From a virus (Duplodnaviria; Caudoviricetes): DNA of 64,000 nucleotides. Below the pieces are notes generated by a model, which did not search any database, had not been told where the DNA came from, and saw only the letters and a program-made list of their open reading frames with translations. This document shows, piece after piece, positions 1 to 64,000 of the stretch; within the stretch, counting starts at the first letter, position 1; every line of letters starts with the position of its first letter. The stretch covers positions 32,001 through 96,000 of the IMG/VR virus record IMGVR_UViG_3300042997_002652. One strand, 5' to 3'. The translations under genes and the position numbers were made by a program.

Positions 1-623
1 TTAATCATTTCATACAAACCGTCTTCGCGTTTTACTGTAAGAGTTTCGTGGTTGCCGGAGTAAAACTCATGTTCCCAATCATCGTCTACTAGCTTTTCAA
101 AAGCCCAGATCATTTCATCAAGCGCGTAATCCCAACGCTTAAAATGGTTGTCGTCAGTATCCCAATCGTTTTCCTTTGCAGGGGCTGATGTACTCTTTAG
201 TTCGTCAGGTACATCTTCATCGTCAACAAACGGTGCACCATGCGTAGTGTCTTTTAGTTGCTTAAGCATGGGCAAAATAATCATGCTTAAAGTATGATCA
301 ACGCTCCAAGTATCCCAGGGATCAATTTGAATCTTGATCACACGCTCACCTTGTAGTTTAGCTATTAGGCTCAAGGCGCCGCAGATTAGTTTAGAGACCC
401 AAGTTTGCTTGCGTTCTTCTTTACCAAACATAGGTCTTTTTTCACCTACTTCAGGCTCAGACTCTACATAACCATATGCTAGCCACTCGCCAAAGTCGTG
501 TACCCAATCTGGCTTACGTTTGAAGCCGTATTCGTCTTTTACTGGCTTAGCCCAAAAGCAAAGAAGTTCTGCTAACTGATATGGCCCAAAGTAATCCTTG
601 TACTTTCCTATTTTTATTTTCAT
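1..623 (-). CDS. Conserved phage hypothetical protein, 3' end runs off the window
   Basis: Not in the ORF track. ATG at 623 overlaps the TGA of the upstream gene (ATGA). Open frame MKIKIGKYKDYFGPYQLAELLCFWAK...IDPWDTWSVDHTLSMIILPMLKQLKDTTHGAPFVDDEDVP... continues to the window edge. Confidence 0.75.
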   Translation of the reverse strand, partial: MKIKIGKYKDYFGPYQLAELLCFWAKPVKDEYGFKRKPDWVHDFGEWLAYGYVESEPEVGEKRPMFGKEERKQTWVSKLICGALSLIAKLQGERVIKIQIDPWDTWSVDHTLSMIILPMLKQLKDTTHGAPFVDDEDVPDELKSTSAPAKENDWDTDDNHFKRWDYALDEMIWAFEKLVDDDWEHEFYSGNHETLTVKREDGLYEMI

Positions 624-1288
624 TTAATCCCCGTTCTTACGTTGCTTAATCTAGTAGTTTCGTGTTTGGTATATTGATCAATAAATAGTGCCTTAACAAT
701 AGCATTAGCAGTTACTACACTATTAACACCAATTAGTCTTTTATTCTTAGTAGAGTATGTAATCATTTTATTATCAGTAGTAATAGCAGTTATATAATGT
801 CTTTCCCATTCTTCAGAATAATATGACTTTATAATCTTAAAGTTAACTTGTACTTTGTCGCCTTCTAAACCCACATAACTATGGTTACATTCTCTTACTT
901 GTCTAAACTGTTCGTCTTTTAACTGTTCTCTGATTACAGCATGAGGTGCTGAGGCAATATACGCAATATTTTTATCAGTAAGTTTTAACTCATCATCGGA
1001 TGCCAAGTTGATCAGCTTTTTAAAATAGTCATGTAGCTTATCTTCAGATAGCATTTTAAAAAGCATACCTTTTAGATAATTGCGAACTTCTGTACCATCT
1101 TTAATACTTTGTTCACTGATTTTGTCAGTGTTGAATGCGTAAAATTGAATCAGTTCTCGGTTAGCTTGTTTACCCTGATGATCTTCTGAATATGTAATAT
1201 CTTCAGGTTTTAAGTAACCGTTATTAATGCTAAGTGCCTGACAACTAGCACCCCAAATAAGTTCAACTGTGATATCAGGCATGTTCAT
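620..1288 (-). CDS. Hypothetical protein, possible C-terminal OB-like beta domain
   Basis: 222 aa ORF, tightly packed with its neighbours; beta-rich C-terminus (DKVQVNFKIIKSYYS...HYITAIT). Confidence 0.65.
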   Translation of the reverse strand: MNMPDITVELIWGASCQALSINNGYLKPEDITYSEDHQGKQANRELIQFYAFNTDKISEQSIKDGTEVRNYLKGMLFKMLSEDKLHDYFKKLINLASDDELKLTDKNIAYIASAPHAVIREQLKDEQFRQVRECNHSYVGLEGDKVQVNFKIIKSYYSEEWERHYITAITTDNKMITYSTKNKRLIGVNSVVTANAIVKALFIDQYTKHETTRLSNVRTGIK

Positions 1289-1292
1289 TTTG

Positions 1293-1466
1293 TTAGCCTA
1301 GTAGTGTATTAGATTCGTCTATGTGAACCAGTACTTTTTTCGCTTCTTGTTTAGCTATAGCGGAAATAAGCCTAAGTGCTTGATAAAGTTCTTTATCAGA
1401 CTTGGGCTCTTTGATTTCTTTAACAGCAGCTTCCAAAACTCTTGCAATACGATCATTTACCATCAT
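1293..1466 (-). CDS. Small hypothetical protein (MMVNDRIARVLE...)
   Basis: Start moved from 1532 to 1466 because a GAGGT SD precedes ATGATG. Confidence 0.55.
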   Translation of the reverse strand: MMVNDRIARVLEAAVKEIKEPKSDKELYQALRLISAIAKQEAKKVLVHIDESNTLLG

Positions 1467-1609
1467 GGTCTGCACCTCGTGATTTAAGCTTGACTTTGCT
1501 TTCTCTACGCAAAGCTTTGAAAGTCTTGCCATGCGCTACTGATTGCTTGTTAGAGCGTATCATAGCTAATACAACATGATTTCTGGGTTTCATTTTCTTG
1601 TCGCTCATA
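1453..1609 (-). pseudogene. Small basic protein apparently split by one extra A (or a sequencing indel)
   Basis: ATG at 1609 follows a sigma70 promoter. Removing one T from TTTT at 1588-1591 gives a 51 aa frame MSDKKMKPRNHVVLAMIRSNKQSVAHGKTFKALRRESKVKLKSRGADHDGK ending at TGA 1453-1455. Confidence 0.4.
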
Positions 1610-1625
1610 ATCTAATATATATGCT

Positions 1626-1653
1626 ATTATAGCATAAACGGACAATAAGTCAA
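1626..1653 (-). promoter_or_regulatory. Sigma70-type early promoter
   Basis: TTGACT-N16-TATAAT with a TG extension on the minus strand. Confidence 0.7.
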
Positions 1654-1696
1654 GCCTTTTTGCGAAATAAAACCTTAGTTAAAACAATAACTTACG

Positions 1697-2140
1697 TTAA
1701 TTGACAGATAAAGTTACGGGGATCAAGCTTCCTACTACTGGGCTAAAGCTTCTGTACACGGTGTGATAGCTACCATTTACGTCAACTGTTACTTTGTACT
1801 GAGAAACTTGTTGTACAGTAAAGGGTTCACTCACGCATTGATTTCTAGTTACTGTTCTGTCACCTGCTTGATTTTGCCCTATAGCTGCACCAGTTACAGC
1901 ACCAACCGCTGTTGCGATATCTCTACCTGAGCCTCCGCCAACTTGATTACCAAGGGCTGCACCAATTGCGCCACCTAGCAAAGTGCCGCCGATTGATCTG
2001 CGAGTTTCTGTTACAGGAGCGCATACTTCACGATGCTGAGTACTCGTGGTATACACCGGTTCAGTAGCAACTACTTTTGCATCAACAGCAAATACATTAA
2101 AACTTACCATTGCAAGTACTAAAAACAAAAACGCTTTCAT
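1697..2140 (-). CDS. Secreted glycine-zipper (2TM) envelope protein
   Basis: Signal peptide MKAFLFLVLAMVSFNVFA; glycine zipper GGTLLGGAIGAALGNQVGGGSGRDIATAVGAVTGAAIG typical of proteobacterial YcfJ/SlyB-like proteins. Confidence 0.8.
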   Translation of the reverse strand: MKAFLFLVLAMVSFNVFAVDAKVVATEPVYTTSTQHREVCAPVTETRRSIGGTLLGGAIGAALGNQVGGGSGRDIATAVGAVTGAAIGQNQAGDRTVTRNQCVSEPFTVQQVSQYKVTVDVNGSYHTVYRSFSPVVGSLIPVTLSVN

Positions 2141-2206
2141 GTCTATCTCCTATGTGTTATACTATAGTACTATTTATTCTATCCAATATACAACTATTTT
2201 GGGTAA

Positions 2207-2371
2207 TTATCTACCCCTACCAGTTCGCTTTACTACGCCCTGGCTTGAATGTCCTTTTTGCGGTTTTGGCTTATTACCTTTTTGATATGAATTATTGCTT
2301 GTTTTCATCTTGTTAAGCATTTCACCATAAACACTGTTTTTTACTACTTTTTTGTTTTCATTGTCGCTCAT
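2207..2371 (-). CDS. Small basic hypothetical protein
   Basis: Start moved to MSDNENKK (GAGGTG SD); Lys-rich C-terminus. Confidence 0.5.
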   Translation of the reverse strand: MSDNENKKVVKNSVYGEMLNKMKTSNNSYQKGNKPKPQKGHSSQGVVKRTGRGR

Positions 2372-2376
2372 ACTAT

Positions 2377-2784
2377 TCACCTCACTGAGTCTAAGTATTC
2401 TTGTAGTGTACCGTATATGGTCATCCACATTGCTATTTTATCATCATAAATTATGATTTCAGGTTCTGTTTTTACATCTTTATTTAATTTGATAATATAA
2501 AAAGGACATTTTATCTTTTTACTTAAAGATAAGGTATAACTGTTAGGATTGTTTAAAATACTAGTATAATCGGTTTTGTTTGTAAATAATGGAAACTTAT
2601 AATGTGCTATATTAGCTTCTGTAAATGCTTCGTATCCGTCATCTTTCAACCTTAAGCTCTGCCCACCTCTGCCACTTACCCACCATTTGAACATTGATTG
2701 TTCAACCGTAAAACTACGATGTTTACTATGCTCAGGTAGTTCTTTAAATACAGCTTCAGTGATTTCTAACTTGGTGTTACTCAT
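2377..2784 (-). CDS. Hypothetical protein
   Basis: 135 aa ORF coupled to the upstream gene. Confidence 0.7.
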   Translation of the reverse strand: MSNTKLEITEAVFKELPEHSKHRSFTVEQSMFKWWVSGRGGQSLRLKDDGYEAFTEANIAHYKFPLFTNKTDYTSILNNPNSYTLSLSKKIKCPFYIIKLNKDVKTEPEIIIYDDKIAMWMTIYGTLQEYLDSVR

Positions 2785-3076
2785 CTGAATCGGGGTAAAC
2801 TTGTCTACCAGAGTTCATAAAGACTACAGTGAACTTATTAGTTTTAAACTGCGTATTAAGCTTTTTACATAAGTTTCTTGCGTGACCTGGATTAGAAAAA
2901 CTAGTTTTCTTGTATTTAGGTACCGTATCGTTAGACAAGTAATGTGAGGATTTTAAATTGATAGGTTGACCATCTAACACAACAGCCCATATACCCGCAG
3001 CTTCTACGATTTGATCACATTTGTATGTTTGTTTGTCAACTATTTCCATTAATACTTTTGGTTGAGACCTGCTCAC
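2777..3076 (-). CDS. Conserved phage hypothetical protein (GTG start)
   Basis: 99 aa; YKKTSFSNPGHARNLCKKLN motif; GTGA overlap with the upstream stop. Confidence 0.7.
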   Translation of the reverse strand: MSRSQPKVLMEIVDKQTYKCDQIVEAAGIWAVVLDGQPINLKSSHYLSNDTVPKYKKTSFSNPGHARNLCKKLNTQFKTNKFTVVFMNSGRQVYPDSDE

Positions 3077-3273
3077 TTAAACGACCCACCTGTTAGTTCT
3101 ACTTGGATTACTTCGTCTTTCTTTTGTTCGCTTGTTAGTAGATGTAGGTCAGCTAACAGCTTTGCTATATCATCTCTTAAACCCCTAGCCTCTTGCATGG
3201 AAATTACTACATCTTTGTTTTGCTTTGATTCCATTGCAGATATTTTATCTATAAATCTTTTTATATGTATCAT
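3073..3273 (-). CDS. Hypothetical protein
   Basis: 66 aa; ATGA coupling; CTAAATA 4 nt upstream of the ATG. Confidence 0.65.
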   Translation of the reverse strand: MIHIKRFIDKISAMESKQNKDVVISMQEARGLRDDIAKLLADLHLLTSEQKKDEVIQVELTGGSFK

Positions 3274-3728
3274 CTACTATTTAGTACTTGATTTGCTTGG
3301 ATTTCAGATGTAAATGGACCGTGATACTCATAACGCTGAATAAAGATGTATTTCGGGCAAAAAAGTACTTGTATGACACCGTTTTGATTTACAACAAACC
3401 ATCCAGCAACATGAAAACATTTACTCTTAGGTGAAGTAGTGAATAAGTGCAGCTTTCGCTTAACATCCATTACTGAGTTATATACTTTATTAGTAGTTGG
3501 ATACTCAGGATATGGATGATTTTGTTTAGATTTTAGATTTTTTATAGATTGAAAAATAATCTTGGTTTTTTGTTTGATATCGTCAGTACTAGCAAAATGC
3601 AAATTAGTACCATTTAATTTTACATCAAAGCCATTTTGGTCGGCAACAACGTTACCAACCTTTTTGTCACCGTCAGTGACAACCCAATACTGATTTTTTA
3701 TAATAGGTTTTGCGATCAAGTCTGACAT
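3270..3728 (-). CDS. Conserved phage hypothetical protein
   Basis: 152 aa ORF in an operon-like run. Confidence 0.7.
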   Translation of the reverse strand: MSDLIAKPIIKNQYWVVTDGDKKVGNVVADQNGFDVKLNGTNLHFASTDDIKQKTKIIFQSIKNLKSKQNHPYPEYPTTNKVYNSVMDVKRKLHLFTTSPKSKCFHVAGWFVVNQNGVIQVLFCPKYIFIQRYEYHGPFTSEIQANQVLNSR

Positions 3729-3729
3729 A

Positions 3730-4191
3730 CTACTCCTTTTGTTGTTCTTTTGTTAATGCCCATACTGTTATAAAGTGGTCATATGCTAATTTTACTGCAG
3801 GAACTTCAAACATCTTTTCTACTTCTTGTTCTAATGCTTTGATACCTGCTTTTGCTGCATCTGTCGCTGAAGCACCGTGAATCGCAAAATCTTGATCAGC
3901 AAAGCTTTGTTTAAGCTCTTGCCAAAGCTCACGCTGTCGTTCAGTAATAGGCTGTTGCTTTGGTTTGTATTCCATAGCTTTAACGATAGCACTACTCATA
4001 CTATCTTCGGCGTACTTACCTGCTGCCAGCATTGGTGCAAACATGGGATCAACATCATACATGTATGAAGTCGTACCCGGTCGACATACAACAAGAGTTG
4101 TTCCTTTAGGGAAAGCATCCATTAACTCTGAATCATACTCTTTTACTGGCTTGTAACGTTTACCTACTTTTTCGTAAAATATTTTCTTCAT
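3730..4191 (-). CDS. Hypothetical protein
   Basis: 153 aa ORF with ATGA coupling. Confidence 0.7.
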   Translation of the reverse strand: MKKIFYEKVGKRYKPVKEYDSELMDAFPKGTTLVVCRPGTTSYMYDVDPMFAPMLAAGKYAEDSMSSAIVKAMEYKPKQQPITERQRELWQELKQSFADQDFAIHGASATDAAKAGIKALEQEVEKMFEVPAVKLAYDHFITVWALTKEQQKE

Positions 4192-4415
4192 GACTTTAAC
4201 TCTTCCATCATTAATCGTTTAGACCGTTCGTTAAGTTCATGCTCTTCACGTTTAATCATATGCGGAGCCATGATAGTAACATATTCTAAGATGGCTTCTT
4301 TACCCTCTTCAGTAAGATGACAATACTCTGAAGAGTAACTCTGGTAGTAAAAAGACTTGTCTTTCAAAATCTCCATCAATCCAGCATAAACTTGTTTCTC
4401 AAGCGGCGTTTTCAT
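4188..4415 (-). CDS. Hypothetical protein
   Basis: 75 aa ORF overlapping the end of the RNase H-like gene. Confidence 0.6.
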   Translation of the reverse strand: MKTPLEKQVYAGLMEILKDKSFYYQSYSSEYCHLTEEGKEAILEYVTIMAPHMIKREEHELNERSKRLMMEELKS

Positions 4416-5409
4416 AAAGAGTACCTTTGTAAGGTGAATTCAACCAACGAGCATAAGTTTCAGCTTGTTCACTGATTTTGTTAAGCTCATATTTTCCTGC
4501 AAATTTCATAAAGTGAACACCAACCTGCGGTATGTGATCAAGCTTTACTGTATCATGAATAGTTGTATCAACTTGCTGTTTGATATCTTCAGGCTGTGCT
4601 GTTAAATCAATCAAGATACGGTTACGTTCGTAATCATCACGTACTCTACGTTCAACACCAAGATGATCTGTCCACTTTTGCAGCATCATGTTGTTCCAGT
4701 TAAAACCCTTCTTGTCACTGTCAGCAAATGCTTCTATCAAGCCAACTTTGTTTTTGCTACCTTTAGTTCTAACACCGGGATATGCTGAAAACACGTTATC
4801 AGTAGCATCACCGCGCATACACTTTTCAAACAAGATAAACTGTGGATCGTCTAGTCCTTTATGCTGCTTAGTTTTCTTGTCAATCACTGGACGATCACGA
4901 TCATCGTAGTAACCACTAAGTGTGATCAACTGATTAGTAATACCATTGTACTGCTTTACATTTTCAGTAATCAGTTGAATAAAGTCAGTATCCGAAGAAA
5001 CAATAATGTGTTGATCATTTGGATGCAAGTGAATGAAACGTGCAATGATATCATCTGCTTCAGCTACGGGATTTCTGATAACTGAACAGTTTGTTTTCTC
5101 ACGCAAGTATACTGTCAGAGCCTCATAAGTATCCCAAAACATTTTGTTTTCTTCTACTTCGGATTCAGTCATTGCAGACTCATCAAGCTTTCTGTTAGCT
5201 TTATATGGCTTGTAGAAATCTTTACGCCAAGACCTGCCTTCTAAACAAAATACCACATGATCAATACCATGTCGCTTTACAACTTGATTGACTGAAGCCA
5301 GTGTAAGATGTAGTGCCATACCAATCTTTTGCCAAGTATCGGCATTACGCGATGCTACGTGACGGGCACGAAAGAAAGTGTTAGCAGTGTCTACAAGTGC
5401 GTATTTCAT
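4399..5409 (-). CDS. rnh: T4 RNase H-like 5'-3' exonuclease / flap endonuclease
   Basis: PIN/FEN acidic motifs LVDTAN, EADDIIA, IVSSDTDFIQL and H3TH motif GDATDNVFSAYPG. Confidence 0.88.
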   Translation of the reverse strand: MKYALVDTANTFFRARHVASRNADTWQKIGMALHLTLASVNQVVKRHGIDHVVFCLEGRSWRKDFYKPYKANRKLDESAMTESEVEENKMFWDTYEALTVYLREKTNCSVIRNPVAEADDIIARFIHLHPNDQHIIVSSDTDFIQLITENVKQYNGITNQLITLSGYYDDRDRPVIDKKTKQHKGLDDPQFILFEKCMRGDATDNVFSAYPGVRTKGSKNKVGLIEAFADSDKKGFNWNNMMLQKWTDHLGVERRVRDDYERNRILIDLTAQPEDIKQQVDTTIHDTVKLDHIPQVGVHFMKFAGKYELNKISEQAETYARWLNSPYKGTLYENAA

Positions 5410-5504
5410 TTATTAATCCAAAGTTATAGTAAGTTTTTATATAGTAGCATATTTAAATATAATAGCAAGATAAAAGGGCAAAAACAACACGAATAAGACA
5501 ACCA

Positions 5505-5945
5505 CTACAAGAAAGTTTCTATAAAATCCCAGTATTCGGGCATAGACGGATCTCTGTATGGATTACCTTTGTAACCATGCCATATTCTTGTTTTGTGCCC
5601 GGCACGATAATTTTTCACCGTAATTCCTTTTAGTTTTGAATGACCGTAACCATGCTCTTTTCGTATTCTTTCTTTGGTATCATCTTCCGGGTATTCAACC
5701 GCATTTATTCCTAGAATTTCGTAATGTTCCAGCGTATGAAGAGGATAATATGAATCGTCTTTTACCCATGATAAAAACCTATCATGGTCCGCACAATAAA
5801 TAGCAGGGCGGTGTAACCAGTCACAGTATGTTTCTTTTATTATAAGTCTGCAATTCAAATGCTCTTTATTTTTTTGTAGTGTATTGAGTATAAAAAGTTC
5901 AATCTCAGATAAACCTTCTACCCATTTTTGTGTAACTCCTATCAT
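5505..5945 (-). CDS. Hypothetical protein
   Basis: 146 aa ORF; no recognisable motif. Confidence 0.6.
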   Translation of the reverse strand: MIGVTQKWVEGLSEIELFILNTLQKNKEHLNCRLIIKETYCDWLHRPAIYCADHDRFLSWVKDDSYYPLHTLEHYEILGINAVEYPEDDTKERIRKEHGYGHSKLKGITVKNYRAGHKTRIWHGYKGNPYRDPSMPEYWDFIETFL

Positions 5946-5957
5946 AATAAAATCTTC

Positions 5958-6060
5958 AACTCACCTCTGCCCGGCCATCGCCGATATTTTTAGTTTGAAT
6001 TACTCGTATTTGGGATCGTATGTCCTAGTATGCTGGTTGATATTCATGCATTCTAACATT
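5958..6060 (-). repeat. Decayed duplicate of the 3' end of the 7701-8144 gene
   Basis: 5958-6012 matches 7703-7757 at 49/55 nt. It encodes QIRVIQTKNIGDGRAEVS* versus QMRVIQTKDIGDGRTEVS*; upstream homology continues with an in-frame TAG. Confidence 0.85.
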
Positions 6061-6108
6061 ACATTTTTGTATCAGCAGGTATACTTATTTACCCACGTGA
6101 TATGTTAC

Positions 6109-7116
6109 CTATAAATTATCAAGCCTAGAATATACTACAGTGTTATCGCTACTTTTTGCGTTTTTGTTAAGTGTTTGATTACTTTGTCTTTTACTACTTG
6201 CTACTGTAAGAATATCCGAAATTTGATATCCAAATTCTTTATGATACTTTTCAACATCAACGTTCATATCACGATTTTTAACCTTTCCCACATTCCAGCA
6301 GCTAACTCCATTTTCATTAAGGTGAACTAATCCTAACCTAATAACTTCTCTCAAAAAATCGTCAGCCCAATCTTGATACGTAGACATGTTTTTAATACTT
6401 TGAGTATCTTCGTGTACATACACTTCTAAATCAAAATAGGGAGGACTGGTAAGCACCATATCAACTTTAGGAATGTTATAACGTGACATATTTCTAGCAT
6501 CATCACATATTAACGTGACCTTATCTTGGATTCCGAGAAAGTTTACAATCTTTATTAGATTGTTATATGTTGTAGTGTTTGGTTCAAACCCAATGTAGTT
6601 AGCACCATAGCTGACTGTACCTAACATTCTACCTCCCCAACCTGCACAAGGGTCTAAAACATATTTAGGTTTGTATTTAATACATGTCAGTTTCATCATT
6701 TGAGGACGATACATTGTGTTTTTTGTCATACCACAGCAAAAGTAAATTCCCCGTTTTATCTCACTCAAATACGGAGTACTATGGCTCTTGCGGTTCCAAC
6801 GTAAAATCTTTTCTAAGTTCTTAGCCGTCCATAGACTTTTGTAACTTGTGCCAGTTGCGCTCTCAATATCGTAAAAGTTGGGACAAAAGTGTTCGCTCAA
6901 CTTCATACCTAGGCGACTAGTAGAATTGATACTATCTTCTGTAGTAGTCCAATCGCAAAGCTTTTTCCAATCCTTTCTCATATCTTCATCAGTATAAGAA
7001 AAGTAAAAACTAGTCTGCTCAAGTTCTAGGGCAAGCATGGGTAATGCTGCTTCAAAATCAGCATCACTCATGTTTCTAGTAGAATGTCGTTTGTTTAAAA
7101 TATCACGTAAGAGCAT
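6109..7116 (-). CDS. Amino-DNA methyltransferase (m4C/m6A type)
   Basis: SAM-binding VLDPCAGWGG followed by catalytic LTSPPYF; start moved to MLLRDIL. Confidence 0.85.
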   Translation of the reverse strand: MLLRDILNKRHSTRNMSDADFEAALPMLALELEQTSFYFSYTDEDMRKDWKKLCDWTTTEDSINSTSRLGMKLSEHFCPNFYDIESATGTSYKSLWTAKNLEKILRWNRKSHSTPYLSEIKRGIYFCCGMTKNTMYRPQMMKLTCIKYKPKYVLDPCAGWGGRMLGTVSYGANYIGFEPNTTTYNNLIKIVNFLGIQDKVTLICDDARNMSRYNIPKVDMVLTSPPYFDLEVYVHEDTQSIKNMSTYQDWADDFLREVIRLGLVHLNENGVSCWNVGKVKNRDMNVDVEKYHKEFGYQISDILTVASSKRQSNQTLNKNAKSSDNTVVYSRLDNL

Positions 7117-7699
7117 TATATCTCTTTTTAAGCATATCAAAGTGCGGCTTAGATATGCTATTTGTTTCGGCAATGAGATTTTCGTTTAGATACTTAATCT
7201 GCAAGCTATCATGATCATAATTCTTGTAACCGAATTCACATACTACTCTTTTGCCAATCCTGGCGCTATCAACTCTCGTCTTGAGTTTGGGCTTAATTAC
7301 CTCGTACGGAATTTCAATGACATACAGGAATCTCCCTTCATGAAAACCGGCGCAAATAACATCACACCCGTCCTTCTTATCCAGCAATTCATTTGTCATA
7401 TCATTGAAATTGCCACTATTGGCACCGATCTTTTGACCTTCAACGATAAACTTAGGCTTAACCTCTTTTTGCTTGCCTGTTAGAGGACAGTAGCCATCCA
7501 TGCCATGCTTTTCCGTATATGAAGTATAATTTAGCATACGCAGTACCATTGCCTCTCTAAGCGTTGATGAATTATTATCACTTAGCATAGCCAACAACAA
7601 ATTGCGATATCCTGGATCTAAATTTTCAAATACGCTATCATTTCCTAAGGCATATTGGATAGCAAGGTCAATATTTTCGTCTGAAAGTAAATTTTTCAT
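7103..7699 (-). CDS. Putative PD-(D/E)xK endonuclease (restriction enzyme-like)
   Basis: HGMDGY...KQKEVKP fits a D...ExK active site; the gene overlaps the MTase gene. Confidence 0.5.
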   Translation of the reverse strand: MKNLLSDENIDLAIQYALGNDSVFENLDPGYRNLLLAMLSDNNSSTLREAMVLRMLNYTSYTEKHGMDGYCPLTGKQKEVKPKFIVEGQKIGANSGNFNDMTNELLDKKDGCDVICAGFHEGRFLYVIEIPYEVIKPKLKTRVDSARIGKRVVCEFGYKNYDHDSLQIKYLNENLIAETNSISKPHFDMLKKRYNALT

Positions 7700-7700
7700 C

Positions 7701-8144
7701 TTAACTCACCTCTGTCCTTCCATCACCGATATCTTTAGTTTGAATTACTCGCATTTGTTGAGCGCGAGTGTCTGGATCTGCTTGTTGCTGTTCATACATT
7801 TCTAGTACTACGTTTCTGCATACTTGTGTAAACCAACGATCTACGATATCTGCATCAGTATCGTCAGGTTTCATTTTGTACCCAGCTTTAATTAAGTTTA
7901 ACACAAACTTATCGTTCCAGTCAAGATCAAATGAACCATTATTAATATCATTTGGATCAACATCAACTTTCAAAATATTGATATATGGGTCACCTTTTGC
8001 GGTTGCTTGTTCTTTTGCGCTTAGTGTGGGTTCAACTGGTTTAGGTTTTTTAGCTCTAGGCTTTGGTTCTTTAACAGGTTTTTCTACTGGCTGCTCTGGT
8101 TGTGCTTCAGCTTTCTTAAATAGATTTTTCAGTTTATCAAACAT
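7701..8144 (-). CDS. Conserved phage hypothetical protein
   Basis: Start moved to MFDKLK (GGAG SD); Pro/Lys-rich N-terminus; FDLDWNDKFV and DIVDRWF motifs. Confidence 0.75.
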   Translation of the reverse strand: MFDKLKNLFKKAEAQPEQPVEKPVKEPKPRAKKPKPVEPTLSAKEQATAKGDPYINILKVDVDPNDINNGSFDLDWNDKFVLNLIKAGYKMKPDDTDADIVDRWFTQVCRNVVLEMYEQQQADPDTRAQQMRVIQTKDIGDGRTEVS

Positions 8145-9156
8145 TAGTTTTCTCCTTAATGTATGTATCGTATAATGCAAAGCTAGCAAGGTTTTTTGCT
8201 TTGCTTTCGCACAGCATGTCGGCCCACTCATTGTGAGTTATAGCCCAATCATTAACCGCTGTGTTCCAATAGTAATCAGAATGAGCGCGAAGGTGTTGTT
8301 TTTTGTGCCCAGTTTCTAATAGTGTAGTAAGATTGGGTAGTGTGTTTTTACAATGATTAACTAAGTAATCTTCGCGTGAAACACTATAATGAATAACAGG
8401 TCTAACACCGCGCCAAGAATCAATCACTCGCTTGATACGATCATCTGTAGCTTCAATATACTCACCTGTTTTCACCCAATGATGATGAATATCTAGGACT
8501 AGTGCAACATGATCTGCAAGCTCAAGTGAAGCATCCAATCCCCATGTCATTTCGTCATTTTCAATAGTGATCATGTTTCTTGCTTCAGGAGACAAACGAG
8601 GCAAAACGTCAATAATACCTTGAGGACCTTTTCTGCCAGAGATATGCACATTGATCTTAAAGTCTTGAAACTGTTTGCCATAGCCCATCATGCGAGCCAT
8701 ATCAACATGATATTCAAATTCTCTAATAGAGTTTTCTACTATAGAGGGAGTTTCCGAAGCTAGCACTGTAAACTGACCGGGGTGAAATGAAAGTCTAACG
8801 TTATGCTTTCTAGCAGTTTCACCAATGGGCGCAAATAGTTGCTCCATGCGCTTTACTACGTCAGGCAGTTTGTAAAAGTATTGCCAATCTTCGTGAGTGT
8901 AGGCTGTCATCATGTCGCTCGTCAACCTCACAATTCTAAGCTCAAGTGGAAGTTTAGCAACACGCATAACAAGATTATGTGTGTGTTTGATGTTAGTTTC
9001 CATTACTTCCCACATTTTGCGTTCAGCTACATTCTTGCCCACTTTTTTCAAGTAAGTAAGAGTAGTGCCGCCAGTGTTAAGACCTTCAACACTTTCAACA
9101 AGACCTTTCTTGTTGATTGCTACAAATTTACACGCAAATCCAATCTTTTTGATCAT
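8137..9156 (-). CDS. uvsE: UV-damage endonuclease (UvsE/UvdE TIM barrel)
   Basis: IGFACK, RLSFHPGQFTVL, INVHISG, ITIENDE, VLDIHHHW, HYS, AHSD and CESKAKNLA motifs; start moved to MIKKIGF. Confidence 0.92.
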   Translation of the reverse strand: MIKKIGFACKFVAINKKGLVESVEGLNTGGTTLTYLKKVGKNVAERKMWEVMETNIKHTHNLVMRVAKLPLELRIVRLTSDMMTAYTHEDWQYFYKLPDVVKRMEQLFAPIGETARKHNVRLSFHPGQFTVLASETPSIVENSIREFEYHVDMARMMGYGKQFQDFKINVHISGRKGPQGIIDVLPRLSPEARNMITIENDEMTWGLDASLELADHVALVLDIHHHWVKTGEYIEATDDRIKRVIDSWRGVRPVIHYSVSREDYLVNHCKNTLPNLTTLLETGHKKQHLRAHSDYYWNTAVNDWAITHNEWADMLCESKAKNLASFALYDTYIKEKTNV

Positions 9157-9188
9157 TGTAGATACCCAGTATAATGATAGACTAGTTA

Positions 9189-9216
9189 AGTATACACGGT
9201 TATTTAGAAATGTCAA
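9189..9216 (-). promoter_or_regulatory. Sigma70-type promoter for uvsE
   Basis: TTGACA-N16-TATACT with a TG extension. Confidence 0.7.
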
Positions 9217-9230
9217 TAGATTTGATGAGA

Positions 9231-9254
9231 AAGGGGTATATTATTATACCCCTT
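9231..9254. terminator. Intrinsic terminator hairpin
   Basis: AAGGGGTATA-TTAT-TATACCCCTT perfect 10 bp inverted repeat just after the 9260 stop. Confidence 0.65.
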
Positions 9255-9259
9255 ACATA

Positions 9260-10528
9260 TCAATGCTTTAAGAGTAGGGTACTTAGTACGCCCTGAGAGT
9301 TTGCTGTTAGATCGGGTTCACCGGGAGCAATGATAACATTCCATATATTGTTTATAGAATCTTTACCCTTTTTCTCCCATTCATCATAGCTAAGAATAGT
9401 ATTTTTATTTAAACCGTATTTAATTGCTAGTCTGTCTTTAAGAGTATCTAATGTTCCTGGCTGAAGTTGCCATTGTCCACTTGGTCCCTTTTCCAACTTT
9501 CCGTCTTTCTTGAGCAACAAATCTTTGAATAATTCGTCGGGAACAATTCTAGAGTTCTTTGTTTTTTCTAAGTTAGGATCAGTTGCTTTAACTTGTCTTT
9601 CTTGTTGTTTACTAGCACCCTCACTCCAGTTTATCATAAAGTTGTCTGGTTTCTTTCCTAATGCTGCTCCAGCGATTTTAGTGTAAGCATAGAAATTAAC
9701 ATCAGGTATAGATTGAGCCATTTTAAATGCCAAATCCATATACTGCGGACTAAAGAAATCCCCAGCATCGTGCCATCTAATAGTAACACGATATCCGTTT
9801 TTATCTCCTAAACGTTTTTCTTTTTCAATTTCGGTTTTCAATTGATTAAAGAACCCGTCTGGATCATTTAACAAATATGTTAATATTCTACCATCGCTTA
9901 TCCATGCGTTCTTGAACTGAATCTTTCCGCCTTTCATAGCAAAACAATCAACTTTACATGATCCAGCACCCGGACATGTATTTACGATAATCAATTTATT
10001 ATCTGATTCATCAACTGCGATACCAGTTAACGCAGCAAAACCAACGTTAAAGAACTGTTCTAGTTCTCCGCTGGAGTGTTTCATTTTTTCGTTTTCTTTT
10101 AACAGTTCTTTTGGTCTTTGAGACAACACATCAATAACTTTCTTTTCGTCATATCTGTTACCCGCCGCATCGTAATATTCTATTACGCTAGATCGGTGCA
10201 TGTATGGTAATTTATATCTATCTGTCTTTTCTTTACCCGATACATACTTTTCAATACCTTTCTTATCTACTTTAGGATTACCTTGTTTATCTAAGTCAGG
10301 TGTTCCTATGATTCTTTTCATATAATCTTGAAATTCTTGATCACCAAATTCTCTAGAAGGAGCCGAGAGTTTCGTAGCTTCGTCTACAACTTCATCTTCC
10401 GAAATCTCGTCATCACTTAGTTCAGCTTGTACGAATTCTTCTGGTGACATTATCTCTACGCCAGCAGTTGACCCCGGAAGCGACTCTGCCGCTTCATTAA
10501 TAATATCTAAAAGTTTTCTAAAATCCAT
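9260..10528 (-). CDS. GP88-family Fe-S / radical-SAM-like protein with acidic N-terminal extension
   Basis: TCPGAGSCKVDCFA (Cx5Cx3C), IRWHDAGDF and FYAYTK motifs; late promoter GATAAATA at 10552-10559. Confidence 0.6.
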   Translation of the reverse strand: MDFRKLLDIINEAAESLPGSTAGVEIMSPEEFVQAELSDDEISEDEVVDEATKLSAPSREFGDQEFQDYMKRIIGTPDLDKQGNPKVDKKGIEKYVSGKEKTDRYKLPYMHRSSVIEYYDAAGNRYDEKKVIDVLSQRPKELLKENEKMKHSSGELEQFFNVGFAALTGIAVDESDNKLIIVNTCPGAGSCKVDCFAMKGGKIQFKNAWISDGRILTYLLNDPDGFFNQLKTEIEKEKRLGDKNGYRVTIRWHDAGDFFSPQYMDLAFKMAQSIPDVNFYAYTKIAGAALGKKPDNFMINWSEGASKQQERQVKATDPNLEKTKNSRIVPDELFKDLLLKKDGKLEKGPSGQWQLQPGTLDTLKDRLAIKYGLNKNTILSYDEWEKKGKDSINNIWNVIIAPGEPDLTANSQGVLSTLLLKH

Positions 10529-10550
10529 AATAAGTTACCTGTCAGTTGTA

Positions 10551-11393
10551 CTATTTATCTAAAGTAAGCAGTTGTTCAACAGTATACAACTCTACCATAT
10601 ACGGTGAAACATTTTCTAATACACTTGATGGTAAGTCCCCTTTCCTCCTAGAACCTTCTTTAACTTTAAAGTCACAGTTGTTTACTTGTTTAAATATATC
10701 AACCATTTCTCTTACAGTGTGACCGATCCCGTGCCCTAAGCTTTCTACTTTGTTACTAGGAGTTTCAATAGCTAACTTTAATGCAGTACATATTTCCATA
10801 ACATGTACATAATCTCTAACCGCTGTACCGTCCCATGATTCTCTATAGTCAGTACCAAAGATAGTAAACTCATCAGTGTCTCGTGCTTTCATTAAATTAT
10901 ACATTAAGCCGTCAGGATTAGTTGGCTTGATACCATAATGACTACCGATCACATTATAAAATCTAAAAATAGTATAATCCATTGGCTTGTGTACAGTACA
11001 CATTTCTCTTACACAATCTTCTGCTGCCCGTTTACTAATACCATATGCTGATTCACACCCAACCGCTGCTCCAGTAGATGCAAATATAAAGTTGTTAGTT
11101 GGTATTTTATTCATTACATTTGTTGTACCATTTAGGTTAGTAAAATAGTACAGCATAGGCATTTGTTCACTTTCCCCTACATTAACTAATGCTGCTAAGT
11201 GAATAACAGCGTCATATGGTTCAGTTTGATCTGGGATAGTAAACAGTCTAGTAATGTCTACTTGATAAAACTTTTTGATAGGTACTTGAGGTTCTTTAAC
11301 ATCTAAACCATGTATTTCATATTCGTTTTCTAATAGTTTGCAAAGATGTGAACCAATATACCCTGAGCAACCTGTAATTAAAATCTTTTTCAT
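10551..11393 (-). CDS. NAD-dependent epimerase/dehydratase (GalE-like extended SDR)
   Basis: ITGCSGYIGSH Rossmann motif, VIHLAA, FASTG, YGISK (YxxxK), FRFYNVIG, VRDYVHV. Confidence 0.9.
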   Translation of the reverse strand: MKKILITGCSGYIGSHLCKLLENEYEIHGLDVKEPQVPIKKFYQVDITRLFTIPDQTEPYDAVIHLAALVNVGESEQMPMLYYFTNLNGTTNVMNKIPTNNFIFASTGAAVGCESAYGISKRAAEDCVREMCTVHKPMDYTIFRFYNVIGSHYGIKPTNPDGLMYNLMKARDTDEFTIFGTDYRESWDGTAVRDYVHVMEICTALKLAIETPSNKVESLGHGIGHTVREMVDIFKQVNNCDFKVKEGSRRKGDLPSSVLENVSPYMVELYTVEQLLTLDK

Positions 11394-12745
11394 TATAATC
11401 CTTCAAATAATGCATTTGGTGTATCATCTGTTGGTACAAAAGTTAAATCTTTTGTTAACCATGTATCTTGATCTGTATATATTACTCTAAACTTGTGTTT
11501 ATTAGATAATACGCTTTCAAAGTCCTCTCTTGCTATTTGTGTTCTGTTGAGGTCTTTTATATAGTCTTTGTAATTTACGGTTTCGTAAGTGTTTATCTTA
11601 GCTGTATTAGTTTTTGCTTGTTTAGCTTTAAAGTCAACTAACAACTGTTCCCAGCCTTCTGCAACTTGATCATCTAACGATCTGACGTAATCCAAAGCTT
11701 CAGGAAGTTGATTAATACCAGCTAACGCCAAGATATATTCATGTGCTTGTGATAAACTTGTTTTATGATAGAATTTGCTATCAAAGTTATCTGACCAATC
11801 TTGAGTATCTAGAACTACGCAAGGCATGTGTCCTAAACATTCTAAAAAGGCAAACGGATAGTTTTCTCTTAAACTAGGCATGAAAAATATTTTAGAACTT
11901 TTAATAAAGTCTACTTTTTCACTACCCACTATACCTGCTTTTATTTGATAGTCTGTTATACCTGCTTCTTTAAAAGCTTTTTCAAACTTTTTAGCACCGT
12001 TGGAATTAGTCATTACTTTGCAGGGTAACTTACACTCTTTCATCACTTTAATATATGCTTCAGGGTTTTTACCTTCTTCCCATCTGCCGATAAACAACAC
12101 ACCCGATTTAGTTCCTGCATAGGGTTCTAGTAATTGTCTTTCGCTCATTGGCATTTTTAACAGCTTACAATTAGTAGAACCATGTTTGGTTAATTCGTTG
12201 ATATTTTTTTGACTTTGTGTTCCTATAATAATATCACTAAACTCCATGTGCTTGTTATAGAAGTTGTGATAACTTGATAGAAAAACATCACTACCTTGTG
12301 TTTCTCTAAAGATCATACTGTGTAAATGAGTATAGAACACGATTGGTATGTAGCTGTTTAGAGTCATTGCATAAGCAGCAGACATTGCTTCCTGTGTGTT
12401 ACATATTAGCATATCATAAATGTTTGTTTCAAACCCGATAATAATAGATTTGCGAAAGTTTACTATCTTTTCAAAGTTAATAGTATCACTAAATGCAAAT
12501 GTATTAGTATGGTCAGTGTATCTAAGGTTGTCTGAAGGATAAACAATGTTTGCACCTAATGACTGCAACAGTTCACTAAACTCGTTAGTAGGTTTTTTAT
12601 CTACGATGATATCAACTTTCCATTGTAGTCTTGCACACATTTCAGTAAAACCTTTAGCAAACTGGCCTATCCCGCCGTGAGGGATAAGATGCTGGTCGCT
12701 TATTAAAAATCCAATTCTTTTGTTATATGTTTTTATGTTCCCCAC
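11393..12745 (-). CDS. GT-B (GT4-like) glycosyltransferase with extra C-terminal domain
   Basis: N-terminal PHGGIGQF, LFIGRWEEGKN and the EX7E motif ENYPFAFLE; about 70 extra aa after the GT fold. Confidence 0.8.
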   Translation of the reverse strand: MGNIKTYNKRIGFLISDQHLIPHGGIGQFAKGFTEMCARLQWKVDIIVDKKPTNEFSELLQSLGANIVYPSDNLRYTDHTNTFAFSDTINFEKIVNFRKSIIIGFETNIYDMLICNTQEAMSAAYAMTLNSYIPIVFYTHLHSMIFRETQGSDVFLSSYHNFYNKHMEFSDIIIGTQSQKNINELTKHGSTNCKLLKMPMSERQLLEPYAGTKSGVLFIGRWEEGKNPEAYIKVMKECKLPCKVMTNSNGAKKFEKAFKEAGITDYQIKAGIVGSEKVDFIKSSKIFFMPSLRENYPFAFLECLGHMPCVVLDTQDWSDNFDSKFYHKTSLSQAHEYILALAGINQLPEALDYVRSLDDQVAEGWEQLLVDFKAKQAKTNTAKINTYETVNYKDYIKDLNRTQIAREDFESVLSNKHKFRVIYTDQDTWLTKDLTFVPTDDTPNALFEGL

Positions 12746-13578
12746 CTATTCCCAAAAAGCGGGATATGAAGTCTATCGCTGTATCTTAATCCATGTTTCA
12801 TAGCTAGTTCAGCTACCCGTTGATTGTTTAACCTATATACGCTTTCTACGCCACCGATTGGCATCAAGTAAACAGGACCTTTGAACCCTTCTTTTCTATA
12901 CAATTCAGTTACTTCTATAGCTTCCATAGCATCTTCATCGGTTGCTATAACAAACTTTAAGTAAGTGTATCCTGCATTTTGATAATCTACAACGATTTCG
13001 GGAATAATAGCATCTTCACGTTTTTCACCTGAACAACTTAATTTAGGACTTACTGAAAATGTGATTTCTCTATCCCAATGCTGAGCCGCCCACTCATTCC
13101 TTAAGTAATGTCTAAACTCTTTAAACAATGGTTGTGTGCCATTAGTTTCAAACGTAATCTCTTTTAATGATTGCATCTTTGGATGATTTAATAAGTCAGG
13201 ATAAGATCGTTGCCACCCTAACAAAGGTTCACCACCAGTAATAACCAAATGTTCGTCACGCCATTCTTTAAATGGCAACAGATTAACTATTGCTTCAGCA
13301 ATCGCATCAGTAGTAAGTTTAGGGGATAAGTGTTTAAAGTTTACATCCCAGCTTGCGTAACTGTCACAACCAGTCGTAACTAATGGCAAGTCATTATAGT
13401 TTTTATAGCTTTTAGGATGAATTAGATTTCTTTCGTTACTGATTTCACCTTTAGGCATACCAAATCCTGAACAAGTGAAGTTGCAACCAAATGTTCGTAA
13501 GAATACACTTGGTACACCAGTATATCTGCCTTCTCCTTGTACTGAATAAAATAGTTCGCTGATCTTTATATTAGACAT
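12733..13578 (-). CDS. queE: 7-carboxy-7-deazaguanine synthase (radical SAM)
   Basis: ISELFYSVQGEG, FLRTFGCNFTC...CDS, LVITGGEPLL, FETNGT, SVSPKL, RLHIPLFGN. Confidence 0.92.
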   Translation of the reverse strand: MSNIKISELFYSVQGEGRYTGVPSVFLRTFGCNFTCSGFGMPKGEISNERNLIHPKSYKNYNDLPLVTTGCDSYASWDVNFKHLSPKLTTDAIAEAIVNLLPFKEWRDEHLVITGGEPLLGWQRSYPDLLNHPKMQSLKEITFETNGTQPLFKEFRHYLRNEWAAQHWDREITFSVSPKLSCSGEKREDAIIPEIVVDYQNAGYTYLKFVIATDEDAMEAIEVTELYRKEGFKGPVYLMPIGGVESVYRLNNQRVAELAMKHGLRYSDRLHIPLFGNRWGT

Positions 13579-13774
13579 TTGTATCTCGTTTAGTTTTCAG
13601 GGTCGGGTTCTCTACCGGTCTGCATGATAACTGACTATCACACAAACCGTATCTAGTAGTTTCTGTTATTATCTCATAACCGTTGTAAATTACAACCTTT
13701 TCGGTAGTTTCTGTTTCTAAAAACTTTTTAAAAGAACCAAGTGTGTCCCATTTTAACTTTTTGGGTACATACAT
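13571..13774 (-). CDS. Small hypothetical protein
   Basis: Fills the gap between the PRTase and queE; likely start MYVPKK coupled to the PRTase stop. Confidence 0.5.
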   Translation of the reverse strand: MYVPKKLKWDTLGSFKKFLETETTEKVVIYNGYEIITETTRYGLCDSQLSCRPVENPTLKTKRDTNV

Positions 13775-14322
13775 TACTTCCACCAGTTTTCCCAAGAAAA
13801 CTCTATCCAAGAATCTTCTTCAGCTTTGTTAATAGACAAAGAAGTATAGGCTATATCTTTAAAGTCGCTGGCTTCATTGTTTATCAATGTAGCAAACTTT
13901 ACATTATGATTCCATACTGTATCCCAGGCATACCTTTCATTTGGCATACATGACGATTCCCAGTCTTTCTTAATCCATTTGATAGTTTCACCCGTATCAT
14001 TGATATCATCTACAATCAAGATATTCTTTCTACGTGATACGTCCCAACGTGACTTTTCAGTTTGTCTTATTTCAGTTGACAAGTAGCCAAAAGCATGTTC
14101 AGGCATCCAAGCATTACACTCTTGTTGCGCATGGTCTCTTAAACTAACTCGCAATGTTTCCATTGGCACATTATAATACTGACTGATTAAAAGTGCAGGA
14201 AGTAAACCACCTCGCGTAATACCCACAACGTAGTCAGGTTTATATCCAGACAAAGTTATTTGTCTGATGATATCCATAGTCATTTTTTGTACATCTGAGT
14301 TTGATAACGTTACTGTGTTCAT
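13774..14322 (-). CDS. Type I phosphoribosyltransferase (purine PRTase/Gpt-like)
   Basis: VVGITRGGLLPA and the PRPP-binding loop ILIVDDINDTGET; ends WIEFSWENWW like Gpt; start moved to MNTVTLS (AAGGA SD). Confidence 0.85.
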   Translation of the reverse strand: MNTVTLSNSDVQKMTMDIIRQITLSGYKPDYVVGITRGGLLPALLISQYYNVPMETLRVSLRDHAQQECNAWMPEHAFGYLSTEIRQTEKSRWDVSRRKNILIVDDINDTGETIKWIKKDWESSCMPNERYAWDTVWNHNVKFATLINNEASDFKDIAYTSLSINKAEEDSWIEFSWENWWK

Positions 14323-14323
14323 A

Positions 14324-14788
14324 TTATCCTTCATAAATTGCTGAGTTAGCATCATGTTCAAATACTTCTACGCTTTTAACAGATACTGTTTTGTTTAATA
14401 ATGTGCCTGCTTTTTGGCTTTCGTCTAAAATTTGCGTCATTTTCTTAAAAGCCATTTCAGCAAATCGTTCACATCCAACTGCTGGAACAATTCGCAAATC
14501 AGCTACATGTGTGGGCAAATTCTTTAACTGTTCAAGTTCGGGATCATCTTCAGCTACTAACAAAGTATGATCAAACATGTGTTCTAGCCACTGTTTAAAT
14601 TCTTTAAGCCCGCCAAAATCCATGACCCAGTTTCTTTCATCCAAGCTTTCACATTCAAAGATGATTTTAACACCTATTGAATAGCCATGAAGTAGCGAAC
14701 AATGACTATGAGTAGAACGCCACTGTCTAAAGCAACAGCTTAGTCCCCTGTCATTACCATATGTTTTTGTACTATAAAACTTACCCAT
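14324..14788 (-). CDS. queD: 6-carboxy-5,6,7,8-tetrahydropterin synthase
   Basis: CSLLHGYS (CxxxHG), WVMDFGGLK, FDHTLLV, GCERFAE, VEVFEH. Confidence 0.88.
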   Translation of the reverse strand: MGKFYSTKTYGNDRGLSCCFRQWRSTHSHCSLLHGYSIGVKIIFECESLDERNWVMDFGGLKEFKQWLEHMFDHTLLVAEDDPELEQLKNLPTHVADLRIVPAVGCERFAEMAFKKMTQILDESQKAGTLLNKTVSVKSVEVFEHDANSAIYEG

Positions 14789-15245
14789 TCTTTCTCTCCG
14801 ATTCTGTTACTCGTTTACGTAAACTACTAGAGCTAAAACTATGATTTCTTTTATTATAAATGATTTCTATGTCAATTGCAAGACAATATTCTTTACCAGT
14901 GAAATCTTTGTCCATGTACTCTGCTCCCAATATACGAACATCTACTGGAAGTATTTTTAGTAAATCAAGCAAGTCTTGTTCAGTTTGGTATACCACAACT
15001 TCATCTACAAACCTACATGAACTTAATTGTATCTGTCGTTCAACGATACTTTGTACTGGTTTGTTTTTGGTGTCAGGTCTATCTATAGTTGGATCAGTTT
15101 GTAATCCAGCGATCAGGTAGTCGCAGTGATTTTTAGCTTCAGCTAACATTGCTATGTGTCCGGCATGAAGAAGGTCAAAAGCAGAAAATACTATGCCTAT
15201 CTTTTTTCCTTCTTCTTTTAATTGTCTAATTACATTAAAGATCAT
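14781..15245 (-). CDS. TagD/RfaE-like cytidylyltransferase (HxGH family)
   Basis: FSAFDLLHAGH, LIAGLQTD, PVQSIVER, SFSSSSLR. Confidence 0.88.
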   Translation of the reverse strand: MIFNVIRQLKEEGKKIGIVFSAFDLLHAGHIAMLAEAKNHCDYLIAGLQTDPTIDRPDTKNKPVQSIVERQIQLSSCRFVDEVVVYQTEQDLLDLLKILPVDVRILGAEYMDKDFTGKEYCLAIDIEIIYNKRNHSFSSSSLRKRVTESERKNG

Positions 15246-15928
15246 TTCTGAGGTTTTCCCATTCGTGCAATGCTTAGAAACTCTGCTCTTGCTGCTGGAT
15301 CAGTTTTGAAACCTCCACCTAATTTACAAGTTACTGTGCTTGACCCAGTGTCTTCAACACCGCGGCTCTTAACACAATAATGCTGTGCATCTATCATAAC
15401 AGCAACATGTTCAGTTTCTAAAATATAGGAAAGTGCATGGAATACTTGTTCAGTCAGTCTTTCTTGGATCTGAGGACGCTTACTGAAATACTCAACAATC
15501 CGATTGATCTTTGAAAGACCCAGAACCTTTTCCTGGGGTACGTATGCTACAGTAGCAAGACCATCAATGATTACAAAGTGATGTTCACAATTAGATTGTA
15601 CGTTTACGTTGCGTTCAACGACCATTTCGTCATAGCCCATTTTGTTTGCAACAGTAGTACATTTTGGGAATGCATCATAGTCTAGACCCCAAAAGATTTC
15701 ATTAACATACATCTTAGCAACACGCTTGGGCGTTTCTATAAGACTGTCATCAGATAAATTTAACCCGAGGGCTTGCATAATATCGGTAAACTTAGCTTCA
15801 ATGATTTCAATTTTGTCTGTGCGACTTAGATTGTTTTCAACTTGAGGAGTTTCAACTCCCATTTTGACTAGATATTTGTGTATCTTTTGACCCAACTCTG
15901 GATCACATTTTACTTTATTAAATGACAT
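15242..15928 (-). CDS. folE: GTP cyclohydrolase I
   Basis: ETPKRVAKMY, SNCEHHF, GLSKINRIVEYFSKRPQIQERLT, HYCVKSRGV. Confidence 0.96.
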   Translation of the reverse strand: MSFNKVKCDPELGQKIHKYLVKMGVETPQVENNLSRTDKIEIIEAKFTDIMQALGLNLSDDSLIETPKRVAKMYVNEIFWGLDYDAFPKCTTVANKMGYDEMVVERNVNVQSNCEHHFVIIDGLATVAYVPQEKVLGLSKINRIVEYFSKRPQIQERLTEQVFHALSYILETEHVAVMIDAQHYCVKSRGVEDTGSSTVTCKLGGGFKTDPAARAEFLSIARMGKPQK

Positions 15929-15946
15929 TTATATTCTCCTTTTGAA

Positions 15947-16003
15947 AGCATCTAACGTTAATGCTCAACGACCTTTCGGTATTTGCTACCTTTGTGTAGC
16001 AAA
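15947..16003 (-). promoter_or_regulatory. Three-hairpin leader upstream of folE
   Basis: UUUGCUAC/GUAGCAAA (8 bp), ACC-GAAA-GGU and AGCAU/AUGCU stems just 5' of the AAGGAG SD. Confidence 0.35.
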
Positions 16004-16008
16004 GATAT

Positions 16009-17112
16009 TTATCTCTTGTCAAGAAACACCGAATTAAATTGTTTGTTCACTCTAACAAATGTTGTACACTTTGACAAGTCTTTTAGGCTCGTTGCACCAA
16101 CATAAGTACAAGTACTGCGAACCCCACCTAAGATATCTTGTACTGTTTTAGCTACTGGACCTTTGTATGGAACCTTAACAGTCCTACCTTCTGAACTACG
16201 ATATTCTGCTACCCCGCCATGATGTTTAGTCATAGCAGTATCGGAACTCATACCATAAAACTGAACAAACTGCTTCTTTTCTTCAAGCTTTCCCAAACGA
16301 TTACCGGTTTCAGGGTCAAAGATTATTTGATTGGTTTCGTATACTTCTTCAATTATTTCTCCGCCACCTTCTGTGTGACCAGCAAGCATACCGCCTAGCA
16401 TTACAAAATCTGCGCCACCGCCGAATGCTTTTGCTATATCACCAGGACAAGTACAACCACCATCAGCAATGATATGACCGCCCAAACCGTGTGCTGCGTC
16501 CGCGCATTCAATAATGGCTGATAGTTGAGGATACCCAACACCTGTTTGAATACGAGTAGTGCAAACACTACCAGGACCAATACCCACTTTAACAATGTCT
16601 GCTCCACGTAAAATTAACTCCTGTGTCATATCTGCGGTAACTACATTACCTGCAATAATAGTTTTAGTTGGACATAATTTTCTAACTTTAGCAACAAACT
16701 CACCAAAGTGTTCTGAATATCCGTTAGCTATATCAATACAAATAAACTGTATCATGTCAGGATACTTATAAAGAATACTTTGTAACTTTGTAAAGTCACG
16801 ATCACTAGTACCAGTACTGATAGCAGTATTGTAAGAAAAGAATTTTGAAAAATTATCTTCCAAATCTTCTAAAGAATAACTTTTAACTAAGCAAGTAATC
16901 ATATTATATCCAGCAAGCGCAACTGCTATGTCAAAAGTACCAACACCATCCATGTTTGCAGCTAGGATAGGCACACCAGTCCAATTTGCGTTACTGTGCT
17001 TGAACTGATAAGTTCTTTCCAAACTTACTTCTTTTCTGCTAGACAGTGTTGATCTTTTTGGACGGATTAGAACATCACTGAAATCTAGTTTTACTTCATT
17101 TTCAATACGCAT
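16009..17112 (-). CDS. guaC: GMP reductase
   Basis: [70 protein letters not shown]. Confidence 0.95.
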
Positions 17113-17113
17113 A

Positions 17114-18313
17114 TTAGTACTTGTTTTCCTTTGTGTGTTTTCTATAATCTGTAGACATACGTAACCATTGCTCGCCTTTGCCTTCTATGATGTCACAAAT
17201 TCTATCAACAGTTTTGTCTGTCCAATCACTGATTTTGCCCATGTTTTTATGAGGTTTATCCAACAAAGATTCTAGTTTGCTGATCATATCTTCTATAGAC
17301 CAGGGCACATACATTCTTTCATGATCGTTAGCAAATACTTCAGGGAAAGAACGATACGCAGGGAATAAGACATTACATCCTAGTGCGTCAGCTTCACTTA
17401 CAGTATTACTAGTCCAATCTTGTAGTGCAGTATTAACTAAAACTCTAGAGTCTGTGAGTAAACGATAGTACTCATTTTTAGACAAGTTTTCATAAATCGT
17501 AAGCAACTTTTCTTCTTGCATAGCTCTAGCCATATCAACAAATTCTTGTTTGTTACTACGCAACGTTGAGCCTGTAAATATAGAAAATTCTATTTCACCA
17601 AACATTTCTTTGGGATATTTAGCATACCATTCTTTGATTAACTGAAGATAAAAGTCTGGATTCTTTTCTTGATCCCAACGTGAAGAAAAGCATACGCGCA
17701 TTTTGCGTTTATTGAATAAGATTAGGTTATGATCTACACGTTCTCTAACTTCTTGCTTATTAAATGCTAAACCAGATACGTTGTAAATGTTTGCAGTCCA
17801 TCCTGCTACTTTCATGTGTGCTACCATTTCTTCGTTTGATGCTAATACAGCACCTTTAGAAATAGAAACAATAGTGTTGACCATTTGTTCGTATTCGCTC
17901 ATCCACTTTTGCATACCCCAAACATGAACAAAGTCATCTGGATCAATAGTTTGTGCTAAACAGCGAACAAAGATACGAGGTCTTAGATTTTCTGGCACTT
18001 GAGTGATAATATATCCCAAGCTTTCAAAACCGGGCTGAAACATATCTTCAAAGTAAATTACGTCTTCATTTGTTACTTCACCCTGCTGCATCATACGAAC
18101 CAAGTTCATCATTTGACTCATAGCAAAGTAACTACGTCCGTGTGCATCTAAAACTTGACCTACTACAATTTGGTTAGAGTCATCAAGAGTTTCGCCCGGA
18201 ACATAAACTACTTTCATCCTTCTATGATCAAATACTCGCTTGTTCCATTCAGTTAATTGAAGTGTGTACCTTGCTTCGTAACTTTCAAGCCCCATGTAAA
18301 ACAGTTTTTGCAT
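17114..18313 (-). CDS. GT-B fold glycosyltransferase
   Basis: [29 protein letters not shown] (D/E-x7-E-like), PAYRSFPE. Confidence 0.7.
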
Positions 18314-18331
18314 TCTATCCTCTTTATTAGT

Positions 18332-18361
18332 AAAGAATGGGCTTGAAAGCCCATTCTTTTT
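18332..18361. terminator. Intrinsic terminator hairpin
   Basis: AAAGAATGGGC-TTGAAA-GCCCATTCTTT. Confidence 0.75.
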
Positions 18362-18366
18362 AGATT

Positions 18367-18594
18367 TTATCGTGATCCCGAAAGTCTTTCAAGTTGCTGA
18401 GCCCACTGATCTTTTACTTCCTTGCCAGTTAGTAGCTTGCCGTATTGACGCCAGACATAGCTACGATTGCTGTACAAGTCAGCTTCATCAAACCGGTACC
18501 CATACTCTCTACAGAAATTTCTATATTTATCCAAATCATCAAAAACTTTCTGAGTACGCGGATTAGGTTTAATATTGTTAGTTGAACGTGACAT
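18367..18594 (-). CDS. Conserved small phage protein
   Basis: 75 aa; VFDDLDKYRNFCREYGYRFDEADLY. Confidence 0.65.
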   Translation of the reverse strand: MSRSTNNIKPNPRTQKVFDDLDKYRNFCREYGYRFDEADLYSNRSYVWRQYGKLLTGKEVKDQWAQQLERLSGSR

Positions 18595-18664
18595 AAATAA
18601 AATTACTCCAATAAGTAATTAAGGTTAAAGTTAAGTTGTTTGAGAAAATTTTATACACTTATTC

Positions 18665-19108
18665 TCATCGTGTTAAGCAATTATATTCTATTTCACAACC
18701 GTTTTCATTATCTTCGGCAACAGAGATTACTATTTTTCTCCCAGAATAACGAGTTGCAATTACTTCGTACAAATCATCAGCAATCATTTCGCAACTTTTA
18801 TGATTAAGTTCCAAAACACTATTCTTATACTGATTTTCTAACCAGCGTTTGAATTGGATAAATTCAATATCTCGGTCATTATGGAAAACTTGAATAGCTA
18901 CCTTAAAGTAGAAAATATGTCTATGAGGCCAACCTAAAAAGCTAACATCATACTCATCTTTAGTTTTTAGATTAGGATCAGTGCTAGCATCAGGATAACA
19001 ATGAATACCTTCCTTTTGAAAAGTTACCCAAATCATACGAGTAGCCTTATTTTTGATTTGATTTCTTTGTTCTATCATAGCTATTTCTCTTTGATTAACT
19101 GCACTCAT
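18665..19108 (-). CDS. dpdL: QueD-like T-fold protein, DpdL-like (candidate CDG decarboxylase)
   Basis: LGWPHRHIF fits LxxxHRHxF, which I recall as the DpdL signature; also DIEFIQFK, SCEMIA and VAEDNENG T-fold elements; lies in a folE-queD-queE cluster. Confidence 0.7.
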   Translation of the reverse strand: MSAVNQREIAMIEQRNQIKNKATRMIWVTFQKEGIHCYPDASTDPNLKTKDEYDVSFLGWPHRHIFYFKVAIQVFHNDRDIEFIQFKRWLENQYKNSVLELNHKSCEMIADDLYEVIATRYSGRKIVISVAEDNENGCEIEYNCLTR

Positions 19109-19314
19109 CTATCATCACCGTAATCCAATCGTTCATGAGTTTCTTCCCATTCTTCTTTTATAAGTCTAGACAGTTCCAAAGAGTACTCATTTTTTTGCTT
19201 TTGCATTTCAACAAGTTTTTGTTTATTGTAATTCTCGTCTTTCATAGCTGCTTGTATCAGAGTAGTAAGACGGTTAATATTTTCTCGCACAAACTGAATT
19301 CTACTTTTATTCAT
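19105..19314 (-). CDS. Small coiled-coil hypothetical protein
   Basis: 69 aa, ATGA-coupled to the dpdL-like gene. Confidence 0.55.
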   Translation of the reverse strand: MNKSRIQFVRENINRLTTLIQAAMKDENYNKQKLVEMQKQKNEYSLELSRLIKEEWEETHERLDYGDDR

Positions 19315-19327
19315 ATCTTTTCTCTTG

Positions 19328-20884
19328 TTAACTAATACTAAATAAATCAGGATTACCCCACTGCGGTAATACTTTCTTTTCTAACTTATCTATTACCATT
19401 TTATCATGAAGGTCATCACCCTCAAAATTATCCGTAAGTGTAGTCATGTTGTTTACTGCTTTCTTACCAGAAAAGCCCTGACTTCCTGACTGCATTTGCA
19501 TCCAAAACTTGTTATACTGTTCAATAGTATCTAAACTTTCTTGTCTAGTTTTTTTACTAAAGATTTCATCTACGATGTCATTAAAGTGTTTGGGTTCAAA
19601 CTTGTTCATAATCATTTTTGGCATAATGCCCTGCTCGTACCTACGATTAGCTTCTTGAACAGCATAGATGTGTTGATACACATTATGGGCTTGAACTAGT
19701 GTATAACTCAAAGTATCCCAACTTGTTTTAGTTTCTTTACCATGCTGTCCCAAAAAGCCATGACCCCTATAACACAAGTCCTTAATAAGCATTTTATCAG
19801 TTACAGGAGAATCAGTAAATATTTTATGGATGCCGTCAGCTAAAACTGCGTCACTAAACTTTCTATTATCTGTATCATAGTTTTTATTTTCAGCAGTTTT
19901 TTCCATTGAATAGGACCATTTCTTATCATGTTCAATAGAATTATTAAAGTAAACCAAACCTTTTGCTGCTGCGAAAAACGGGCTAGCACAGTCAAATGTA
20001 ATTTGCAAGTTTGGATTGTGATACTTTCTAACTGCACGTTGAATGTCAGTAAACAGAACCGCATACTCTAAGATACTAGTACCCAAACAGTGAATAAGAT
20101 CGTGTTTACCTGTTTCTAGTAATCCATCGTAAATCATGTTTACTATACGTTTGAGCATCAAGTGAATGTCAATTTTATTCTGACCACCAAACGCCCAACC
20201 GTTAAAGTGATTAGTTGGATATACTTTTGGATCACAGTACTTTTTCATTTCAGCATACCATTCATCACTTTGAGTATGAGTTAATCCTTGAAGTACGTTT
20301 AATAACTTACATTCGCCTGTTCTGTTATTGATAAAATACTCATTGTTGATATGAGTAGCTGCAACAGCTTGTTCTATTGTAGAAATACCGTGCTTGTCAA
20401 GTAAGTGTTTGTTTCTAAGAGTTTGAGTAGGAACGTCAAGACACATACCATAGTCCATATAAGTATCCATCCATTTTAGTACTAGTTGACGCTGCTTCAT
20501 AGCTTTAGGACAGTTAGGATCTTTCCAATCAGCTGGCCATTGCCCCTTCATAATCTGAAATCCACCTGAGTCGCCTAACATGAAAGTACCCTTTTCACGC
20601 TTTCTGATAATTGACTCACTTGGATCATCTTTAGTAATGTCTAGATTAGCGTGACCTGCAGAATACAAGCCCCATTTGTACTTGTACAAACCCTGAGTAG
20701 AGTTCAAGAAGTTAAGTGGTTCTACGTCACCATTAAACCCTTGAGGAATTCTAGCAGCATCAAAGTACTGCTCACCTTCTCGTTGTTTGCCTAATCCTGC
20801 GATAAAGAATGAAGACACTGCCGGTAAGAACAGTGCCCATTCTGGATTGTGTGCGTTAGTAAGATTATGCTGGATCTGATCCAT
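19328..20884 (-). CDS. dpdA: TGT-fold guanine transglycosylase, DpdA-like
   Basis: TGT motifs in the correct order: LGDSGGFQ, CLDVP, VLQG, GWAFGG, IHCLG, ITFDCASP. No CxCxxC zinc site of tRNA TGTs; lies next to the Que genes. Confidence 0.7.
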   Translation of the reverse strand: MDQIQHNLTNAHNPEWALFLPAVSSFFIAGLGKQREGEQYFDAARIPQGFNGDVEPLNFLNSTQGLYKYKWGLYSAGHANLDITKDDPSESIIRKREKGTFMLGDSGGFQIMKGQWPADWKDPNCPKAMKQRQLVLKWMDTYMDYGMCLDVPTQTLRNKHLLDKHGISTIEQAVAATHINNEYFINNRTGECKLLNVLQGLTHTQSDEWYAEMKKYCDPKVYPTNHFNGWAFGGQNKIDIHLMLKRIVNMIYDGLLETGKHDLIHCLGTSILEYAVLFTDIQRAVRKYHNPNLQITFDCASPFFAAAKGLVYFNNSIEHDKKWSYSMEKTAENKNYDTDNRKFSDAVLADGIHKIFTDSPVTDKMLIKDLCYRGHGFLGQHGKETKTSWDTLSYTLVQAHNVYQHIYAVQEANRRYEQGIMPKMIMNKFEPKHFNDIVDEIFSKKTRQESLDTIEQYNKFWMQMQSGSQGFSGKKAVNNMTTLTDNFEGDDLHDKMVIDKLEKKVLPQWGNPDLFSIS

Positions 20885-21220
20885 TATTGTCCTTTAGTAG
20901 TATTTTTACTATCTGTATCTTTTCTTCAATATCAGCTTTTTGTTTTAAAAGATCAGCAAAAGTGGGATTGTCTTTTAATTTTTCTATTGCTTTTTCTTCT
21001 GCCATTTTTTACTGGCCCAGTCCATAATCATTCGTGTGTTATAGTCAATATCTATATTAACTGTAGATGATATTTTATACCAAGACGAACCATCGTAAAC
21101 TTCCATATCTGTCCCGTTATATCTAACCATGCCAGCACTATGATTATTCAAACTTACATACGGGCCTGAAGAGCCGCCAGTACTTAATAATCCCAAACCT
21201 GTTGCTATCTTTGTAATCAT
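20865..21220 (-). pseudogene. Conserved small protein split by a 1-nt frameshift at an A6 run
   Basis: ORF 20984-21220 ends ...DWASKKWQKKKQ*. One more A at 21005-21010 joins it to MAEEKAIEKLKDNPTFADLLKQKADIEEKIQIVKILLK (21005 to 20865), giving a coherent coiled-coil tail. Confidence 0.55.
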
Positions 21221-21951
21221 TTTGACATTGCAGGAAGAATGTAAGAGTACACAGCTAAGCCTGAATCTACTGTGATTTCAGCAGCACCCTGATCAGAGAT
21301 TTTAACTGTTTTATCGCCGGGCAAGTCCATGATAGAAAGAAACACTTTTACAGGCCATTGCCAAGCTTTGGTCATAGTACCAGTTACACCTGCATGAAAC
21401 ACAAAGTTACCTGAGTGAGTAGAAGGATCACCAAAATAAATTTTCAAGTTTCCGCTTTCTGTTTTAGTTGAAAACGTTACTTCTTCACTGTTAGCAGAAG
21501 CTTGCATTTTCAAACGCATAATACCAGCTACTGTGGGTTCAAATTCTACGTTCCAAGCTGCACCCTTAAATGTAACAGTTTTTACTTTGCTTTCTACAAT
21601 TTCTTTAGACATAAGTCTGTAATCATTTACAAAGTCGTTATTCTTTGTAGCAAAGTGAATAGTAGTAGGAACGTCTTCACTATCTCTTGTTTCTCTAACA
21701 ACACTGATAGAAGCATTTTCGTCATACTCAGCTTCAAAACCTAAAATAGTTTTAAGCTTGCCTAGATTGGGCATACCAAAAGTACCAATAGCATCAGCGA
21801 TTGGATGCTTAAAAGTGCCACTGATAATAACGGTCTTATCTTCTGCCATTGCTTCGATCTTAGTAACTTGATCAGTGCCTGTTACTTTTACTAACTCCAC
21901 TACTCCCAAGCCATGTGTATGCTGGATCAAATCTTGTAAAAAATCTTTCAT
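21217..21951 (-). CDS. DNA polymerase sliding clamp (gp45-like)
   Basis: 244 aa alternating beta/alpha clamp-like pattern; GTFGMPNLGKLKTIL; ends YSYILPA; adjacent to PolB. Confidence 0.65.
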   Translation of the reverse strand: MKDFLQDLIQHTHGLGVVELVKVTGTDQVTKIEAMAEDKTVIISGTFKHPIADAIGTFGMPNLGKLKTILGFEAEYDENASISVVRETRDSEDVPTTIHFATKNNDFVNDYRLMSKEIVESKVKTVTFKGAAWNVEFEPTVAGIMRLKMQASANSEEVTFSTKTESGNLKIYFGDPSTHSGNFVFHAGVTGTMTKAWQWPVKVFLSIMDLPGDKTVKISDQGAAEITVDSGLAVYSYILPAMSK

Positions 21952-21995
21952 TTTATTTCCTCTTGTATGAAATTATTTAGGTATTTCTATTATGT

Positions 21996-22024
21996 ATAAT
22001 ATAGGATTTTATTGCGTTTGTCAA
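21996..22024 (-). promoter_or_regulatory. Sigma70-type promoter, with a late TAAATA at 21974-21979
   Basis: TTGACA-N17-TATTAT. Confidence 0.65.
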
Positions 22025-22032
22025 CTGTTCGT

Positions 22033-24735
22033 TCAACCAAAAGAAAACAAACTATCAAATGTAGTATTTGTGTCTGTGTTACTTTTCAAGTCCCAGTTTA
22101 GTACACCTAATAGGTTTTCAATCTTTTTATCTACTAGTGTAGTTTCCATTAATGAGTCATCAAACGGTAATTGTTTGAACCAATCTGGAAGTCTAAGCTC
22201 ATCTGTAGGATAAGCAATGGAAGTGAATCCTAACGGATTGGTTTTAAGCTTACACACAACAACTTTCATACCATCTAAAATAGTCATAGAATAATTGTCG
22301 CTATGTGCCTTTTTAAGAAAGTTCCAATTGATAGCTGCACGAACATGCCCCGGCATAGTAGCCTTACCTTTTTTACTTCTAGCTTCTAGTTCGCCGTAAA
22401 AAGTAAGCTTGTTTACTGACTTAGGAGAACCCTTAGTCCAACTAGGCTGTTCGGATAGTTCTCGCTTAAAATCTTTGATACGTTCTATAATATCTTCTTT
22501 GGACTTATTGCTTAGAACCATAGTAAGAACGTCTAGTAAAAACTTTTGAATATATTTAGGCGTATCTGATCTTTTTAGTTCAAGACCCATAGCTTTAATA
22601 TCACCCGTTTTACCATTTACGTCTTTACGCTTGCCTTCTTTGTCATAGATATTTACCGCATAACGCTTTTTCTTGATAAACAAGCCCACGTCACCTATGA
22701 TTTCTCTGCCACCTTTAATGATAGCACCGTTCTTTCTTGGACAATGACATGCACGTTCCATGAACCCGGGAAAGCTATCGTTAACTTGATCAGCAATATT
22801 ATCATATAATTGGACAACTAGTTCTTTGTTCCATTCCATCTTACCTGCGTTAACTTCTTGCTCAATAATAGGCCAAGCTGAAAAATAACCTGAGTCGGTA
22901 TCAGAGTATATCATAGATTCGCCTTCATGATTGTAAGCACCTGTTATAATCTCATTGATCTGAGAATTCATGTGCTTAACAATTTGTCTACCAGTTAAAG
23001 TAACTGACTGACCCAATCGTTTGTCATAGAACCTACAGTGTTCATTTAAGAGTGCACCATAAGCAGAGTTAAGCAAAATCTTTCTTACCAACTGTCGCTT
23101 GTCATAATACTCTTTATCTGTTTCAGTAGTAGCTTCTTTTAGTTTTTTCTGCAAGTCTTTACGTTCAGCATACCAACGAGTAAGTAGACCGGGAATAACA
23201 CCTTCTTGATCACTTCTAAATATAGTACCATTAGCTGATAACATATACGGACTGTGTGAATCAAAAATCATTTTCCATATTTCAGCAGCAGACATTTCTT
23301 GTGATCTACCATCTTCAAAGTCAACAATAAGCATTGTGCCGCGTTCTTGATTCATTACTGAAGTATATTCTAGTGAACCAAACAATCCTTCCCAAAGCAA
23401 TGAACTCATGTCAAGTTCATCATCTTCGTCATAGTTTCGCTTTTCTTTAGCTAGTTCCATTGCTCTATCGTGTAAGAACTTTTCAGTATGTGTTTGTCTA
23501 ATTTGCCCTACAATTGTTTCTGGGGCCATGTTCAAAGCACGAATTGTTGAAGGATACAGTGAGTTAATATCTATAGCTCCCACCCAGTAATGCAATCCTT
23601 TCTTTGGTTGGGCAACATAAGCACCAGCAGCAGCCATTTCGCCTGAATGACCTCTTTGCTTATCTGGCACGATAAGACCTCTAGCATGTGCTTCATTATA
23701 GATAGCCATTTCAATCATAGCTACTGAACCCATTACTGTTGGTAACAATACTGTATTTTCGTGTGCTAGTTGATTAGCCAACTCTAAGAATTTTAGCTTG
23801 TTGTGAATCTTTACTACAAGCATAGTGTCTTGGCGGTTATATCTAATGAATTCTTTGAAGTCACGATTGTATAGTTGATCTAGTGTGCCTTCATATGGAG
23901 TTTTTGTTTCACCAACTTCCATTTCCCCGATAGCATCTAACGAGTAACTGTGTCTGGATTCATAGTTGTACTTTTTATACAACTGAAGATAGTCCATATG
24001 AATTCTACCTACTAAGTCATATGTTTGTTCTTCTTTACCAAATCGTTCGTAAGTTCTTGGTTTAGGTAATTGCCCCATTAAACAGAACTTTCTAGTATCA
24101 TCTTTACTCATGATCTTAGTTACTCTGTTTACTATATATGGAATATCAAATCCTTCTGAGTTCCATCCTGTTAACACATCAGCATCTTCAATTATTTGAA
24201 AGAAAGTTTCAAACATTTCTATTTCACTACGAAACAAAAAAGTGTTTGGAAATTCTGCTACTAGCTCTTGTGCTGTTTCGTCTGTTATGTGTTTAGGTGG
24301 AATAGCCAAACATATAAGTTGATCTAACCAATCCAAGTACAATGCAATTGCTGTCACTGGACTAAAAGGATCACTAGTAGGCGCGTATCCGCGTTCTGGG
24401 GAAAAATCAACCTCAATGTCAAAAAACGCTGTGTGAAGTTTTGGAGCTTCTACACCTAAATAGTTGTCAGATAAACATCTAAAAACAGTGTTAACATCGC
24501 TTTCAAATAACTTCTTACCCGAGTGTATACGCTTTTCTTTTTCAAATTCGCTTTTCTTTCTAGTAGAAAACCTACTTAAAGAGTCACGATAGATAGAACG
24601 ATACTTGCCTTTAGAGTCGGGATAATAAAATACATAGTTAGCAGGGAACTCCTGATAGCTTCTAGTGCCATCAGAAGTTCTTTCTATCACATGTATGCGA
24701 TCATTTTTTGCATCATTGATTGCATCAACATACAT
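22033..24735 (-). CDS. Family B DNA polymerase (gp43-like)
   Basis: Exonuclease motifs FFDIEV, GWNSEGFD and YNRQD; polymerase motifs DINSLYPS, KILLNSAYG, YSDTDS and KKRYA; start moved to MYVDAI. Confidence 0.96.
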   Translation of the reverse strand: MYVDAINDAKNDRIHVIERTSDGTRSYQEFPANYVFYYPDSKGKYRSIYRDSLSRFSTRKKSEFEKEKRIHSGKKLFESDVNTVFRCLSDNYLGVEAPKLHTAFFDIEVDFSPERGYAPTSDPFSPVTAIALYLDWLDQLICLAIPPKHITDETAQELVAEFPNTFLFRSEIEMFETFFQIIEDADVLTGWNSEGFDIPYIVNRVTKIMSKDDTRKFCLMGQLPKPRTYERFGKEEQTYDLVGRIHMDYLQLYKKYNYESRHSYSLDAIGEMEVGETKTPYEGTLDQLYNRDFKEFIRYNRQDTMLVVKIHNKLKFLELANQLAHENTVLLPTVMGSVAMIEMAIYNEAHARGLIVPDKQRGHSGEMAAAGAYVAQPKKGLHYWVGAIDINSLYPSTIRALNMAPETIVGQIRQTHTEKFLHDRAMELAKEKRNYDEDDELDMSSLLWEGLFGSLEYTSVMNQERGTMLIVDFEDGRSQEMSAAEIWKMIFDSHSPYMLSANGTIFRSDQEGVIPGLLTRWYAERKDLQKKLKEATTETDKEYYDKRQLVRKILLNSAYGALLNEHCRFYDKRLGQSVTLTGRQIVKHMNSQINEIITGAYNHEGESMIYSDTDSGYFSAWPIIEQEVNAGKMEWNKELVVQLYDNIADQVNDSFPGFMERACHCPRKNGAIIKGGREIIGDVGLFIKKKRYAVNIYDKEGKRKDVNGKTGDIKAMGLELKRSDTPKYIQKFLLDVLTMVLSNKSKEDIIERIKDFKRELSEQPSWTKGSPKSVNKLTFYGELEARSKKGKATMPGHVRAAINWNFLKKAHSDNYSMTILDGMKVVVCKLKTNPLGFTSIAYPTDELRLPDWFKQLPFDDSLMETTLVDKKIENLLGVLNWDLKSNTDTNTTFDSLFSFG

Positions 24736-24736
24736 A

Positions 24737-25000
24737 TTACTGGACCCTGCCAACAGTCTCCAGAATCGTGTTTAAATCTTCATGATCTTGATTAGTTTGT
24801 GTAAGTGATGACTTGTATGCAGTCTTTACTGCCCGTTTTAGTACGGATGGCTTGATATCTAGCTCTTCTGCAATAGCTTTTATCGTATCCGATAATCCGC
24901 CGTTAAGCGTTTCTATCTCATTTAATACTGAAAGACCCTCATTTATAATCTGGGTCAATTTAGTTTTTTCGTCTTGATTAAATACTCTACCGTTTGACAT
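24737..25000 (-). CDS. T4 DsbA-like small dsDNA-binding protein
   Basis: 87 aa helical; LSDTIKAIAEELDIKPSVLKRAVKTAYK. Confidence 0.6.
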   Translation of the reverse strand: MSNGRVFNQDEKTKLTQIINEGLSVLNEIETLNGGLSDTIKAIAEELDIKPSVLKRAVKTAYKSSLTQTNQDHEDLNTILETVGRVQ

Positions 25001-25106
25001 ATGATCTCCTGTTGTTGTGTAGTATATATGTGTGAATTCTGTAGGACAGAATTTTTCTTAGACTGTTAGTATAGTCTAAATTATTGAATTATCAATCTAA
25101 TTGGTA

Positions 25107-25631
25107 TTATTCAAAGATATGTGGGTTGGCAGCACCGTATATTTTTATTAGTTTGCCAGCCATCATGTCAGCCATTGCTTCTATCGGTGATCCCGGATAA
25201 CTTGAATCGGGTTTAATCATATCTAGGTCGTGTTGTTTTACATGTACTAGTTCGTGGAAGGTAGTTCTTAAAATATCTACTAAGTTTCTGTTTTTAGCAT
25301 AAATCCAAATCTTACCTGATCCAGGTACGTGTCCACCAGTATGATGATTGCCTTGCGCTTCATCAGTATCCATGCTTAGTTCAATTGCGGGTATTTTTGT
25401 GATGTTAAGTTTTTTACAAATCCATTCTACTGCTTTAGCTACTTCAGCAGCTTTGTTATCATCAATTTCTTCATCCAAGCTTTGTATTGCTTTTTTAGCT
25501 ATATTTCTTTCTTTTTTAGCATTTTTTACAAGTTTATCTAGAACACTGTATCTATGTTTATCTAAGGTAGGCAAACCGTATGCTGGATTTTCTTGAACTG
25601 TATTTTCTATAATAAACTCTTTTGCTCTCAT
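25107..25631 (-). CDS. HExxH metallopeptidase-like protein with CTS-like N-terminus
   Basis: LRTTFHELVHVKQ and a downstream E (SPIEAMA); begins MRAKEFIIEN. Confidence 0.6.
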   Translation of the reverse strand: MRAKEFIIENTVQENPAYGLPTLDKHRYSVLDKLVKNAKKERNIAKKAIQSLDEEIDDNKAAEVAKAVEWICKKLNITKIPAIELSMDTDEAQGNHHTGGHVPGSGKIWIYAKNRNLVDILRTTFHELVHVKQHDLDMIKPDSSYPGSPIEAMADMMAGKLIKIYGAANPHIFE

Positions 25632-25639
25632 AATAACTC

Positions 25640-25725
25640 AGTATTTGGTGCTACACTTTGACTTATGGGGTAGCGAATCCTTCAGTCGCGTAGTAGCTCA
25701 CGCACATAACCCCAACGGTCCCTGG
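25640..25725 (-). ncRNA. Candidate small structured RNA with possible pseudoknot
   Basis: GC-rich spacer; UGGGGU/ACCCCA outer stem, GCGU/ACGC hairpin whose loop GCUAC complements downstream GUAGC. Confidence 0.4.
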
Positions 25726-25731
25726 GTATGT

Positions 25732-25920
25732 TCACTTCATTTCTTTAATCGTACCAATAACAGCATCAGTAATGCCATATTGTTGTTTCATTAATTGCCT
25801 AGCCATAAACAAGTTTTGCGCAGTTACAGTAACATCCATATTACCAGTATAACCCGGTTGCTTTACAAACACCCGGGCAATGTACATTTTATATGGTTGT
25901 ACAACGTCTGCTACTTTCAT
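25732..25920 (-). CDS. Small hypothetical protein
   Basis: 62 aa, TAATG-coupled. Confidence 0.6.
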   Translation of the reverse strand: MKVADVVQPYKMYIARVFVKQPGYTGNMDVTVTAQNLFMARQLMKQQYGITDAVIGTIKEMK

Positions 25921-26471
25921 TAATTATAATAAGTGGGGCCGCCACTTTTGCTAGGTGCCATATTATCATAAGGTGATTTTGGTCTTGCTTGTCCCTTAAA
26001 GAACTTAACAATTTTATCAAAACCTTCTTTGTTTTGGCCACCAACATTTTGCATAGTTTCTTTATTTGCCGGCATAACTGTTTCATACTTGCGCAAAAAC
26101 AAGTTAATATCTTCTACCGGTAATTTAGCTTTAGAGCCATCTTTAAAACTAATAGCATAGTTTCCATCAACGTCAAGTGCTGACCGTAGTTGCATAACCA
26201 AGTGCTTTACTTTGTCTTGATCGGCATCAGCAACCGGTTCGTCTTCATCCCAATCGTCAATTTCTCTGTTTTTTGCTTCGTTAGTAGGAGTGTGCGTAAC
26301 ATCAGCTAAGTAAACAGCAATACCAGCAGTAGACTTCAAGCCCCACTTTTCAGCAGCTTTTTTAGCAGCGCCATAGCTTGAACTAGCAGTACATTCATAC
26401 GTACCTTTTTTAACATGAACACACACGTAAGGGCGTTCTGCGTTTTCTAATAAAACTTCTTGGATTTTCAT
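25920..26471 (-). CDS. Modular late protein, putative internal head protein
   Basis: MKIQEVLLEN start; carries a 46 aa module shared with the 48944 protein; CATAAATA at 26495-26502. Confidence 0.65.
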   Translation of the reverse strand: MKIQEVLLENAERPYVCVHVKKGTYECTASSSYGAAKKAAEKWGLKSTAGIAVYLADVTHTPTNEAKNREIDDWDEDEPVADADQDKVKHLVMQLRSALDVDGNYAISFKDGSKAKLPVEDINLFLRKYETVMPANKETMQNVGGQNKEGFDKIVKFFKGQARPKSPYDNMAPSKSGGPTYYN

Positions 26472-26497
26472 ATTAAGTTCCTTTATTAATTTAGTAT

Positions 26498-26941
26498 TTA
26501 TGCTCTATCTGTTTTTAATGTGCTGTTTAACTGCCAAGACCATTTTTCATGTGCATCTAGTCTTTCAGCTAAAAAGTTCATAATACCTTGTTTGTTCTCT
26601 TGCTCTGCGGATTTGAAGCAAGTATTCAAAAGATCAATAAGTTTTAAATTGTCTTGATAAATTTCAGCTATCATTAATTGGGCACGGGGTATCTTTAGCT
26701 GATCTTCTATTATACACAGTTCTGCCATTCGTGTAAAGCTTCCGGGAGCGTAACTGCCCAAAGTTCTTACATATTCTGCTGTTTGGTCAATGGCATTGTC
26801 AAACACATCTTCATAGATTTTCCCAAAAAACTTGTGATATTGGGGAAAGTCTGGTCCCTCTACATTCCAATGAAAATTTTGGGCTTTTATAGCAAAGCCA
26901 TAACAACTTGCTAATAATACTTTTAAATCATCTGATAACAT
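26498..26941 (-). CDS. dps: Dps / ferritin-like protein
   Basis: KAQNFHWNVEGPDFPQYHKFF, DQTAEYVRTLG, HEKWSWQL. Confidence 0.9.
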   Translation of the reverse strand: MLSDDLKVLLASCYGFAIKAQNFHWNVEGPDFPQYHKFFGKIYEDVFDNAIDQTAEYVRTLGSYAPGSFTRMAELCIIEDQLKIPRAQLMIAEIYQDNLKLIDLLNTCFKSAEQENKQGIMNFLAERLDAHEKWSWQLNSTLKTDRA

Positions 26942-26943
26942 TT

Positions 26944-27333
26944 TTATTCCTCAATATCGTCTAAGTTTATAAACTTAATAGGTTGTTTACTTTTTACTGC
27001 TGCTAACGCTCTGTGATTACCATCAATAATTCTACCGTCAGCAATAACGATTATTTGATTTGCAAGATTTTGTTTAGCATATGTTTTGACTAACTTCTGT
27101 TGATAGCTGTCCATGATATCATATAACTCATCTACGTGTTCTATTCTGTACTGTCCTTTTAGTAATATTTCTAATTTATAAGGTTGCATAGTTTGAATTT
27201 CATGTTGAGTATTCAATTCACTATTAGTAACATATTCCCAAAAAGCTTCGTCACGATCGGGGAAATCATTTTGATAAACTTGATTTAAAGAAGTAGTATC
27301 TTCTTTAAGAGTTATGAATTCGCGGGCTCTCAT
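26944..27333 (-). CDS. ParB/Srx-like domain protein with CTS-like N-terminus
   Basis: IIVIADGRIIDGNHRALAA; begins MRAREFITLKE. Confidence 0.7.
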   Translation of the reverse strand: MRAREFITLKEDTTSLNQVYQNDFPDRDEAFWEYVTNSELNTQHEIQTMQPYKLEILLKGQYRIEHVDELYDIMDSYQQKLVKTYAKQNLANQIIVIADGRIIDGNHRALAAVKSKQPIKFINLDDIEE

Positions 27334-27833
27334 TTCTTATCTCTAGTACTCTTAGTAGGCACGTTCTTTGCCTTACCTTGTCTTTCAGGATTTGGATCTT
27401 GTCTACGCTTTCTGCTAGCAGCACTTGCTCTACCTTTTTTACCTAAAGACTGTGCTTTCTTTTGCGGTAAGCATTTTGGCTTACCTTCACCTTCACTGCC
27501 CCTAGCACATGAGCCTCTGATTTTACCGTCAGGACCAAATCTAACCCACTTTTCTTTAAACCATTTACGCAAGTCTTCTTCTAGTTGTTCTTCGCTAGTT
27601 TCATCTATACTTTCTTTTGGCACACAGTTAGGAACCATTTTGCCACTTTTCTTTTTCATACCCACTTGTTTGTATGTATCCCAACATGCTTCATCAAGCT
27701 GGTCAACTTCTTCATCAGTCTTTTTTCTGCCCTGACAATGTGCTTTTTGGCTAAAGCCTTTTGGATTACTACAGTTGATAGAGCGTTTATATTTCTCGCT
27801 CCAAGCTTCTGTTATAAACTCACCAGCTCTCAT
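27330..27833 (-). CDS. Modular basic/Cys-rich late protein
   Basis: MRAGEFITE start, then three short Cys-containing modules each starting after xxE (ITE-AWSEKYK, LDE-ACWDTY, LEE-DLRKWF). Confidence 0.7.
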   Translation of the reverse strand: MRAGEFITEAWSEKYKRSINCSNPKGFSQKAHCQGRKKTDEEVDQLDEACWDTYKQVGMKKKSGKMVPNCVPKESIDETSEEQLEEDLRKWFKEKWVRFGPDGKIRGSCARGSEGEGKPKCLPQKKAQSLGKKGRASAASRKRRQDPNPERQGKAKNVPTKSTRDKK

Positions 27834-30373
27834 TTGCTTTTATTACCCCAATTACTAGCGCCAACTTTGCGGCACTTTACTAACGCACCTGAAGCATACG
27901 CACTTGGCCAAACTTTGTAGCGCGATTTTACTTTATGATAGCAAGCATCTTTATTGCCTTCTTCGTTTAGTTCGCTTTCTGCTACTAGCTTACCGCCGCA
28001 TTCGGGGCACTTATCAGTATTTTCTGTAACTAATGTTGCTTTGTAGTTTTTATTAGGTAAACGAATAAGTTGATATGAATTTCCTTTTAAATCTTTTCGT
28101 TGCATCATTTTTGGGCCGTGACTTGCCGCATCATACGCAACTTCTGCACCAAAATGTTTTTGTAGTGATGCTGAATCGTGTTCTTGATCAGTATTTTCTG
28201 TTACACTTTCGTTTTTAGGTTCCCAGTATCTTCCTTTACCCAACATATTATCTTGATAACCATACCACTTACCTGATTTACTTTGTTTTAATCCTGCACG
28301 ACTAGCATCAGTTTCTTTTCCTGCTGGTACATTGTAAAAAAACATACCTTTAGGTTTGTTATAAGTTTTGCGTGTTTCGTGACCTAACTCATGTTCCATT
28401 TCTCTACGCTTGAAGTCGCGTTTGCTCATTGAACCCCAATCATCATTCTGTTCGTTCTGAATACCTCGCATGATAGAACTTTCAAAACTAGGAACGATTG
28501 GTTTGTCGTCTGCGCCCATTACTTCGCCTTTACCTAATGACAAACGAGTTTTATGATTTTCTATTCTTCTTTCTAGTTCTTTAATTTTAGCTTGATCATT
28601 TTGCTGTGCAGCCATTTGATGATACTTGATAAGTGTTTGTAGTTGAGGACTATTGCTATACACTTGTTGTGCTTGCTGCTGTCCTATTCCCCAAAGAGAA
28701 GCTAACAGTGCTGTACCTGCTAATACTTTTCCTATTACTCCTTCGGACATTTCTCTGTCCATCATGGTTAATGTATCATAGTCAATATAAAAGTCTGTGT
28801 CTGGGTCATATGCCAAACCAGCTTTTGGATCGTAGTAATATACTTTACCGTTTCTTGCTCTGAATGGCCCTTCTAAGCCTTGTCTTTCTTGATATTTTTC
28901 ACGATCAATGTTTGGTAGTATACGGTAGCCTTCCGCCATATCTTGATCAACAGATTCTATTTTTAATCTCTTACTGATATAATCATGTTGTGCTAATAGT
29001 CCACTCCATCTTTCTCTAGAGCTAAAACTTTCATCTTTATCTTGGCGCAACTTATTTATTTCTCTTTTAGTCTGTTCAAGTTGTTGTTGAAGTTTTATTC
29101 TTTCTTCTGGAGATGGTGGTGTTGCTTTAAATGCAGGTTTTACAGGTTGTTTTTCCCCTGGCTGTCTAATTTTTGCGTTCATGCCCATTGATTTTGCCAT
29201 ACTAGCAAAATCATCTGCTAATCCTTCCCCTACGCCGCCGCCAGCAATAACTCCGCCGGTCATTTCATCAAAACGGCGCTGATATGAATTAGCACTTGTA
29301 GAATATCTAGAACCTATTGTTTTCATACCTTCGCCGGCTAACAATAAATCATACATTAGTTTTATAACTTGCATGGGCGAAAACAAACTATCAATTCTAT
29401 TATAAAAGTAATCTATTTTTTCAGGTTTCATTCTACGATCAGGGAAACCTTTTATTAATTCTCTTGCTCTAGCTTTAATAGTTTCTAAATCTTTTATTTT
29501 TTCTAATTGTTTAATATCGTCTATACTAAAGTTATCTCTTTTGCCTTCAATGGTGTCTTCACTTAGTTGTTTATGTTCTAAATACTCACGAACAGTGTTT
29601 AAGTAATCATTTGCTTTGATAATCTTTTCTTGAACCCAACCTTCAATACCCACTTCTTCGGGAATGTCTTTGATCAGTTCATATATCTTTTTAGCATTCT
29701 TATTAGATTGAAACAAGTCACTCTTTGCCATTTCAACTTCGTGATCAGTACGGTCTTTTGCTTTTGGAATAAATCCAGGCTTGATACGATTTCCTTGACC
29801 AGGAACAATGATAATGTCTTCTTCATCAAGTTTGGCTTCTGATAAGTCTTGGTTCCAGTCTTTTGTCCATTTTGCGACTTTATTAGCATCACCCATATGA
29901 TATCCATATTCTATACCAAACACATAATTTCCTGCATATACGACCCATCCATCGTACTCAGGGTCTTTACCTTGAACCATAGCGTAATCATCTGTATCAA
30001 TGCCTTGTAAACCAACTAAGGATTTAATCCATTTTTTACCTAGTTGTTGTATTTGGAAAGGTCCTTGCCATCCTCGACTTTTTAAGATTTCAACTAGCTT
30101 TTCACTACCAAAGTTTTTACGTGTATATGGTGAGTCAGGTATTGTTAACCTGTTACTAGCTTCTGAAACATCTTGCTCTTGAGATTCTTTAACTGATTTA
30201 CTGTTAGCAAACTTTTCATTAGTCTTTTTGCCAGTTAATAAGTTGCCGCCTTTTTCGTTAGGATAAATTCCTTTACCGCGTGTTTGTGTTTTGCCTACAG
30301 GTGTAGCAACAGTAGCTATAGCCCCTGAAGTAGTTGATTCTGTGAATTGTTTGCTGTTCATAATGAAATCCAT
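27830..30373 (-). CDS. Large modular late protein, putative internal head polyprotein
   Basis: 847 aa of unrelated segments separated by hydrophobic-x-E sites; GATAAATA at 30386-30393. Confidence 0.7.
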   Translation of the reverse strand: MDFIMNSKQFTESTTSGAIATVATPVGKTQTRGKGIYPNEKGGNLLTGKKTNEKFANSKSVKESQEQDVSEASNRLTIPDSPYTRKNFGSEKLVEILKSRGWQGPFQIQQLGKKWIKSLVGLQGIDTDDYAMVQGKDPEYDGWVVYAGNYVFGIEYGYHMGDANKVAKWTKDWNQDLSEAKLDEEDIIIVPGQGNRIKPGFIPKAKDRTDHEVEMAKSDLFQSNKNAKKIYELIKDIPEEVGIEGWVQEKIIKANDYLNTVREYLEHKQLSEDTIEGKRDNFSIDDIKQLEKIKDLETIKARARELIKGFPDRRMKPEKIDYFYNRIDSLFSPMQVIKLMYDLLLAGEGMKTIGSRYSTSANSYQRRFDEMTGGVIAGGGVGEGLADDFASMAKSMGMNAKIRQPGEKQPVKPAFKATPPSPEERIKLQQQLEQTKREINKLRQDKDESFSSRERWSGLLAQHDYISKRLKIESVDQDMAEGYRILPNIDREKYQERQGLEGPFRARNGKVYYYDPKAGLAYDPDTDFYIDYDTLTMMDREMSEGVIGKVLAGTALLASLWGIGQQQAQQVYSNSPQLQTLIKYHQMAAQQNDQAKIKELERRIENHKTRLSLGKGEVMGADDKPIVPSFESSIMRGIQNEQNDDWGSMSKRDFKRREMEHELGHETRKTYNKPKGMFFYNVPAGKETDASRAGLKQSKSGKWYGYQDNMLGKGRYWEPKNESVTENTDQEHDSASLQKHFGAEVAYDAASHGPKMMQRKDLKGNSYQLIRLPNKNYKATLVTENTDKCPECGGKLVAESELNEEGNKDACYHKVKSRYKVWPSAYASGALVKCRKVGASNWGNKSK

Positions 30374-30417
30374 AAGTGATATGTATATTTATCAAATCTG
30401 TAAATTTATAGAACAAT

Positions 30418-30442
30418 AAAAAAGGGGCCTAAGCCCCTTTTT
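30418..30442. terminator. Bidirectional intrinsic terminator
   Basis: AAAAAAGGGGC-CTAA-GCCCCTTTTT. Confidence 0.85.
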
Positions 30443-30456
30443 ATGTCAAAATATTA

Positions 30457-31350
30457 TTATTTTACTTCATTTCCTGCTTGATCTACCAGTTTCATTCCTT
30501 TAGCTTTTTGTGCTTCTAGATACATAGGTCCAATAGTATTCAACAAATGGTCTTGATTTTCCTGGCAGAAGGTATAAGTACCTGTGTGTCTTAACAAAAC
30601 TCGTTTGTCAACCCAAATTCTACCACCTAGATCACGCCAATTTTCACACATAGTCCAGTCTTCTGAATAATATCTGTTTTGCCTTACTGCTGTGTCAAAG
30701 TAAGTTTTCAAGTACTTGTCATATTTAGGGTCAAGACCAATATCATTCTTATACTGCTTCACAGCAGGATGTCCGTTCATTTTTTCAAATACATGCTTCT
30801 TGGTTAATAAAAATCCAGTACCTGCTTTACTTACTTCTTGTAAACCATCGGCGCCTTCTTCTGCTCCATCAAACCCGTTTACTACCCATTTAATTGGCAT
30901 AGTTTTCATCGGGTAAAGTCCACCGATTACATCTACATCTCTGTTTAATAGAACCAGTAGATGCCATGGCTCCCAACCAATATCAGCGTCAATAAACATC
31001 AAGTGAGATGATTCAGGCATTTCTAAGAACTTGGCAGTCAGTGTATTTCTAGCTCTGCTAATTAGCGACTCGTTTACCATTGTCTCAAGAGTCCAGTCAA
31101 TGCCTAACTGTCTAGCAGTGTTAGCCCACTTGATATAACTCATGAATGTAGATTCTGTTAACATGCCACCGTAGCAGGGCATTGCCAAATGTGCTCTTGT
31201 AGTTCTTAAAAAATCTACATTGACTTGAACTTGATTTTGTGCGGGAGCTTCAGTGCCGCCGATGCTTGCTGCTTGTGGTGCTTTATCAGCTAGTTCCTGA
31301 ACTGCTTCTACTGGAATAGCTTTGTCTTGATTTGTTTTACGTTTTGCCAT
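30457..31350 (-). CDS. GT-A fold glycosyltransferase (late)
   Basis: LAMPCYGG, ESLISRARN, MFIDADIGW (DxD), AGTGFLL, YSEDWTMC. Confidence 0.8.
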   Translation of the reverse strand: MAKRKTNQDKAIPVEAVQELADKAPQAASIGGTEAPAQNQVQVNVDFLRTTRAHLAMPCYGGMLTESTFMSYIKWANTARQLGIDWTLETMVNESLISRARNTLTAKFLEMPESSHLMFIDADIGWEPWHLLVLLNRDVDVIGGLYPMKTMPIKWVVNGFDGAEEGADGLQEVSKAGTGFLLTKKHVFEKMNGHPAVKQYKNDIGLDPKYDKYLKTYFDTAVRQNRYYSEDWTMCENWRDLGGRIWVDKRVLLRHTGTYTFCQENQDHLLNTIGPMYLEAQKAKGMKLVDQAGNEVK

Positions 31351-31354
31351 GTTA

Positions 31355-31395
31355 TCCTCTTCAAATAAGTAATATTATTTACTATCTGAAGAGGA
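31355..31395 (-). promoter_or_regulatory. SD-occluding hairpin with late promoter at the loop
   Basis: UCCUCUUCAGAUAGUAA pairs with UUACUUAUUUGAAGAGGA, covering the SD; TAAATA at 31376-31381. Confidence 0.7.
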
Positions 31396-31402
31396 CATCA
31401 AA

Positions 31403-32671
31403 TTATTTTTCTGAGATATAATCTGTAGATTCGTTAACTTGACTTATATCAATAGAACGATTTTTAGCTATAGGTCTGTTACCTTGCTTGGTTTTAAAGT
31501 TTTCATATTCAACTAATGCTTTTAACATGTTTTCTACTACACCAGCTTCGTACAGTGAATGATACAAATTGCTGTATCTTTTTTCTTTGATCATTTCTAC
31601 CATACTAGAAAACTTTCTTGTTAAGTTAGATAAAAGTGATTGTTCATCCCAAGTACCCATACCGCCGTCTGGTACAATCAAATGACCTTGTTCTGGATCG
31701 TTAATAAGAGTTGCTTCTTCAACATCCATTGACTCAAACTGATCTCTATCACTAGCCACTCTTCTTTCGCTTCCCTGACTTGGAAAACTATTACTTGATG
31801 AATTATTATTCTGTGTATTACTCTGTTTCTGTTTGGCTACTTTTGCAGCGGCCATATCTTGTGCTTTTGCTTTAATACGATTTAAGTCTCTTCTATCTAA
31901 AACAAAACCGTCTTCATTCTCTGCGCGATCAACCAATGCTTCATAATACTGTTTAGTTAGTTGCGTATACTGTTGTATGTTATCCATATCAGAAGTTTGA
32001 GCATTAGCTCCCAATGATGCTAATGCTAAAGCACCCCCTGCTACAACGTCTTTCCAGCCCTCCGCTACACCTTCTTCATTTACTTGATCACCAATAATAC
32101 CGGCATCTAACATTTTTACTGCTACATCAGCCAGCTTTTTGTTTTGTTGTGTTCTAGGGTATAAACTCATTACCATTGCTAATTTTTGTCTTTCGTTTAA
32201 GTTAGGCCAAGCGTTTCTTATTTCTGTCGCGCTTTTAATACCGGGTCCAAACTCAATAGTCGGTAAGTATTCCATGTAAGCATGTTTATTAAAAGATTCT
32301 AAATTATCGGGATCATATGGTTGAAAGTATGAAGGTGATCCATCTTTTTTAGTACCACCGGGCTTAGGCTGTTCGTCTCTATCTTTTTCGCTTCTAACAA
32401 ATATTAATACATCTTGTTCAGGATTATATTTTTGAGTAATTTCTTCAGCTTTGAAAGGACTTTTTACTTGAACAAATTGATCAGGATTAACTCCAGCTAA
32501 TTGTGCTAGTTTCTTTTTAATTTCAAAAGGGAACGGACGAGTTTTGGTATCGTTAGTAGCTGCTAAGTATACATCAGCATCAGGAAACTTTTCTTCTGCT
32601 GCTTTAAACAGCGAATAATGTCCTGCATGATACGGGTGATAGCCACCTGGAAGTACTACGATCTTTTTCAT
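31403..32671 (-). CDS. HxGH nucleotidyltransferase-fold protein with inserted C-terminal modules
   Basis: IVVLPGGYHPYHAGHY, FVRSEKD, SATEIR; then VNE/VAE/VEE-delimited segments. Confidence 0.7.
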   Translation of the reverse strand: MKKIVVLPGGYHPYHAGHYSLFKAAEEKFPDADVYLAATNDTKTRPFPFEIKKKLAQLAGVNPDQFVQVKSPFKAEEITQKYNPEQDVLIFVRSEKDRDEQPKPGGTKKDGSPSYFQPYDPDNLESFNKHAYMEYLPTIEFGPGIKSATEIRNAWPNLNERQKLAMVMSLYPRTQQNKKLADVAVKMLDAGIIGDQVNEEGVAEGWKDVVAGGALALASLGANAQTSDMDNIQQYTQLTKQYYEALVDRAENEDGFVLDRRDLNRIKAKAQDMAAAKVAKQKQSNTQNNNSSSNSFPSQGSERRVASDRDQFESMDVEEATLINDPEQGHLIVPDGGMGTWDEQSLLSNLTRKFSSMVEMIKEKRYSNLYHSLYEAGVVENMLKALVEYENFKTKQGNRPIAKNRSIDISQVNESTDYISEK

Positions 32672-32679
32672 GTTAGTCC

Positions 32680-33048
32680 TTAATAAGAAATTTTAACATA
32701 TTGTACAACGCCGTTAGCAAAGTCTTTTATCTTTGCTCTCATATACACAAAATTTCCAGTAATATTTTGATATGCGTTTATTGTACTGTTTGTGTTGGAA
32801 TTGTTATCAGCTTCTACTTCATAAACCTTGAACCAATCACCTGATCCCGGTTCAGTAGCAAGAGTAGCTTCAATTTCTAAGTTACCAGTGACATTTGTAA
32901 AACTATAAGTTATAGTTTGCAAGTCTTGATTACCCAAATAATAAGCAGCGGCGGGTTGAGCATTACCAGTAACAGTATACACATTAGCGGTTCCGCCACC
33001 GTCGTATGTAGTTTGCGGTAATAGAATGAGTGTAGAAGTTTGTGACAT
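32680..33048 (-). CDS. Putative virion structural protein (beta-rich)
   Basis: 122 aa; Thr/Asn-rich jelly-roll-like composition, NITGNFVYMRAKI. Confidence 0.6.
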   Translation of the reverse strand: MSQTSTLILLPQTTYDGGGTANVYTVTGNAQPAAAYYLGNQDLQTITYSFTNVTGNLEIEATLATEPGSGDWFKVYEVEADNNSNTNSTINAYQNITGNFVYMRAKIKDFANGVVQYVKISY

Positions 33049-33209
33049 TAGGCTTTTTCAACCTCAACTATCACACTATCACCTACCAACTCTTGAGCAA
33101 CTTGTTCTAGCGCCGCTTGTAAATCATTAGTTACAATACCCTGAGTAACATCGTCTTTTACTAATTTGCTTAGCTTGATTACGATGATTTCTTCTACGAT
33201 TTTAGCCAT
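33048..33209 (-). CDS. Small hypothetical protein below the ORF-track cutoff
   Basis: MAKIVEEIIVIKLSKLVKDDVTQGIVTNDLQAALEQVAQELVGDSVIVEVEKA*; TAATG-coupled to the next gene; late promoter upstream. Confidence 0.7.
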   Translation of the reverse strand: MAKIVEEIIVIKLSKLVKDDVTQGIVTNDLQAALEQVAQELVGDSVIVEVEKA

Positions 33210-33210
33210 G

Positions 33211-33240
33211 TAAATACCCTATAAATATATAGAGTATTTA
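33211..33240 (-). promoter_or_regulatory. Late promoter inside an SD-occluding hairpin
   Basis: UAAAUACUCUAUA-UAUU-UAUAGGGUAUUUA 13 bp stem ending 1 nt before the AUG. Confidence 0.6.
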
Positions 33241-33244
33241 TCTC

Positions 33245-33925
33245 TTAAGGACGTTTTTCTAACTTATAATTTTTACCCAAGCATTCGTTAAAAAGTAAGT
33301 GCATTAATGTTAGTGTACTAGGGTCATTGTAGTTAATAAAGTAATTGTTAGTCAAATATTTACGATACCTTATACCCCAACGATTACTATTAACATAATC
33401 TTTTAATGCGCCACATAATTGTATATCTAGTGAATACTCATATCTTTTGCTAAAGTCTCTTAAATCCGATATCAAAGTTTCATTTACTCTGATACCTTTT
33501 AAGTATACTCTAAACTTAAAAGAGGGGTCTTTTGCAAAATACATTATTGCAGGCGGAGCCGGTAATGCTTGAATTATTTCTATGTTGTTATCAATTTGAT
33601 ACAACTCTTTTAAAATATCTATATTAGAAGTATAAACAGATAATGCTAAATGATCATGTAAAAAAGTAACTTCTTTATTACATGAATAGTTATTATAAAA
33701 CCCTATTAGCTTTTCACATACATCTAAGTTGAGTTGAGTTAGCTTAGGTACTGGTACCTTATACCAAGCAGTTGAATTATTTTTTCGTGCCATGCTGATC
33801 TTTCGTTTAAAATGATCCAAGTCCCTAGTGTTAGAAACAAATCTAACACCAAGGTACTTTAAAATCACACGATAACAAAACTTATTATAAAAAAGCTTAT
33901 TACGCTCAGTCAGGGTTATGTTCAC
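33245..33925 (-). CDS. Hypothetical protein
   Basis: 226 aa; overlaps the end of clpA. Confidence 0.65.
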   Translation of the reverse strand: MNITLTERNKLFYNKFCYRVILKYLGVRFVSNTRDLDHFKRKISMARKNNSTAWYKVPVPKLTQLNLDVCEKLIGFYNNYSCNKEVTFLHDHLALSVYTSNIDILKELYQIDNNIEIIQALPAPPAIMYFAKDPSFKFRVYLKGIRVNETLISDLRDFSKRYEYSLDIQLCGALKDYVNSNRWGIRYRKYLTNNYFINYNDPSTLTLMHLLFNECLGKNYKLEKRP

Positions 33926-36185
33926 TACTAACCTCTATAATACCTTGATCATTAAGTTTAGCTGTTACTTTGTTGGTCACATTAAACACAATTTCATCAT
34001 TTTCAATGATAGCCATGATGTTTGAATCTTTAATGCGTTCAAACAAAATCTTTTTACTCAAGGGTACTCTGATCATTTCATCAATCTTACGAGCCAGGGG
34101 TCTTGCTCCCATTTTGTTATCATAACCTTTATCAGCTAGATATTCAATAACCGGTTCGCTCAAGTTAAGAGTAATGTTGTGTTTTTCCAACAAGCTCTTT
34201 TTAACATCTTCAGTAAACTTAATAACAATCTTTTTAATAGAAAGCATATCAAGCTTTTTAAACTTGCAAACCATGTCTAATCTGTTTCTAAACTCTGGCT
34301 TAAAAAAGTCTTTAAGTGCTTTATCATCTTCACCAGTTTTTTCTTGTGTACCAAATCCAATGGCGTTCTTTTCGCTATCAGCCGAACCTAGGTTAGAAGT
34401 CAAGATAATAACAGTGTTCTTACAACTAACTTTCTTACCATTAGACCCAGTGATCGTACCTTCGTCAAGAATTTGCAAAAAGATATTAAAAATATCTGGA
34501 TGTGCTTTTTCAACTTCGTCAAACAACATGATAGCATGTGGATTCTTGCTTAGATCAGAGATAAGTCTTCCTCCCTGAACCTGACTATCACCGAAACCAA
34601 CATATCCCGGAGGAGGTCCGATCAATGATGATACTGAATGCTTTTCACTGTATTCGCTCATGTCGTATTTGAGCAATGGCATTTCTAGATTCTTACTTAA
34701 GAGTTTAGCCAATTCAGTTTTACCAGTACCTGTCGGGCCTAAGAACAAAAAGCTTGCAATGGGCTTAGTTTCATTACCAATGCCTGCAAATGATACATAC
34801 ACTCGCTCAAGAACCTTATCAACTGTGTCATCTTGACCGTATAGTTTTGATTTAATGCCCGCGTCCAAATTATTAATGCGTTCATAGTTGTTGTTTGAAA
34901 GCTTGTCAGCAGGAACCCCTGTATATTTTTCTACTTGTTCATGAATAAGCTCTTTAGTTATTTTAGCTTCTTTGTTGCCTAAGACTCGTTGCTTGGCACA
35001 CGCAGCATCTAGCAAGTCAATTGCTTTGTCGGGATTTTTGCGATCATGAATATAACGATCAGCACTTTCTACTGCTGCTTTAATAGCTTCTTCTGTAATA
35101 TCTACAGAGTGAAAATCGTTTAATCTTGCTGACAATCCATTTAAGATTCTAATAGTAGAATCATGTGATGGTTCATCAATTGAAATTTTGTAGAACCTGC
35201 GCATCAAAGCACGATCTTTCTCAAAAGATTCGTAAAACTCTTCCCAAGTTGTTGATGCTATAACTTTTAAGTTACCTTTAGTAATAGCTGGTTTAATCAT
35301 ATTAGCAAAGTCAACTGATCCGTTACTTGTGCCGCCTGCTTGCATGGTATGTGCTTCATCAATAAACAAGATAGCATTTTTCTTAGTTGCCAATGCTTCT
35401 AACACAGTTTTTACTTTTTCTTCAAAATCACCGCGATATCTAGAACCAGCAAGTAAACTACCTATTTCAAGAGAATACAATTCAAATCCTTCTAGAAACT
35501 CGGGAATATCCCCACTAATAATAGCGTTTGCTATACCTTCAGCAATTGCAGTTTTACCTACACCTGGATCACCTACCATAAGTACATTAGCTTTAAATCT
35601 TTTAGCTAACACATTTACAATGTCATCTATTTCTTTTGATCTACCGATAACTGGTTCTAGTTTATTTTCTCTTGCTAATTGAGTAAGATTAATAGTAAAC
35701 TCTTCCAAAATATCATCAGCTTGATTAGATGTTAAAGAAGTAGTGTAGTCGCCACCTTTATAATTCTTTTGCCAGTGCTGCGCAAACTCATTTCTAAATA
35801 CACCATACTTTAACAAAAAGTAATGGGCATGTGAGTTGTTTTCAGAAGTTAAACTAAGATACAAATCAATAGTAGTTACTTGTTTTCTATTAGTAAAAAG
35901 AACTTGGGTAACACTACGATTCATTGCTCGTTCTAATGTATTCGTTCTTTTGGGAGTAACATTAAGTTCAACAGATTCAATAGAATGTAATCCATCTAAG
36001 TAAGAACTTATCTCATCAGTCATCAATCCTGTGTCTATTCCAAAAGAGTTTAAACATTTTTTAAAGGGAGGATGAATAACTAATGCAAGCAATAAATGCT
36101 CTAGTGTTACATACTCGTGTTTGCGGGATTTTGCTTGTTCTATTGCCTGTTCAATGATACTTTCAATTTCGGGACTGGTGTTCAA
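33906..36185 (-). CDS. clpA: ClpA-type AAA+ unfoldase
   Basis: Clp N-domain, two Walker A motifs (GDPGVGKT, GPTGTGKT), Walker B FIDEAH and LFDEVEKAH, ClpP-docking IGF loop (NAIGFG), no ClpB middle domain. Confidence 0.92.
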   Translation of the reverse strand: MNTSPEIESIIEQAIEQAKSRKHEYVTLEHLLLALVIHPPFKKCLNSFGIDTGLMTDEISSYLDGLHSIESVELNVTPKRTNTLERAMNRSVTQVLFTNRKQVTTIDLYLSLTSENNSHAHYFLLKYGVFRNEFAQHWQKNYKGGDYTTSLTSNQADDILEEFTINLTQLARENKLEPVIGRSKEIDDIVNVLAKRFKANVLMVGDPGVGKTAIAEGIANAIISGDIPEFLEGFELYSLEIGSLLAGSRYRGDFEEKVKTVLEALATKKNAILFIDEAHTMQAGGTSNGSVDFANMIKPAITKGNLKVIASTTWEEFYESFEKDRALMRRFYKISIDEPSHDSTIRILNGLSARLNDFHSVDITEEAIKAAVESADRYIHDRKNPDKAIDLLDAACAKQRVLGNKEAKITKELIHEQVEKYTGVPADKLSNNNYERINNLDAGIKSKLYGQDDTVDKVLERVYVSFAGIGNETKPIASFLFLGPTGTGKTELAKLLSKNLEMPLLKYDMSEYSEKHSVSSLIGPPPGYVGFGDSQVQGGRLISDLSKNPHAIMLFDEVEKAHPDIFNIFLQILDEGTITGSNGKKVSCKNTVIILTSNLGSADSEKNAIGFGTQEKTGEDDKALKDFFKPEFRNRLDMVCKFKKLDMLSIKKIVIKFTEDVKKSLLEKHNITLNLSEPVIEYLADKGYDNKMGARPLARKIDEMIRVPLSKKILFERIKDSNIMAIIENDEIVFNVTNKVTAKLNDQGIIEVSSEHNPD

Positions 36186-36202
36186 CTTTTACTCCTTTTG
36201 AT

Positions 36203-36994
36203 TTATTTGGTTGTTCTTTCTAAATGATCGTTAATAGCTGTAGTTATTTCATGACTTATATTATCAGGCATATAAGGTTTTAGCAAGATAAATTGGTCTC
36301 CGTATCCATTTTTTTTATCGGGCATACCTGCTTTGGGTATTTTAAGTTGCATATAAGGTTGTGTTTTGGGATTTATTTTAACTTCTAGAATTCGTTGATC
36401 TATTGTTGTAAACTTAAACTTAGTACCAACTATTAAATCTAATATAGAAATGGAATAGTGAGAGTACAAATCATTTCCTTTTCTGTCAAATCTCAAATCA
36501 GGTAAAACAACAAATTGCACTAACAATATTGCATTTTCTATTACATCGTCATATCTAATAGAATCTCCGGTTTCAATTCCTGGAGGTACATTAATATTTA
36601 TTATTTTACTACCAGAATGAGTAGACAACTGCAAAACATGTGTAGATCCTTTAAAAGCATCTACTAATGACACACTAACTTGAGTTTTAAATGTTTGTTT
36701 TTGATTATGGGCATAGTTGTGTTGTCTACCTCCGAAAAACTGACTAAAGATAGTATCAAATTCAGCGGAATTCATATTAAACCCAAATTGCTGCTGATTT
36801 CTAGATGGGTTATCGTACTGTTGTCTTTTTATTGGGTCGCCCAATGTATCATATGCTTCTTGGATTTTTTTGAATTGAACATCATCTCCGTTATTTCGGT
36901 CAGGATGATATTTCATAGCTAATTTTTTATAGGCTTTTTTGATATCTTCTTGAGAAGATTTATTGTCTATGCCTAATATTGAATAATATTCCAT
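36203..36994 (-). CDS. dnaJ: DnaJ-class co-chaperone (CbpA-like, no zinc finger)
   Basis: J-domain YYSILG...YHPDRN; C-terminal DnaJ_C ([12 protein letters not shown]...GDQFI). Confidence 0.88.
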
Positions 36995-36999
36995 TGTTT

Positions 37000-37028
37000 A
37001 TTATACAACACGATTTAGATAATGTCAA
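37000..37028 (-). promoter_or_regulatory. Consensus sigma70 promoter for dnaJ-clpA
   Basis: TTGACA-N17-TATAAT, 5 nt before the ATG. Confidence 0.8.
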
Positions 37029-37032
37029 TGGT

Positions 37033-37575
37033 TTAAAGCCCTGCGGACATAATAAAATCTTTTAATAGTGCGTCTTTTTCCCCAAAAAGTTTTTTAGGTT
37101 CTAATCCAGCTGCTACTCGCATTTCATTAAGTTCTGATTCATCTTCTTTTTCGGATTTGTACTCGTTTGGGTTTAGAATAACCTTTTCTCGTATTATTTC
37201 TTCACTAGCTGGGTATTCTTTGCTATCAATTTGTATTACCCAATCTTTCATTTGTATTCCAGTAAGTGTTTTTAAATCGTTTAATAATTCAATAACACGC
37301 TGAGGTACTCTTGATCTTCTGTCCAATTCTACGAACACTACATACTTTCCCGGAGCAAGCTCACCTTCACTAGTACTAGCATCAATAACAAAATCATAAC
37401 CCTTTTCAAACCAAGATACCAAATCTTCACCTGCCAATTCGGATTTTACAATAAATGACAGTGTTACTACCTCGTGATCTGGACCCATTTTAGCAGCATA
37501 TTCATCTATAGAAATCTTAGATTCTAATTGTCCTTCCATATCCAAATAATCTAAACTTTCTTTTATAATAGTCAT
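37033..37575 (-). CDS. Conserved phage hypothetical protein
   Basis: 180 aa; ISIDEYAAKMG, FVIDASTSEGE. Confidence 0.7.
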   Translation of the reverse strand: MTIIKESLDYLDMEGQLESKISIDEYAAKMGPDHEVVTLSFIVKSELAGEDLVSWFEKGYDFVIDASTSEGELAPGKYVVFVELDRRSRVPQRVIELLNDLKTLTGIQMKDWVIQIDSKEYPASEEIIREKVILNPNEYKSEKEDESELNEMRVAAGLEPKKLFGEKDALLKDFIMSAGL

Positions 37576-38160
37576 TTATATCTGCTCTGATGGTAATGCT
37601 GGTTGATCCATATCTTCTTGTTCAGAATCTTCTATTTTTGACGCATCTTTGTCTAAATCTTCGTTATATGCATCTTCAATATCTGCTAAGTCAATAGTGC
37701 TATCTGCTAAGTCAATAGATCCCTCTTTAATAGAATCCATTAGTGCTAAAGGTATTTCTATTTTTACGAACCAAACTTTTCTTTCTTTCATCTTGGGATA
37801 ATTACCGCCCGGGACCAAGTCTTCATAGTCTCTTACTTCAACTGGAACTTTTATTTCAGATTTAGCAAATTCTACTTTGCATCCAATCTTTAATAATCTT
37901 ACAGCACCTCTGGGATCAGGCATCATTTTGTACGGCCACATGAAAATGCAAGTTGCTGTGTATCTTCCTACATCAGGACCTTGAACTAACTCACCGTTAA
38001 TCCAATTTTTAAATGCATAAACATCAGCATCATCTATAACTCTTTCATAGTCTAACAAAGTGGACATTGTGCCGTCACTAGTGTATATACCTTTTACAGT
38101 ATCTACGATACTAATAAAGTTAATGGTGTCAAAGAATTTATCTGCGGTTTTTGTTTTCAT
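37576..38160 (-). CDS. Conserved phage hypothetical protein (late)
   Basis: Start moved to MKTKTAD, which lies exactly 5 nt after TAAATA; YAFKNWINGELVQGP, MPDPRGAVRL. Confidence 0.7.
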   Translation of the reverse strand: MKTKTADKFFDTINFISIVDTVKGIYTSDGTMSTLLDYERVIDDADVYAFKNWINGELVQGPDVGRYTATCIFMWPYKMMPDPRGAVRLLKIGCKVEFAKSEIKVPVEVRDYEDLVPGGNYPKMKERKVWFVKIEIPLALMDSIKEGSIDLADSTIDLADIEDAYNEDLDKDASKIEDSEQEDMDQPALPSEQI

Positions 38161-38326
38161 ATACTTATTTATCACTTATTATAAAACACAACGGTAAAAA
38201 TACTTAATCGGAACATTCATATATTTATCATAAGCTAACTACTTTTAATAGTACAGTCTTACGCGCATATTACCTACTTAAATATTAATGAAGCATAGCT
38301 TCATGTAAAACAAAAGGAGAACACAC

Positions 38327-39118
38327 TTGAGCAAAAGAAAAACCGGTGCATTACGAAAGAAAGATCCAAGATTCACTAGACAAGAAATGAACTCGTATGA
38401 TGATAGTAAAACATTCTATACTAAAGAATCTAAAACAGTGATAGATTTTAATCAAGCTCAGCAAAAACAAAAACCCCGCAGAAAAATTGAACTTATTCCA
38501 AAAAGCGTAAACCAAGAAAAATATATTTTATCACTTACTGATCCAGAAAAAGATGTAGTTATCTCTTCAGGACCAGCAGGTACAGGTAAAACTTATCTAG
38601 CGGTATTAGCTGCTATACAAGCATTACGAGACGGGGAATGCGAAAAGATAATATTGACGAGGCCGGCGGTATCAGTAGACGATGAAGATCATGGATTCTT
38701 ACCAGGAGACTTAAATCAGAAGATGGAACCATGGGTGCGTCCTTTATATGATGTTCTCAATGAATTTTATAGTGCAACAGAATTAAAGTATATGTTAGAC
38801 GAACATGTGATAGAAATTACACCACTTGGTTTTTGTCGAGGCAGAACTTTTAAAAATAGTTGGATTATTGTGGATGAAAGCCAGAATAGCACACCCGTTC
38901 AACTCAAGATGTTATTAACTAGAATAGGCGAAGGTAGTAAGATTATCATTACAGGCGACATTGAACAAACAGATCGCCAAACATCTCAAAACGGCCTACT
39001 AGATTTAGTAACACGAGTAGAAAAATGTGCAGTGCCTGGAATGACTGTCTGCAAATTTGACACTAAAGATATAAGGAGGCATAAGATTATAGAACATATA
39101 CTTAAGATGTACTCATAA
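38327..39118 (+). CDS. phoH: PhoH-family ATPase (TTG start)
   Basis: GPAGTGKTYLA, IILTRPAV, GFLPGDL, RGRTF, IVDESQN, ITGDIEQTD; AGGAG SD; TAAATA at 38279-38284. Confidence 0.95.
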   Translation: MSKRKTGALRKKDPRFTRQEMNSYDDSKTFYTKESKTVIDFNQAQQKQKPRRKIELIPKSVNQEKYILSLTDPEKDVVISSGPAGTGKTYLAVLAAIQALRDGECEKIILTRPAVSVDDEDHGFLPGDLNQKMEPWVRPLYDVLNEFYSATELKYMLDEHVIEITPLGFCRGRTFKNSWIIVDESQNSTPVQLKMLLTRIGEGSKIIITGDIEQTDRQTSQNGLLDLVTRVEKCAVPGMTVCKFDTKDIRRHKIIEHILKMYS

Positions 39119-39121
39119 AAT

Positions 39122-39146
39122 AAAACGGGGCTTAGCCCCGTTTTTT
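39122..39146. terminator. Bidirectional terminator between convergent genes
   Basis: AAAACGGGGC-TTA-GCCCCGTTTTTT. Confidence 0.85.
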
Positions 39147-39432
39147 ATTTTGTTTTCTTAAGTTTGGATAGTTGATTTTTTGTTATTATCGCTTCTTTTT
39201 CTAACTGATCAATGATATTAGGGTATATTTTTTTATAATAAATATTCATTTTGTCAAAATCAGTATCAACCTTTTTACCTTCAATTACACACTTTTCTAC
39301 TTTTTTGTCCGCATAATCAATAATAACATTAGAAGTATTGATATCGGATTCTTGAAGTCGTTTGGATGTCTTAACCATTTCATCAATTTGACCACCCTTT
39401 CTTCTAAAAAATGATATTAACAAATAACGCAT
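39145..39432 (-). CDS. Conserved phage hypothetical protein
   Basis: 95 aa; MRYLLISFFRRKGGQIDE. Confidence 0.65.
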   Translation of the reverse strand: MRYLLISFFRRKGGQIDEMVKTSKRLQESDINTSNVIIDYADKKVEKCVIEGKKVDTDFDKMNIYYKKIYPNIIDQLEKEAIITKNQLSKLKKTK

Positions 39433-39433
39433 T

Positions 39434-40363
39434 TTAACTCCCTGTTAGCTCAGCAAGTGTAGCTGCTAAACTTATTTCAGGTATACCCACAAGAGGAAGA
39501 CTAGCCAAGCCATTTCTAATAGTGATAATAGACTGATCTTTCTTATCGTTAGTCTTACCCCAAAGATCAAGATTGTTGTACATCCACCGATATGTATTTT
39601 CTACTCTTGTTGGATAAAGAGCAATGTACTGCATTAGTTGCTGTCTACCTTCAAGAATCTTACCTGTTTTAAATAACTGTGCAGCTTGAGTCAATAACTC
39701 TTCTTCACCATTACCTTCAGAATGAGGAGGTTGTAATTTTCCTGTACCTGAGTTAGCTTGTAGCTGATTCAAACACTTGCGCAAATCTGGATAACAGCCG
39801 CGAACATAGCTATCTAAGTCTTCTAGTGTAAAATCTATGTTTTCGGTAACAAGAACCGTTGCTGCTCTAGCAGTAAATTCAGTAATATCAGGTTTTGCAA
39901 TGTGAAACTTAGTACATCTGCTTTCTCTTAGTGCAGGAATAATCTTGTGCTCATAGTTACAAGTAAGAATAAATCTTACTGTATTAGCATAAGCTTCCAT
40001 ATCGTTTCTAAGTGCTGCTTGAAACTCAGGAGAAGTGTAATCAGCTTCGTCTAGCAAGATAACTTTGAATTTACCAAAAGGCATTGTTTCAGCAAAGTTA
40101 TTGATTTTAGTTCTAACAATACCTACGCCGTTATCTCTAGAAGCGTTAATCTCCATTACATCGTATTCTTCTACGCCAAGCTCTTTGATTAGAACTTTTG
40201 CCAGTGTAGTCTTACCGGTGCCTGGATCACCGGATAACAGTAAGTGAGGGATCATTCCATCTTTGATCCATTGATTAACGATTTGTTTTTGTCTTTCATC
40301 AACAAAAACATATTCATTTACAGATTTAGGCCTGTATGCCTCAACCCAAAGTCTATTCTTCAT
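39434..40363 (-). CDS. Clamp loader AAA+ subunit (gp44/RFC-like)
   Basis: LWVEAYRPK, GDPGTGKTT, EINASRDNG, ILLDEAD, FILTCN, DLRKCLN. Confidence 0.92.
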   Translation of the reverse strand: MKNRLWVEAYRPKSVNEYVFVDERQKQIVNQWIKDGMIPHLLLSGDPGTGKTTLAKVLIKELGVEEYDVMEINASRDNGVGIVRTKINNFAETMPFGKFKVILLDEADYTSPEFQAALRNDMEAYANTVRFILTCNYEHKIIPALRESRCTKFHIAKPDITEFTARAATVLVTENIDFTLEDLDSYVRGCYPDLRKCLNQLQANSGTGKLQPPHSEGNGEEELLTQAAQLFKTGKILEGRQQLMQYIALYPTRVENTYRWMYNNLDLWGKTNDKKDQSIITIRNGLASLPLVGIPEISLAATLAELTGS

Positions 40364-40366
40364 TAA

Positions 40367-40672
40367 TTATCTCTTGATTGCTTCGTATGTTACAATGTGT
40401 GCTAGTCTCTCACCCAAATCTTGTTCGGATGTAACTATGTATAAACTGGTTTGACTGTCGTGGTTTTTATCATAACTACGTGTTTCTACTACATGCCCGC
40501 CGTCAGCTTTGTACACAGTAAACCTAGTACCGTTAGAGTCAATAGAATCAACTGACTTAGGCGATAGTGAATTTGCTATTGAAGGTCTATCCCCTCTTGT
40601 TTTTTCGTATTCACGCGCATTTTCCCACGCTTCACGGCACATATTTGCAAACCATTTCTTAAAAAATTTCAT
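40367..40672 (-). CDS. Hypothetical protein
   Basis: 101 aa, TAATG-coupled. Confidence 0.65.
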   Translation of the reverse strand: MKFFKKWFANMCREAWENAREYEKTRGDRPSIANSLSPKSVDSIDSNGTRFTVYKADGGHVVETRSYDKNHDSQTSLYIVTSEQDLGERLAHIVTYEAIKR

Positions 40673-41037
40673 TAGATTCCCTTATCACTCATGTTATAGT
40701 CTTCAACTTTTTCATCGCTTACTAATAGTATATCTTTATTGTCTACTTTGCGAACAATTTGGACACCTTCAGCGTCTTCAATCTTTACACCTCTAGTCCA
40801 TCTTCCGTGTGCGATATAAATCCATTTCCCGACTTCTAAATCTTTTTGATCTGGACCGATCGCATAAACTCTAGCCCAACGAGGTCTGATACCAGAATTT
40901 TTCATATCATCATTTGGAAGAATAAGACCTGCATGACTCAATCTTTCACCAAATTCCATTTGATGAACAACTACAGAATCTTTAAGAGGTAAAAACTCTT
41001 CTACTTGAATAGCATTCGTATTTTTAGCTGTTAACAT
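40672..41037 (-). CDS. Divergent GroES-like co-chaperonin
   Basis: PLKDSVVV...AGLILP...RVYAIGP...LEVG pattern of the GroES fold; start moved to MLTAK. Confidence 0.7.
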   Translation of the reverse strand: MLTAKNTNAIQVEEFLPLKDSVVVHQMEFGERLSHAGLILPNDDMKNSGIRPRWARVYAIGPDQKDLEVGKWIYIAHGRWTRGVKIEDAEGVQIVRKVDNKDILLVSDEKVEDYNMSDKGI

Positions 41038-41044
41038 AATATCC

Positions 41045-41332
41045 TTACTTAATAATTGCCAAAATTTCATCTTCTTGTAGAATGCGGTACTCTTGATCTT
41101 CTACTTTTACTACTTGACCCGCGCCTTGAACGAAAAGAACTTTGTCACCCTCATTAACTCCGGGTACTACAAAAGTGCCATTTTCTAAATAAGTTCCAGG
41201 ACCTACAGCAATTACGATACCTTGATTAGGTTTATCTGCTGCCGCGCCTGCTAAGATAAGACCGCCTGCACTCTTTTTTATTGTTTCAACTTCTTTAACT
41301 ACTATTCTGCCTTGTATTGGTTTAATCTTCAT
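41045..41332 (-). CDS. groES: Co-chaperonin GroES
   Basis: IKPIQGRIVV, SAGGLIL, GIVIAVGPG, GDKVLF, ILQEDEILAI. Confidence 0.92.
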   Translation of the reverse strand: MKIKPIQGRIVVKEVETIKKSAGGLILAGAAADKPNQGIVIAVGPGTYLENGTFVVPGVNEGDKVLFVQGAGQVVKVEDQEYRILQEDEILAIIK

Positions 41333-41667
41333 TTAGTACTTTTCCTTTCTTTTGCTTTAATTTGTTCTATTTCTATATCATCGTCAAGAGATTGTTCTAG
41401 TTCAATTTCATCTGGTGTTAGTTCAGGTGTAGGTTTATTAGCTTTTGGTTGGGGTTTTACTACGTTTGCTGACCTATTACCCACAGTTTTTTGATAATTA
41501 TTACTTACTTTTTTTGTAGCAGGTACTATTACGTTACCTTGAGCATCAATCGTGTCTCCACGAGCATTTACACTCATGTTACCTACGGCTCTTACCTTTT
41601 CATTTTTTGCGGTTAGTGAAGCCATGTCTATCGTCTTTCCCATTGCAGTTCTATACTTTGTCATCAT
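41329..41667 (-). CDS. Conserved phage hypothetical protein
   Basis: YRTAMGKTIDM...AVGNMSVNARGD. Confidence 0.7.
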   Translation of the reverse strand: MMTKYRTAMGKTIDMASLTAKNEKVRAVGNMSVNARGDTIDAQGNVIVPATKKVSNNYQKTVGNRSANVVKPQPKANKPTPELTPDEIELEQSLDDDIEIEQIKAKERKSTK

Positions 41668-41674
41668 TAGTCTC

Positions 41675-42181
41675 CTATTTTAAAAACTCATTAATTGATA
41701 TTTGATAGTATAAACTATTTATCCTATGTATCCCTATTAGATATAAAACAAAACTAGCAATACTACTACCTCTACCTACACCCCATACTATGTTATGTTT
41801 ACGCATAGTGTCTACTAAATATTTTAAGTATTGAAGAAGAATAAACATGTCTCGTTCTTGAAACATAATCAGTTCTTCTCCTGCGCGTTGTAATTCTTCA
41901 TCAGTTTTGCATTGCTCTAAAATCCATTTAGCAATATCAAAATTTTTATATTCTTCAGGCATGAACCATTCGGTTGATCTTATGTTGTCAAATTCTTCAA
42001 TAGTTTGGTCACTGGTTTGATATTCAAGAAGTTCTGGTAGTTTTTGTAAATCTAGTTCTGAATCAAAGTTAATTACTTCTTTTACAAGTAATGATTTTAA
42101 CTGCCGAGTAGGGTCAGTCATGTACAAATTACATATGTCTTTTTCGTTAAAGATGTGCTGACCGAAGTTATCAATAATCAT
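41675..42181 (-). CDS. Stand-alone fragment of DNA Pol III alpha (DnaE) polymerase domain
   Basis: YLKYLVDTMRKHNIVWGVGRGSSIASFVLYLIGIHRIN matches the DnaE GxGRGS...LVxYxLGIT region; only 168 aa. Confidence 0.7.
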   Translation of the reverse strand: MIIDNFGQHIFNEKDICNLYMTDPTRQLKSLLVKEVINFDSELDLQKLPELLEYQTSDQTIEEFDNIRSTEWFMPEEYKNFDIAKWILEQCKTDEELQRAGEELIMFQERDMFILLQYLKYLVDTMRKHNIVWGVGRGSSIASFVLYLIGIHRINSLYYQISINEFLK

Positions 42182-42187
42182 TGATTG

Positions 42188-42216
42188 ATGATATATTAAT
42201 TGTAAGTTTATGTCAA
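42188..42216 (-). promoter_or_regulatory. Sigma70-type promoter, probably leaderless
   Basis: TTGACA-N17-TATCAT-N6-ATG. Confidence 0.7.
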
Positions 42217-42225
42217 TGAAAAAGG

Positions 42226-42465
42226 TTAACTCTTACTACCTTTTTCAATGTTAATTTGAGCGTTAATGTTTTGCTTTTTGATCATTTCGTCCATTCTTTT
42301 ATTATATTCAGTCCGATAACTTTCTATAACCATATGTATTTGACTGATCAATGCTCCATTACCCGATCTGTATGCAAAATTTAATTTACCGTACAAATCG
42401 GATAACGTATTCTGGAGCTCTTCTAAATTTTTATCTGTAAGTGATACTATAAATGGATGTTCCAT
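42226..42465 (-). CDS. Hypothetical protein
   Basis: 79 aa coiled-coil. Confidence 0.65.
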   Translation of the reverse strand: MEHPFIVSLTDKNLEELQNTLSDLYGKLNFAYRSGNGALISQIHMVIESYRTEYNKRMDEMIKKQNINAQINIEKGSKS

Positions 42466-42467
42466 AA

Positions 42468-43763
42468 TTAGAATGGATTCAACGTTGTTCTTCTAAAAAT
42501 ATCTGGTCCGTCGTATACCGTATAATCAATATCAACATTAGAACTAACTGTAGTAATATTAGTATATTCAGGTCCTGCTACACCGTTGTATCTAGTCTTA
42601 CTAATAGTTACATTACTACCTGACACTGAATTAATGTAATATACTGTATCTAGTTCTATGTTAGCAGTATTACCCGAAGCATTACCTGCGAAAATAATAG
42701 GATTATTTACTTCTAAGTTAGCTGTTGATCCACTTACAGTTATGATATTCGGAGAGGTGGTATTAGCTATATTTCTATTGAATGCATTTGCAGAGTAATT
42801 TGCTACAGCAACATACATATACTGTACGGCATTTAACAGCATTGCTGTTCCTGTAGCGTTAGCACCTATAGCAATATTTGATCCGCTTACGGTAGAAGAT
42901 ACAGTAAATCGTGTACTGTTTACTACGTTTCTAATATAATAAGTATTACCTACTACAACGTTTGCTTCTAAACTAGTTCCTGTAAAGGTTACTGATAATC
43001 CTGGATACAGAGTTGTTGTGCTTGACGTTGTAAAATAAGGATCAGTATTTGCACCAGTAACAACTAACTGACTTGTACCGGTATCAATACAAACAGTACC
43101 TACTTTGTCACCTTGTTGGCCGGTACTTGGAGGAGTTCTTTTTATAATTTGAGTAGACTGGTAGGGTCTATTCATAGGTTCTATAGTAATAGTATTACCG
43201 CAATCTAATGTTCTTAGTTTAAATTCTAACTGCTCAACATCGTACGGCGCTGTAATTGTAATTACGTTTGCTATGTTTGCATAGTTTTCTAAAATAGTTC
43301 CACCAAAATTATTATTTGATGCTACTACTTGACTAGGAAATGTTATAACTGCACTACTATTACTAATGCCTAAACGCAAAGTAATAGCACTTTCTGTGTT
43401 AGTGGGAGCCCAAGAACCAAACTGTAATGTTACATTTCCTGCTACATTACCATATTGTACATCTGCTTGTGCTACGTTAACTAAAACAGTGCCTGATAAC
43501 GCATTACCTAAATTATAAGTAGTAGCTCTAAACGATCTAGTAGAAGCATTGCTAATAAGAGTATTAGCCATGTCGTTGTTAATTGTAGAACCATTCAACG
43601 CAGCTTTAAGAACTACTTTATTCTGAAGATCAGTTATTTCTGTTCCGGCAGTATTTAAATTCGTTTTGATAGATGCAAAGTTATCTCTAAAACCTTGAGT
43701 AGAATTATTCTCTCCCGGTATAGGATAGTTTACATTTATTCCATTGGTATTAATTGTGCTCAT
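42468..43763 (-). CDS. Virion structural protein (baseplate/fibre-associated)
   Basis: YPIPGENNSTQGFRDNF N-terminus; Asn/Thr/Gly-rich repeated beta domains; late promoter at 43791-43796. Confidence 0.6.
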   Translation of the reverse strand: MSTINTNGINVNYPIPGENNSTQGFRDNFASIKTNLNTAGTEITDLQNKVVLKAALNGSTINNDMANTLISNASTRSFRATTYNLGNALSGTVLVNVAQADVQYGNVAGNVTLQFGSWAPTNTESAITLRLGISNSSAVITFPSQVVASNNNFGGTILENYANIANVITITAPYDVEQLEFKLRTLDCGNTITIEPMNRPYQSTQIIKRTPPSTGQQGDKVGTVCIDTGTSQLVVTGANTDPYFTTSSTTTLYPGLSVTFTGTSLEANVVVGNTYYIRNVVNSTRFTVSSTVSGSNIAIGANATGTAMLLNAVQYMYVAVANYSANAFNRNIANTTSPNIITVSGSTANLEVNNPIIFAGNASGNTANIELDTVYYINSVSGSNVTISKTRYNGVAGPEYTNITTVSSNVDIDYTVYDGPDIFRRTTLNPF

Positions 43764-43793
43764 TCTTAATTCCTAATTTCATTTATACAGTAT

Positions 43794-46412
43794 TTAGTAC
43801 TGAGTTTCATCGGGTAAAATAGTTTTTCTAGGAAATAGTGTATAAAAATCATTACTATTCACTGGATTTGGTACTGGAGTCGCACTTGGTAATCCAATCC
43901 ACGTAGCCGGACTTAAATTATTATCATAGTTATATGTCAAACTCTTATCTACAGTAAATCTATCTATCTTAAAGTTAATTTCGTTAAGTTGAAATTTATA
44001 ATTTGTTACAGGATCTTGCCAATTATTTTCTATTTGATACTTGATATACTCACCGTAAGTTACAGTTTGACCATTTAATGTTGTTGTTCCTGGCTTACAA
44101 TAAGCAATAACCCAAGCTGGTGTAAATCCTAATGTGCTACCATTCGCTTGTTGTGAAGTCATCCATCTTGGATACAGTCTAAAATTATATTCTTGCCCTA
44201 ATTCTTCCCCCACTTGTTCTCTCATATTAGGTAAACTGTTAGGATATAAAACGGTTGCATATCCGGGAGTTAAACTAGTATAAAAACCGGGCTGACCTGA
44301 TTCAGTTTCTAAAATGAACAAATCCTCAGAGGTAATATATTCATTATTTTGTGTTAGCCAAGACTGTCCCTCAACTGGTGCATTTATGTAACTAGTATAA
44401 ATATCAGTAACACTTGTATACCATGGACCTAAGTTTAAATCTATAAGTCTAGGCCAAACTATTTCTTTACTGACACTAACACCTTCAGGGTTTATCAAGT
44501 TATCAATTACTGAACTATATACAACTTCATATATAACTTCGCCTGCATCATTCTTTGCTACTGCGGTATTTAATTCACCTAATGTAATATTTCTCCAATA
44601 ATGATTTTTAGTAACCGCAGCTACATATGCGTCTAAATCATTAGCATATATTCCATAAGCATGAGCATATATAACACTAGTTGCTTTACCAAAATTTAAA
44701 TCTGTTGGTCTATATAAATAACTGTCAGGTATTAGTGTAGTATCATTCAATAAAGTTCTTAGTAAATTTCTATCTTGTATACTTGGTGTACACTTAATGT
44801 ATAGTGTGTCAGTTGGCTGTGTATATTGCTGCACCACTGATAAAGTAAAAGTTCGTGTAGAGTTAACAACCGTTGAATATAGAGGAGAAAACGCTTCTAT
44901 CTCAAATGTAAAGTCAGTAATAGCGCCTGCTGGTAATAATGTATCTGTAGGTTGATATGCTACTGTACCAGTAATTTCTCCGTTAGACAACAAAACCAAA
45001 TTAGGTGGAAGAGTTCCGCTTACTAATCTGTATTCTAAGTTTACATCTGATTCTGCCACTACACTTAAAACACTAACTGTACTATTTTCTATTTGCCCTA
45101 AATCAGAAGGAGTTATCCAGAATATATCACCTATCAAATTGTTAACTAGTCTATATGAAAAGTTATAAGAAGGAGTAGTGATAGCTGGGTTACCAGCTTT
45201 AGCTACCGCTACACTAAATGAAAATTCACTTATAGAATTATTAGCTATTACGGGATTGCCTGTGATCCAGCCAGTAGCACTATTTGCTGTTAGTCCTGAT
45301 GGTAAGTCTGCAAATGTATAAGTTAATACATTGCTATCAAAGTCATGACCTATTACCTTAAACGAAAATATATTATCACTGGTAATACTACCTATATAAG
45401 CATCTTCTGTAGGAAGATAGGTATTACCTTGTTCGTTTGGTGGTAATACATAGTAACCATAGTAAGGGGTAGATTCATTTATATTAAATGTAGGGGGTCT
45501 AGTGTTGTATATAGTAGGCTCTCTGGAATTCGCAGGTTTAGGTCCACCTTCTGCTTCGGGAGCATTTTGATTCACTACGGTAATGTTATAGGATTCTATG
45601 TCACTGCCTAATAAGCTTTCTAGTTTTACAGTAAATGAATATGTGCGTGTAGTAGGTTGTCCTATTGATATGTTAGGTAGGCTAGCAGTCATGTATCCTA
45701 CGTCATTACTTAATACAACGGTTGATCCTCCAACAATATTTGATATAGTAAAAGAAGATTCATCAAAAGTTTTAATGTAATAAGTTTGCGATGCTACTAT
45801 ACCGCCAAACGGTGTACCTGAAAATATTATAGGTCTTCCTATTCTAAACCCAGTAGTACTTAAACAAGTTATAATATTTGAATTTGTAGAAGTTATAGAT
45901 GTATTTACCGCACCCAAGTTAACATTATTAATTGGTGGCTCAGCATAACCTCGTATCAGTCCGTTAGTGTTTATTTCTAAACCTGGCGGTAGTTGTCCTT
46001 GTATTATTCTGATAGCAACTAAATTGTTACTTAATGGATTACTATATTCAATAGGTAATTGTACCCATGTACTGTCTGGAGTATTTAATATACTACCAGT
46101 AGGGGTAGTAAATTCAGGAGATGCTACTCCTGAAATTATCATAGAAAATGTTCTGTCTCTTATGTTTCCTAAATTGTCTGTAACTCTAACCACAAATGTA
46201 TAAGTCGTATCGCTAATAACTATTATAGGAGTTCCTGATATTAAACCAATATTGGATAAACTCAAACCCTCAGGTAATGATCCGCTTATCAATGTATAAG
46301 TTACGGTTGCAGCAGGTGCTACCGGCTGAGCCAGTAACTGCACAGATAATAATACTAGTGCTGGATATGATCCTATACTGCCTGCAGGTGTAGTCCAATT
46401 TGGTTGAGACAT
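43794..46412 (-). CDS. Baseplate wedge-like protein with putative Ig-like repeats
   Basis: Repeats of Y.L.SG.LP.GL.L...G.I.G.P; located in the structural module. Confidence 0.6.
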   Translation of the reverse strand: MSQPNWTTPAGSIGSYPALVLLSVQLLAQPVAPAATVTYTLISGSLPEGLSLSNIGLISGTPIIVISDTTYTFVVRVTDNLGNIRDRTFSMIISGVASPEFTTPTGSILNTPDSTWVQLPIEYSNPLSNNLVAIRIIQGQLPPGLEINTNGLIRGYAEPPINNVNLGAVNTSITSTNSNIITCLSTTGFRIGRPIIFSGTPFGGIVASQTYYIKTFDESSFTISNIVGGSTVVLSNDVGYMTASLPNISIGQPTTRTYSFTVKLESLLGSDIESYNITVVNQNAPEAEGGPKPANSREPTIYNTRPPTFNINESTPYYGYYVLPPNEQGNTYLPTEDAYIGSITSDNIFSFKVIGHDFDSNVLTYTFADLPSGLTANSATGWITGNPVIANNSISEFSFSVAVAKAGNPAITTPSYNFSYRLVNNLIGDIFWITPSDLGQIENSTVSVLSVVAESDVNLEYRLVSGTLPPNLVLLSNGEITGTVAYQPTDTLLPAGAITDFTFEIEAFSPLYSTVVNSTRTFTLSVVQQYTQPTDTLYIKCTPSIQDRNLLRTLLNDTTLIPDSYLYRPTDLNFGKATSVIYAHAYGIYANDLDAYVAAVTKNHYWRNITLGELNTAVAKNDAGEVIYEVVYSSVIDNLINPEGVSVSKEIVWPRLIDLNLGPWYTSVTDIYTSYINAPVEGQSWLTQNNEYITSEDLFILETESGQPGFYTSLTPGYATVLYPNSLPNMREQVGEELGQEYNFRLYPRWMTSQQANGSTLGFTPAWVIAYCKPGTTTLNGQTVTYGEYIKYQIENNWQDPVTNYKFQLNEINFKIDRFTVDKSLTYNYDNNLSPATWIGLPSATPVPNPVNSNDFYTLFPRKTILPDETQY

Positions 46413-46413
46413 A

Positions 46414-47034
46414 TTATCCTTTTAATGCTTTTAATGCTAACTCGTAGTGATGCTTTCTATCTTCTAACCCGTTTGTTCCACCATTGATTCTTTTTGTTAG
46501 TGTAACAAAATCGTCTTTATCACATAAATCATTTAATTTATTCTTATCCCAAAACCAAGCAGCACTAGCTACAGCACCTTCTGCGGTTTCTAGATAACTA
46601 ACTGCTTCTGTTATTGGCTTTTTTATAGATTCAGCAAACTTAGTATAATTTTCTTTACCAGTTAACTGAATTAAACCGCGACCTCTGTAAGTCCAACCGT
46701 CTCCTGATTTTTCATCACCATTTCCCATTCTGCTTGCGTATACTTTGTTAGCGATTTGTTCTGGCTTTCTTTCATGTACTAATGCGTCTTTTTCTGTTGA
46801 ATAATACTTTTTAAATACTGATTGTAATGCTTTAGCATTATAATTTAAGTTTTCTTTAGTAAAATTAAAACCACCTGACTCGTGTGCAACTTGCGCTAAA
46901 AATGCGGCTGTTCTTTTATGGTTATCTAAAATACCATATTTTTTACACACAGCATTGAGTGGGGCAACGTATGTTTCTAAAACTTCTTTTTTAGTTTTAG
47001 GAGCTATTTGTTGTAGTAAAGATAATGTAATCAT
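46414..47034 (-). CDS. GH19 family endolysin/lysozyme
   Basis: AAFLAQVAHESGGF, YRGRGLIQLTG..NY, TKRINGGTNGLEDR. Confidence 0.9.
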   Translation of the reverse strand: MITLSLLQQIAPKTKKEVLETYVAPLNAVCKKYGILDNHKRTAAFLAQVAHESGGFNFTKENLNYNAKALQSVFKKYYSTEKDALVHERKPEQIANKVYASRMGNGDEKSGDGWTYRGRGLIQLTGKENYTKFAESIKKPITEAVSYLETAEGAVASAAWFWDKNKLNDLCDKDDFVTLTKRINGGTNGLEDRKHHYELALKALKG

Positions 47035-47045
47035 TTATATTTCCT

Positions 47046-48836
<1,791 letters not shown>

Positions 48837-48883
48837 AAGTATATCCTCTATAATATATTACTGTATTTATCATTGTTACAAAC

Positions 48884-48910
48884 AAAAAAATACCCGGCGA
48901 ACCGGGTATT
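48884..48910 (-). terminator. Intrinsic terminator
   Basis: AATACCCGG-TTCG-CCGGGTATT on the minus strand followed by a U-tract. Confidence 0.85.
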
Positions 48911-48943
48911 AAAGAAACGTTCAGTTGAGCATTATTATTATTA

Positions 48944-51925
48944 TTATCTTATTCCGCTTAGTTTCTTCCAATCATCAAGCAAACTAGACTCTGCTACTTT
49001 AACTTTAGTATGCGGTAAAGTAGTTTGATCTTGTTTTTGTCCGTTCAATCCACCTGAAATAACTCTAGTCATAAACTCAATGTCTTGTTCAAACGTATTG
49101 TCTTTTATGTTTTCAGAACCTTGATATCCAGCGTCATTAGCCCACTCAGTTAATTCTTCTTCGCTTTCGTCAATTTCTTCTTCGTTGTCAGACATTGCAC
49201 CAGCTAGTGCTTGATCTTCTTTAGCTTCTGCGTTTTCGTCAGCAGTAGTTTCAGCTTCACCGGAATCAGGAGCATTTGCTTCGGATACTTCAAACTCCAT
49301 TTGATCTTCAGTTTCATCTTCGTCTGTTCTTTTTCCAAATTTTCCATAAGAATCATCTCTACGATCTTTCATAGATTGTTCTTTACCAGATTCTTTACCT
49401 GTACGCATTCCCAATGATTCATCTTCTTTGTCATCGTAGCCTTGTTCTTCACCAACTACCAATGCTTTACTGTCTGAATCATTGCATCCACAATCACCTG
49501 ATCCACATACGTCACATGATGCATCTTGAGATTCTTCATCCTCGTAATCATTGCCTGCTACTTTCTGCATCAGTGCCATCATGCCATCATGATCTCCAGT
49601 ATCTACATTTGAGTCAGGATATACACTTTGCGATCCTGCATCAGATTGTACCGGAGCACCATATGCGCTAGTTCGCGCAGTGTCTTCACCGCCGAACAAT
49701 CCTAAGCCAGCTTGCTTAATCAGACTTAGTAACTGATCGGCTTCACTATCTTGTGCTGAAATAGTAACAGAGTCAGGTGATCCTTGTTGTCCTTTAGAAA
49801 CGGAAACAGTCATACCTTCTTTTACTGGTTTTTTGTCAGTAGAACCAGACAAGTCTTTTTTCATGTCAGCTTTTGATTTACCATACTTTTCTTTAAACTT
49901 AGTATCAGTCATGTGTGTCATGTCAATATCAATGTCTTTAATTTTGCCTTCATTAACTTCTTTGCTCGTACTAGTTTCAATACTAATATCTTCTGCCCTA
50001 TCTCGTAGATTTTCTCCCTTTATCCAATCCTGAGCTTCTTTTTTACTCGCGAATCCTTTCTCTATTTTATACGTGTCTCGGTTGTTAGGTAAATAACGAA
50101 CTTGGAATTTAGGTGTTACTGCTTCATTCAATAAAGCATTTAGTTCACGATCCCATGACTCAAACGCCATCATATCGTCATCACTCACATCATCAAATCC
50201 ACCAAACGCAAACTCACTACCGCCTCTTGGTGAAGGAGTATCCATCATAGAATCTTGTGATACCATACCAGGCATCATACCGATATCTTGTTGCATTCCC
50301 ATGCCGCCTGATCCATAGCATTCGTCTAAACCAGATTTGTATCCATCAAGATAAGCTTGTGCTTCTTGTGAACCTTCTTCATACTTACAACTGAAAGTAT
50401 CATTTGCCATAGCATGTGCTTTACCAAGTAATCTTGCTGACTCGGTTGGATTTGTGCCTTCTTTAACTGTTTTCTTTTTCGCAACAGCTTTTTGTAAACC
50501 AGCCGGTAACTTTTTCTGCGCGGCGGTTAACCCTGCACTGCTCTTTTTATCAGTAGAACCTGTTTTCTTGTCCGCCGCAGCTTTTTTCATTGGTTCTTTT
50601 TTGTCACCATCTTTATCTAAGTCTAAAAAGTCTGGCTTAGCTTTAGCTTCATTTGTCTTTTTCATTGTTGATACCTTTTGTTTGTCGGCTGCTGCCTTTT
50701 TCATTGATTCTTTCTTGTTGCCATCTTTGTCTAAGTCTAGAAAATCTGGCTTGGCTTTTTTAGCTTCTAAAGTCTTGCTGTTTCTTCCAGCGCCTAATCC
50801 TGCACCAAAGTCGCTGTCATTGGTTGGCATAGCTGCTTCATCAGTTTTATTCTTTTCAGGTTTAGGACAATCTGCACAAGCATACTTAGCATTCGCACCT
50901 TCCCCTTTCTTGAATAAGGGTTTGTTGTGTTGAGTACATAATGCAGGAGTTGTTTTTTTTGTCTTTATATCTTTCCACATTAAAGGAGAACCCTTTTCTT
51001 CGTTAGTTTTTTCTTTTTTGTCAGGTAAGCCTTTGTGTTTAGTTTTCGCAAACTTTTCTAACTCTTTAGCGGGCATTTTTGCCATTTCTTTTGATGCACC
51101 TTTTAGTGTGCTTTTTGGAGCATCACCGCGCTTAGCTGCTAATGCTGCACCAGCTGCTTGTTGCTGTGACTTACTTTTTGCTTTTTCGGTTAGCTTGGCT
51201 TCATTAAGATTATCTACATATTCAGTTTCTCTAACATCAACTATAACTGTTTTACCAGCATTTCTTCCAGTTAATTCTAATTCCACTTCAAGATAAGTTG
51301 GGTGTAATTCACTAATTTTACCTATTACAGTTTTACCGTTATAGTTAGCTTTTACTACATCACCAAGATGAAGACCGTGTAATTCTGTAGCATATTGATC
51401 ACTGCCGTCATCATGATCGTAATCATCACCGTCATAATCATCATCAACTTCATTTAATTCATCACCAGCTAAACTCATTTCACCTTTACCAATGCTTTGC
51501 TTAATTTGATTAGCTAGATTAGGATTAGTAACTGTACCAAGAGTTTTATTACCTTGCTTGATTACTTGAGTGTTTTGTTGAGCTGGTTGAATAGTAACTT
51601 GTTCAGCTTCAGCAAGTAAAGCGTTAAACATACTTTTTAAAGATGGCTTCGTGTTTTCTTCTAAACTTGCAGCAGAAATGGGTTTATCAGCCACATAAGC
51701 ATCAATACCAGCAGTTGATTTCAACTTCCATTTATCAGCAGCTTTTTTAACAGCTTCATAACTAGAGTTAGCCTTAACTTCATACTTGCCTTTTTTAGCA
51801 TGAACACATACATACGGGCGTTCAGCACTTTCGTTTAGAACTCTTTTACCAGTAGTAGTAACTTTCTCTTCTTTAGTAGTGCCTTGAAGTTCAGTCATTT
51901 TGTTTAATAAATCTTTCATACTCAT
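48944..51925 (-). CDS. Very large acidic/basic modular head protein (scaffold or internal polyprotein)
   Basis: Start moved to MSMKDLL (AAGGA SD); many xxE-delimited modules, duplicated KPDFLDLDKDG repeat, acidic tail. Confidence 0.7.
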   Translation of the reverse strand: MSMKDLLNKMTELQGTTKEEKVTTTGKRVLNESAERPYVCVHAKKGKYEVKANSSYEAVKKAADKWKLKSTAGIDAYVADKPISAASLEENTKPSLKSMFNALLAEAEQVTIQPAQQNTQVIKQGNKTLGTVTNPNLANQIKQSIGKGEMSLAGDELNEVDDDYDGDDYDHDDGSDQYATELHGLHLGDVVKANYNGKTVIGKISELHPTYLEVELELTGRNAGKTVIVDVRETEYVDNLNEAKLTEKAKSKSQQQAAGAALAAKRGDAPKSTLKGASKEMAKMPAKELEKFAKTKHKGLPDKKEKTNEEKGSPLMWKDIKTKKTTPALCTQHNKPLFKKGEGANAKYACADCPKPEKNKTDEAAMPTNDSDFGAGLGAGRNSKTLEAKKAKPDFLDLDKDGNKKESMKKAAADKQKVSTMKKTNEAKAKPDFLDLDKDGDKKEPMKKAAADKKTGSTDKKSSAGLTAAQKKLPAGLQKAVAKKKTVKEGTNPTESARLLGKAHAMANDTFSCKYEEGSQEAQAYLDGYKSGLDECYGSGGMGMQQDIGMMPGMVSQDSMMDTPSPRGGSEFAFGGFDDVSDDDMMAFESWDRELNALLNEAVTPKFQVRYLPNNRDTYKIEKGFASKKEAQDWIKGENLRDRAEDISIETSTSKEVNEGKIKDIDIDMTHMTDTKFKEKYGKSKADMKKDLSGSTDKKPVKEGMTVSVSKGQQGSPDSVTISAQDSEADQLLSLIKQAGLGLFGGEDTARTSAYGAPVQSDAGSQSVYPDSNVDTGDHDGMMALMQKVAGNDYEDEESQDASCDVCGSGDCGCNDSDSKALVVGEEQGYDDKEDESLGMRTGKESGKEQSMKDRRDDSYGKFGKRTDEDETEDQMEFEVSEANAPDSGEAETTADENAEAKEDQALAGAMSDNEEEIDESEEELTEWANDAGYQGSENIKDNTFEQDIEFMTRVISGGLNGQKQDQTTLPHTKVKVAESSLLDDWKKLSGIR

Positions 51926-51935
51926 AATAGATTCC

Positions 51936-52556
51936 TTATCTTCCGGCGCCAATCTTGGGCTTAGCTGGTCTGTTGATAGTACTCATTGGACTTTTATCGC
52001 CCATTGATTTCATATACTCTTCTGGCTTAAATGGATCAAACGCTTGTTTAGTTTTTTCACCAGCATACGGGCTTTCAATTTTATGATCTTTCATAGACTT
52101 TTCAATTTCATCTAAGTAAGAATTACCATATGCTTTTGCTGCTGCTTTAGCAGACTTATCATCGGGATAATCGTTAGTTAATACTGGTGACTTTTCCATT
52201 TGATTTTCATACTGTTCTGCTTCATGATCAATGCTGTCATCAAACGCAGTAGAAACTAATCGCACTCTGTTTTCATCTATGTTTATTAATCTAGCCATTT
52301 GTCTAACCATTGGCTCAGTTGCAGGATATCTAAACTTTGCTTTAATGATATTTACAGACTGATTTGTAACACCAGGAAATCCATATGGTGATTTTTGAAT
52401 AGGTGTAGAAGTTGGTCCAGTAATTTCTATTGGATCAAATTTATTCAAGTTGTACTTGAACAGGTCCATCTGTTTAGCATCTATATCGCCTACAATTTTA
52501 ATAGTGTAGTCGTAACTGTGTACAGATTCTACCAAATAATGTTTGAAGCTTCGCAT
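51936..52556 (-). CDS. Conserved late protein with CTS-like N-terminus
   Basis: MRSFKHYLVES; GATAAATA at 52587-52594. Confidence 0.7.
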   Translation of the reverse strand: MRSFKHYLVESVHSYDYTIKIVGDIDAKQMDLFKYNLNKFDPIEITGPTSTPIQKSPYGFPGVTNQSVNIIKAKFRYPATEPMVRQMARLINIDENRVRLVSTAFDDSIDHEAEQYENQMEKSPVLTNDYPDDKSAKAAAKAYGNSYLDEIEKSMKDHKIESPYAGEKTKQAFDPFKPEEYMKSMGDKSPMSTINRPAKPKIGAGR

Positions 52557-52609
52557 GGTTAATCCTTAAATATGTATAATATCTATTATTTATCTTTATC
52601 TTTTAAAAT

Positions 52610-53092
52610 CTACTTGTCTTTTGTATAAAGTTTTAAAAGTTCGTTTCTGTCTAATGCTTTACCTTCACCGATAGGTGTGTTTTCTACTTCTTCGTGTTTG
52701 TTTTGTAGTTTTTGATCCAAAGCGGCTTTTTTTAATTGAAGATCAAGTTGTTTTAGCTTTTTATTAATTTTTGCAGTCTTTGCCGTAATCGCATGTCCCA
52801 ACATACTACTAGCACTGTTAAATATTTCACTTGAAAATCTAGACTCTACTTGCATACCCAAATCCATTAAGTCTTTGTAACTACTAGCTGCTAATTCTGC
52901 AAGTTCATCTAATTCGCTATCTGCCGCTTCCAATCCTCTTACTTGAGGTAATGCAGCTTCTATTTTTTCTAAGTTAGTTAAAGCAGTTTGAGTGATTTCT
53001 TGCGCGTGGTCAAAAATAGGTTCTGATAAATCAGTATCTGAAATATCAGAGTCTTCGGGTAATTCAAAAAGTTCGCTTAATTTTTTAGTCAT
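52610..53092 (-). CDS. Putative terminase small subunit
   Basis: 160 aa helical/coiled-coil (SEIFNSASSMLGHAITAK..KINKKLKQLDLQLKK); late leaderless promoter; near head genes. Confidence 0.45.
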   Translation of the reverse strand: MTKKLSELFELPEDSDISDTDLSEPIFDHAQEITQTALTNLEKIEAALPQVRGLEAADSELDELAELAASSYKDLMDLGMQVESRFSSEIFNSASSMLGHAITAKTAKINKKLKQLDLQLKKAALDQKLQNKHEEVENTPIGEGKALDRNELLKLYTKDK

Positions 53093-53114
53093 GTAACTAT
53101 TTATTAAAAAATAA

Positions 53115-53561
53115 TTATCTTTTTCCTTTTTTGCTAGTAGTATTCATGAATATTGAGTCTTCGCTTACTACTCTAAATACAAAACCGTTTTGTTTACAAT
53201 ATGCCATAGCAGCAGTAAACTTAGCTTGATTGACTATAGCATGTACTTTATCATGTCTAGTTTTAGCTTCTTGTAATGAAGTTTGACTTTTTGGTTTTAC
53301 TTCAATTATTTCTGCACTGGTTTTGTGATGTTTGTTTTCATACATTACGAAAAAATCAGGAATATACATTGAAGGTTTTCCCGTAAGAGGGTTTTTATAA
53401 GGAATTGCAATAGCTTCACTAGCCCATTTTAATATATGTTTGTTCTCATCTAAAAACATCATTACTCGTAATTCCCAACCAGAACGATATCTTGGTGTGT
53501 GTTTACCTATATATTTGTCAGGATTTTTTGGAGTGTATTGACCTTGCGCCCATTTAGCCAT
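53115..53561 (-). CDS. Head completion nuclease (T4 gp4-like, TnsA-type PD-(D/E)xK)
   Basis: YTPKNPDKYIG, YRSGWE, WASE, YIPDF, IEVKP, NQAK. Confidence 0.85.
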   Translation of the reverse strand: MAKWAQGQYTPKNPDKYIGKHTPRYRSGWELRVMMFLDENKHILKWASEAIAIPYKNPLTGKPSMYIPDFFVMYENKHHKTSAEIIEVKPKSQTSLQEAKTRHDKVHAIVNQAKFTAAMAYCKQNGFVFRVVSEDSIFMNTTSKKGKR

Positions 53562-53924
53562 TTATTGGACTACATTTCTAGCAGCAAGTTGATTTGGTCT
53601 AGCAATAACTCCTACACCGTAAAGTGAAGTATTAGATTTAAAGCTATTCAAAAAGTAACAAATAACTTTATTCATTTCAAGTTTGTTAGGTAACCCCTTT
53701 AACTGATCTAATAATTCTAATACAGGTATATCTGCTTCTTGTGATATTCTAAAAAGATTTGAAGTAAAGTTTCCAGCAATCGTATCATTATCTGATATTG
53801 ATTTAAAATAAGAAAAAACAATGTCAAATTCATTGGCGTTTATACCAAGCTTGGTATTATAGAAATTATCGTATATTAATATAGTTCTGTCTGTGTTTTG
53901 AAGGTTATTAATTATTGTAGGCAT
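53562..53924 (-). CDS. Hypothetical structural-module protein
   Basis: 120 aa; TAAATA-N5-ATG. Confidence 0.65.
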   Translation of the reverse strand: MPTIINNLQNTDRTILIYDNFYNTKLGINANEFDIVFSYFKSISDNDTIAGNFTSNLFRISQEADIPVLELLDQLKGLPNKLEMNKVICYFLNSFKSNTSLYGVGVIARPNQLAARNVVQ

Positions 53925-53949
53925 AATATTATTTAGTCATTATGTGTTA

Positions 53950-55266
53950 TTACAAACTTCTTCTAGTAATCGGCTGACCTAAGTTAGCTGGATATGATGT
54001 TGCACCACTTGAATTAACTTGACCGCCGGCAGGAAGAGGTGCTCTAGTTATACCTGCTCTAGTGTCAAATGCCGCGAAACTTTGAGCACCGGCAGGAAGA
54101 GGTGCTCTAGTTATACCTGCTCTAGTGTCAACTGCCGCATGGCTGATGGCGCCAGTAGTAGGTGCACTTGCTGTTGCTACAGGTGACGGAGTAGAACCAA
54201 CTTGCTGGAAAAACGCACCTATATTTCTAGTTACGTTGGGATTAGTTAAAGCAGATGTTACTCCATTTAACAACTCTTGTTTTATATTTTGTTTAAGATC
54301 AGTATTTTTAAAAGTGTTGTACGAGGTGCCTGCGAGTTTGATAGCACCTAAAATATTTCCTTGACTTAACGCTTCTATAGTTCCACCTACACCATCTACT
54401 AAACCTCCCTGCCCTAATATTGTTCTATTTGAGCCGGGGATAGAAATAGGACTTAATCTTCTATCATAAGTTTCTTCTGAACCAAAACCTGTTATAATAT
54501 TATCCGGTCTAGTACCATCAATTGAGCCATAATCATATACTACAGTTTCATAATCAATAGTCATTTGATTTTGCATAATGCCGCTACCTTGATCATAGTT
54601 ATAAGTATCATGAGAAAACTGTGTTATGACGGGGTTTACTAATGTATAAGATACGAAATTATGTCGGTTTAGTCCATACACTGTAATATTTTTAAAGAAT
54701 TGAACTTTTACGTTGTTGTTATTGTATGCGTCACCGGTGAATCCCCAGTTTTCACCTATTATACTAGGTTGGTAAATGTTTCTCGTTGTTAAGTCATCAC
54801 CTGCTACCGTTCCGTCAGCACTGAAATCAGAAAACGCCGAACCTTGAATACGTCTGTTGAAACTCTTGTCCATGTCACGATAGTTGTATCTATAATAAGC
54901 TTCCCAAAGTTTCGTAGCTTTGTTAGCATTATCATCGTGAAATGTTATAGTAACAGGTTCATACTTTATTTTAGTTTGTATAATTCTTTTTCTATTGTAT
55001 TGGTTCATCTGAAAAGTATCAAATGTATAGCTAGGTAATTTAATTTCTTTTACTAATAAACCTAAGTTTTGAGTTTTGTCTATTCCTGCATTATAAATTT
55101 CTTGATTTATTTCAAAATATGTATGAAATAAAAATTTATACTTAGGAGTATTTTCATAGAAATTAGGTCTAAATGTTTTAGATGCATGGGTAAAGTCTCT
55201 AAGATAGTCGCTGCCGAAGAATCCTCCAGCAGCGCCTCTTAGTAAGTCTTGAAAAAATCCAGACAT
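53950..55266 (-). CDS. Tail tube-like / baseplate-tube junction protein
   Basis: Tube-fold signatures (VKEIKLPSY, YEPVTITFHDD, FSHDTYNY, MTIDYE) plus a low-complexity tail. Confidence 0.6.
   Translation of the reverse strand: MSGFFQDLLRGAAGGFFGSDYLRDFTHASKTFRPNFYENTPKYKFLFHTYFEINQEIYNAGIDKTQNLGLLVKEIKLPSYTFDTFQMNQYNRKRIIQTKIKYEPVTITFHDDNANKATKLWEAYYRYNYRDMDKSFNRRIQGSAFSDFSADGTVAGDDLTTRNIYQPSIIGENWGFTGDAYNNNNVKVQFFKNITVYGLNRHNFVSYTLVNPVITQFSHDTYNYDQGSGIMQNQMTIDYETVVYDYGSIDGTRPDNIITGFGSEETYDRRLSPISIPGSNRTILGQGGLVDGVGGTIEALSQGNILGAIKLAGTSYNTFKNTDLKQNIKQELLNGVTSALTNPNVTRNIGAFFQQVGSTPSPVATASAPTTGAISHAAVDTRAGITRAPLPAGAQSFAAFDTRAGITRAPLPAGGQVNSSGATSYPANLGQPITRRSL
54026..54131. repeat. In-frame tandem duplication with 63 bp period
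   Basis: An identical 43 nt at 54026-54068 and 54089-54131 encodes DTRAGITRAPLPAG twice. Confidence 0.9.
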
Positions 55267-55285
55267 TTATAAACTACCTAAAGTA

Positions 55286-55957
55286 TTATGCACTAGGTGT
55301 ATTTGAACCTATACCAGTAGCAATACCTTGAGCAGCAGCATCAGCAACAATTCTACCAATACGCTGACCAACACCAGCAGTACCAAGAGTATCACCCTGA
55401 GTTTGAACTGCGTTGTCGTAACGAATAGTAAGTGCTATAGTAGCTGCTTCACTTGTTGCATAGTTTAACTGGTTATAGTTTGCTTGTTGTAAGTAGCATC
55501 CGTATAATTCCCAATTTTCTAATACAACCGGTACAGCAGTTCCGTTACCACCATCTAGAACTTGAACGTTAACTTGGAATTTAAAATCTTGACCAGATGC
55601 AGCAGACGCTTGTTCTACAAAGTCTAATTGCTTTTGCAATTGCTGGCCTACTGCTTTAGAGACTGATCCTGATGCATCGTCCCTGATGTTAACAGTAACT
55701 GGTTGCCAAGTGTGTTTACCCGGTAAGTAAATTCTTGAGTTGTATACGTTTAGTGTAATCTCGTCAAACTGTACTTGTGGTCTGGTTACATCCATTACTT
55801 GTTTTGTTAAGCTTAATCCGCCATCAACATCAACACCAAAGTTTAAGAAGTTAACTCTAAAACGGTATTGTAGTTTAGGCATCAGCAAGCCTTGGTTGCC
55901 ACCTGCGTTATCAGATGCTACTGTCATGTTGAACAACGAATTTGAGGCTGTCGCCAT
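55286..55957 (-). CDS. Tail tube protein (gp19-like)
   Basis: LLMPKLQYRFRV, GKHTWQPVTVNIRDD, WELYGCY, IALTIRYDNA; follows the sheath gene. Confidence 0.85.
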   Translation of the reverse strand: MATASNSLFNMTVASDNAGGNQGLLMPKLQYRFRVNFLNFGVDVDGGLSLTKQVMDVTRPQVQFDEITLNVYNSRIYLPGKHTWQPVTVNIRDDASGSVSKAVGQQLQKQLDFVEQASAASGQDFKFQVNVQVLDGGNGTAVPVVLENWELYGCYLQQANYNQLNYATSEAATIALTIRYDNAVQTQGDTLGTAGVGQRIGRIVADAAAQGIATGIGSNTPSA

Positions 55958-55990
55958 GTTATTTCTCCTGTTTTATATATTTATCTTTTT

Positions 55991-56019
55991 AAATGAGAGG
56001 GGCTTAACCCCTCTCATTT
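55991..56019. terminator. Intrinsic terminator hairpin
   Basis: AAATGAGAGGGG-CTTAA-CCCCTCTCATTT. Confidence 0.85.
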
Positions 56020-56025
56020 ATTTTA

Positions 56026-59000
56026 TTATCTCAAACTAGTTGGTGCTGCACCGTCTAATGATGATGATAACTCACCTGTATTCAAGATACGAACTGGGAT
56101 GTAGATAAATTCAGCAGCTTTCACTGGCTCAATCGCTACATCTACGTAAAGTTCGTTTCTATCTATTCTAGCAGGTGTGTTGTTTGAATCGTCACACACT
56201 ACTAAGTAGTCGTACAACCCTCGTTTAGCCACTAAATCAACTAATAGAGTTTGTACTACACCTGTTATTTGCTGTCTAGTTAACGCATCATTAGGCTCAA
56301 ATACAAACGGTCTAGCAGCTATTGTTAACTGACGACGGATATATGCTACTAATCTTGCTACGTTAATTCTGTCAAGTGCGCTTTGTGAATTAAAGCTTGA
56401 CTTGTTGCCATAGTTTAACAATCCGTTTCCAGTAAAGAATACTAGAGGGTTGATAAAGTTTGTATACAACACATCTCTAATTCCAACTCTAGTTCGTGTA
56501 GATTGGAATTCACCTGTTTGTGCATCTAAGTAACCAATGCTTAATGCATTATCAATAACACCTCTTCTAGTACCTGCAGGAGCAAACCAAGGATAAGCGA
56601 TAGAGTCATTACGTAAAATAGTTCTTAACATCATATGTGATGCTGGAACTACTACTTCATTTCCTGCTAAATCATTAGTCAAACCACTTGGATAAAATAG
56701 ACCCATGTAAGTACTTCTAGTTACTAACCCGTCATCGCCTGTAGAAGTTGCGCCAGCAGCATTAGTTGCCCATGCTTGAATTGCTGTAGCTGTTTCTGGC
56801 AATCTCATTGGAGTATCACCAATGATAAACCCAGTTTCTCCTCTATCTGCGTTTAGTACAATCATGTTTGCTTGAAGTTCTGGATAGTTCGGAGTAGCAA
56901 TCAAGTTAAAGAAGTTGTCTTCATCTCTAATAGCAGTATTAGTGTCAATAGATGCTCTTAACGCCTGAACTACCATTGCTCTTTGAGCTTTACGACCCAT
57001 GTACGGAGCACCATTAGATTGTAATCCAGACACAGATACCCAAGCATCTTTTTCTGTTGGTAACGCAACATCTGGGAAACTAGTAGAGTTAAAGTAATTA
57101 GTTATAAACTCTTTAACGTTATAGCCTGATCGTCTAGTGTTGAATAACAACATACCTGTTGGATATAAGCTATCATCAGGAGCATCTAAATCTAAGTAGT
57201 TGCTTGTTAACAAGCTAACAATTGTTGGAACTGCATCTGTTGCTGGATTTGTTGTTGCGTTGGTCGCCCAACGTGCATCAGCAAAGACAACACCTGTTGG
57301 ATTTGTTTGATCAGTGTTATCAATTCTTACCCACTGATCAGTACCGCTAACACTTTGCCAACGATTGATAATAGGATAATTTTCTAAATCACTTATATCA
57401 ATCCAAAGATCACCGTATGCTAATGCAGTACCATCGGATTGAAGAGTTGGTGCGCTTGCGCTTACAATAGGACCGTTAGGATCAGTAGCGTTCACACCGC
57501 TTGGTAGTGGAAAACCTGAACTGCTAAAGTTGATGTTTCTGTATCCTCTCCAGCCTGCTGAAGTATTTACCATAATGTCTACTTGATCTACAACGCTATA
57601 GAACCAATTAGTTCCTGTAACCGGAGCTTCAGTTAATGCAGTTGCGCTTGCTGTAGGATCAGCTTCGATCCAGTCAGATAGTAATGAAGTATAAACAACA
57701 TTAGGAGTTCCTGATACAAAAGTTATGCCTTCTAACGCGCCTGCACCACTTACTTGTGTTACTTCAACTACTAAATTGTTAGCTGGAGCAGTACCACCTA
57801 AATTTGCTCCAGAAACGGTAAGTTGATCTCCTACTACATAACCTGTACCTGCGTTAGAAAAAGTGGTTGAATTTACTGCATATGTAGAAGCAAGAGAAAC
57901 TGATAGTACTGCGGATGAGCCAGCACCACCGGTAACAACAGGTGTGTATGTAGGTGTTAGAATAGCACCCTGTTTAACATAGTCGGTTGTACCTGCGATA
58001 AATCCAGCTTCGGTTAAAAATCCGTTATTATCAGTAATTTGTATCACACCACCGGCAGTATGAGTAATTACTAATGCACCTGCAGAATTTAGTTCTATAC
58101 TAGTATAAGGTATTGCAGCATTAGTCCAATCAACGATAAAGTCGGCGGCGGTGGCGTTGTCAGCTACAATTACTGTATAAGCACTAGACAGTGGGGCAAT
58201 TCCCGGTTGCGATACTTGTACAGAAAGAGTATAGGGGCCGCTAGGAAACGTTGGATTTTCTACAGTTCCCGTTACTACAGTTGCCCCTGCATTTGCTTTT
58301 TTCCAATAATAAATAGGACTATCTGATGGATACAAATTGTTGAAGTTATATTGCGCATAAAGAGTGTTTGCATCAATATTTAAACCTCCTTCTGCATCTA
58401 AGGATGCTATGGCTGCGTTATCAGATACCGCAAGGGTTACTGTTTTAGCATTCCAAGCAGCTAAATCACTAGACCATTCTTCTATCACAGGAGTTAATCC
58501 GTTACCGACAGATCCTACTTTGATCCAAATAGAACCAGTAGGTCTAGAAACGGTTTGACCAGTTTGCCATAGAGGTTGTTGTGAGGAAGTAGCGTATGTA
58601 ATTACAGGTTGAAAGTAATTCCCAGCAGTAATACCTAAGTCAGTTAATACAGTGCCTGTTCCTGCTACAATAGTAATAAATTTAGGTGCTATATCATCAA
58701 GATTTTGAGAAGAATATATATTTAATTTTCCACCGATTACAGAAGCACTTACACCGCCCCAACCTAAGTTATTAATTGCAGCAGCTACGCCTGATACTGT
58801 GTTGTTAGTAGCTGCTGGAACTGTAATAGTAGCACTTACTTGAGTAGTACCGGATAATCTGATTATAAAAGTATTTGCTGCGGTAAGTGACGTAGGTGCG
58901 TTAGAACCTTGGATAGCAGGAACATTTTGTAACCAAGCATTACTACCAATACTAACCCAAGTATTTGTAGTTGCTTTGTAGAAAAACTGTTTACCAGTAG

Positions 59001-59595
59001 CACTAGTAGGAGTACTATAAGTTGGTATAGCGATTACCGCGTAATCACCGATATTACCTACAGTATTAACAGGTGAACCAGCTGATACTTGCGTACTATC
59101 AGTTATTACGATTGGAGTTTGTAACGTAAACTGACCAGTAGTTTGGTTGAATACATAAATACCCCAAGTTGTTTCAGAAGTATTTAACCATAGAGTTCCA
59201 TCTGATGGTTCACCTGAAGGTCTTCCAGTTTGACCAACTAATGCAGCCAAGTCAATGTCTGCTCTCATGCAATATACTGTATTAGTAGCACCTAAAGCAG
59301 AGTATGCGGCTAATAATCCATATTCGTTTAATTCATACCCTTGAATAGGTGTACCATTAGTAGACGTATAAAAGAATGGATTACCGTATAAGTTAACAAG
59401 ATCACGCTGACTTGTTACTCTAAACAATTTGTTTGCGTTAGCAGCAGTTGTTCCTGATGCTATCCCTGTACCGCTAGGGTTAACTTTATTTTGTGCAGTT
59501 GCTAATAGCACAAATGGTATTGAATTTGTTGGCGCTGGTAAGTACTGAGATTCATCAGTAATACTAACTTGTACGCCGGGTGATGTTAATGCCAT
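56026..59595 (-). CDS. Contractile tail sheath protein (gp18-like) with large insertions
   Basis: MALTSPGVQVSITDES, YPWFAPAGTRRG, LYTNFINP, ALDRINVARL, FVFEPND, CDDSNNTPARIDRNEL, EFIYIP. Confidence 0.93.
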   Translation of the reverse strand: MALTSPGVQVSITDESQYLPAPTNSIPFVLLATAQNKVNPSGTGIASGTTAANANKLFRVTSQRDLVNLYGNPFFYTSTNGTPIQGYELNEYGLLAAYSALGATNTVYCMRADIDLAALVGQTGRPSGEPSDGTLWLNTSETTWGIYVFNQTTGQFTLQTPIVITDSTQVSAGSPVNTVGNIGDYAVIAIPTYSTPTSATGKQFFYKATTNTWVSIGSNAWLQNVPAIQGSNAPTSLTAANTFIIRLSGTTQVSATITVPAATNNTVSGVAAAINNLGWGGVSASVIGGKLNIYSSQNLDDIAPKFITIVAGTGTVLTDLGITAGNYFQPVITYATSSQQPLWQTGQTVSRPTGSIWIKVGSVGNGLTPVIEEWSSDLAAWNAKTVTLAVSDNAAIASLDAEGGLNIDANTLYAQYNFNNLYPSDSPIYYWKKANAGATVVTGTVENPTFPSGPYTLSVQVSQPGIAPLSSAYTVIVADNATAADFIVDWTNAAIPYTSIELNSAGALVITHTAGGVIQITDNNGFLTEAGFIAGTTDYVKQGAILTPTYTPVVTGGAGSSAVLSVSLASTYAVNSTTFSNAGTGYVVGDQLTVSGANLGGTAPANNLVVEVTQVSGAGALEGITFVSGTPNVVYTSLLSDWIEADPTASATALTEAPVTGTNWFYSVVDQVDIMVNTSAGWRGYRNINFSSSGFPLPSGVNATDPNGPIVSASAPTLQSDGTALAYGDLWIDISDLENYPIINRWQSVSGTDQWVRIDNTDQTNPTGVVFADARWATNATTNPATDAVPTIVSLLTSNYLDLDAPDDSLYPTGMLLFNTRRSGYNVKEFITNYFNSTSFPDVALPTEKDAWVSVSGLQSNGAPYMGRKAQRAMVVQALRASIDTNTAIRDEDNFFNLIATPNYPELQANMIVLNADRGETGFIIGDTPMRLPETATAIQAWATNAAGATSTGDDGLVTRSTYMGLFYPSGLTNDLAGNEVVVPASHMMLRTILRNDSIAYPWFAPAGTRRGVIDNALSIGYLDAQTGEFQSTRTRVGIRDVLYTNFINPLVFFTGNGLLNYGNKSSFNSQSALDRINVARLVAYIRRQLTIAARPFVFEPNDALTRQQITGVVQTLLVDLVAKRGLYDYLVVCDDSNNTPARIDRNELYVDVAIEPVKAAEFIYIPVRILNTGELSSSLDGAAPTSLR

Positions 59596-59598
59596 AAT

Positions 59599-59678
59599 AA
59601 TTTTCCTTTAGTTGTAATATTTTGAGGTTTACTAACCTATACTGCGTTTCTTTTATTTATCAAATACTAAAGAAAATT
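59599..59678 (-). promoter_or_regulatory. SD-occluding stem with late promoter in the loop (sheath gene)
   Basis: AAUUUUCUUUAGU pairs with ACUAAAGGAAAAUU (one bulged G); GATAAATA at 59654-59661 lies inside. Confidence 0.65.
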
Positions 59679-59727
59679 AACACCTACATCAATTCTGGAT
59701 GCCTTTGAAGGTAGAATAAATATTTAT

Positions 59728-60078
59728 ATGAATATAAGACCTATATGTCCAAAATGTAATACATGTGTTTGTGCTATCAATTATAAGAAAAATAATGTGT
59801 ATCATTATAGAAGCACATGTAATAGCTGCGGTAGGAAAAAGCCCAGAAAAAAACCCAGAACTTTTCTTTGGCAAAAAAGCGGTTATAAGAAAAAAACAAT
59901 GTGTGACTTATGTGGATTTAGAAGTGTATACGCTACTCAAATAGTAGTGTACCATATCAACGGGGATTTAACTGATATTAAGTTAAACAATCTACGCAGT
60001 ATATGTTTATGCTGCGTAGAAGTTGTCAAAAGAAAAGAAGTGACTTGGAAGAGGGGAGATTTACAAGTTGACTATTAA
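59728..60078 (+). CDS. Zinc-finger / degenerate HNH protein
   Basis: CPKC, CNSC, CDLC, VYHINGD...NNLRSICLCC; TAAATA-N5-ATG. Confidence 0.7.
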   Translation: MNIRPICPKCNTCVCAINYKKNNVYHYRSTCNSCGRKKPRKKPRTFLWQKSGYKKKTMCDLCGFRSVYATQIVVYHINGDLTDIKLNNLRSICLCCVEVVKRKEVTWKRGDLQVDY

Positions 60079-60678
60079 GTTTAATGATGCAAACAAATCT
60101 TCTTTAGTGCCGTTATTAGCTAGGTAACAATCATACTCTAATCCTACAGAACTGTATTCGCTAGCATGAACGCCTCGAGGCGGTAAGCAACCTTCAGTAC
60201 CTTGATTGAATCTAACAGCATCATCATACCAGTTCGGAAGTTCACCGCGTTCAATACGAATCAATTTTCCATTTAGTTTTTTTACTACACTTAGTTCGTT
60301 AGCAAATCTAGCATCAGTTATTACGATATTACCTTCGCATTTAAGAATTTTGTTTTCTAACGATGCTACCCAAATATCTTTATGAAAACCATGTCTACAA
60401 ACTTCAGTACCCCAGTATTGTAATATCCATCTAGGAGTAAGATGGGGCATGTTTAATCTAGCAGCCCACCATGGATCAATTTGTTCTCTCCATTGTCTAC
60501 TCTCTAAAGTTTCACCTTCAAGTAAAACACGATCCCACCCAAATACTACTGCGATAGCATCTTTTAACGATCCTGCAAAGCTTAGTTTAGTAAAATTATG
60601 ATTGTTGATTAAGTATTCTGCTGCTGTATCTTTACCCGAGCCTATGAAACCCGAGATAGATATAATTTTGTTGGGCAT
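60061..60678 (-). CDS. Deoxynucleoside monophosphate kinase (T4 gp1-like)
   Basis: ISGFIGSGKDT, SFAGSLKD, TPRWILQYWGTEVCR, VITDARFANE, HASE. Confidence 0.9.
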   Translation of the reverse strand: MPNKIISISGFIGSGKDTAAEYLINNHNFTKLSFAGSLKDAIAVVFGWDRVLLEGETLESRQWREQIDPWWAARLNMPHLTPRWILQYWGTEVCRHGFHKDIWVASLENKILKCEGNIVITDARFANELSVVKKLNGKLIRIERGELPNWYDDAVRFNQGTEGCLPPRGVHASEYSSVGLEYDCYLANNGTKEDLFASLNLIVNL

Positions 60679-60743
60679 GTTATTCTCCTATGATTCTAAT
60701 AGAATAACAGAATGAACAGTCAATTGTCAAGTAAATTGGTTAA

Positions 60744-61520
60744 TTAGCCTTGCACCCATGTCAGAGGTTGTGAATTATCAACATATCGTTTGAGTTCATC
60801 AATCAATTTCTCTATCATAGCATAGCCTTCACTTTTCATTGCTGCGCCGTTAAGTGATGTACCACCACTGGGTCCAGCAATAGTAGCAAACTTTTCTCTG
60901 GCTTCACCAATGATAGTTTTTAAAACCGCAAGTGTATAATCTTGAATCCAAGTACCAGTAGAAGGGTCTTGTAACAATGTAGCTTCAGGTCGCAGGATAT
61001 CCGCCCAAATAAGGATCTTTTCACCTGAACCCTTAAAATCACGAACTATTCTAAGTGTCTTAGATACAGGATCAAATGTATAAGTCAAGTAACCACCAAA
61101 CATTCTAGCAGCTAACTCAACATAACCAGCATAAAAATCGTAAGTAGCCAAGCCACCGGCAGAGTTATAATTAAGCAAGTAAGTATTTAATATCGCACTT
61201 GAAAATGGATCAAATGAGCTGGCGCCGGGGCCAGTTTCTAATCCAACTGTTCTACGGTATAAGCATCTTACATTAATAAATTCACTGGGAAGTGTATAAG
61301 TATCTACATTTTTTTCTATAGTAAAAAGTGTGTAAGTTTCCTGTGTGGAATTCTGCGCACGTTGTCTATATGTAGATATAGCATAATTATATGCTACTTC
61401 CAAGTGCTCAGGATCAACTTCAAGATCAATTATATTTTGACCTAATCTTAATAAACATGAATTAAATAATTGCTCTTTTAATTGAGTAAGATTAAGATTA
61501 GTTGGAATTGTTTGGATCAT
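60744..61520 (-). CDS. Neck protein (gp13-like)
   Basis: LRLGQNIIDLEVDPEH, EAREKFATIAGPSGGTSLNG; GATAAATA at 61547-61554. Confidence 0.8.
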   Translation of the reverse strand: MIQTIPTNLNLTQLKEQLFNSCLLRLGQNIIDLEVDPEHLEVAYNYAISTYRQRAQNSTQETYTLFTIEKNVDTYTLPSEFINVRCLYRRTVGLETGPGASSFDPFSSAILNTYLLNYNSAGGLATYDFYAGYVELAARMFGGYLTYTFDPVSKTLRIVRDFKGSGEKILIWADILRPEATLLQDPSTGTWIQDYTLAVLKTIIGEAREKFATIAGPSGGTSLNGAAMKSEGYAMIEKLIDELKRYVDNSQPLTWVQG

Positions 61521-61599
61521 TTTTCATGGTTCCTTTATGTTATAACTATTTATCTGGTTACATTTAGTTTACATGAAATAATTATTCTAAGGGCATGGC

Positions 61600-61975
61600 G
61601 AGTAGATATAAAATCTACAAGCCACGGGTTATTCTTGAGGTACTTAGGCAACGATGAATTCAAACATTACAGTGGAGGATTGTCTATGTCTCACTAACCC
61701 ATAAAGGGAGTTTGCCGTATTCGCTGTTAACGTTCAAACGCTATTCACCGAGGAGTTTGAACCAGCCCAAGAGTATCTATCGCAATTACCATCTCTTGGC
61801 AACAACAACCATTTAGACACAAGAAACGTTTCTAACAAGGGTTAGACGTTTATGGCATCCCTATTCGGGGTAGTCTTGTGAATGGAGTCACTGATTTTAC
61901 TCAGTTCAAGCTTAGACTCGCTTCTATACCCACACAACACGGATTGAGGTGGGACTTGGATGTTATTGTGGCTAA
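61600..61975 (-). ncRNA. Candidate large structured ncRNA (350-400 nt), family unassigned
   Basis: No credible ORF; about 43% GC by hand count (61621-61980); at least eight stems, including a 6 bp long-range closure. Strand inferred from flanking genes. Confidence 0.6.
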
Positions 61976-61998
61976 CACTTACCTTGCTTGATAAACAA

Positions 61999-62217
61999 TT
62001 ATTCTATAAGTTTAAATATCAAAAACAAATCTTTAAGGGGATGATTCCATGGATCTTTTACACCATATGCTGTACAGCCAAATCTAGTATCATCGTCTAA
62101 GTGATCTTTTCCTTTGGTATAGTTTTCCATGTCAATACAAGTAAGTACTGTACCTTCAGGAATCTTTGCTAATTCTTCTGGTGTAAAAAGATAAAGATCA
62201 TCCTCCCATTTTTGCAT
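61999..62217 (-). CDS. Hypothetical protein
   Basis: 72 aa; DDDTRFGCTAYG. Confidence 0.6.
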   Translation of the reverse strand: MQKWEDDLYLFTPEELAKIPEGTVLTCIDMENYTKGKDHLDDDTRFGCTAYGVKDPWNHPLKDLFLIFKLIE

Positions 62218-62645
62218 TATAAATCATTCTCTTTTCTATTTTCAGAATAGAATGGATCAAACGTGCCGCCAGGATATCTTGCTTCAAGCTTTTTAACGTT
62301 TTCAGCAATCACATCGTTTGGATCTAAACCTAATGCTCTGCAAGCATTGATCCAATACCAAATAATATCGCCTAGTTCACGTTTCATGTGGTAAACGTTT
62401 TCATCACTCAATTCTTTACCTTGAAAAATGATTTTTTTGTTTACCTCGATAAACTCTCCGCTTTCTGCTGCTAAACCCAAACATGCAGTAATCAGCAACG
62501 GAACATTTACTGCAGGCCCAGTTACATCTTCTTTATTTTGCGAATTTAGCTCTTCACACCTTTGCTGAAAAATGTGAAAATGATTGCTTGGGTTACTAGT
62601 TACAACCTCTACAAAATCTTTGTACTTGTTTAAATCAATATTCAT
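62217..62645 (-). CDS. mazG: MazG-like NTP pyrophosphohydrolase
   Basis: LGLAAESGEF..VNKK...ELGDIIWY (ExxE...ExxD), NVKKLEARYP. Confidence 0.85.
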   Translation of the reverse strand: MNIDLNKYKDFVEVVTSNPSNHFHIFQQRCEELNSQNKEDVTGPAVNVPLLITACLGLAAESGEFIEVNKKIIFQGKELSDENVYHMKRELGDIIWYWINACRALGLDPNDVIAENVKKLEARYPGGTFDPFYSENRKENDL

Positions 62646-62654
62646 GTGTTCTCC

Positions 62655-63839
62655 TCAAAATGCTTTTAGTATGATCATAGCATCGTTAAATCTGCCATTT
62701 GGTGTAGTAGCAACAGCTTTGATATCTTTAAAAAACTTTCTGGCTGCTGGCTTACTACCCGTAATTTGTTTTAACTGTTCTTCTGGCTTCCGCAATATCT
62801 TTGCTTCACTTTCTTTAGTGTCAAAGCCTAAAAGTGTATTTCCCTTGACAATTAAACATTTGCTCATTTCATCAGCAACAAAGTGGTAAAGTTTGCGCTT
62901 AGCAGTATCGTATACCCAACATTCACTTGAGTTATGGAGCTTAGTAGGATCAATACTAACCAAATTCAGTTTTGTTTTTTCATCAATAAACTTACGCAAA
63001 TATTTCAGTTTAGAAACTTGCTTTTCTACAGAAACAGGTTTTTTAGCTCGTTTTACTTTATTAGTTTGTTTTAGCGCAACATACGAGTTAACCGCACTAG
63101 TAATAATGTCAATGTATTTGATTATATTTTTAATCTGCATTTTTGAAAGGTGTGAATAACCTTCTACTAATTGTTCATCAGTACCTTGCTGAACTTCAAT
63201 AAGTTCGTCTTTAATGGGAGTAAATGGTTGAGTTACAATAGAAGTGTGTTGCGGCAAAATACTTTTTTCAGACAAATAATTAATTACTTTTGTAGTAGGG
63301 TCAATACCTGTTTTACACCCATCACTAATGTATTCGTCTAGCATTCCTTGAAGTTCACCTGAAACATCACTTGCTCTTTCACGCATTATAATTTGAATGT
63401 TTCTTTTGTTAGTTTCTTCTACTACAACCGCAGCAGCTATAGTTTCTTCAGTTTCAGGATTTTCATCATCCATATGAACAAGCCTAGCTACTTCTTTAGC
63501 TAATCGCTTTTTTTCTTCTTCTGTTAGCTCAAATCCGCGTAAAGACATTCTAGCTAACCAGCCAAATGTGGGTGCCACTTTGTTATCGGGAGTTCGGAAT
63601 ACTTTTTTAGCAGTAGCAGTATCGCCAGTTGAATTAAGATAATCACATATAAACTGTTTTGCTTCTTTATTGGAGCAAAAGTAGTTATACCAGTTAAACG
63701 CACTACCCATAAAAGACAGTCGTTTTTGTTCAGTAGAGTAGTCAACTGATTTAGGTTCGTTTCCGTGCCCTTTAAGCCCAAACAAGTCTTTTGGGCGAAG
63801 ATCACGAACTTCAGCAGTGTTTTTTTGTCTAATAGCCAT
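62655..63839 (-). CDS. Conserved T4-like hypothetical protein
   Basis: Start moved to MAIRQK; C-terminal WVYDTAKRKL...KILRKPEE...NGRFN; sigma70 and late promoters upstream. Confidence 0.7.
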   Translation of the reverse strand: MAIRQKNTAEVRDLRPKDLFGLKGHGNEPKSVDYSTEQKRLSFMGSAFNWYNYFCSNKEAKQFICDYLNSTGDTATAKKVFRTPDNKVAPTFGWLARMSLRGFELTEEEKKRLAKEVARLVHMDDENPETEETIAAAVVVEETNKRNIQIIMRERASDVSGELQGMLDEYISDGCKTGIDPTTKVINYLSEKSILPQHTSIVTQPFTPIKDELIEVQQGTDEQLVEGYSHLSKMQIKNIIKYIDIITSAVNSYVALKQTNKVKRAKKPVSVEKQVSKLKYLRKFIDEKTKLNLVSIDPTKLHNSSECWVYDTAKRKLYHFVADEMSKCLIVKGNTLLGFDTKESEAKILRKPEEQLKQITGSKPAARKFFKDIKAVATTPNGRFNDAMIILKAF

Positions 63840-63862
63840 ACAATATGTTCTCTTTGTTGGGG

Positions 63863-63911
63863 TATTTATATCATGAATACATATGATAACAAATCTTTGA
63901 GCATTAGTCAA
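63863..63911 (-). promoter_or_regulatory. Tandem sigma70 and T4 late promoters
   Basis: TTGACT-N17-TATCAT (63883-63911) and a perfect TATAAATA (63863-63870). Confidence 0.7.
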
Positions 63912-63959
63912 TACCCGAAGATAAATATAATGATACGATAAAGTGTAAGGAGATCCAAA

Positions 63960-64000
63960 ATTCCAAGATTAAGCCTATATAGGCCCAATAAACAAAACGA
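63960..64000 (+). CDS. 5' end of a late gene with apparent ATT start (possibly neck gp14-like)
   Basis: GATAAATA, then AAGGAG SD, 7 nt spacer, then ATT CCA AGA TTA AGC CTA TAT AGG CCC AAT AAA CAA AAC (xPRLSLYRPNKQN). Confidence 0.45.
   Translation, partial: MPRLSLYRPNKQN

What the first reader, a model, noticed from the sequence alone, without database searches (positions are those of the whole stretch)
61600..61975. Large unassigned structured RNA between the MazG operon and the neck gene
Seen: about 480 nt without a credible ORF in a gene-dense genome, about 43% GC, with many stems. Plus-strand coordinates: AGCCAC 61620-25/GTGGCT 61968-73 (long-range closure), GGGTTA 61626-31/TAACCC 61695-700, GTTCAAAC 61732-39/GTTTGAAC 61755-62, CCAAGAG 61767-73/CTCTTGG 61793-99, CACAAGA 61818-24/TCTTGTG 61874-80 enclosing two hairpins, GAGTC 61885-89/GACTC 61915-19 enclosing CTGA/TCAG, and GTAGAT/ATCTAC 61602-18. 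On the minus strand there are echoes of RNase P (ACGGCAAACUCC; CAAG-UC-CCAC able to pair with GUGGCUUG like a bulged P4) but the P1-P3 layout is missing. Inference: a novel phage ncRNA or ribozyme.
Basis: partly seen in the sequence, partly recalled or inferred. Interest (0 to 1): 0.75.

Follow-up and report, generated by a model that had tools for sequence, protein, structure and literature searches.

The report
New large structured RNA in jumbo phages
The gap between the MazG operon and the neck gene of this 267-kb uncultivated phage holds a real, about 420-nt non-coding RNA gene whose intricate fold is preserved by compensatory mutations in over 100 related phage contigs, matches no known RNA family, and has no known function.

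Summary
Window 61521-61998 has no conserved ORF. It contains an RNA element of about 418 nt (61998..61581, minus strand, the strand of the flanking genes).

- **Distribution:** I found homologues in more than 100 IMG/VR and metagenome contigs. There are none in 50,697 cultured phage records or in 185,579 species genomes.
- **Structure:** A 58-sequence alignment supports 14 helices (70 pairs). 95.5% of cells are canonical pairs, against 80.1% in column shuffles. 58 pairs show double (compensatory) changes, and 0 of 500 shuffles reach this. A further hairpin (m) near the 3' end is supported by inspection only.
- **Fold:** It includes a 5' H-type pseudoknot, a well-supported long-range 8-bp pseudoknot, optional GNRA-capped hairpins and near-invariant loops and junctions. 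G-U versus A-C counts place the RNA on the gene strand.
Five of seven are confirmed. The two long-range closures and the RNase P echoes are not.
- **Known families:** Rfam 15 (4,227 families) gives no hit for the window or 11 homologues. RNase P, group I intron, tmRNA, GOLLD/ROOL/OLE and pRNA memberships all fail.
- **Genomic setting:** The RNA is accessory. Many close relatives have an empty site, and one 92%-complete relative has no copy. It always sits at the end of an early-type gene block, just before a late promoter that opens the structural or packaging genes.

Function is unknown. My best guess is a trans-acting folded RNA, either a ribozyme or a ribonucleoprotein (RNP) scaffold.

The parts
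61581..61998 (-). Whole conserved RNA element (about 418 nt here; 385-488 nt in homologues)
   Evidence: Limits of conservation in alignments of homologues. It begins directly after the stop codon of the 72-aa ORF and ends about 27 nt before the late-promoter-like box.
61960..61984 (-). 5' H-type pseudoknot: S1 (AGGU, 61984-61981) pairs into the loop of hairpin Pa (61978-61973 with 61965-61960)
   Evidence: In relatives S1 covaries: AGGU/ACCU, AAGU/ACUU, GAGU/ACUC, GGGC/GCCC. Pa covaries: CCAC/GUGG, CCGC/GCGG, AUAC/GUAU, CUAUG/CAUAG. In the window itself S1 is only GGU/GCC.
61929..61953 (-). Hairpin Pb (CCCAC / GUGGG)
   Evidence: 97.9% canonical, with 3 double-change pairs (CCGUC/GACGG in most relatives). 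G-U 11, A-C 0.
61818..61880 (-). Helix c (61880-61874 / 61824-61818). It encloses the conserved junction GACUACC..GGAUGC and the long hairpin d (61850-61842 / 61835-61825)
   Evidence: Helix c: 7 of 7 pairs have double changes and 98% are canonical. Hairpin d: 90-98% canonical.
61767..61799 (-). Hairpin e with a near-invariant 19-nt loop (61792-61774, ..GUAAUUGCGAUAGA..)
   Evidence: 100% canonical, with 6 of 7 pairs showing double changes. 38 G-U against 0 A-C, which fixes the strand. Loop GYGAU covaries with AUCRC after the pseudoknot strand (GCGAU/AUCGC to GUGAU/AUCAC; seen).
61723..61766 (-). Helix f (GCUG/CAGC) enclosing hairpin g (61761-61756 / 61738-61733). The loop of g carries the 5' strand of pseudoknot h (61750-61743)
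   Evidence: f is 100% canonical. g is 93% canonical, and all 6 pairs have double changes.
61652..61659 (-). 3' strand of the long-range pseudoknot h (AUUCAUCG). It pairs with 61750-61743 (CGGUGAAU)
   Evidence: 8 bp, 96.5% canonical, 6 double-change pairs, and 0 of 500 shuffles reach this. It covaries even in the most divergent members, e.g. UUAUGAAAG/CUUUCAUAA.
61661..61714 (-). Helix i (61714-61710 / 61665-61661) enclosing hairpin k (61708-61698) and hairpin j (61696-61692 / 61674-61670). Hairpin j has a highly conserved loop at 61691-61675
   Evidence: i, k and j are 89-97% canonical with 3-5 double-change pairs each. The j loop is invariant in the 12 homologues found through the neck protein. 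It varies slightly in members found with a different anchor.
61597..61623 (-). Hairpin m, with a nearly invariant 3' strand AUCUACUCGCC
   Evidence: Stem kept with changes such as GAAUAG/CUAUUC and GGUG/CACC. The register of the 5' strand differs between subgroups, so it was judged by eye, not by column counts.
61631..61640 (-). Direct repeat R1 (CCUCAAGAAU)
   Evidence: It changes in parallel with R2 in several lineages. 9 same-base parallel changes; permutation p<0.0005, not corrected for phylogeny. Further cases appear.
61581..61593 (-). Direct repeat R2 (CCCUUAGAAUAAU), the 3' end of conservation
61547..61554 (-). Late-promoter-like box GATAAATA, between the RNA and the neck start codon (61520). 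Not part of the RNA
   Evidence: The same box precedes the neck gene in relatives that lack the RNA, and it follows the RNA in divergent lineages. That it works as a promoter is inferred from T4-type late promoters (TATAAATA).

Best explanation
This is the gene for a previously unclassified structured non-coding RNA of about 390-490 nt. It is carried as an accessory gene by two lineages of uncultivated jumbo phages.

Shown:
- The RNA lies on the strand of the flanking genes.
- It folds into a compact multi-domain structure of at least 14 covarying helices.
- The fold has a 5' H-type pseudoknot, a well-supported 8-bp long-range pseudoknot joining a hairpin loop to a distant 3' segment, optional GNRA-capped peripheral hairpins, and near-invariant loops and joining regions.
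- It encodes no protein.

Inferred:
- It is made as the last part of the upstream early/middle transcription unit. It starts 0-5 nt after the stop codon of whatever ORF lies upstream, or after a hairpin with a U-tract. No conserved promoter precedes it.
- It acts in trans as a folded particle, either a ribozyme or a scaffold or decoy bound by a protein or RNA, rather than as an antisense RNA or a leader. Three things point this way. The conserved positions are junctions and loops, as in ribozyme or RNP cores. The gene to its 5' side varies. A late promoter separates it from the gene to its 3' side.

The target is unknown. Two weak hints point to RNA metabolism or translation: the clade's heavy investment in tRNAs and tmRNA, and a co-occurring PTP-type phosphatase.
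For: Conservation:
- blastn found homologues in 14 of 80 loci fetched through the neck protein.
- A 17-nt loop motif found about 68 true viral homologues (79 hits) and 35 metagenome stretches.
- A second, independent anchor found 14 more divergent members.

Structure:
- RNAalifold gave 44 pairs, 30 of them with compensatory changes.
- The hand-built model has 74 pairs, 94.2% canonical, with 53 double-change pairs. Slid controls mostly fall to 10-60%.
- In 58 sequences, 70 pairs are 95.5% canonical, against 80.1+-0.4% in 500 column shuffles. 58 double-change pairs compare with 34.3 in shuffles, and 0 of 500 shuffles reach the observed values.

Strand:
- G-U 141 against A-C 68 overall.
- Helix e has 38 against 0, j has 36 against 7, and Pb has 11 against 0.

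Non-coding: no conserved open frame.

Not a known family.

Accessory:
- Most relatives have only 36-69 nt between MazG and the neck gene.
- A 333-kb, 92%-complete relative has no copy of the loop motif.

Trans-acting:
- The upstream neighbour varies.
- The RNA occurs in a second phage lineage about 2 kb upstream of the large terminase gene.
- A late-promoter-like box follows it.
Against: - No transcript evidence could be obtained, so expression, ends and abundance are unknown.
- No promoter or terminator of its own was found. In many loci an intrinsic-terminator-like hairpin lies directly upstream, which fits read-through poorly.
- Single-sequence folding energy is only marginally better than shuffles.
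- The shuffle controls ignore phylogeny, and many sequences are related.
- The loop motif used to collect most members inflates its apparent invariance.
- The 3' tail (hairpin m plus two direct repeats that change in parallel) could be a DNA- or protein-recognition site rather than RNA structure.
- Nothing tested here bears directly on function.
Confidence: 0.6

Rival explanations
1. It is a cis-acting element of the early/late boundary. The structured RNA would act on the transcript that carries it. It could block or allow read-through into the late structural genes, protect the 3' end of the upstream operon, or keep the neck gene silent on early read-through transcripts.
For: - In both lineages the RNA sits at the end of an early-type block, 25-50 nt before a late-promoter-like box that opens the structural or packaging genes.
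- It has no promoter or terminator of its own.
- Two alternative partners exist for some segments: UCGCC occurs twice, and AGGU can pair with ACCU or with GCCU of repeat R2. That would suit a switch.
Against: - About 400 nt with two or three pseudoknots is far larger than known antitermination or insulator RNAs.
- Close relatives do without it, with the same MazG, late promoter and neck arrangement.
- An insert can separate it from the neck gene by about 1.5 kb.
- Alternative pairings were not supported statistically.
Confidence: 0.15
2. It is a group I intron or a group-I-derived ribozyme, possibly mobile. That would explain its presence or absence at one site.
For: - Divergent members carry AGAUAUAGUC in the j loop, identical to the J8/7-P7 consensus of group I introns as I recall it. 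The junction of helix c holds (U)UCACAAGACUAC, which resembles the R element.
- It shows presence/absence polymorphism at a fixed site.
- It has GNRA-capped peripheral hairpins and a pseudoknotted core.
Against: - There is no hit to the Rfam group I model at E<=10 in the window or E<=1 in 11 homologues.
- The R-like and S-like motifs do not covary. All four combinations GACUA/GUCUA x UAGUC/UAGAC occur.
- The S-like motif lies in a hairpin loop and the R-like motif in a covarying helix.
- The order of helices does not fit P3-P4-P6-P7-P3'-P8-P7'.
- It is intergenic, behind unrelated upstream ORFs. The insert also brings its own upstream hairpin, so no exons would be rejoined.
Confidence: 0.05
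3. It is a phage RNase P-like RNA that serves the clade's large tRNA arrays.
For: - Relatives encode 7-47 tRNAs and a tmRNA.
Against: - There is no hit to any Rfam RNase P model.
- Both resemblances dissolve in the alignment. CAAAC is paired in helix i, and CCCAC is paired in hairpin Pb. The proposed partner GUGGCUUG is UUUUGGCU or similar in relatives.
- Phages with tRNA arrays lack the RNA: G002 has 28 tRNAs and no copy.
Confidence: 0.02
4. At least the 3' part is a DNA-level signal: a protein-binding site, an extra promoter or a recombination site. The rest would be conserved for a reason other than RNA folding.
For: - The two direct repeats flanking an inverted repeat change in parallel, as sites for one sequence-specific protein would.
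- A sigma-70-like match (TTTATA-17-TAGAAT) overlaps this part.
- One strand of hairpin m is invariant while the other drifts.
Against: - The other 350 nt show strand-specific G-U pairs and dozens of compensatory changes, which DNA signals do not need.
- Hairpin m itself covaries in divergent members.
- Promoter-like matches in the region are fewer than in shuffles.
Confidence: 0.08

Closest known systems
GOLLD, ROOL and OLE: large 'ornate' bacterial and phage ncRNAs of unknown or partly known function
   Same: - It is several hundred nucleotides long, with many helices and pseudoknots.
- It has conserved junctions and variable periphery.
- It is phage-borne, with no coding capacity and no obvious cis target.
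- It was found by comparative analysis. This is the kind of object it most resembles.
   Different: - It has no sequence or structure match to their Rfam models.
- It is smaller (about 400 nt).
- It is not next to tRNA genes. There are none in the window.
- It is found only in uncultivated jumbo-phage contigs.
- Multimer formation is untested.
Group I intron core (J8/7-P7 'S' and 'R' elements)
   Same: Short motifs AGAUAUAGUC and UCACAAGACUA, GNRA hairpins and a pseudoknotted core.
   Different: The motifs do not pair or covary. The helix order differs. It is intergenic. There is no model hit.
Bacterial RNase P RNA
   Same: Similar size. It has a long-range pseudoknot, and two short sequence resemblances appear in the window copy.
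   Different: The resemblances are not conserved, and those residues are paired otherwise. There is no P1-P4 layout and no model hit.
phi29 packaging RNA (pRNA)
   Same: A phage-encoded, stand-alone structured RNA. Here the gene lies beside head-tail connector or terminase genes.
   Different: There is no hit to the Rfam pRNA model. It is more than twice the size. It is dispensable in close relatives. Nothing tested links it to packaging.
Candidate structured RNAs of viruses and phages catalogued from IMG/VR (PMC10690425)
   Same: Same data source and the same kind of evidence (covariation in viral contigs), so this RNA may be among the more than 10,000 unnamed candidates.
   Different: The paper's text mentions no MazG, neck or jumbo-phage element. 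Its supplementary tables are not held, so overlap could not be checked.

Membership tests
Structured ncRNA (generic) | Base pairs kept by compensatory changes beyond chance; no conserved ORF | tested here: met
   70 pairs are 95.5% canonical, against 80.1% in shuffles. 58 double-change pairs, and 0 of 500 shuffles reach this. RNAalifold shows 30 of 44 pairs compensatory. No conserved frame.
Any Rfam 15 family (4,227 models, including RNase P, tmRNA, group I/II, GOLLD, ROOL, OLE, HEARO, raiA, pRNA) | Covariance-model match | tested here: not met
   No match at gathering score in the 64-kb window. None at E<=10 in 61400-62100 apart from a chance snoRNA hit inside the neck gene. None at E<=1 in 11 homologous loci.
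RNase P RNA | P4 pseudoknot formed by conserved CR-I and CR-V strands | tested here: not met
   The proposed CAAG-UC-CCAC / GUGGCUUG pairing is absent in relatives. CCCAC pairs with GUGGG and covaries as CCGUC/GACGG.
RNase P RNA | Unpaired conserved CR-II/CR-III (T-loop) sequences in the specificity domain | tested here: not met
   In ACGGCAAACUCC, CAAAC is the 5' strand of helix i (CAAAC/GUUUG, AAAAG/CUUUU, UAACC/GGUUA).
Group I intron | P7 helix between the R and S elements (G-binding site) | tested here: not met
   GACUA/GUCUA and UAGUC/UAGAC occur in all four combinations, with no covariation.
Group I intron | Interrupts a gene; exons join into one reading frame or RNA | tested here: not met
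   It is intergenic behind at least six unrelated upstream ORF families. Empty sites show that the insert brings extra flanking sequence.
Group I intron | Self-splicing with guanosine | not testable with these tools
   Needs an in vitro assay.
tmRNA / tRNA | tRNA-like domain and tag reading frame | tested here: not met
   ARAGORN finds nothing in the window. The genome's tmRNA lies elsewhere, at G000:168987-169409.
Riboswitch or 5' leader of the neck gene | Lies in the 5' UTR of the regulated gene in all members | tested here: not met
   A late-promoter-like box lies between the RNA and the neck gene. Other members sit in another gene context. Promoter use itself is inferred.
Ornate large RNAs that form homo-oligomeric cages (ROOL, GOLLD, OLE) | Self-assembly through intermolecular contacts | not testable with these tools
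   Needs native gels or cryo-EM.

The most novel reading that the evidence does not exclude
This is a new class of large functional RNA specific to jumbo phages. It would be either a ribozyme or the RNA core of a phage RNP that acts on host or phage RNA metabolism, translation or virion assembly. It is carried as an accessory gene at the early/late boundary, and it is possibly linked to a co-occurring PTP-type (RNA 5'-end?) phosphatase.
Probability: 0.3. Interest if true: 0.9.

Novelty: categorically new. Interest (0 to 1): 0.8.

Why it matters
Few large RNAs with many pseudoknots are known. Most of those characterised have turned out to be ribozymes, ribonucleoprotein (RNP) cores or, more recently, self-assembling RNA cages.

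Here is a new one with unusually clean comparative support. It is carried by jumbo phages that also encode tRNA arrays and a tmRNA, and it is clearly optional between close relatives. That pattern is typical of host-takeover or anti-defence functions.

The alignment and secondary-structure model reported here make the RNA directly testable by transcription, probing, cleavage assays and cryo-EM.

"Categorically new" refers to the RNA family. It matches no curated family, but the broad category of orphan large phage ncRNAs is known, and its function is not established.

Tried and rejected
- **RNase P reading:** rejected.
- **Group I intron reading:** rejected despite the AGAUAUAGUC motif.
- **tRNA/tmRNA:** none found.
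- **Plus-strand RNA:** rejected on G-U against A-C counts.
- **Closing helix between the 5' leader and 3' tail:** the local pairings look compensatory by eye (UUGG/CC(U)AA against CAAG/CUU(A)G). However, duplex energies equal those of shuffled tails (-6.87 against -6.91 kcal/mol). It stays unproven.
- **Internal partner for repeats R1 and R2:** none is consistent across sequences.
- **Protein partner next to the RNA:** the 72-aa ORF upstream in the window is only one of at least six different upstream neighbours. Pfam finds nothing in it.
- **Own promoter:** no conserved motif upstream.
- **Cultured relatives:** no blastn match for three representative elements in 50,697 phage records.
- **Bacterial copies:** the one hit in species genomes (L161, a 'Bacteroidetes' MAG contig) is a chance match in unrelated sequence that looks protein-coding.
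- **Literature:** no paper holds the conserved strings.
- **Whole-genome co-occurrence:** one candidate only (141-aa PTP-like phosphatase). It could not be tested further because the other contigs are 14-39% complete.
- **Not used:** build_rna_model and the count of structure pairs. The full model exceeds the size limits, so I did equivalent counts and shuffles in Python.

Full report
**What is at the site**

Window 61521-61998 lies between two minus-strand genes. One is the neck/head-tail adaptor gene (60744-61520; PHROG 211, E 2e-25). The other is a 72-aa ORF (61999-62217) whose start overlaps the stop of a MazG pyrophosphatase gene (62217-62645). The gap holds only short ORFs. The genome is a 267-kb IMG/VR virus record and carries one copy of the element. 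Its neck protein is at most about 40% identical to those of cultured jumbo phages such as Atu_ph07 and PA5oct.

**Known families**

- Rfam 15 gives nothing at gathering score in the whole window.
- It gives nothing at E<=10 in 61400-62100, apart from a chance snoRNA match inside the neck gene.
- It gives nothing at E<=1 in 11 homologous loci.
- ARAGORN finds no tRNA or tmRNA.
- Folding of the single sequence is barely better than shuffles (z -1.8 and -2.1). The stems in one sequence therefore prove little.

**Homologues**

- The neck protein retrieved 80 related loci. In most of them MazG is followed after 36-69 nt by the neck gene.
- In 14 loci the gap holds a homologue of the element at 71-96% identity. 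Other loci hold protein-coding inserts at the same point: 288-aa and 195-aa ORFs and an ACP-like ORF. The site is therefore an insertion hot spot, and the element is optional.
- A 17-nt loop motif found 79 viral stretches (about 68 true) and 35 metagenome stretches.
- The single hit among 185,579 species genomes (L161) is a chance match in coding sequence.
- A scan with a different anchor, the e-loop, added 14 more divergent members.
- No cultured phage has the element at blastn sensitivity. No paper in the library holds its conserved strings.
- A 333-kb, 92%-complete relative with an empty site has no copy of the motif anywhere.

**Structure**

An alignment of 50 non-redundant copies (A1) folded by RNAalifold gives 44 pairs. 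30 of them have compensatory changes. I derived a fuller model by hand. In 5' to 3' order on the minus strand it reads:

1. An H-type pseudoknot. AGGU pairs into the loop of hairpin Pa. Both stems covary, for example AAGU/ACUU, GGGC/GCCC, and CCAC/GUGG to CUAUG/CAUAG.
2. Hairpin Pb.
3. A variable hairpin.
4. Helix c, enclosing a conserved junction and the long hairpin d.
5. An optional GUAA-capped hairpin.
6. Hairpin e, with a near-invariant 19-nt loop.
7. Helix f, enclosing hairpin g.
8. Helix i, enclosing hairpins k and j.
9. An 8-bp pseudoknot h between the loop of g and the segment just after helix i.
10. An optional GNRA hairpin.
11. Hairpin m, flanked by two direct repeats.

Counts on the 14 helices that can be scored by alignment column:

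- **49 sequences:** 74 pairs, 94.2% canonical, 53 with double changes. Partners slid by 1-2 columns mostly fall to 10-60%.
- **58 sequences including divergent members:** 70 pairs, 95.5% canonical, against 80.1+-0.4% in 500 column shuffles. 58 double-change pairs compare with 34.3 in shuffles, and no shuffle reaches the observed values.

These shuffles ignore relatedness, so the numbers are not probabilities. Against that, the compensatory changes recur in separate subgroups and in two phage lineages.

There is possibly a third tertiary pairing. The e-loop GYGAU would pair with AUCRC after pseudoknot h (GCGAU/AUCGC to GUGAU/AUCAC in two lineages). However, the same change also occurs in the 3' strand of hairpin m, so the partner is ambiguous.

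**Strand**

G-U pairs outnumber A-C 141 to 68 overall. Most of the A-C cells come from the misaligned variable hairpin. Helix e has 38 G-U and no A-C, Pb has 11 and 0, and j has 36 and 7. The RNA is therefore on the minus strand of the window, the strand of the genes.

**Not coding**

The longest stop-free stretches differ in frame, strand and place among the 49 copies.

Five of the seven stems are the covarying helices g, e, c, the extended variable hairpin, and m. The two long-range closures and the RNase P echoes are particular to the window copy. They conflict with covarying local helices.

**Setting and expression (inferred)**

- The RNA begins 0-5 nt after the stop codon of whatever ORF lies upstream, or after a hairpin with a U-tract. 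No motif is shared upstream.
- About 25-50 nt after its 3' end comes a GATAAATA-type box. The same box precedes the neck gene in relatives without the RNA.
- A second phage lineage carries the RNA about 2 kb upstream of the large terminase gene, among small unknown ORFs.
- So the RNA marks the end of an early-type block just before the late structural or packaging genes. It probably rides on the upstream transcript.
- I could not test expression.

**Oddities**

- *Parallel repeats.* The two direct repeats around hairpin m (CCUCAAGAAU and GCCUAAGAAU) change in parallel in several lineages: AGUAAUG twice, AAGCAG twice, AGAAGAU twice, AAAAGAUAG twice. I found no internal complementary partner. 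One protein or one external RNA that reads both copies would explain this.
- *Group I look-alike.* The j loop of divergent members reads AGAUAUAGUC, the group I J8/7-P7 consensus as I recall it. A group-I R-like string lies in helix c. The two do not covary, and the architecture does not fit.

**Search for a partner**

I compared the whole genome with two complete or near-complete RNA-plus relatives, one more RNA-plus record, and two RNA-minus records.

- One ORF is present in all four RNA-plus genomes and in neither RNA-minus genome. It is a 141-aa protein with the PTP signature HCHAGLCRS (weak Pfam DSPc hit, E 5e-4, below the curated cut-off).
- In the most divergent RNA-plus genome this ORF lies about 1.1 kb downstream of the RNA.
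- With six genomes this is a lead, not a finding. The further records are fragments and showed nothing either way.
- The clade encodes 7-47 tRNAs and a permuted tmRNA, with or without the RNA.

**Verdict**

This is a real, conserved RNA family with at least two pseudoknots and no match to any curated family. It is accessory to uncultivated jumbo phages. Its function is open. I favour a trans-acting folded RNA (ribozyme or RNP scaffold/decoy) over a cis element, a group I relic, RNase P or a DNA signal.

Noticed in passing
window 61521-61560 (minus strand); loci L003, L020, L022, L025 and others just upstream of the neck gene: In relatives without the RNA, the late-promoter-like box GATAAATA sits inside an inverted repeat (e.g. 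CCTGATAAATA..TATCAGG). The 3' arm of the repeat contains the Shine-Dalgarno sequence of the neck gene. Read-through transcripts from upstream would hide the ribosome-binding site, while transcripts started at the late promoter would not. Phage T4 uses this device for some late genes.
   Followed up: partly
L008, L014, L018, L023, L031, L037, L052 between MazG and the neck gene: The MazG-neck junction is an insertion hot spot. Different relatives carry there a 288-aa ORF, 191-197-aa ORFs, a 325-aa ORF, a 67-aa ORF or a 77-aa acyl-carrier-protein-like ORF instead of, or beside, the RNA.
   Followed up: partly
window 61581-61593 and 61631-61640 (minus); the same places in L109, L185, L199, L201, L203, L101: The two direct repeats flanking hairpin m evolve in concert, with the same substitutions in both copies in several lineages. 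This is unusual for RNA and hints at one reader for both copies.
   Followed up: partly
L197, L199, L200, L201, L203, L212, L216 (j loop): Divergent members read AGAUAUAGUC in the j loop, the same ten bases as the group I intron J8/7-P7 consensus. Close relatives of L108 differ from it by just these two bases.
   Followed up: yes
G000:15107-15532 (outside the window; L298:7608-8033, minus): A 141-aa PTP/dual-specificity-phosphatase-like protein (HCHAGLCRS). It is present in all four RNA-carrying genomes compared and in neither genome without the RNA. In G007 it lies about 1.1 kb downstream of the RNA.
   Followed up: partly
G000:168987-169409 (outside the window); G006, G002, G008: The phage encodes a permuted (two-piece) tmRNA with tag ANDEFALEDIRLAA. 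Relatives carry arrays of 27-47 tRNA genes.
   Followed up: no
window 62215-62219: The MazG stop and the 72-aa ORF start overlap (TAATG), which suggests translational coupling. A sigma-70-like match reported there overlaps the start codon and is probably chance.
   Followed up: no
L161 (NVRZ01000093.1): The only match in species genomes to the loop pattern is a 10.5-kb contig of a 'Bacteroidetes' MAG. Only the pattern itself matches, and the rest of the sequence is unrelated and looks protein-coding. It is still a row of alignment A1.
   Followed up: yes

What the first reader, a model, noticed from the sequence alone, without database searches (positions are those of the whole stretch)
61600..61975. 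Large unassigned structured RNA between the MazG operon and the neck gene
Seen: about 480 nt without a credible ORF in a gene-dense genome, about 43% GC, with many stems. Plus-strand coordinates: AGCCAC 61620-25/GTGGCT 61968-73 (long-range closure), GGGTTA 61626-31/TAACCC 61695-700, GTTCAAAC 61732-39/GTTTGAAC 61755-62, CCAAGAG 61767-73/CTCTTGG 61793-99, CACAAGA 61818-24/TCTTGTG 61874-80 enclosing two hairpins, GAGTC 61885-89/GACTC 61915-19 enclosing CTGA/TCAG, and GTAGAT/ATCTAC 61602-18. On the minus strand there are echoes of RNase P (ACGGCAAACUCC; CAAG-UC-CCAC able to pair with GUGGCUUG like a bulged P4) but the P1-P3 layout is missing. Inference: a novel phage ncRNA or ribozyme.
Basis: partly seen in the sequence, partly recalled or inferred. 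Interest (0 to 1): 0.75.

Follow-up and report, generated by a model that had tools for sequence, protein, structure and literature searches.

The report
New knotted RNA in jumbo phages
The gap between the MazG genes and the neck gene encodes a roughly 410-base RNA with four pseudoknots; about 90 uncultivated freshwater giant phages carry it, it matches no catalogued RNA family, and its job is unknown.

Summary
The finding is real. Window 61581-61992, read on the minus strand (the direction of the flanking genes), is a 412-nt non-coding RNA gene.

- **Homologues:** at least 87 viral contigs carry it.
- **Covariation:** on 46 diverse copies, 97 proposed base pairs are 90.6% paired, against 34-44% when partners are slid. 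Seventy-one pairs change on both sides, and 0 of 500 shuffles reach this.
- **Fold:** about 18 helices, including four pseudoknots.
- **Strand:** G-U pairs outnumber A-C mismatches 154 to 48, which fixes the strand.
five of seven are confirmed by covariation. The two long-range closures and the RNase P echoes are not.
- **Known families:** no Rfam 15 family matches, including RNase P, tmRNA, group I/II introns, GOLLD, ROOL, OLE and HEARO. There is no conserved ORF, no copy in 185,579 prokaryote genomes and none in GenBank phages.
- **Distribution:** it is an optional cassette in a hotspot between mazG and the neck gene of a jumbo myovirus clade. It was gained or lost at least six times, is absent from close relatives, and also occurs in other phage contexts.

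The function is only inferred. Most likely it is a stable RNA acting in trans, as a protein- or ribosome-binding scaffold, or possibly a ribozyme, and not a leader of the neck gene.

The parts
61581..61992 (-). The whole RNA gene. The 5' end is at 61992 and the 3' end at about 61581 (412 nt in this phage; 380-440 nt in relatives).
   Evidence: These are the limits of conservation and pairing in alignments A1 and A2. G-U 154 against A-C 48 fixes the strand.
61907..61990 (-). 5'-end pseudoknot. CAAGC (61990-61986) pairs with GCUUG (61911-61907) in the loop of arm H3. In most relatives the pair is UUGGUC with GACCAA.
   Evidence: helix 1: all 6 pairs change on both sides and 90.9% of cells are paired. 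The window-specific register was read.
61960..61983 (-). H-type pseudoknot PK1. Stem S2 is GUGUU (61978-61974) with AACAU (61964-61960). Stem S1 is GGU (61983-61981) with GCC (61972-61970), and is weak in this copy.
   Evidence: helices 2 and 3. S1 covaries AGGU/ACCU, GGGC/GCCC, AAGU/ACUU and GAGU/ACUC.
61929..61953 (-). Hairpin H2. CCCAC (61953-61949) pairs with GUGGG (61933-61929). Relatives have CCGUC with GACGG.
   Evidence: helix 4: 97.8% paired. RNAalifold finds it independently.
61885..61919 (-). Arm H3, extended in this subgroup. GAGUC (61919-61915) pairs with GACUC (61889-61885). An inner hairpin is CUGA (61904-61901) with UCAG (61894-61891).
   Evidence: Sequence. The short form in relatives covaries GUG/CAC, GCG/CGC and GAUG/CAUC, but MAFFT aligns it poorly (helix 5).
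61818..61880 (-). Three-way junction. P-a is CACAAGA (61880-61874) with UCUUGUG (61824-61818). It encloses P-b (61870-61868 with 61861-61859) and P-c (61850-61842 with 61835-61825). The junction words GACUA and AUGC are conserved.
   Evidence: helix 6: 7 of 7 pairs covary and 98.8% are paired. Helix 9: 7 of 9 covary.
61767..61799 (-). Hairpin P-d. CCAAGAG (61799-61793) pairs with CUCUUGG (61773-61767). Its 19-nt loop is conserved (AUGGUAAUUGCGAUAGAUA in this copy).
   Evidence: helix 11: 100% paired with 6 of 7 pairs covarying.
61723..61766 (-). P-f is GCUG (61766-61763) with CAGC (61726-61723). It encloses hairpin P-e, GUUCAAAC (61762-61755) with GUUUGAAC (61739-61732).
   Evidence: helices 13-15. 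P-f is 100% paired. All six pairs counted for P-e covary, some with up to five pair types.
61652..61750 (-). Pseudoknot PK-e. The P-e loop CGGUGAAU (61750-61743) pairs with AUUCAUCG (61659-61652).
   Evidence: helix 16: 98.4% paired with 6 of 8 pairs covarying. L145 keeps it with an unrelated sequence, CCGUGGUGG with CCGCCACGG.
61648..61783 (-). Pseudoknot PK-d. The P-d loop GCGA (61783-61780) pairs with UUGC (61651-61648), directly 3' of PK-e.
   Evidence: helix 12: 95.7% paired. GUGAU/AUCAC in L133 and GUG/CAC in L094 and L101 are compensatory.
61661..61714 (-). Second three-way junction. P-g is CAAAC (61714-61710) with GUUUG (61665-61661). It encloses P-h (61708-61706 with 61700-61698) and P-i (61696-61692 with 61674-61670).
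   Evidence: helices 17-19. P-g has 5 of 5 pairs covarying (CAAAC/GUUUG, AAAAG/CUUUU, UAACC/GGUUA, CAGU/ACUG).
61674..61690 (-). Near-invariant word GACAUAGACAAUCCUCC in the P-i loop. It holds a small GAC-AUA-GNC stem, followed by the unpaired segment CAAUCCUCC, which resembles an anti-Shine-Dalgarno sequence.
   Evidence: It is exact in 71 viral contigs. Variants found without using this word still keep CAAUCC(U/C)CC.
61597..61623 (-). 3' hairpin P-z. The outer stem is GGC (61623-61621) with GCC (61599-61597). The inner stem is GUAGA (61618-61614) with UCUAC (61606-61602). The 3' strand AUAUCUACUCGCC is nearly invariant.
   Evidence: helix 21: 83.9% paired, with register shifts in MAFFT. Sequences with a 13-bp version were seen.
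61581..61596 (-). Conserved 3' tail (CCUUAGAAUAAU here; GCCUAAGAAUAUC in most). It nearly repeats the word CCUCAAGAAU that lies 5' of P-z.
   Evidence: Alignments A1 and A2. No partner was found.
61548..61555 (-). GATAAATA, which resembles a T4-type late promoter. It lies between the RNA and the neck gene start, and is not part of the RNA.
   Evidence: The same word sits at the same distance from the ATG in relatives that lack the RNA. Its role as a promoter is inferred from T4 knowledge and was not tested.
60744..61520 (-). Downstream neighbour: the neck protein (head-tail adaptor Ad2, gp13-like).
   Evidence: PHROG 211, E = 1.9e-25. Annotated as a neck protein in PA5oct-like phages.
61999..62645 (-). 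Upstream neighbours: a 72-aa ORF (61999-62217) and the MazG pyrophosphatase (62217-62645).
   Evidence: Pfam PF03819 and PHROG 229.

Best explanation
**Shown.**
- Window 61992 to 61581 (minus strand) is a gene for a roughly 410-nt non-coding RNA. It belongs to a previously unclassified family found in uncultivated freshwater jumbo myoviruses.
- The RNA folds into a compact body of about 18 helices tied together by four pseudoknots:
  1. Its 5' end is buried in the loop of arm H3.
  2. An H-type knot follows.
  3. The loop of hairpin P-d docks on the single strand AAUUCAUCGUUGCC.
  4. The loop of hairpin P-e docks next to it on the same strand.
- Two three-way junctions and a 3' hairpin complete the fold.
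- Several loops and junctions are almost invariant, above all an unpaired CAAUCCUCC.
- It is an optional cassette in a recombination hotspot between the mazG operon and the late neck gene.

**Inferred.**
- It is made with or just after the mazG transcript.
- Its buried 5' end and its 3' hairpin would give it defined, protected ends.
- It acts in trans as a folded particle, most likely by binding a protein or the translation apparatus through its invariant unpaired segments, as a scaffold or decoy that helps the phage in some hosts.
- It is not likely to be a leader of the neck gene.

**My odds.** A real structured RNA family that is new to Rfam: about 0.9. Trans-acting and not a cis element: about 0.7. 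A binding scaffold or decoy, as opposed to a catalyst: about 0.45.
For: **Homologues.**
- 71 real matches among 79 hits to the 17-mer in IMG/VR.
- 16 more from a pattern that does not use that word.
- 27 in metagenomes.

**Structure.**
- (35 sequences): 92.9% paired against 35-45% when slid.
- (46 sequences): 97 pairs, 90.6% paired against 34-44% slid. Seventy-one pairs change on both sides. The covariation score is 0.381 against 0.06-0.08, and 0 of 500 shuffles reach it.
- RNAalifold alone recovers seven of the helices.
- Strand: G-U 154 against A-C 48.
- Some copies carry extra hairpins capped by GNRA tetraloops at two sites, as in large folded RNAs.

**Not coding.** The longest open stretches are short and not conserved.

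**Not catalogued.** No Rfam hit on the element, no tRNA or tmRNA there, no match in GenBank phages, and only chance hits in prokaryote genomes.

**Independent of the neck gene.**
- Most relatives have only 36-69 nt between mazG and the neck gene, holding the same GATAAATA word before the ATG.
- The RNA was gained or lost at least 6 times on the neck-protein tree.
- It is absent from five RNA-less relatives, including a 92%-complete 333-kb genome.
- It occurs in other neighbourhoods in L094, L101, L136, L145, L224, L227 and L239.
Against: - There are no expression data, and neither the 5' nor the 3' end has been mapped.
- In about 40% of copies a terminator-like hairpin ends 0-8 nt before the RNA. 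This leaves no room for a promoter of its own there, so how the RNA is made is unclear.
- No partner protein co-occurs next to it in all contexts.
- No target for the invariant loop exists in the phage genome.
- It always lies upstream of a gene on the same strand, so a cis role is not excluded.
- Covariation counts rest on MAFFT alignments and on related sequences. Part of the structure was drawn from the same alignment on which it was counted.
- A 2023 catalogue of more than 10,000 candidate viral structured RNAs (PMC10690425) may list it. Its tables could not be read.
Confidence: 0.6

Rival explanations
1. It is a large ribozyme. The knotted core with invariant junction nucleotides would be an active site, for self-processing at its own ends (which would explain a 5' end that starts right after a terminator or stop codon) or for acting on another RNA.
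For: - Its size, four pseudoknots, two three-way junctions, optional GNRA-capped arms and near-invariant unpaired nucleotides match the profile of known large ribozymes.
- The 5' boundary is sharp and the first bases are base-paired into the fold (helix 1).
Against: - No similarity to any ribozyme family in Rfam.
- The order of helices fits neither group I, RNase P nor HDV-like folds (my own comparison of topologies, not a computed test).
- Most large bacterial RNAs of unknown function have not turned out to be catalysts (general knowledge).
- Nothing was tested biochemically.
Confidence: 0.17
2. It is a cis-acting element of the surrounding operon. It could be a 3' UTR or insulator that stops or processes the early mazG transcript, or a 5' leader that controls neck-gene expression from read-through transcripts.
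For: - It always has the orientation of its neighbours and always lies upstream of a co-directional gene.
- It sits at the border between an early-type and a late-type module.
- Terminator-like hairpins are often adjacent.
Against: - Close relatives with nearly identical neck proteins lack it and keep the same short promoter-bearing spacer.
- The GATAAATA word lies between the RNA and the ATG.
- It occurs before unrelated genes in other phage types, at distances of 50-190 nt.
- About 400 nt with four pseudoknots and invariant loops is far more than known leaders or insulators need.
Confidence: 0.13
3. The functional strand is the plus strand. The invariant word read in reverse is GGAGGA-uugucu-AUG, a perfect ribosome-binding site and start codon, so the region would encode a tiny peptide or an antisense RNA.
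For: The complement of the invariant loop is a textbook Shine-Dalgarno sequence plus AUG. By my rough estimate, chance alone would give this in a few cases per thousand.
Against: - The reading frame behind that AUG runs 3 to 59 codons and stops after 3 codons (MSH or MSR) in 15 of 35 copies.
- G-U pairs outnumber A-C 154 to 48 in the minus-strand reading. These would be mismatches on the plus strand.
Confidence: 0.04
4. It is a reduced RNase P RNA, or a member of another known large family such as group I introns, tmRNA, GOLLD or ROOL, too diverged to be recognised.
For: Short word matches were recalled from memory: ACGGCAAACUCC against E. coli M1 RNA, and AAUUGCG, CAAUCC and GACUAC against the P, Q and R elements of group I introns.
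Against: - No covariance-model hit at E <= 10 on the window or E <= 1 on eight relatives. ARAGORN finds nothing there.
- The alleged P4 strands each pair locally with covariation (helices 4 and 21).
- ACGGCAAAC varies, as GGAAAAG and GGUAAC, because it is one arm of helix P-g.
- The group I-like words occur in the wrong order, and there is no P3-P7 topology and no exons.
Confidence: 0.02
5. It is not an RNA at all. It would be a decayed protein gene, or a DNA-level signal such as an origin, a packaging site or an attachment site for the cassette.
For: - It lies in a hotspot where relatives carry protein genes of 170-320 aa.
- Near-repeats flank the 3' hairpin (CCUCAAGAAU and CCUAAGAAU).
Against: - Compensatory changes that keep Watson-Crick and G-U pairing in 71 of 97 pairs, including loop-to-strand pseudoknots about 100 nt apart, are not expected of decayed coding sequence or double-stranded DNA sites.
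- No ORF is conserved.
Confidence: 0.02

Closest known systems
GOLLD and ROOL RNAs (Rfam; large ornate RNAs often carried by phages and prophages, shown by cryo-EM to form RNA-only assemblies, PMC12286853)
   Same: Both are large, heavily pseudoknotted, phage-borne accessory RNAs of unknown function. Both are found mostly in metagenomes (GOLLD first in lake water), and neither has an obligatory neighbouring protein gene.
   Different: There is no sequence or structure match. This RNA is shorter (about 390 nt against about 600-800). It is fixed in one syntenic hotspot and is not found near tRNA clusters. Nothing is known about oligomerisation.
Bacterial RNase P RNA
   Same: Similar length, long-range pseudoknots, and a few short shared words.
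   Different: There is no model match. There is no P4 formed by conserved CR-I and CR-V strands, and no P1-P3 layout. The look-alike words are variable helix arms. ARAGORN finds no tRNA genes in this phage record, so it has no pre-tRNAs of its own to process.
Group I introns of T4-like phages
   Same: They are phage-borne, 250-400 nt without an ORF, pseudoknotted and optional between close relatives. A few short words resemble the P, Q and R elements (from memory).
   Different: This RNA lies between genes, after a stop codon or terminator, so it has no exons. It has no P3-P7 pseudoknot order and no Rfam RF00028 hit at E <= 10.
tmRNA
   Same: About 360 nt with four pseudoknots, and phages sometimes encode one.
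   Different: There is no tRNA-like pairing of the two ends, because the 5' end pairs with an internal loop. There is no tag reading frame, and ARAGORN is negative at this site. ARAGORN does call a separate permuted tmRNA elsewhere in this genome.
phi29 pRNA (packaging RNA)
   Same: It is a phage-encoded structured RNA that acts in trans on the virion assembly machinery. Here the RNA sits next to a neck gene and, in other phages, near terminase genes.
   Different: There is no homology. pRNA is 120-174 nt and essential for its phage, whereas this RNA is dispensable among close relatives. Myoviruses of this kind are not known to need a packaging RNA. The link is by position only.
Candidate structured RNAs of viruses (csRNA catalogue, PMC10690425)
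   Same: That catalogue was mined from the same IMG/VR data by covariation, so it may well contain this motif as an unnamed candidate.
   Different: The catalogue entries are uncharacterised, and its tables were not available here. The paper's text mentions neither MazG nor a neck gene.

Membership tests
RNase P RNA (bacterial A/B, archaeal) | A match to the family covariance models | tested here: not met
   cmscan of all 4227 Rfam families found nothing at gathering score on the window. It found nothing at E <= 10 on 61400-62150, and nothing at E <= 1 on the element in eight relatives.
RNase P RNA (bacterial A/B, archaeal) | A P4 long-range helix between the conserved CR-I and CR-V strands | tested here: not met
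   The proposed strands CAAGUCCCAC and GUGGCUUG each pair locally. CCCAC pairs with GUGGG in H2 (97.8% paired, covaries with CCGUC/GACGG). GGC pairs with GCC in P-z.
RNase P RNA (bacterial A/B, archaeal) | Conserved CR-III-like sequence (ACGGUAAACUCC) | tested here: not met
   The word varies among homologues (GGAAAAGUCC, GGUAACACCC, GGCAGUUCCC). This is because it forms the 5' arm of helix P-g, which covaries.
Group I intron | A match to RF00028 and the P3-P7 pseudoknot order (P3, P4-P6, P7, P3', P8, P7') | tested here: not met
   No hit at E <= 10. The helix order derived here has loop-to-strand pseudoknots and no P3/P7-type interleaving. The topology comparison is my own reading.
Group I intron | It interrupts a gene and has flanking exons | tested here: not met
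   The element lies after the stop codon or terminator of the upstream gene and before the promoter-like word of the next gene. Sites without the RNA are plain 36-69 nt spacers.
tmRNA | A tRNA-like domain formed by the 5' and 3' ends, plus a tag reading frame | tested here: not met
   ARAGORN finds nothing in the window. The 5' end pairs with an internal loop (helix 1).
GOLLD / ROOL / OLE / HEARO / raiA and other large Rfam RNAs | A match to the family covariance model | tested here: not met
   Searches gave no hit on the element.
Riboswitch or other cis-regulatory leader | A constant link to the regulated downstream gene, with an expression platform that overlaps its terminator or ribosome-binding site | tested here: not met
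   The downstream genes differ between contexts. The 3' hairpin has no U tract and lies 50-190 nt from the next start codon, with a promoter-like word in between.
Guide or template RNAs of nucleases and reverse transcriptases (omega RNA, tracrRNA, retron and DRT ncRNA) | An adjacent effector gene and a variable guide or template segment | tested here: not met
   The neighbours are MazG, small ORFs and the neck protein, with no nuclease or RT family hit. The alignment shows no long hypervariable unpaired segment. The rest of the genome was not searched for RT genes.
New family proposed here (mazG-neck RNA) | The 5'-end pseudoknot, PK1, two three-way junctions, the PK-d/PK-e double docking, the CAAUCC(U/C)CC loop and the P-z hairpin with AUCUACUCGCC | tested here: met
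   The window copy forms all of these. Only stem S1 of PK1 is weak.

The most novel reading that the evidence does not exclude
This is a new class of large catalytic or self-assembling RNA carried by jumbo phages. It would be either a ribozyme whose multi-pseudoknot core processes itself or a host RNA, or an RNA-only particle like ROOL and GOLLD. The phage would use it as an accessory weapon, for instance against a host defence or the host's translation, with the exposed anti-Shine-Dalgarno-like CAAUCCUCC as its working surface.
Probability: 0.2. Interest if true: 0.9.

Novelty: categorically new. Interest (0 to 1): 0.8.

Why it matters
Large RNAs with this degree of conserved tertiary architecture are rare. 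The few with known functions are central machines such as RNase P, tmRNA and self-splicing introns. Those without known functions (OLE, GOLLD, ROOL, raiA) have each opened new lines of work.

This one is compact enough, at about 390 nt, for chemical probing and cryo-EM. About 90 natural variants already define its fold.

It is an optional cassette in giant phages, swapped in and out of one hotspot. That points to a role in the phage-host contest carried out by RNA in place of protein. Working out what it binds or catalyses could reveal a new kind of viral accessory function.

Tried and rejected
**Structural ideas dropped**
- A pseudoknot between the H3 loop and the conserved GUUGA junction showed no change on both sides in any pair (helix 5). 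I replaced it with the 5'-end pseudoknot.
- Pairing of the 5' AGGU with the 3' GCC, suggested by RNAalifold, breaks in L094 and L101, where the local partner covaries.
- Pairing of UCUUA with the 3' tail UAAGA is supported by the window but contradicted by L081, L097 and L138.
- The CCUAAG and UAUGG words are not an 11-nt tetraloop receptor, because UAUGG is in the canonical helix P-a.

**Searches that led nowhere**
- Single-sequence folding energy is uninformative (z = -1.8 and -2.1).
- BLAST against GenBank phages found nothing with either of two queries.
- The genome-contig scan gave 59 hits, all chance.
- No target complementary to the invariant loop exists in the window or the whole 267-kb phage record.
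- Pfam and PHROG annotation of hotspot ORFs and of neighbours in the other contexts gave no shared partner.
- The promoter and terminator scan of the window found nothing above shuffles.

**Literature**
- Two searches and two papers gave no description of this RNA.
- The supplements of the csRNA catalogue are not held.

**Not attempted**
- I did not build covariance models, because a full-length model would exceed the calibration time limit.
Full report
**What is in the window.** All genes around the finding lie on the minus strand:
- a 418-aa protein of unknown function
- MazG (62217-62645)
- a 72-aa ORF (61999-62217)
- a 478-nt gap (61521-61998)
- a neck protein, or head-tail adaptor (60744-61520)

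The gap has no credible ORF. GC is 42% in the element against 36% in the window. ARAGORN finds no tRNA or tmRNA in the window. Rfam 15 gives no hit at gathering scores on the whole window. At E <= 10 on the gap it gives only a chance snoRNA match inside the neck gene. The fold energy of the single sequence is barely better than shuffles (z = -1.8 and -2.1), so the sequence alone proves little.

**The phage.** The window is part of a 266,967-nt virus record with 36% GC, and the element is single-copy in it. The neck protein's nearest cultured relatives are jumbo myoviruses, at only 38-39% identity: Agrobacterium phage Atu_ph07 and the Pseudomonas PA5oct group. MazG resembles the cyanophage MazG genes.

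**Relatives.**
- A search with the neck protein in IMG/VR gave 588 related loci, of which 80 were fetched.
- In most of them mazG is followed after only 36-69 nt by the neck gene. That spacer holds a GATAAATA word, like a T4 late promoter, inside a small inverted repeat.
- A minority carry an insert at exactly this place. Some inserts are unrelated protein genes of 170-320 aa. Others are an ORF-less element homologous to the window's gap, at 71-96% identity.
- The 17-nt word GACATAGACAATCCTCC, invariant in that first alignment, retrieved 79 viral contigs. Of these, 71 are clear homologues and 8 are chance matches.
- A second pattern that avoids that word found 16 more, with slightly different loops.
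- The metagenome collection added 27, all in the same context.
- The same word in one genome from each of 185,579 prokaryote species gave only the number of hits expected by chance, and none has the flanking structure.
- GenBank phages have no match.

**Structure.** Compensatory changes are visible by eye in the alignments. I drew a structure on a 35-sequence MAFFT alignment (A1, all pairs of sequences at most 95% identical) and on a 46-sequence alignment that adds the divergent forms (A2).

| Measure | A1 | A2 |
|---|---|---|
| Pairs counted | 91 | 97 |
| Cells paired | 92.9% | 90.6% |
| Cells paired when partners are slid 1-3 columns | 35-45% | 34-44% |
| Pairs that change on both sides | 53 | 71 |
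| Covariation score | 0.311 | 0.381 |
| Score when slid | 0.05-0.07 | 0.06-0.08 |
| Shuffles (of 500) reaching the observed values | 0 | 0 |

RNAalifold, run blind, recovers H2, P-a, the outer part of P-c, P-d, PK-e, P-h and P-i.

There are caveats. The sequences are related. The structure was partly derived from the same alignment. MAFFT puts some variable arms (H3, P-e, P-z, inner P-c) out of register in some rows, which lowers their scores and does not raise them.

**Fold, from 5' to 3'.**
1. The first bases (UUGGUC in most copies, CAAGC here) pair with the loop of arm H3 about 80 nt downstream. All six pairs covary (UUAG/CUAA, CUGAC/GUCAG, CUGAUU/AAUCAG, UUGAUC/GAUCAA, UUGGC/GCCAA).
2. An H-type pseudoknot, PK1.
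3. Hairpin H2.
4. Arm H3, which is extended in the window's subgroup.
5. A three-way junction: P-a encloses P-b and P-c, with conserved GACUA and AUGC joints.
6. A conserved joining strand, followed in 19 of 46 copies by an extra hairpin capped by GUAA or GCAA.
7. Hairpin P-d, with a conserved loop of 17-19 nt.
8. P-f, which encloses hairpin P-e.
9. A second three-way junction: P-g encloses P-h and P-i.
10. A strand, AAUUCAUC(A/G)UCGCC, on which the P-e loop (8 bp) and the P-d loop (4 bp) dock next to each other. The 277-kb contig behind L145 keeps the first docking with an unrelated sequence, CCGUGGUGG with CCGCCACGG.
11. An optional GNRA- or UUCG-capped hairpin.
12. The word CCUCAAGAAU.
13. 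Hairpin P-z, whose 3' strand is nearly invariant.
14. A tail, GCCUAAGAAUAUC.

The P-i loop holds the most conserved word. The variants show a small GAC-AUA-GNC stem inside it, followed by an always unpaired CAAUCC(U/C)CC. Window coordinates of every helix are in the parts list.

**Strand and coding.** In the gene-direction reading there are 154 G-U pairs against 48 A-C mismatches, so the RNA is read from the window's minus strand. No reading frame is conserved on either strand. The median of each copy's longest stop-free stretch is 59 codons, and these stretches fall in different frames and places. One oddity remains. The complement of the invariant word reads GGAGGA-uugucu-AUG, a perfect ribosome-binding site and start. 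The frame behind it stops after 3 codons in 15 of 35 copies and runs up to 59 codons in the others.

Five stems are confirmed: P-e, P-d, P-a, the GAGUC/GACUC arm with its inner CUGA/UCAG hairpin, and P-z. The long-range AGCCAC/GUGGCU and GGGUUA/UAACCC helices are peculiar to the window's closest kin, and both compete with local helices that covary. The RNase P echoes fail:
- CCCAC pairs with GUGGG next to it.
- ACGGCAAAC is the variable arm of P-g.
- No RNase P model scores.

I also followed a lead of my own, that AAUUGCG, CAAUCC and GACUAC recall the P, Q and R words of group I introns. I dropped it because the order is wrong, there is no P3-P7 topology, there are no exons, and there is no RF00028 hit.

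**Cis or trans, core or accessory.**
- On a tree of 93 distinct neck proteins (52 with the RNA, 41 without), presence needs at least six gains or losses, three of them forced by well-supported branches.
- For example, L010 has the RNA while its near-identical neighbours L003, L007, L011 and L016 do not.
- Five RNA-less relatives, among them a 333-kb record judged 92% complete, lack it anywhere.
- In L094, L101 and L136 the RNA lies about 2.3 kb upstream of a large terminase gene in a different kind of phage. In L145, L224, L227 and L239 it lies among unrelated small genes.
- The neck gene keeps its own GATAAATA word whether or not the RNA is present.

Together these points argue that the RNA is a self-contained accessory gene that moves by recombination at a hotspot, and not a regulator of the neck gene.

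How it is expressed is open. It always has the orientation of its neighbours. In about 18 of 46 copies a GC-rich hairpin with a U tract ends 0-8 nt before the first conserved base. So it is either released from read-through transcripts or started from signals I could not recognise.

**What it most likely does.**
- Shown: a conserved, compact, multiply knotted RNA with invariant unpaired segments, dispensable among close relatives.
- Inferred: a stable trans-acting particle. The buried 5' end and the 3' hairpin would protect it from exonucleases. The invariant loops and joints are the likely contact or active surface.
- Between a binding role (scaffold, decoy or sponge for a host or phage protein, or for Shine-Dalgarno regions via CAAUCCUCC) and catalysis, I lean to binding, at about 0.45 against 0.17. 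No ribozyme-like topology is recognisable, and most orphan large RNAs have not proved catalytic. This is a weak preference.
- No complementary target exists in the phage genome, and no neighbouring protein is shared across contexts.

**Novelty.** There is no Rfam 15 family, no GenBank phage and no prokaryote genome copy. I found no description in the literature searched. The 2023 catalogue of candidate viral structured RNAs may include it anonymously, and I could not check. In architecture it matches no known class, so I rate it a new class of large structured phage RNA.

Noticed in passing
G000:C1 168987-169409 (complement), outside the window: ARAGORN calls one permuted (two-piece) tmRNA with the tag ANDEFALEDIRLAA in this phage record, and no tRNA genes at all. 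I did not verify the call with Rfam.
   Followed up: no
window 61674-61690, plus strand: The complement of the RNA's most conserved word reads GGAGGA-ttgtct-ATG, a textbook ribosome-binding site and start codon. The frame behind it is 3 codons (MSH or MSR) in 15 of 35 copies and up to 59 codons in others. This is unexplained. It could be chance, or the loop could mimic or target a translation start region.
   Followed up: partly
Hotspot between mazG and the neck gene: L008, L011, L018, L024-L027, L037, L052-L054, L014, L015: Where relatives lack the RNA, the same spot often holds unrelated ORFs of 170-320 aa with no Pfam or PHROG family. A 172-195-aa group (L037, L054, L018, L014) shares a DLP..L.LEIKTRK stretch that looks to me like a PD-(D/E)xK nuclease motif. 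The L052 ORF hits the N-terminus of sialyltransferase family GT29 (E = 3e-14).
   Followed up: partly
L010, L041, L044, L057, L064 and many L08x-L15x loci, just upstream of the RNA: A small ORF with the motif W(H/Q)KWFAW(Y/H)P(V/I)K..., ending in ...YEYGT(I/V)FD(V/L)LT, often sits between mazG (or the 72-aa ORF) and the RNA. In the loci looked at, it and the 72-aa ORF were seen only where the RNA is present. The RNA also occurs without them.
   Followed up: partly
Spacers before the neck gene in L003-L080, and window 61546-61557: The word GATAAATA lies inside a short inverted repeat (for example TTTCCTGATAAATAC...ATCAGGAAA) about 25-30 nt before the neck gene's ATG in nearly all relatives. It looks like a late promoter embedded in a hairpin.
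   Followed up: no
L099 9274-9351 (minus strand): There is a clean hit to the Rfam family freshwater-2 RNA (RF02980; 56.5 bits, above the gathering score) elsewhere on a 137-kb contig that also carries the new RNA.
   Followed up: no
window 59728-60078 (plus strand): A 116-aa cysteine-rich ORF lies on the opposite strand between the dNMP kinase and the 1189-aa structural gene. Its ...HINGD...N..R..C..C stretch looks by eye like an HNH endonuclease, but Pfam and PHROGs give no hit.
   Followed up: partly
window 61636-61645 and 61585-61593 (minus strand); A2 columns around 503-513 and 583-593: The words CCUCAAGAAU and CCU(A/U)AGAAU form a near-direct repeat on either side of the 3' hairpin P-z. 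The 5' start AUUGGUCUAUAGGU also resembles UUUGGCUUGUAGAU just before P-z. No pairing partner or role was found.
   Followed up: partly
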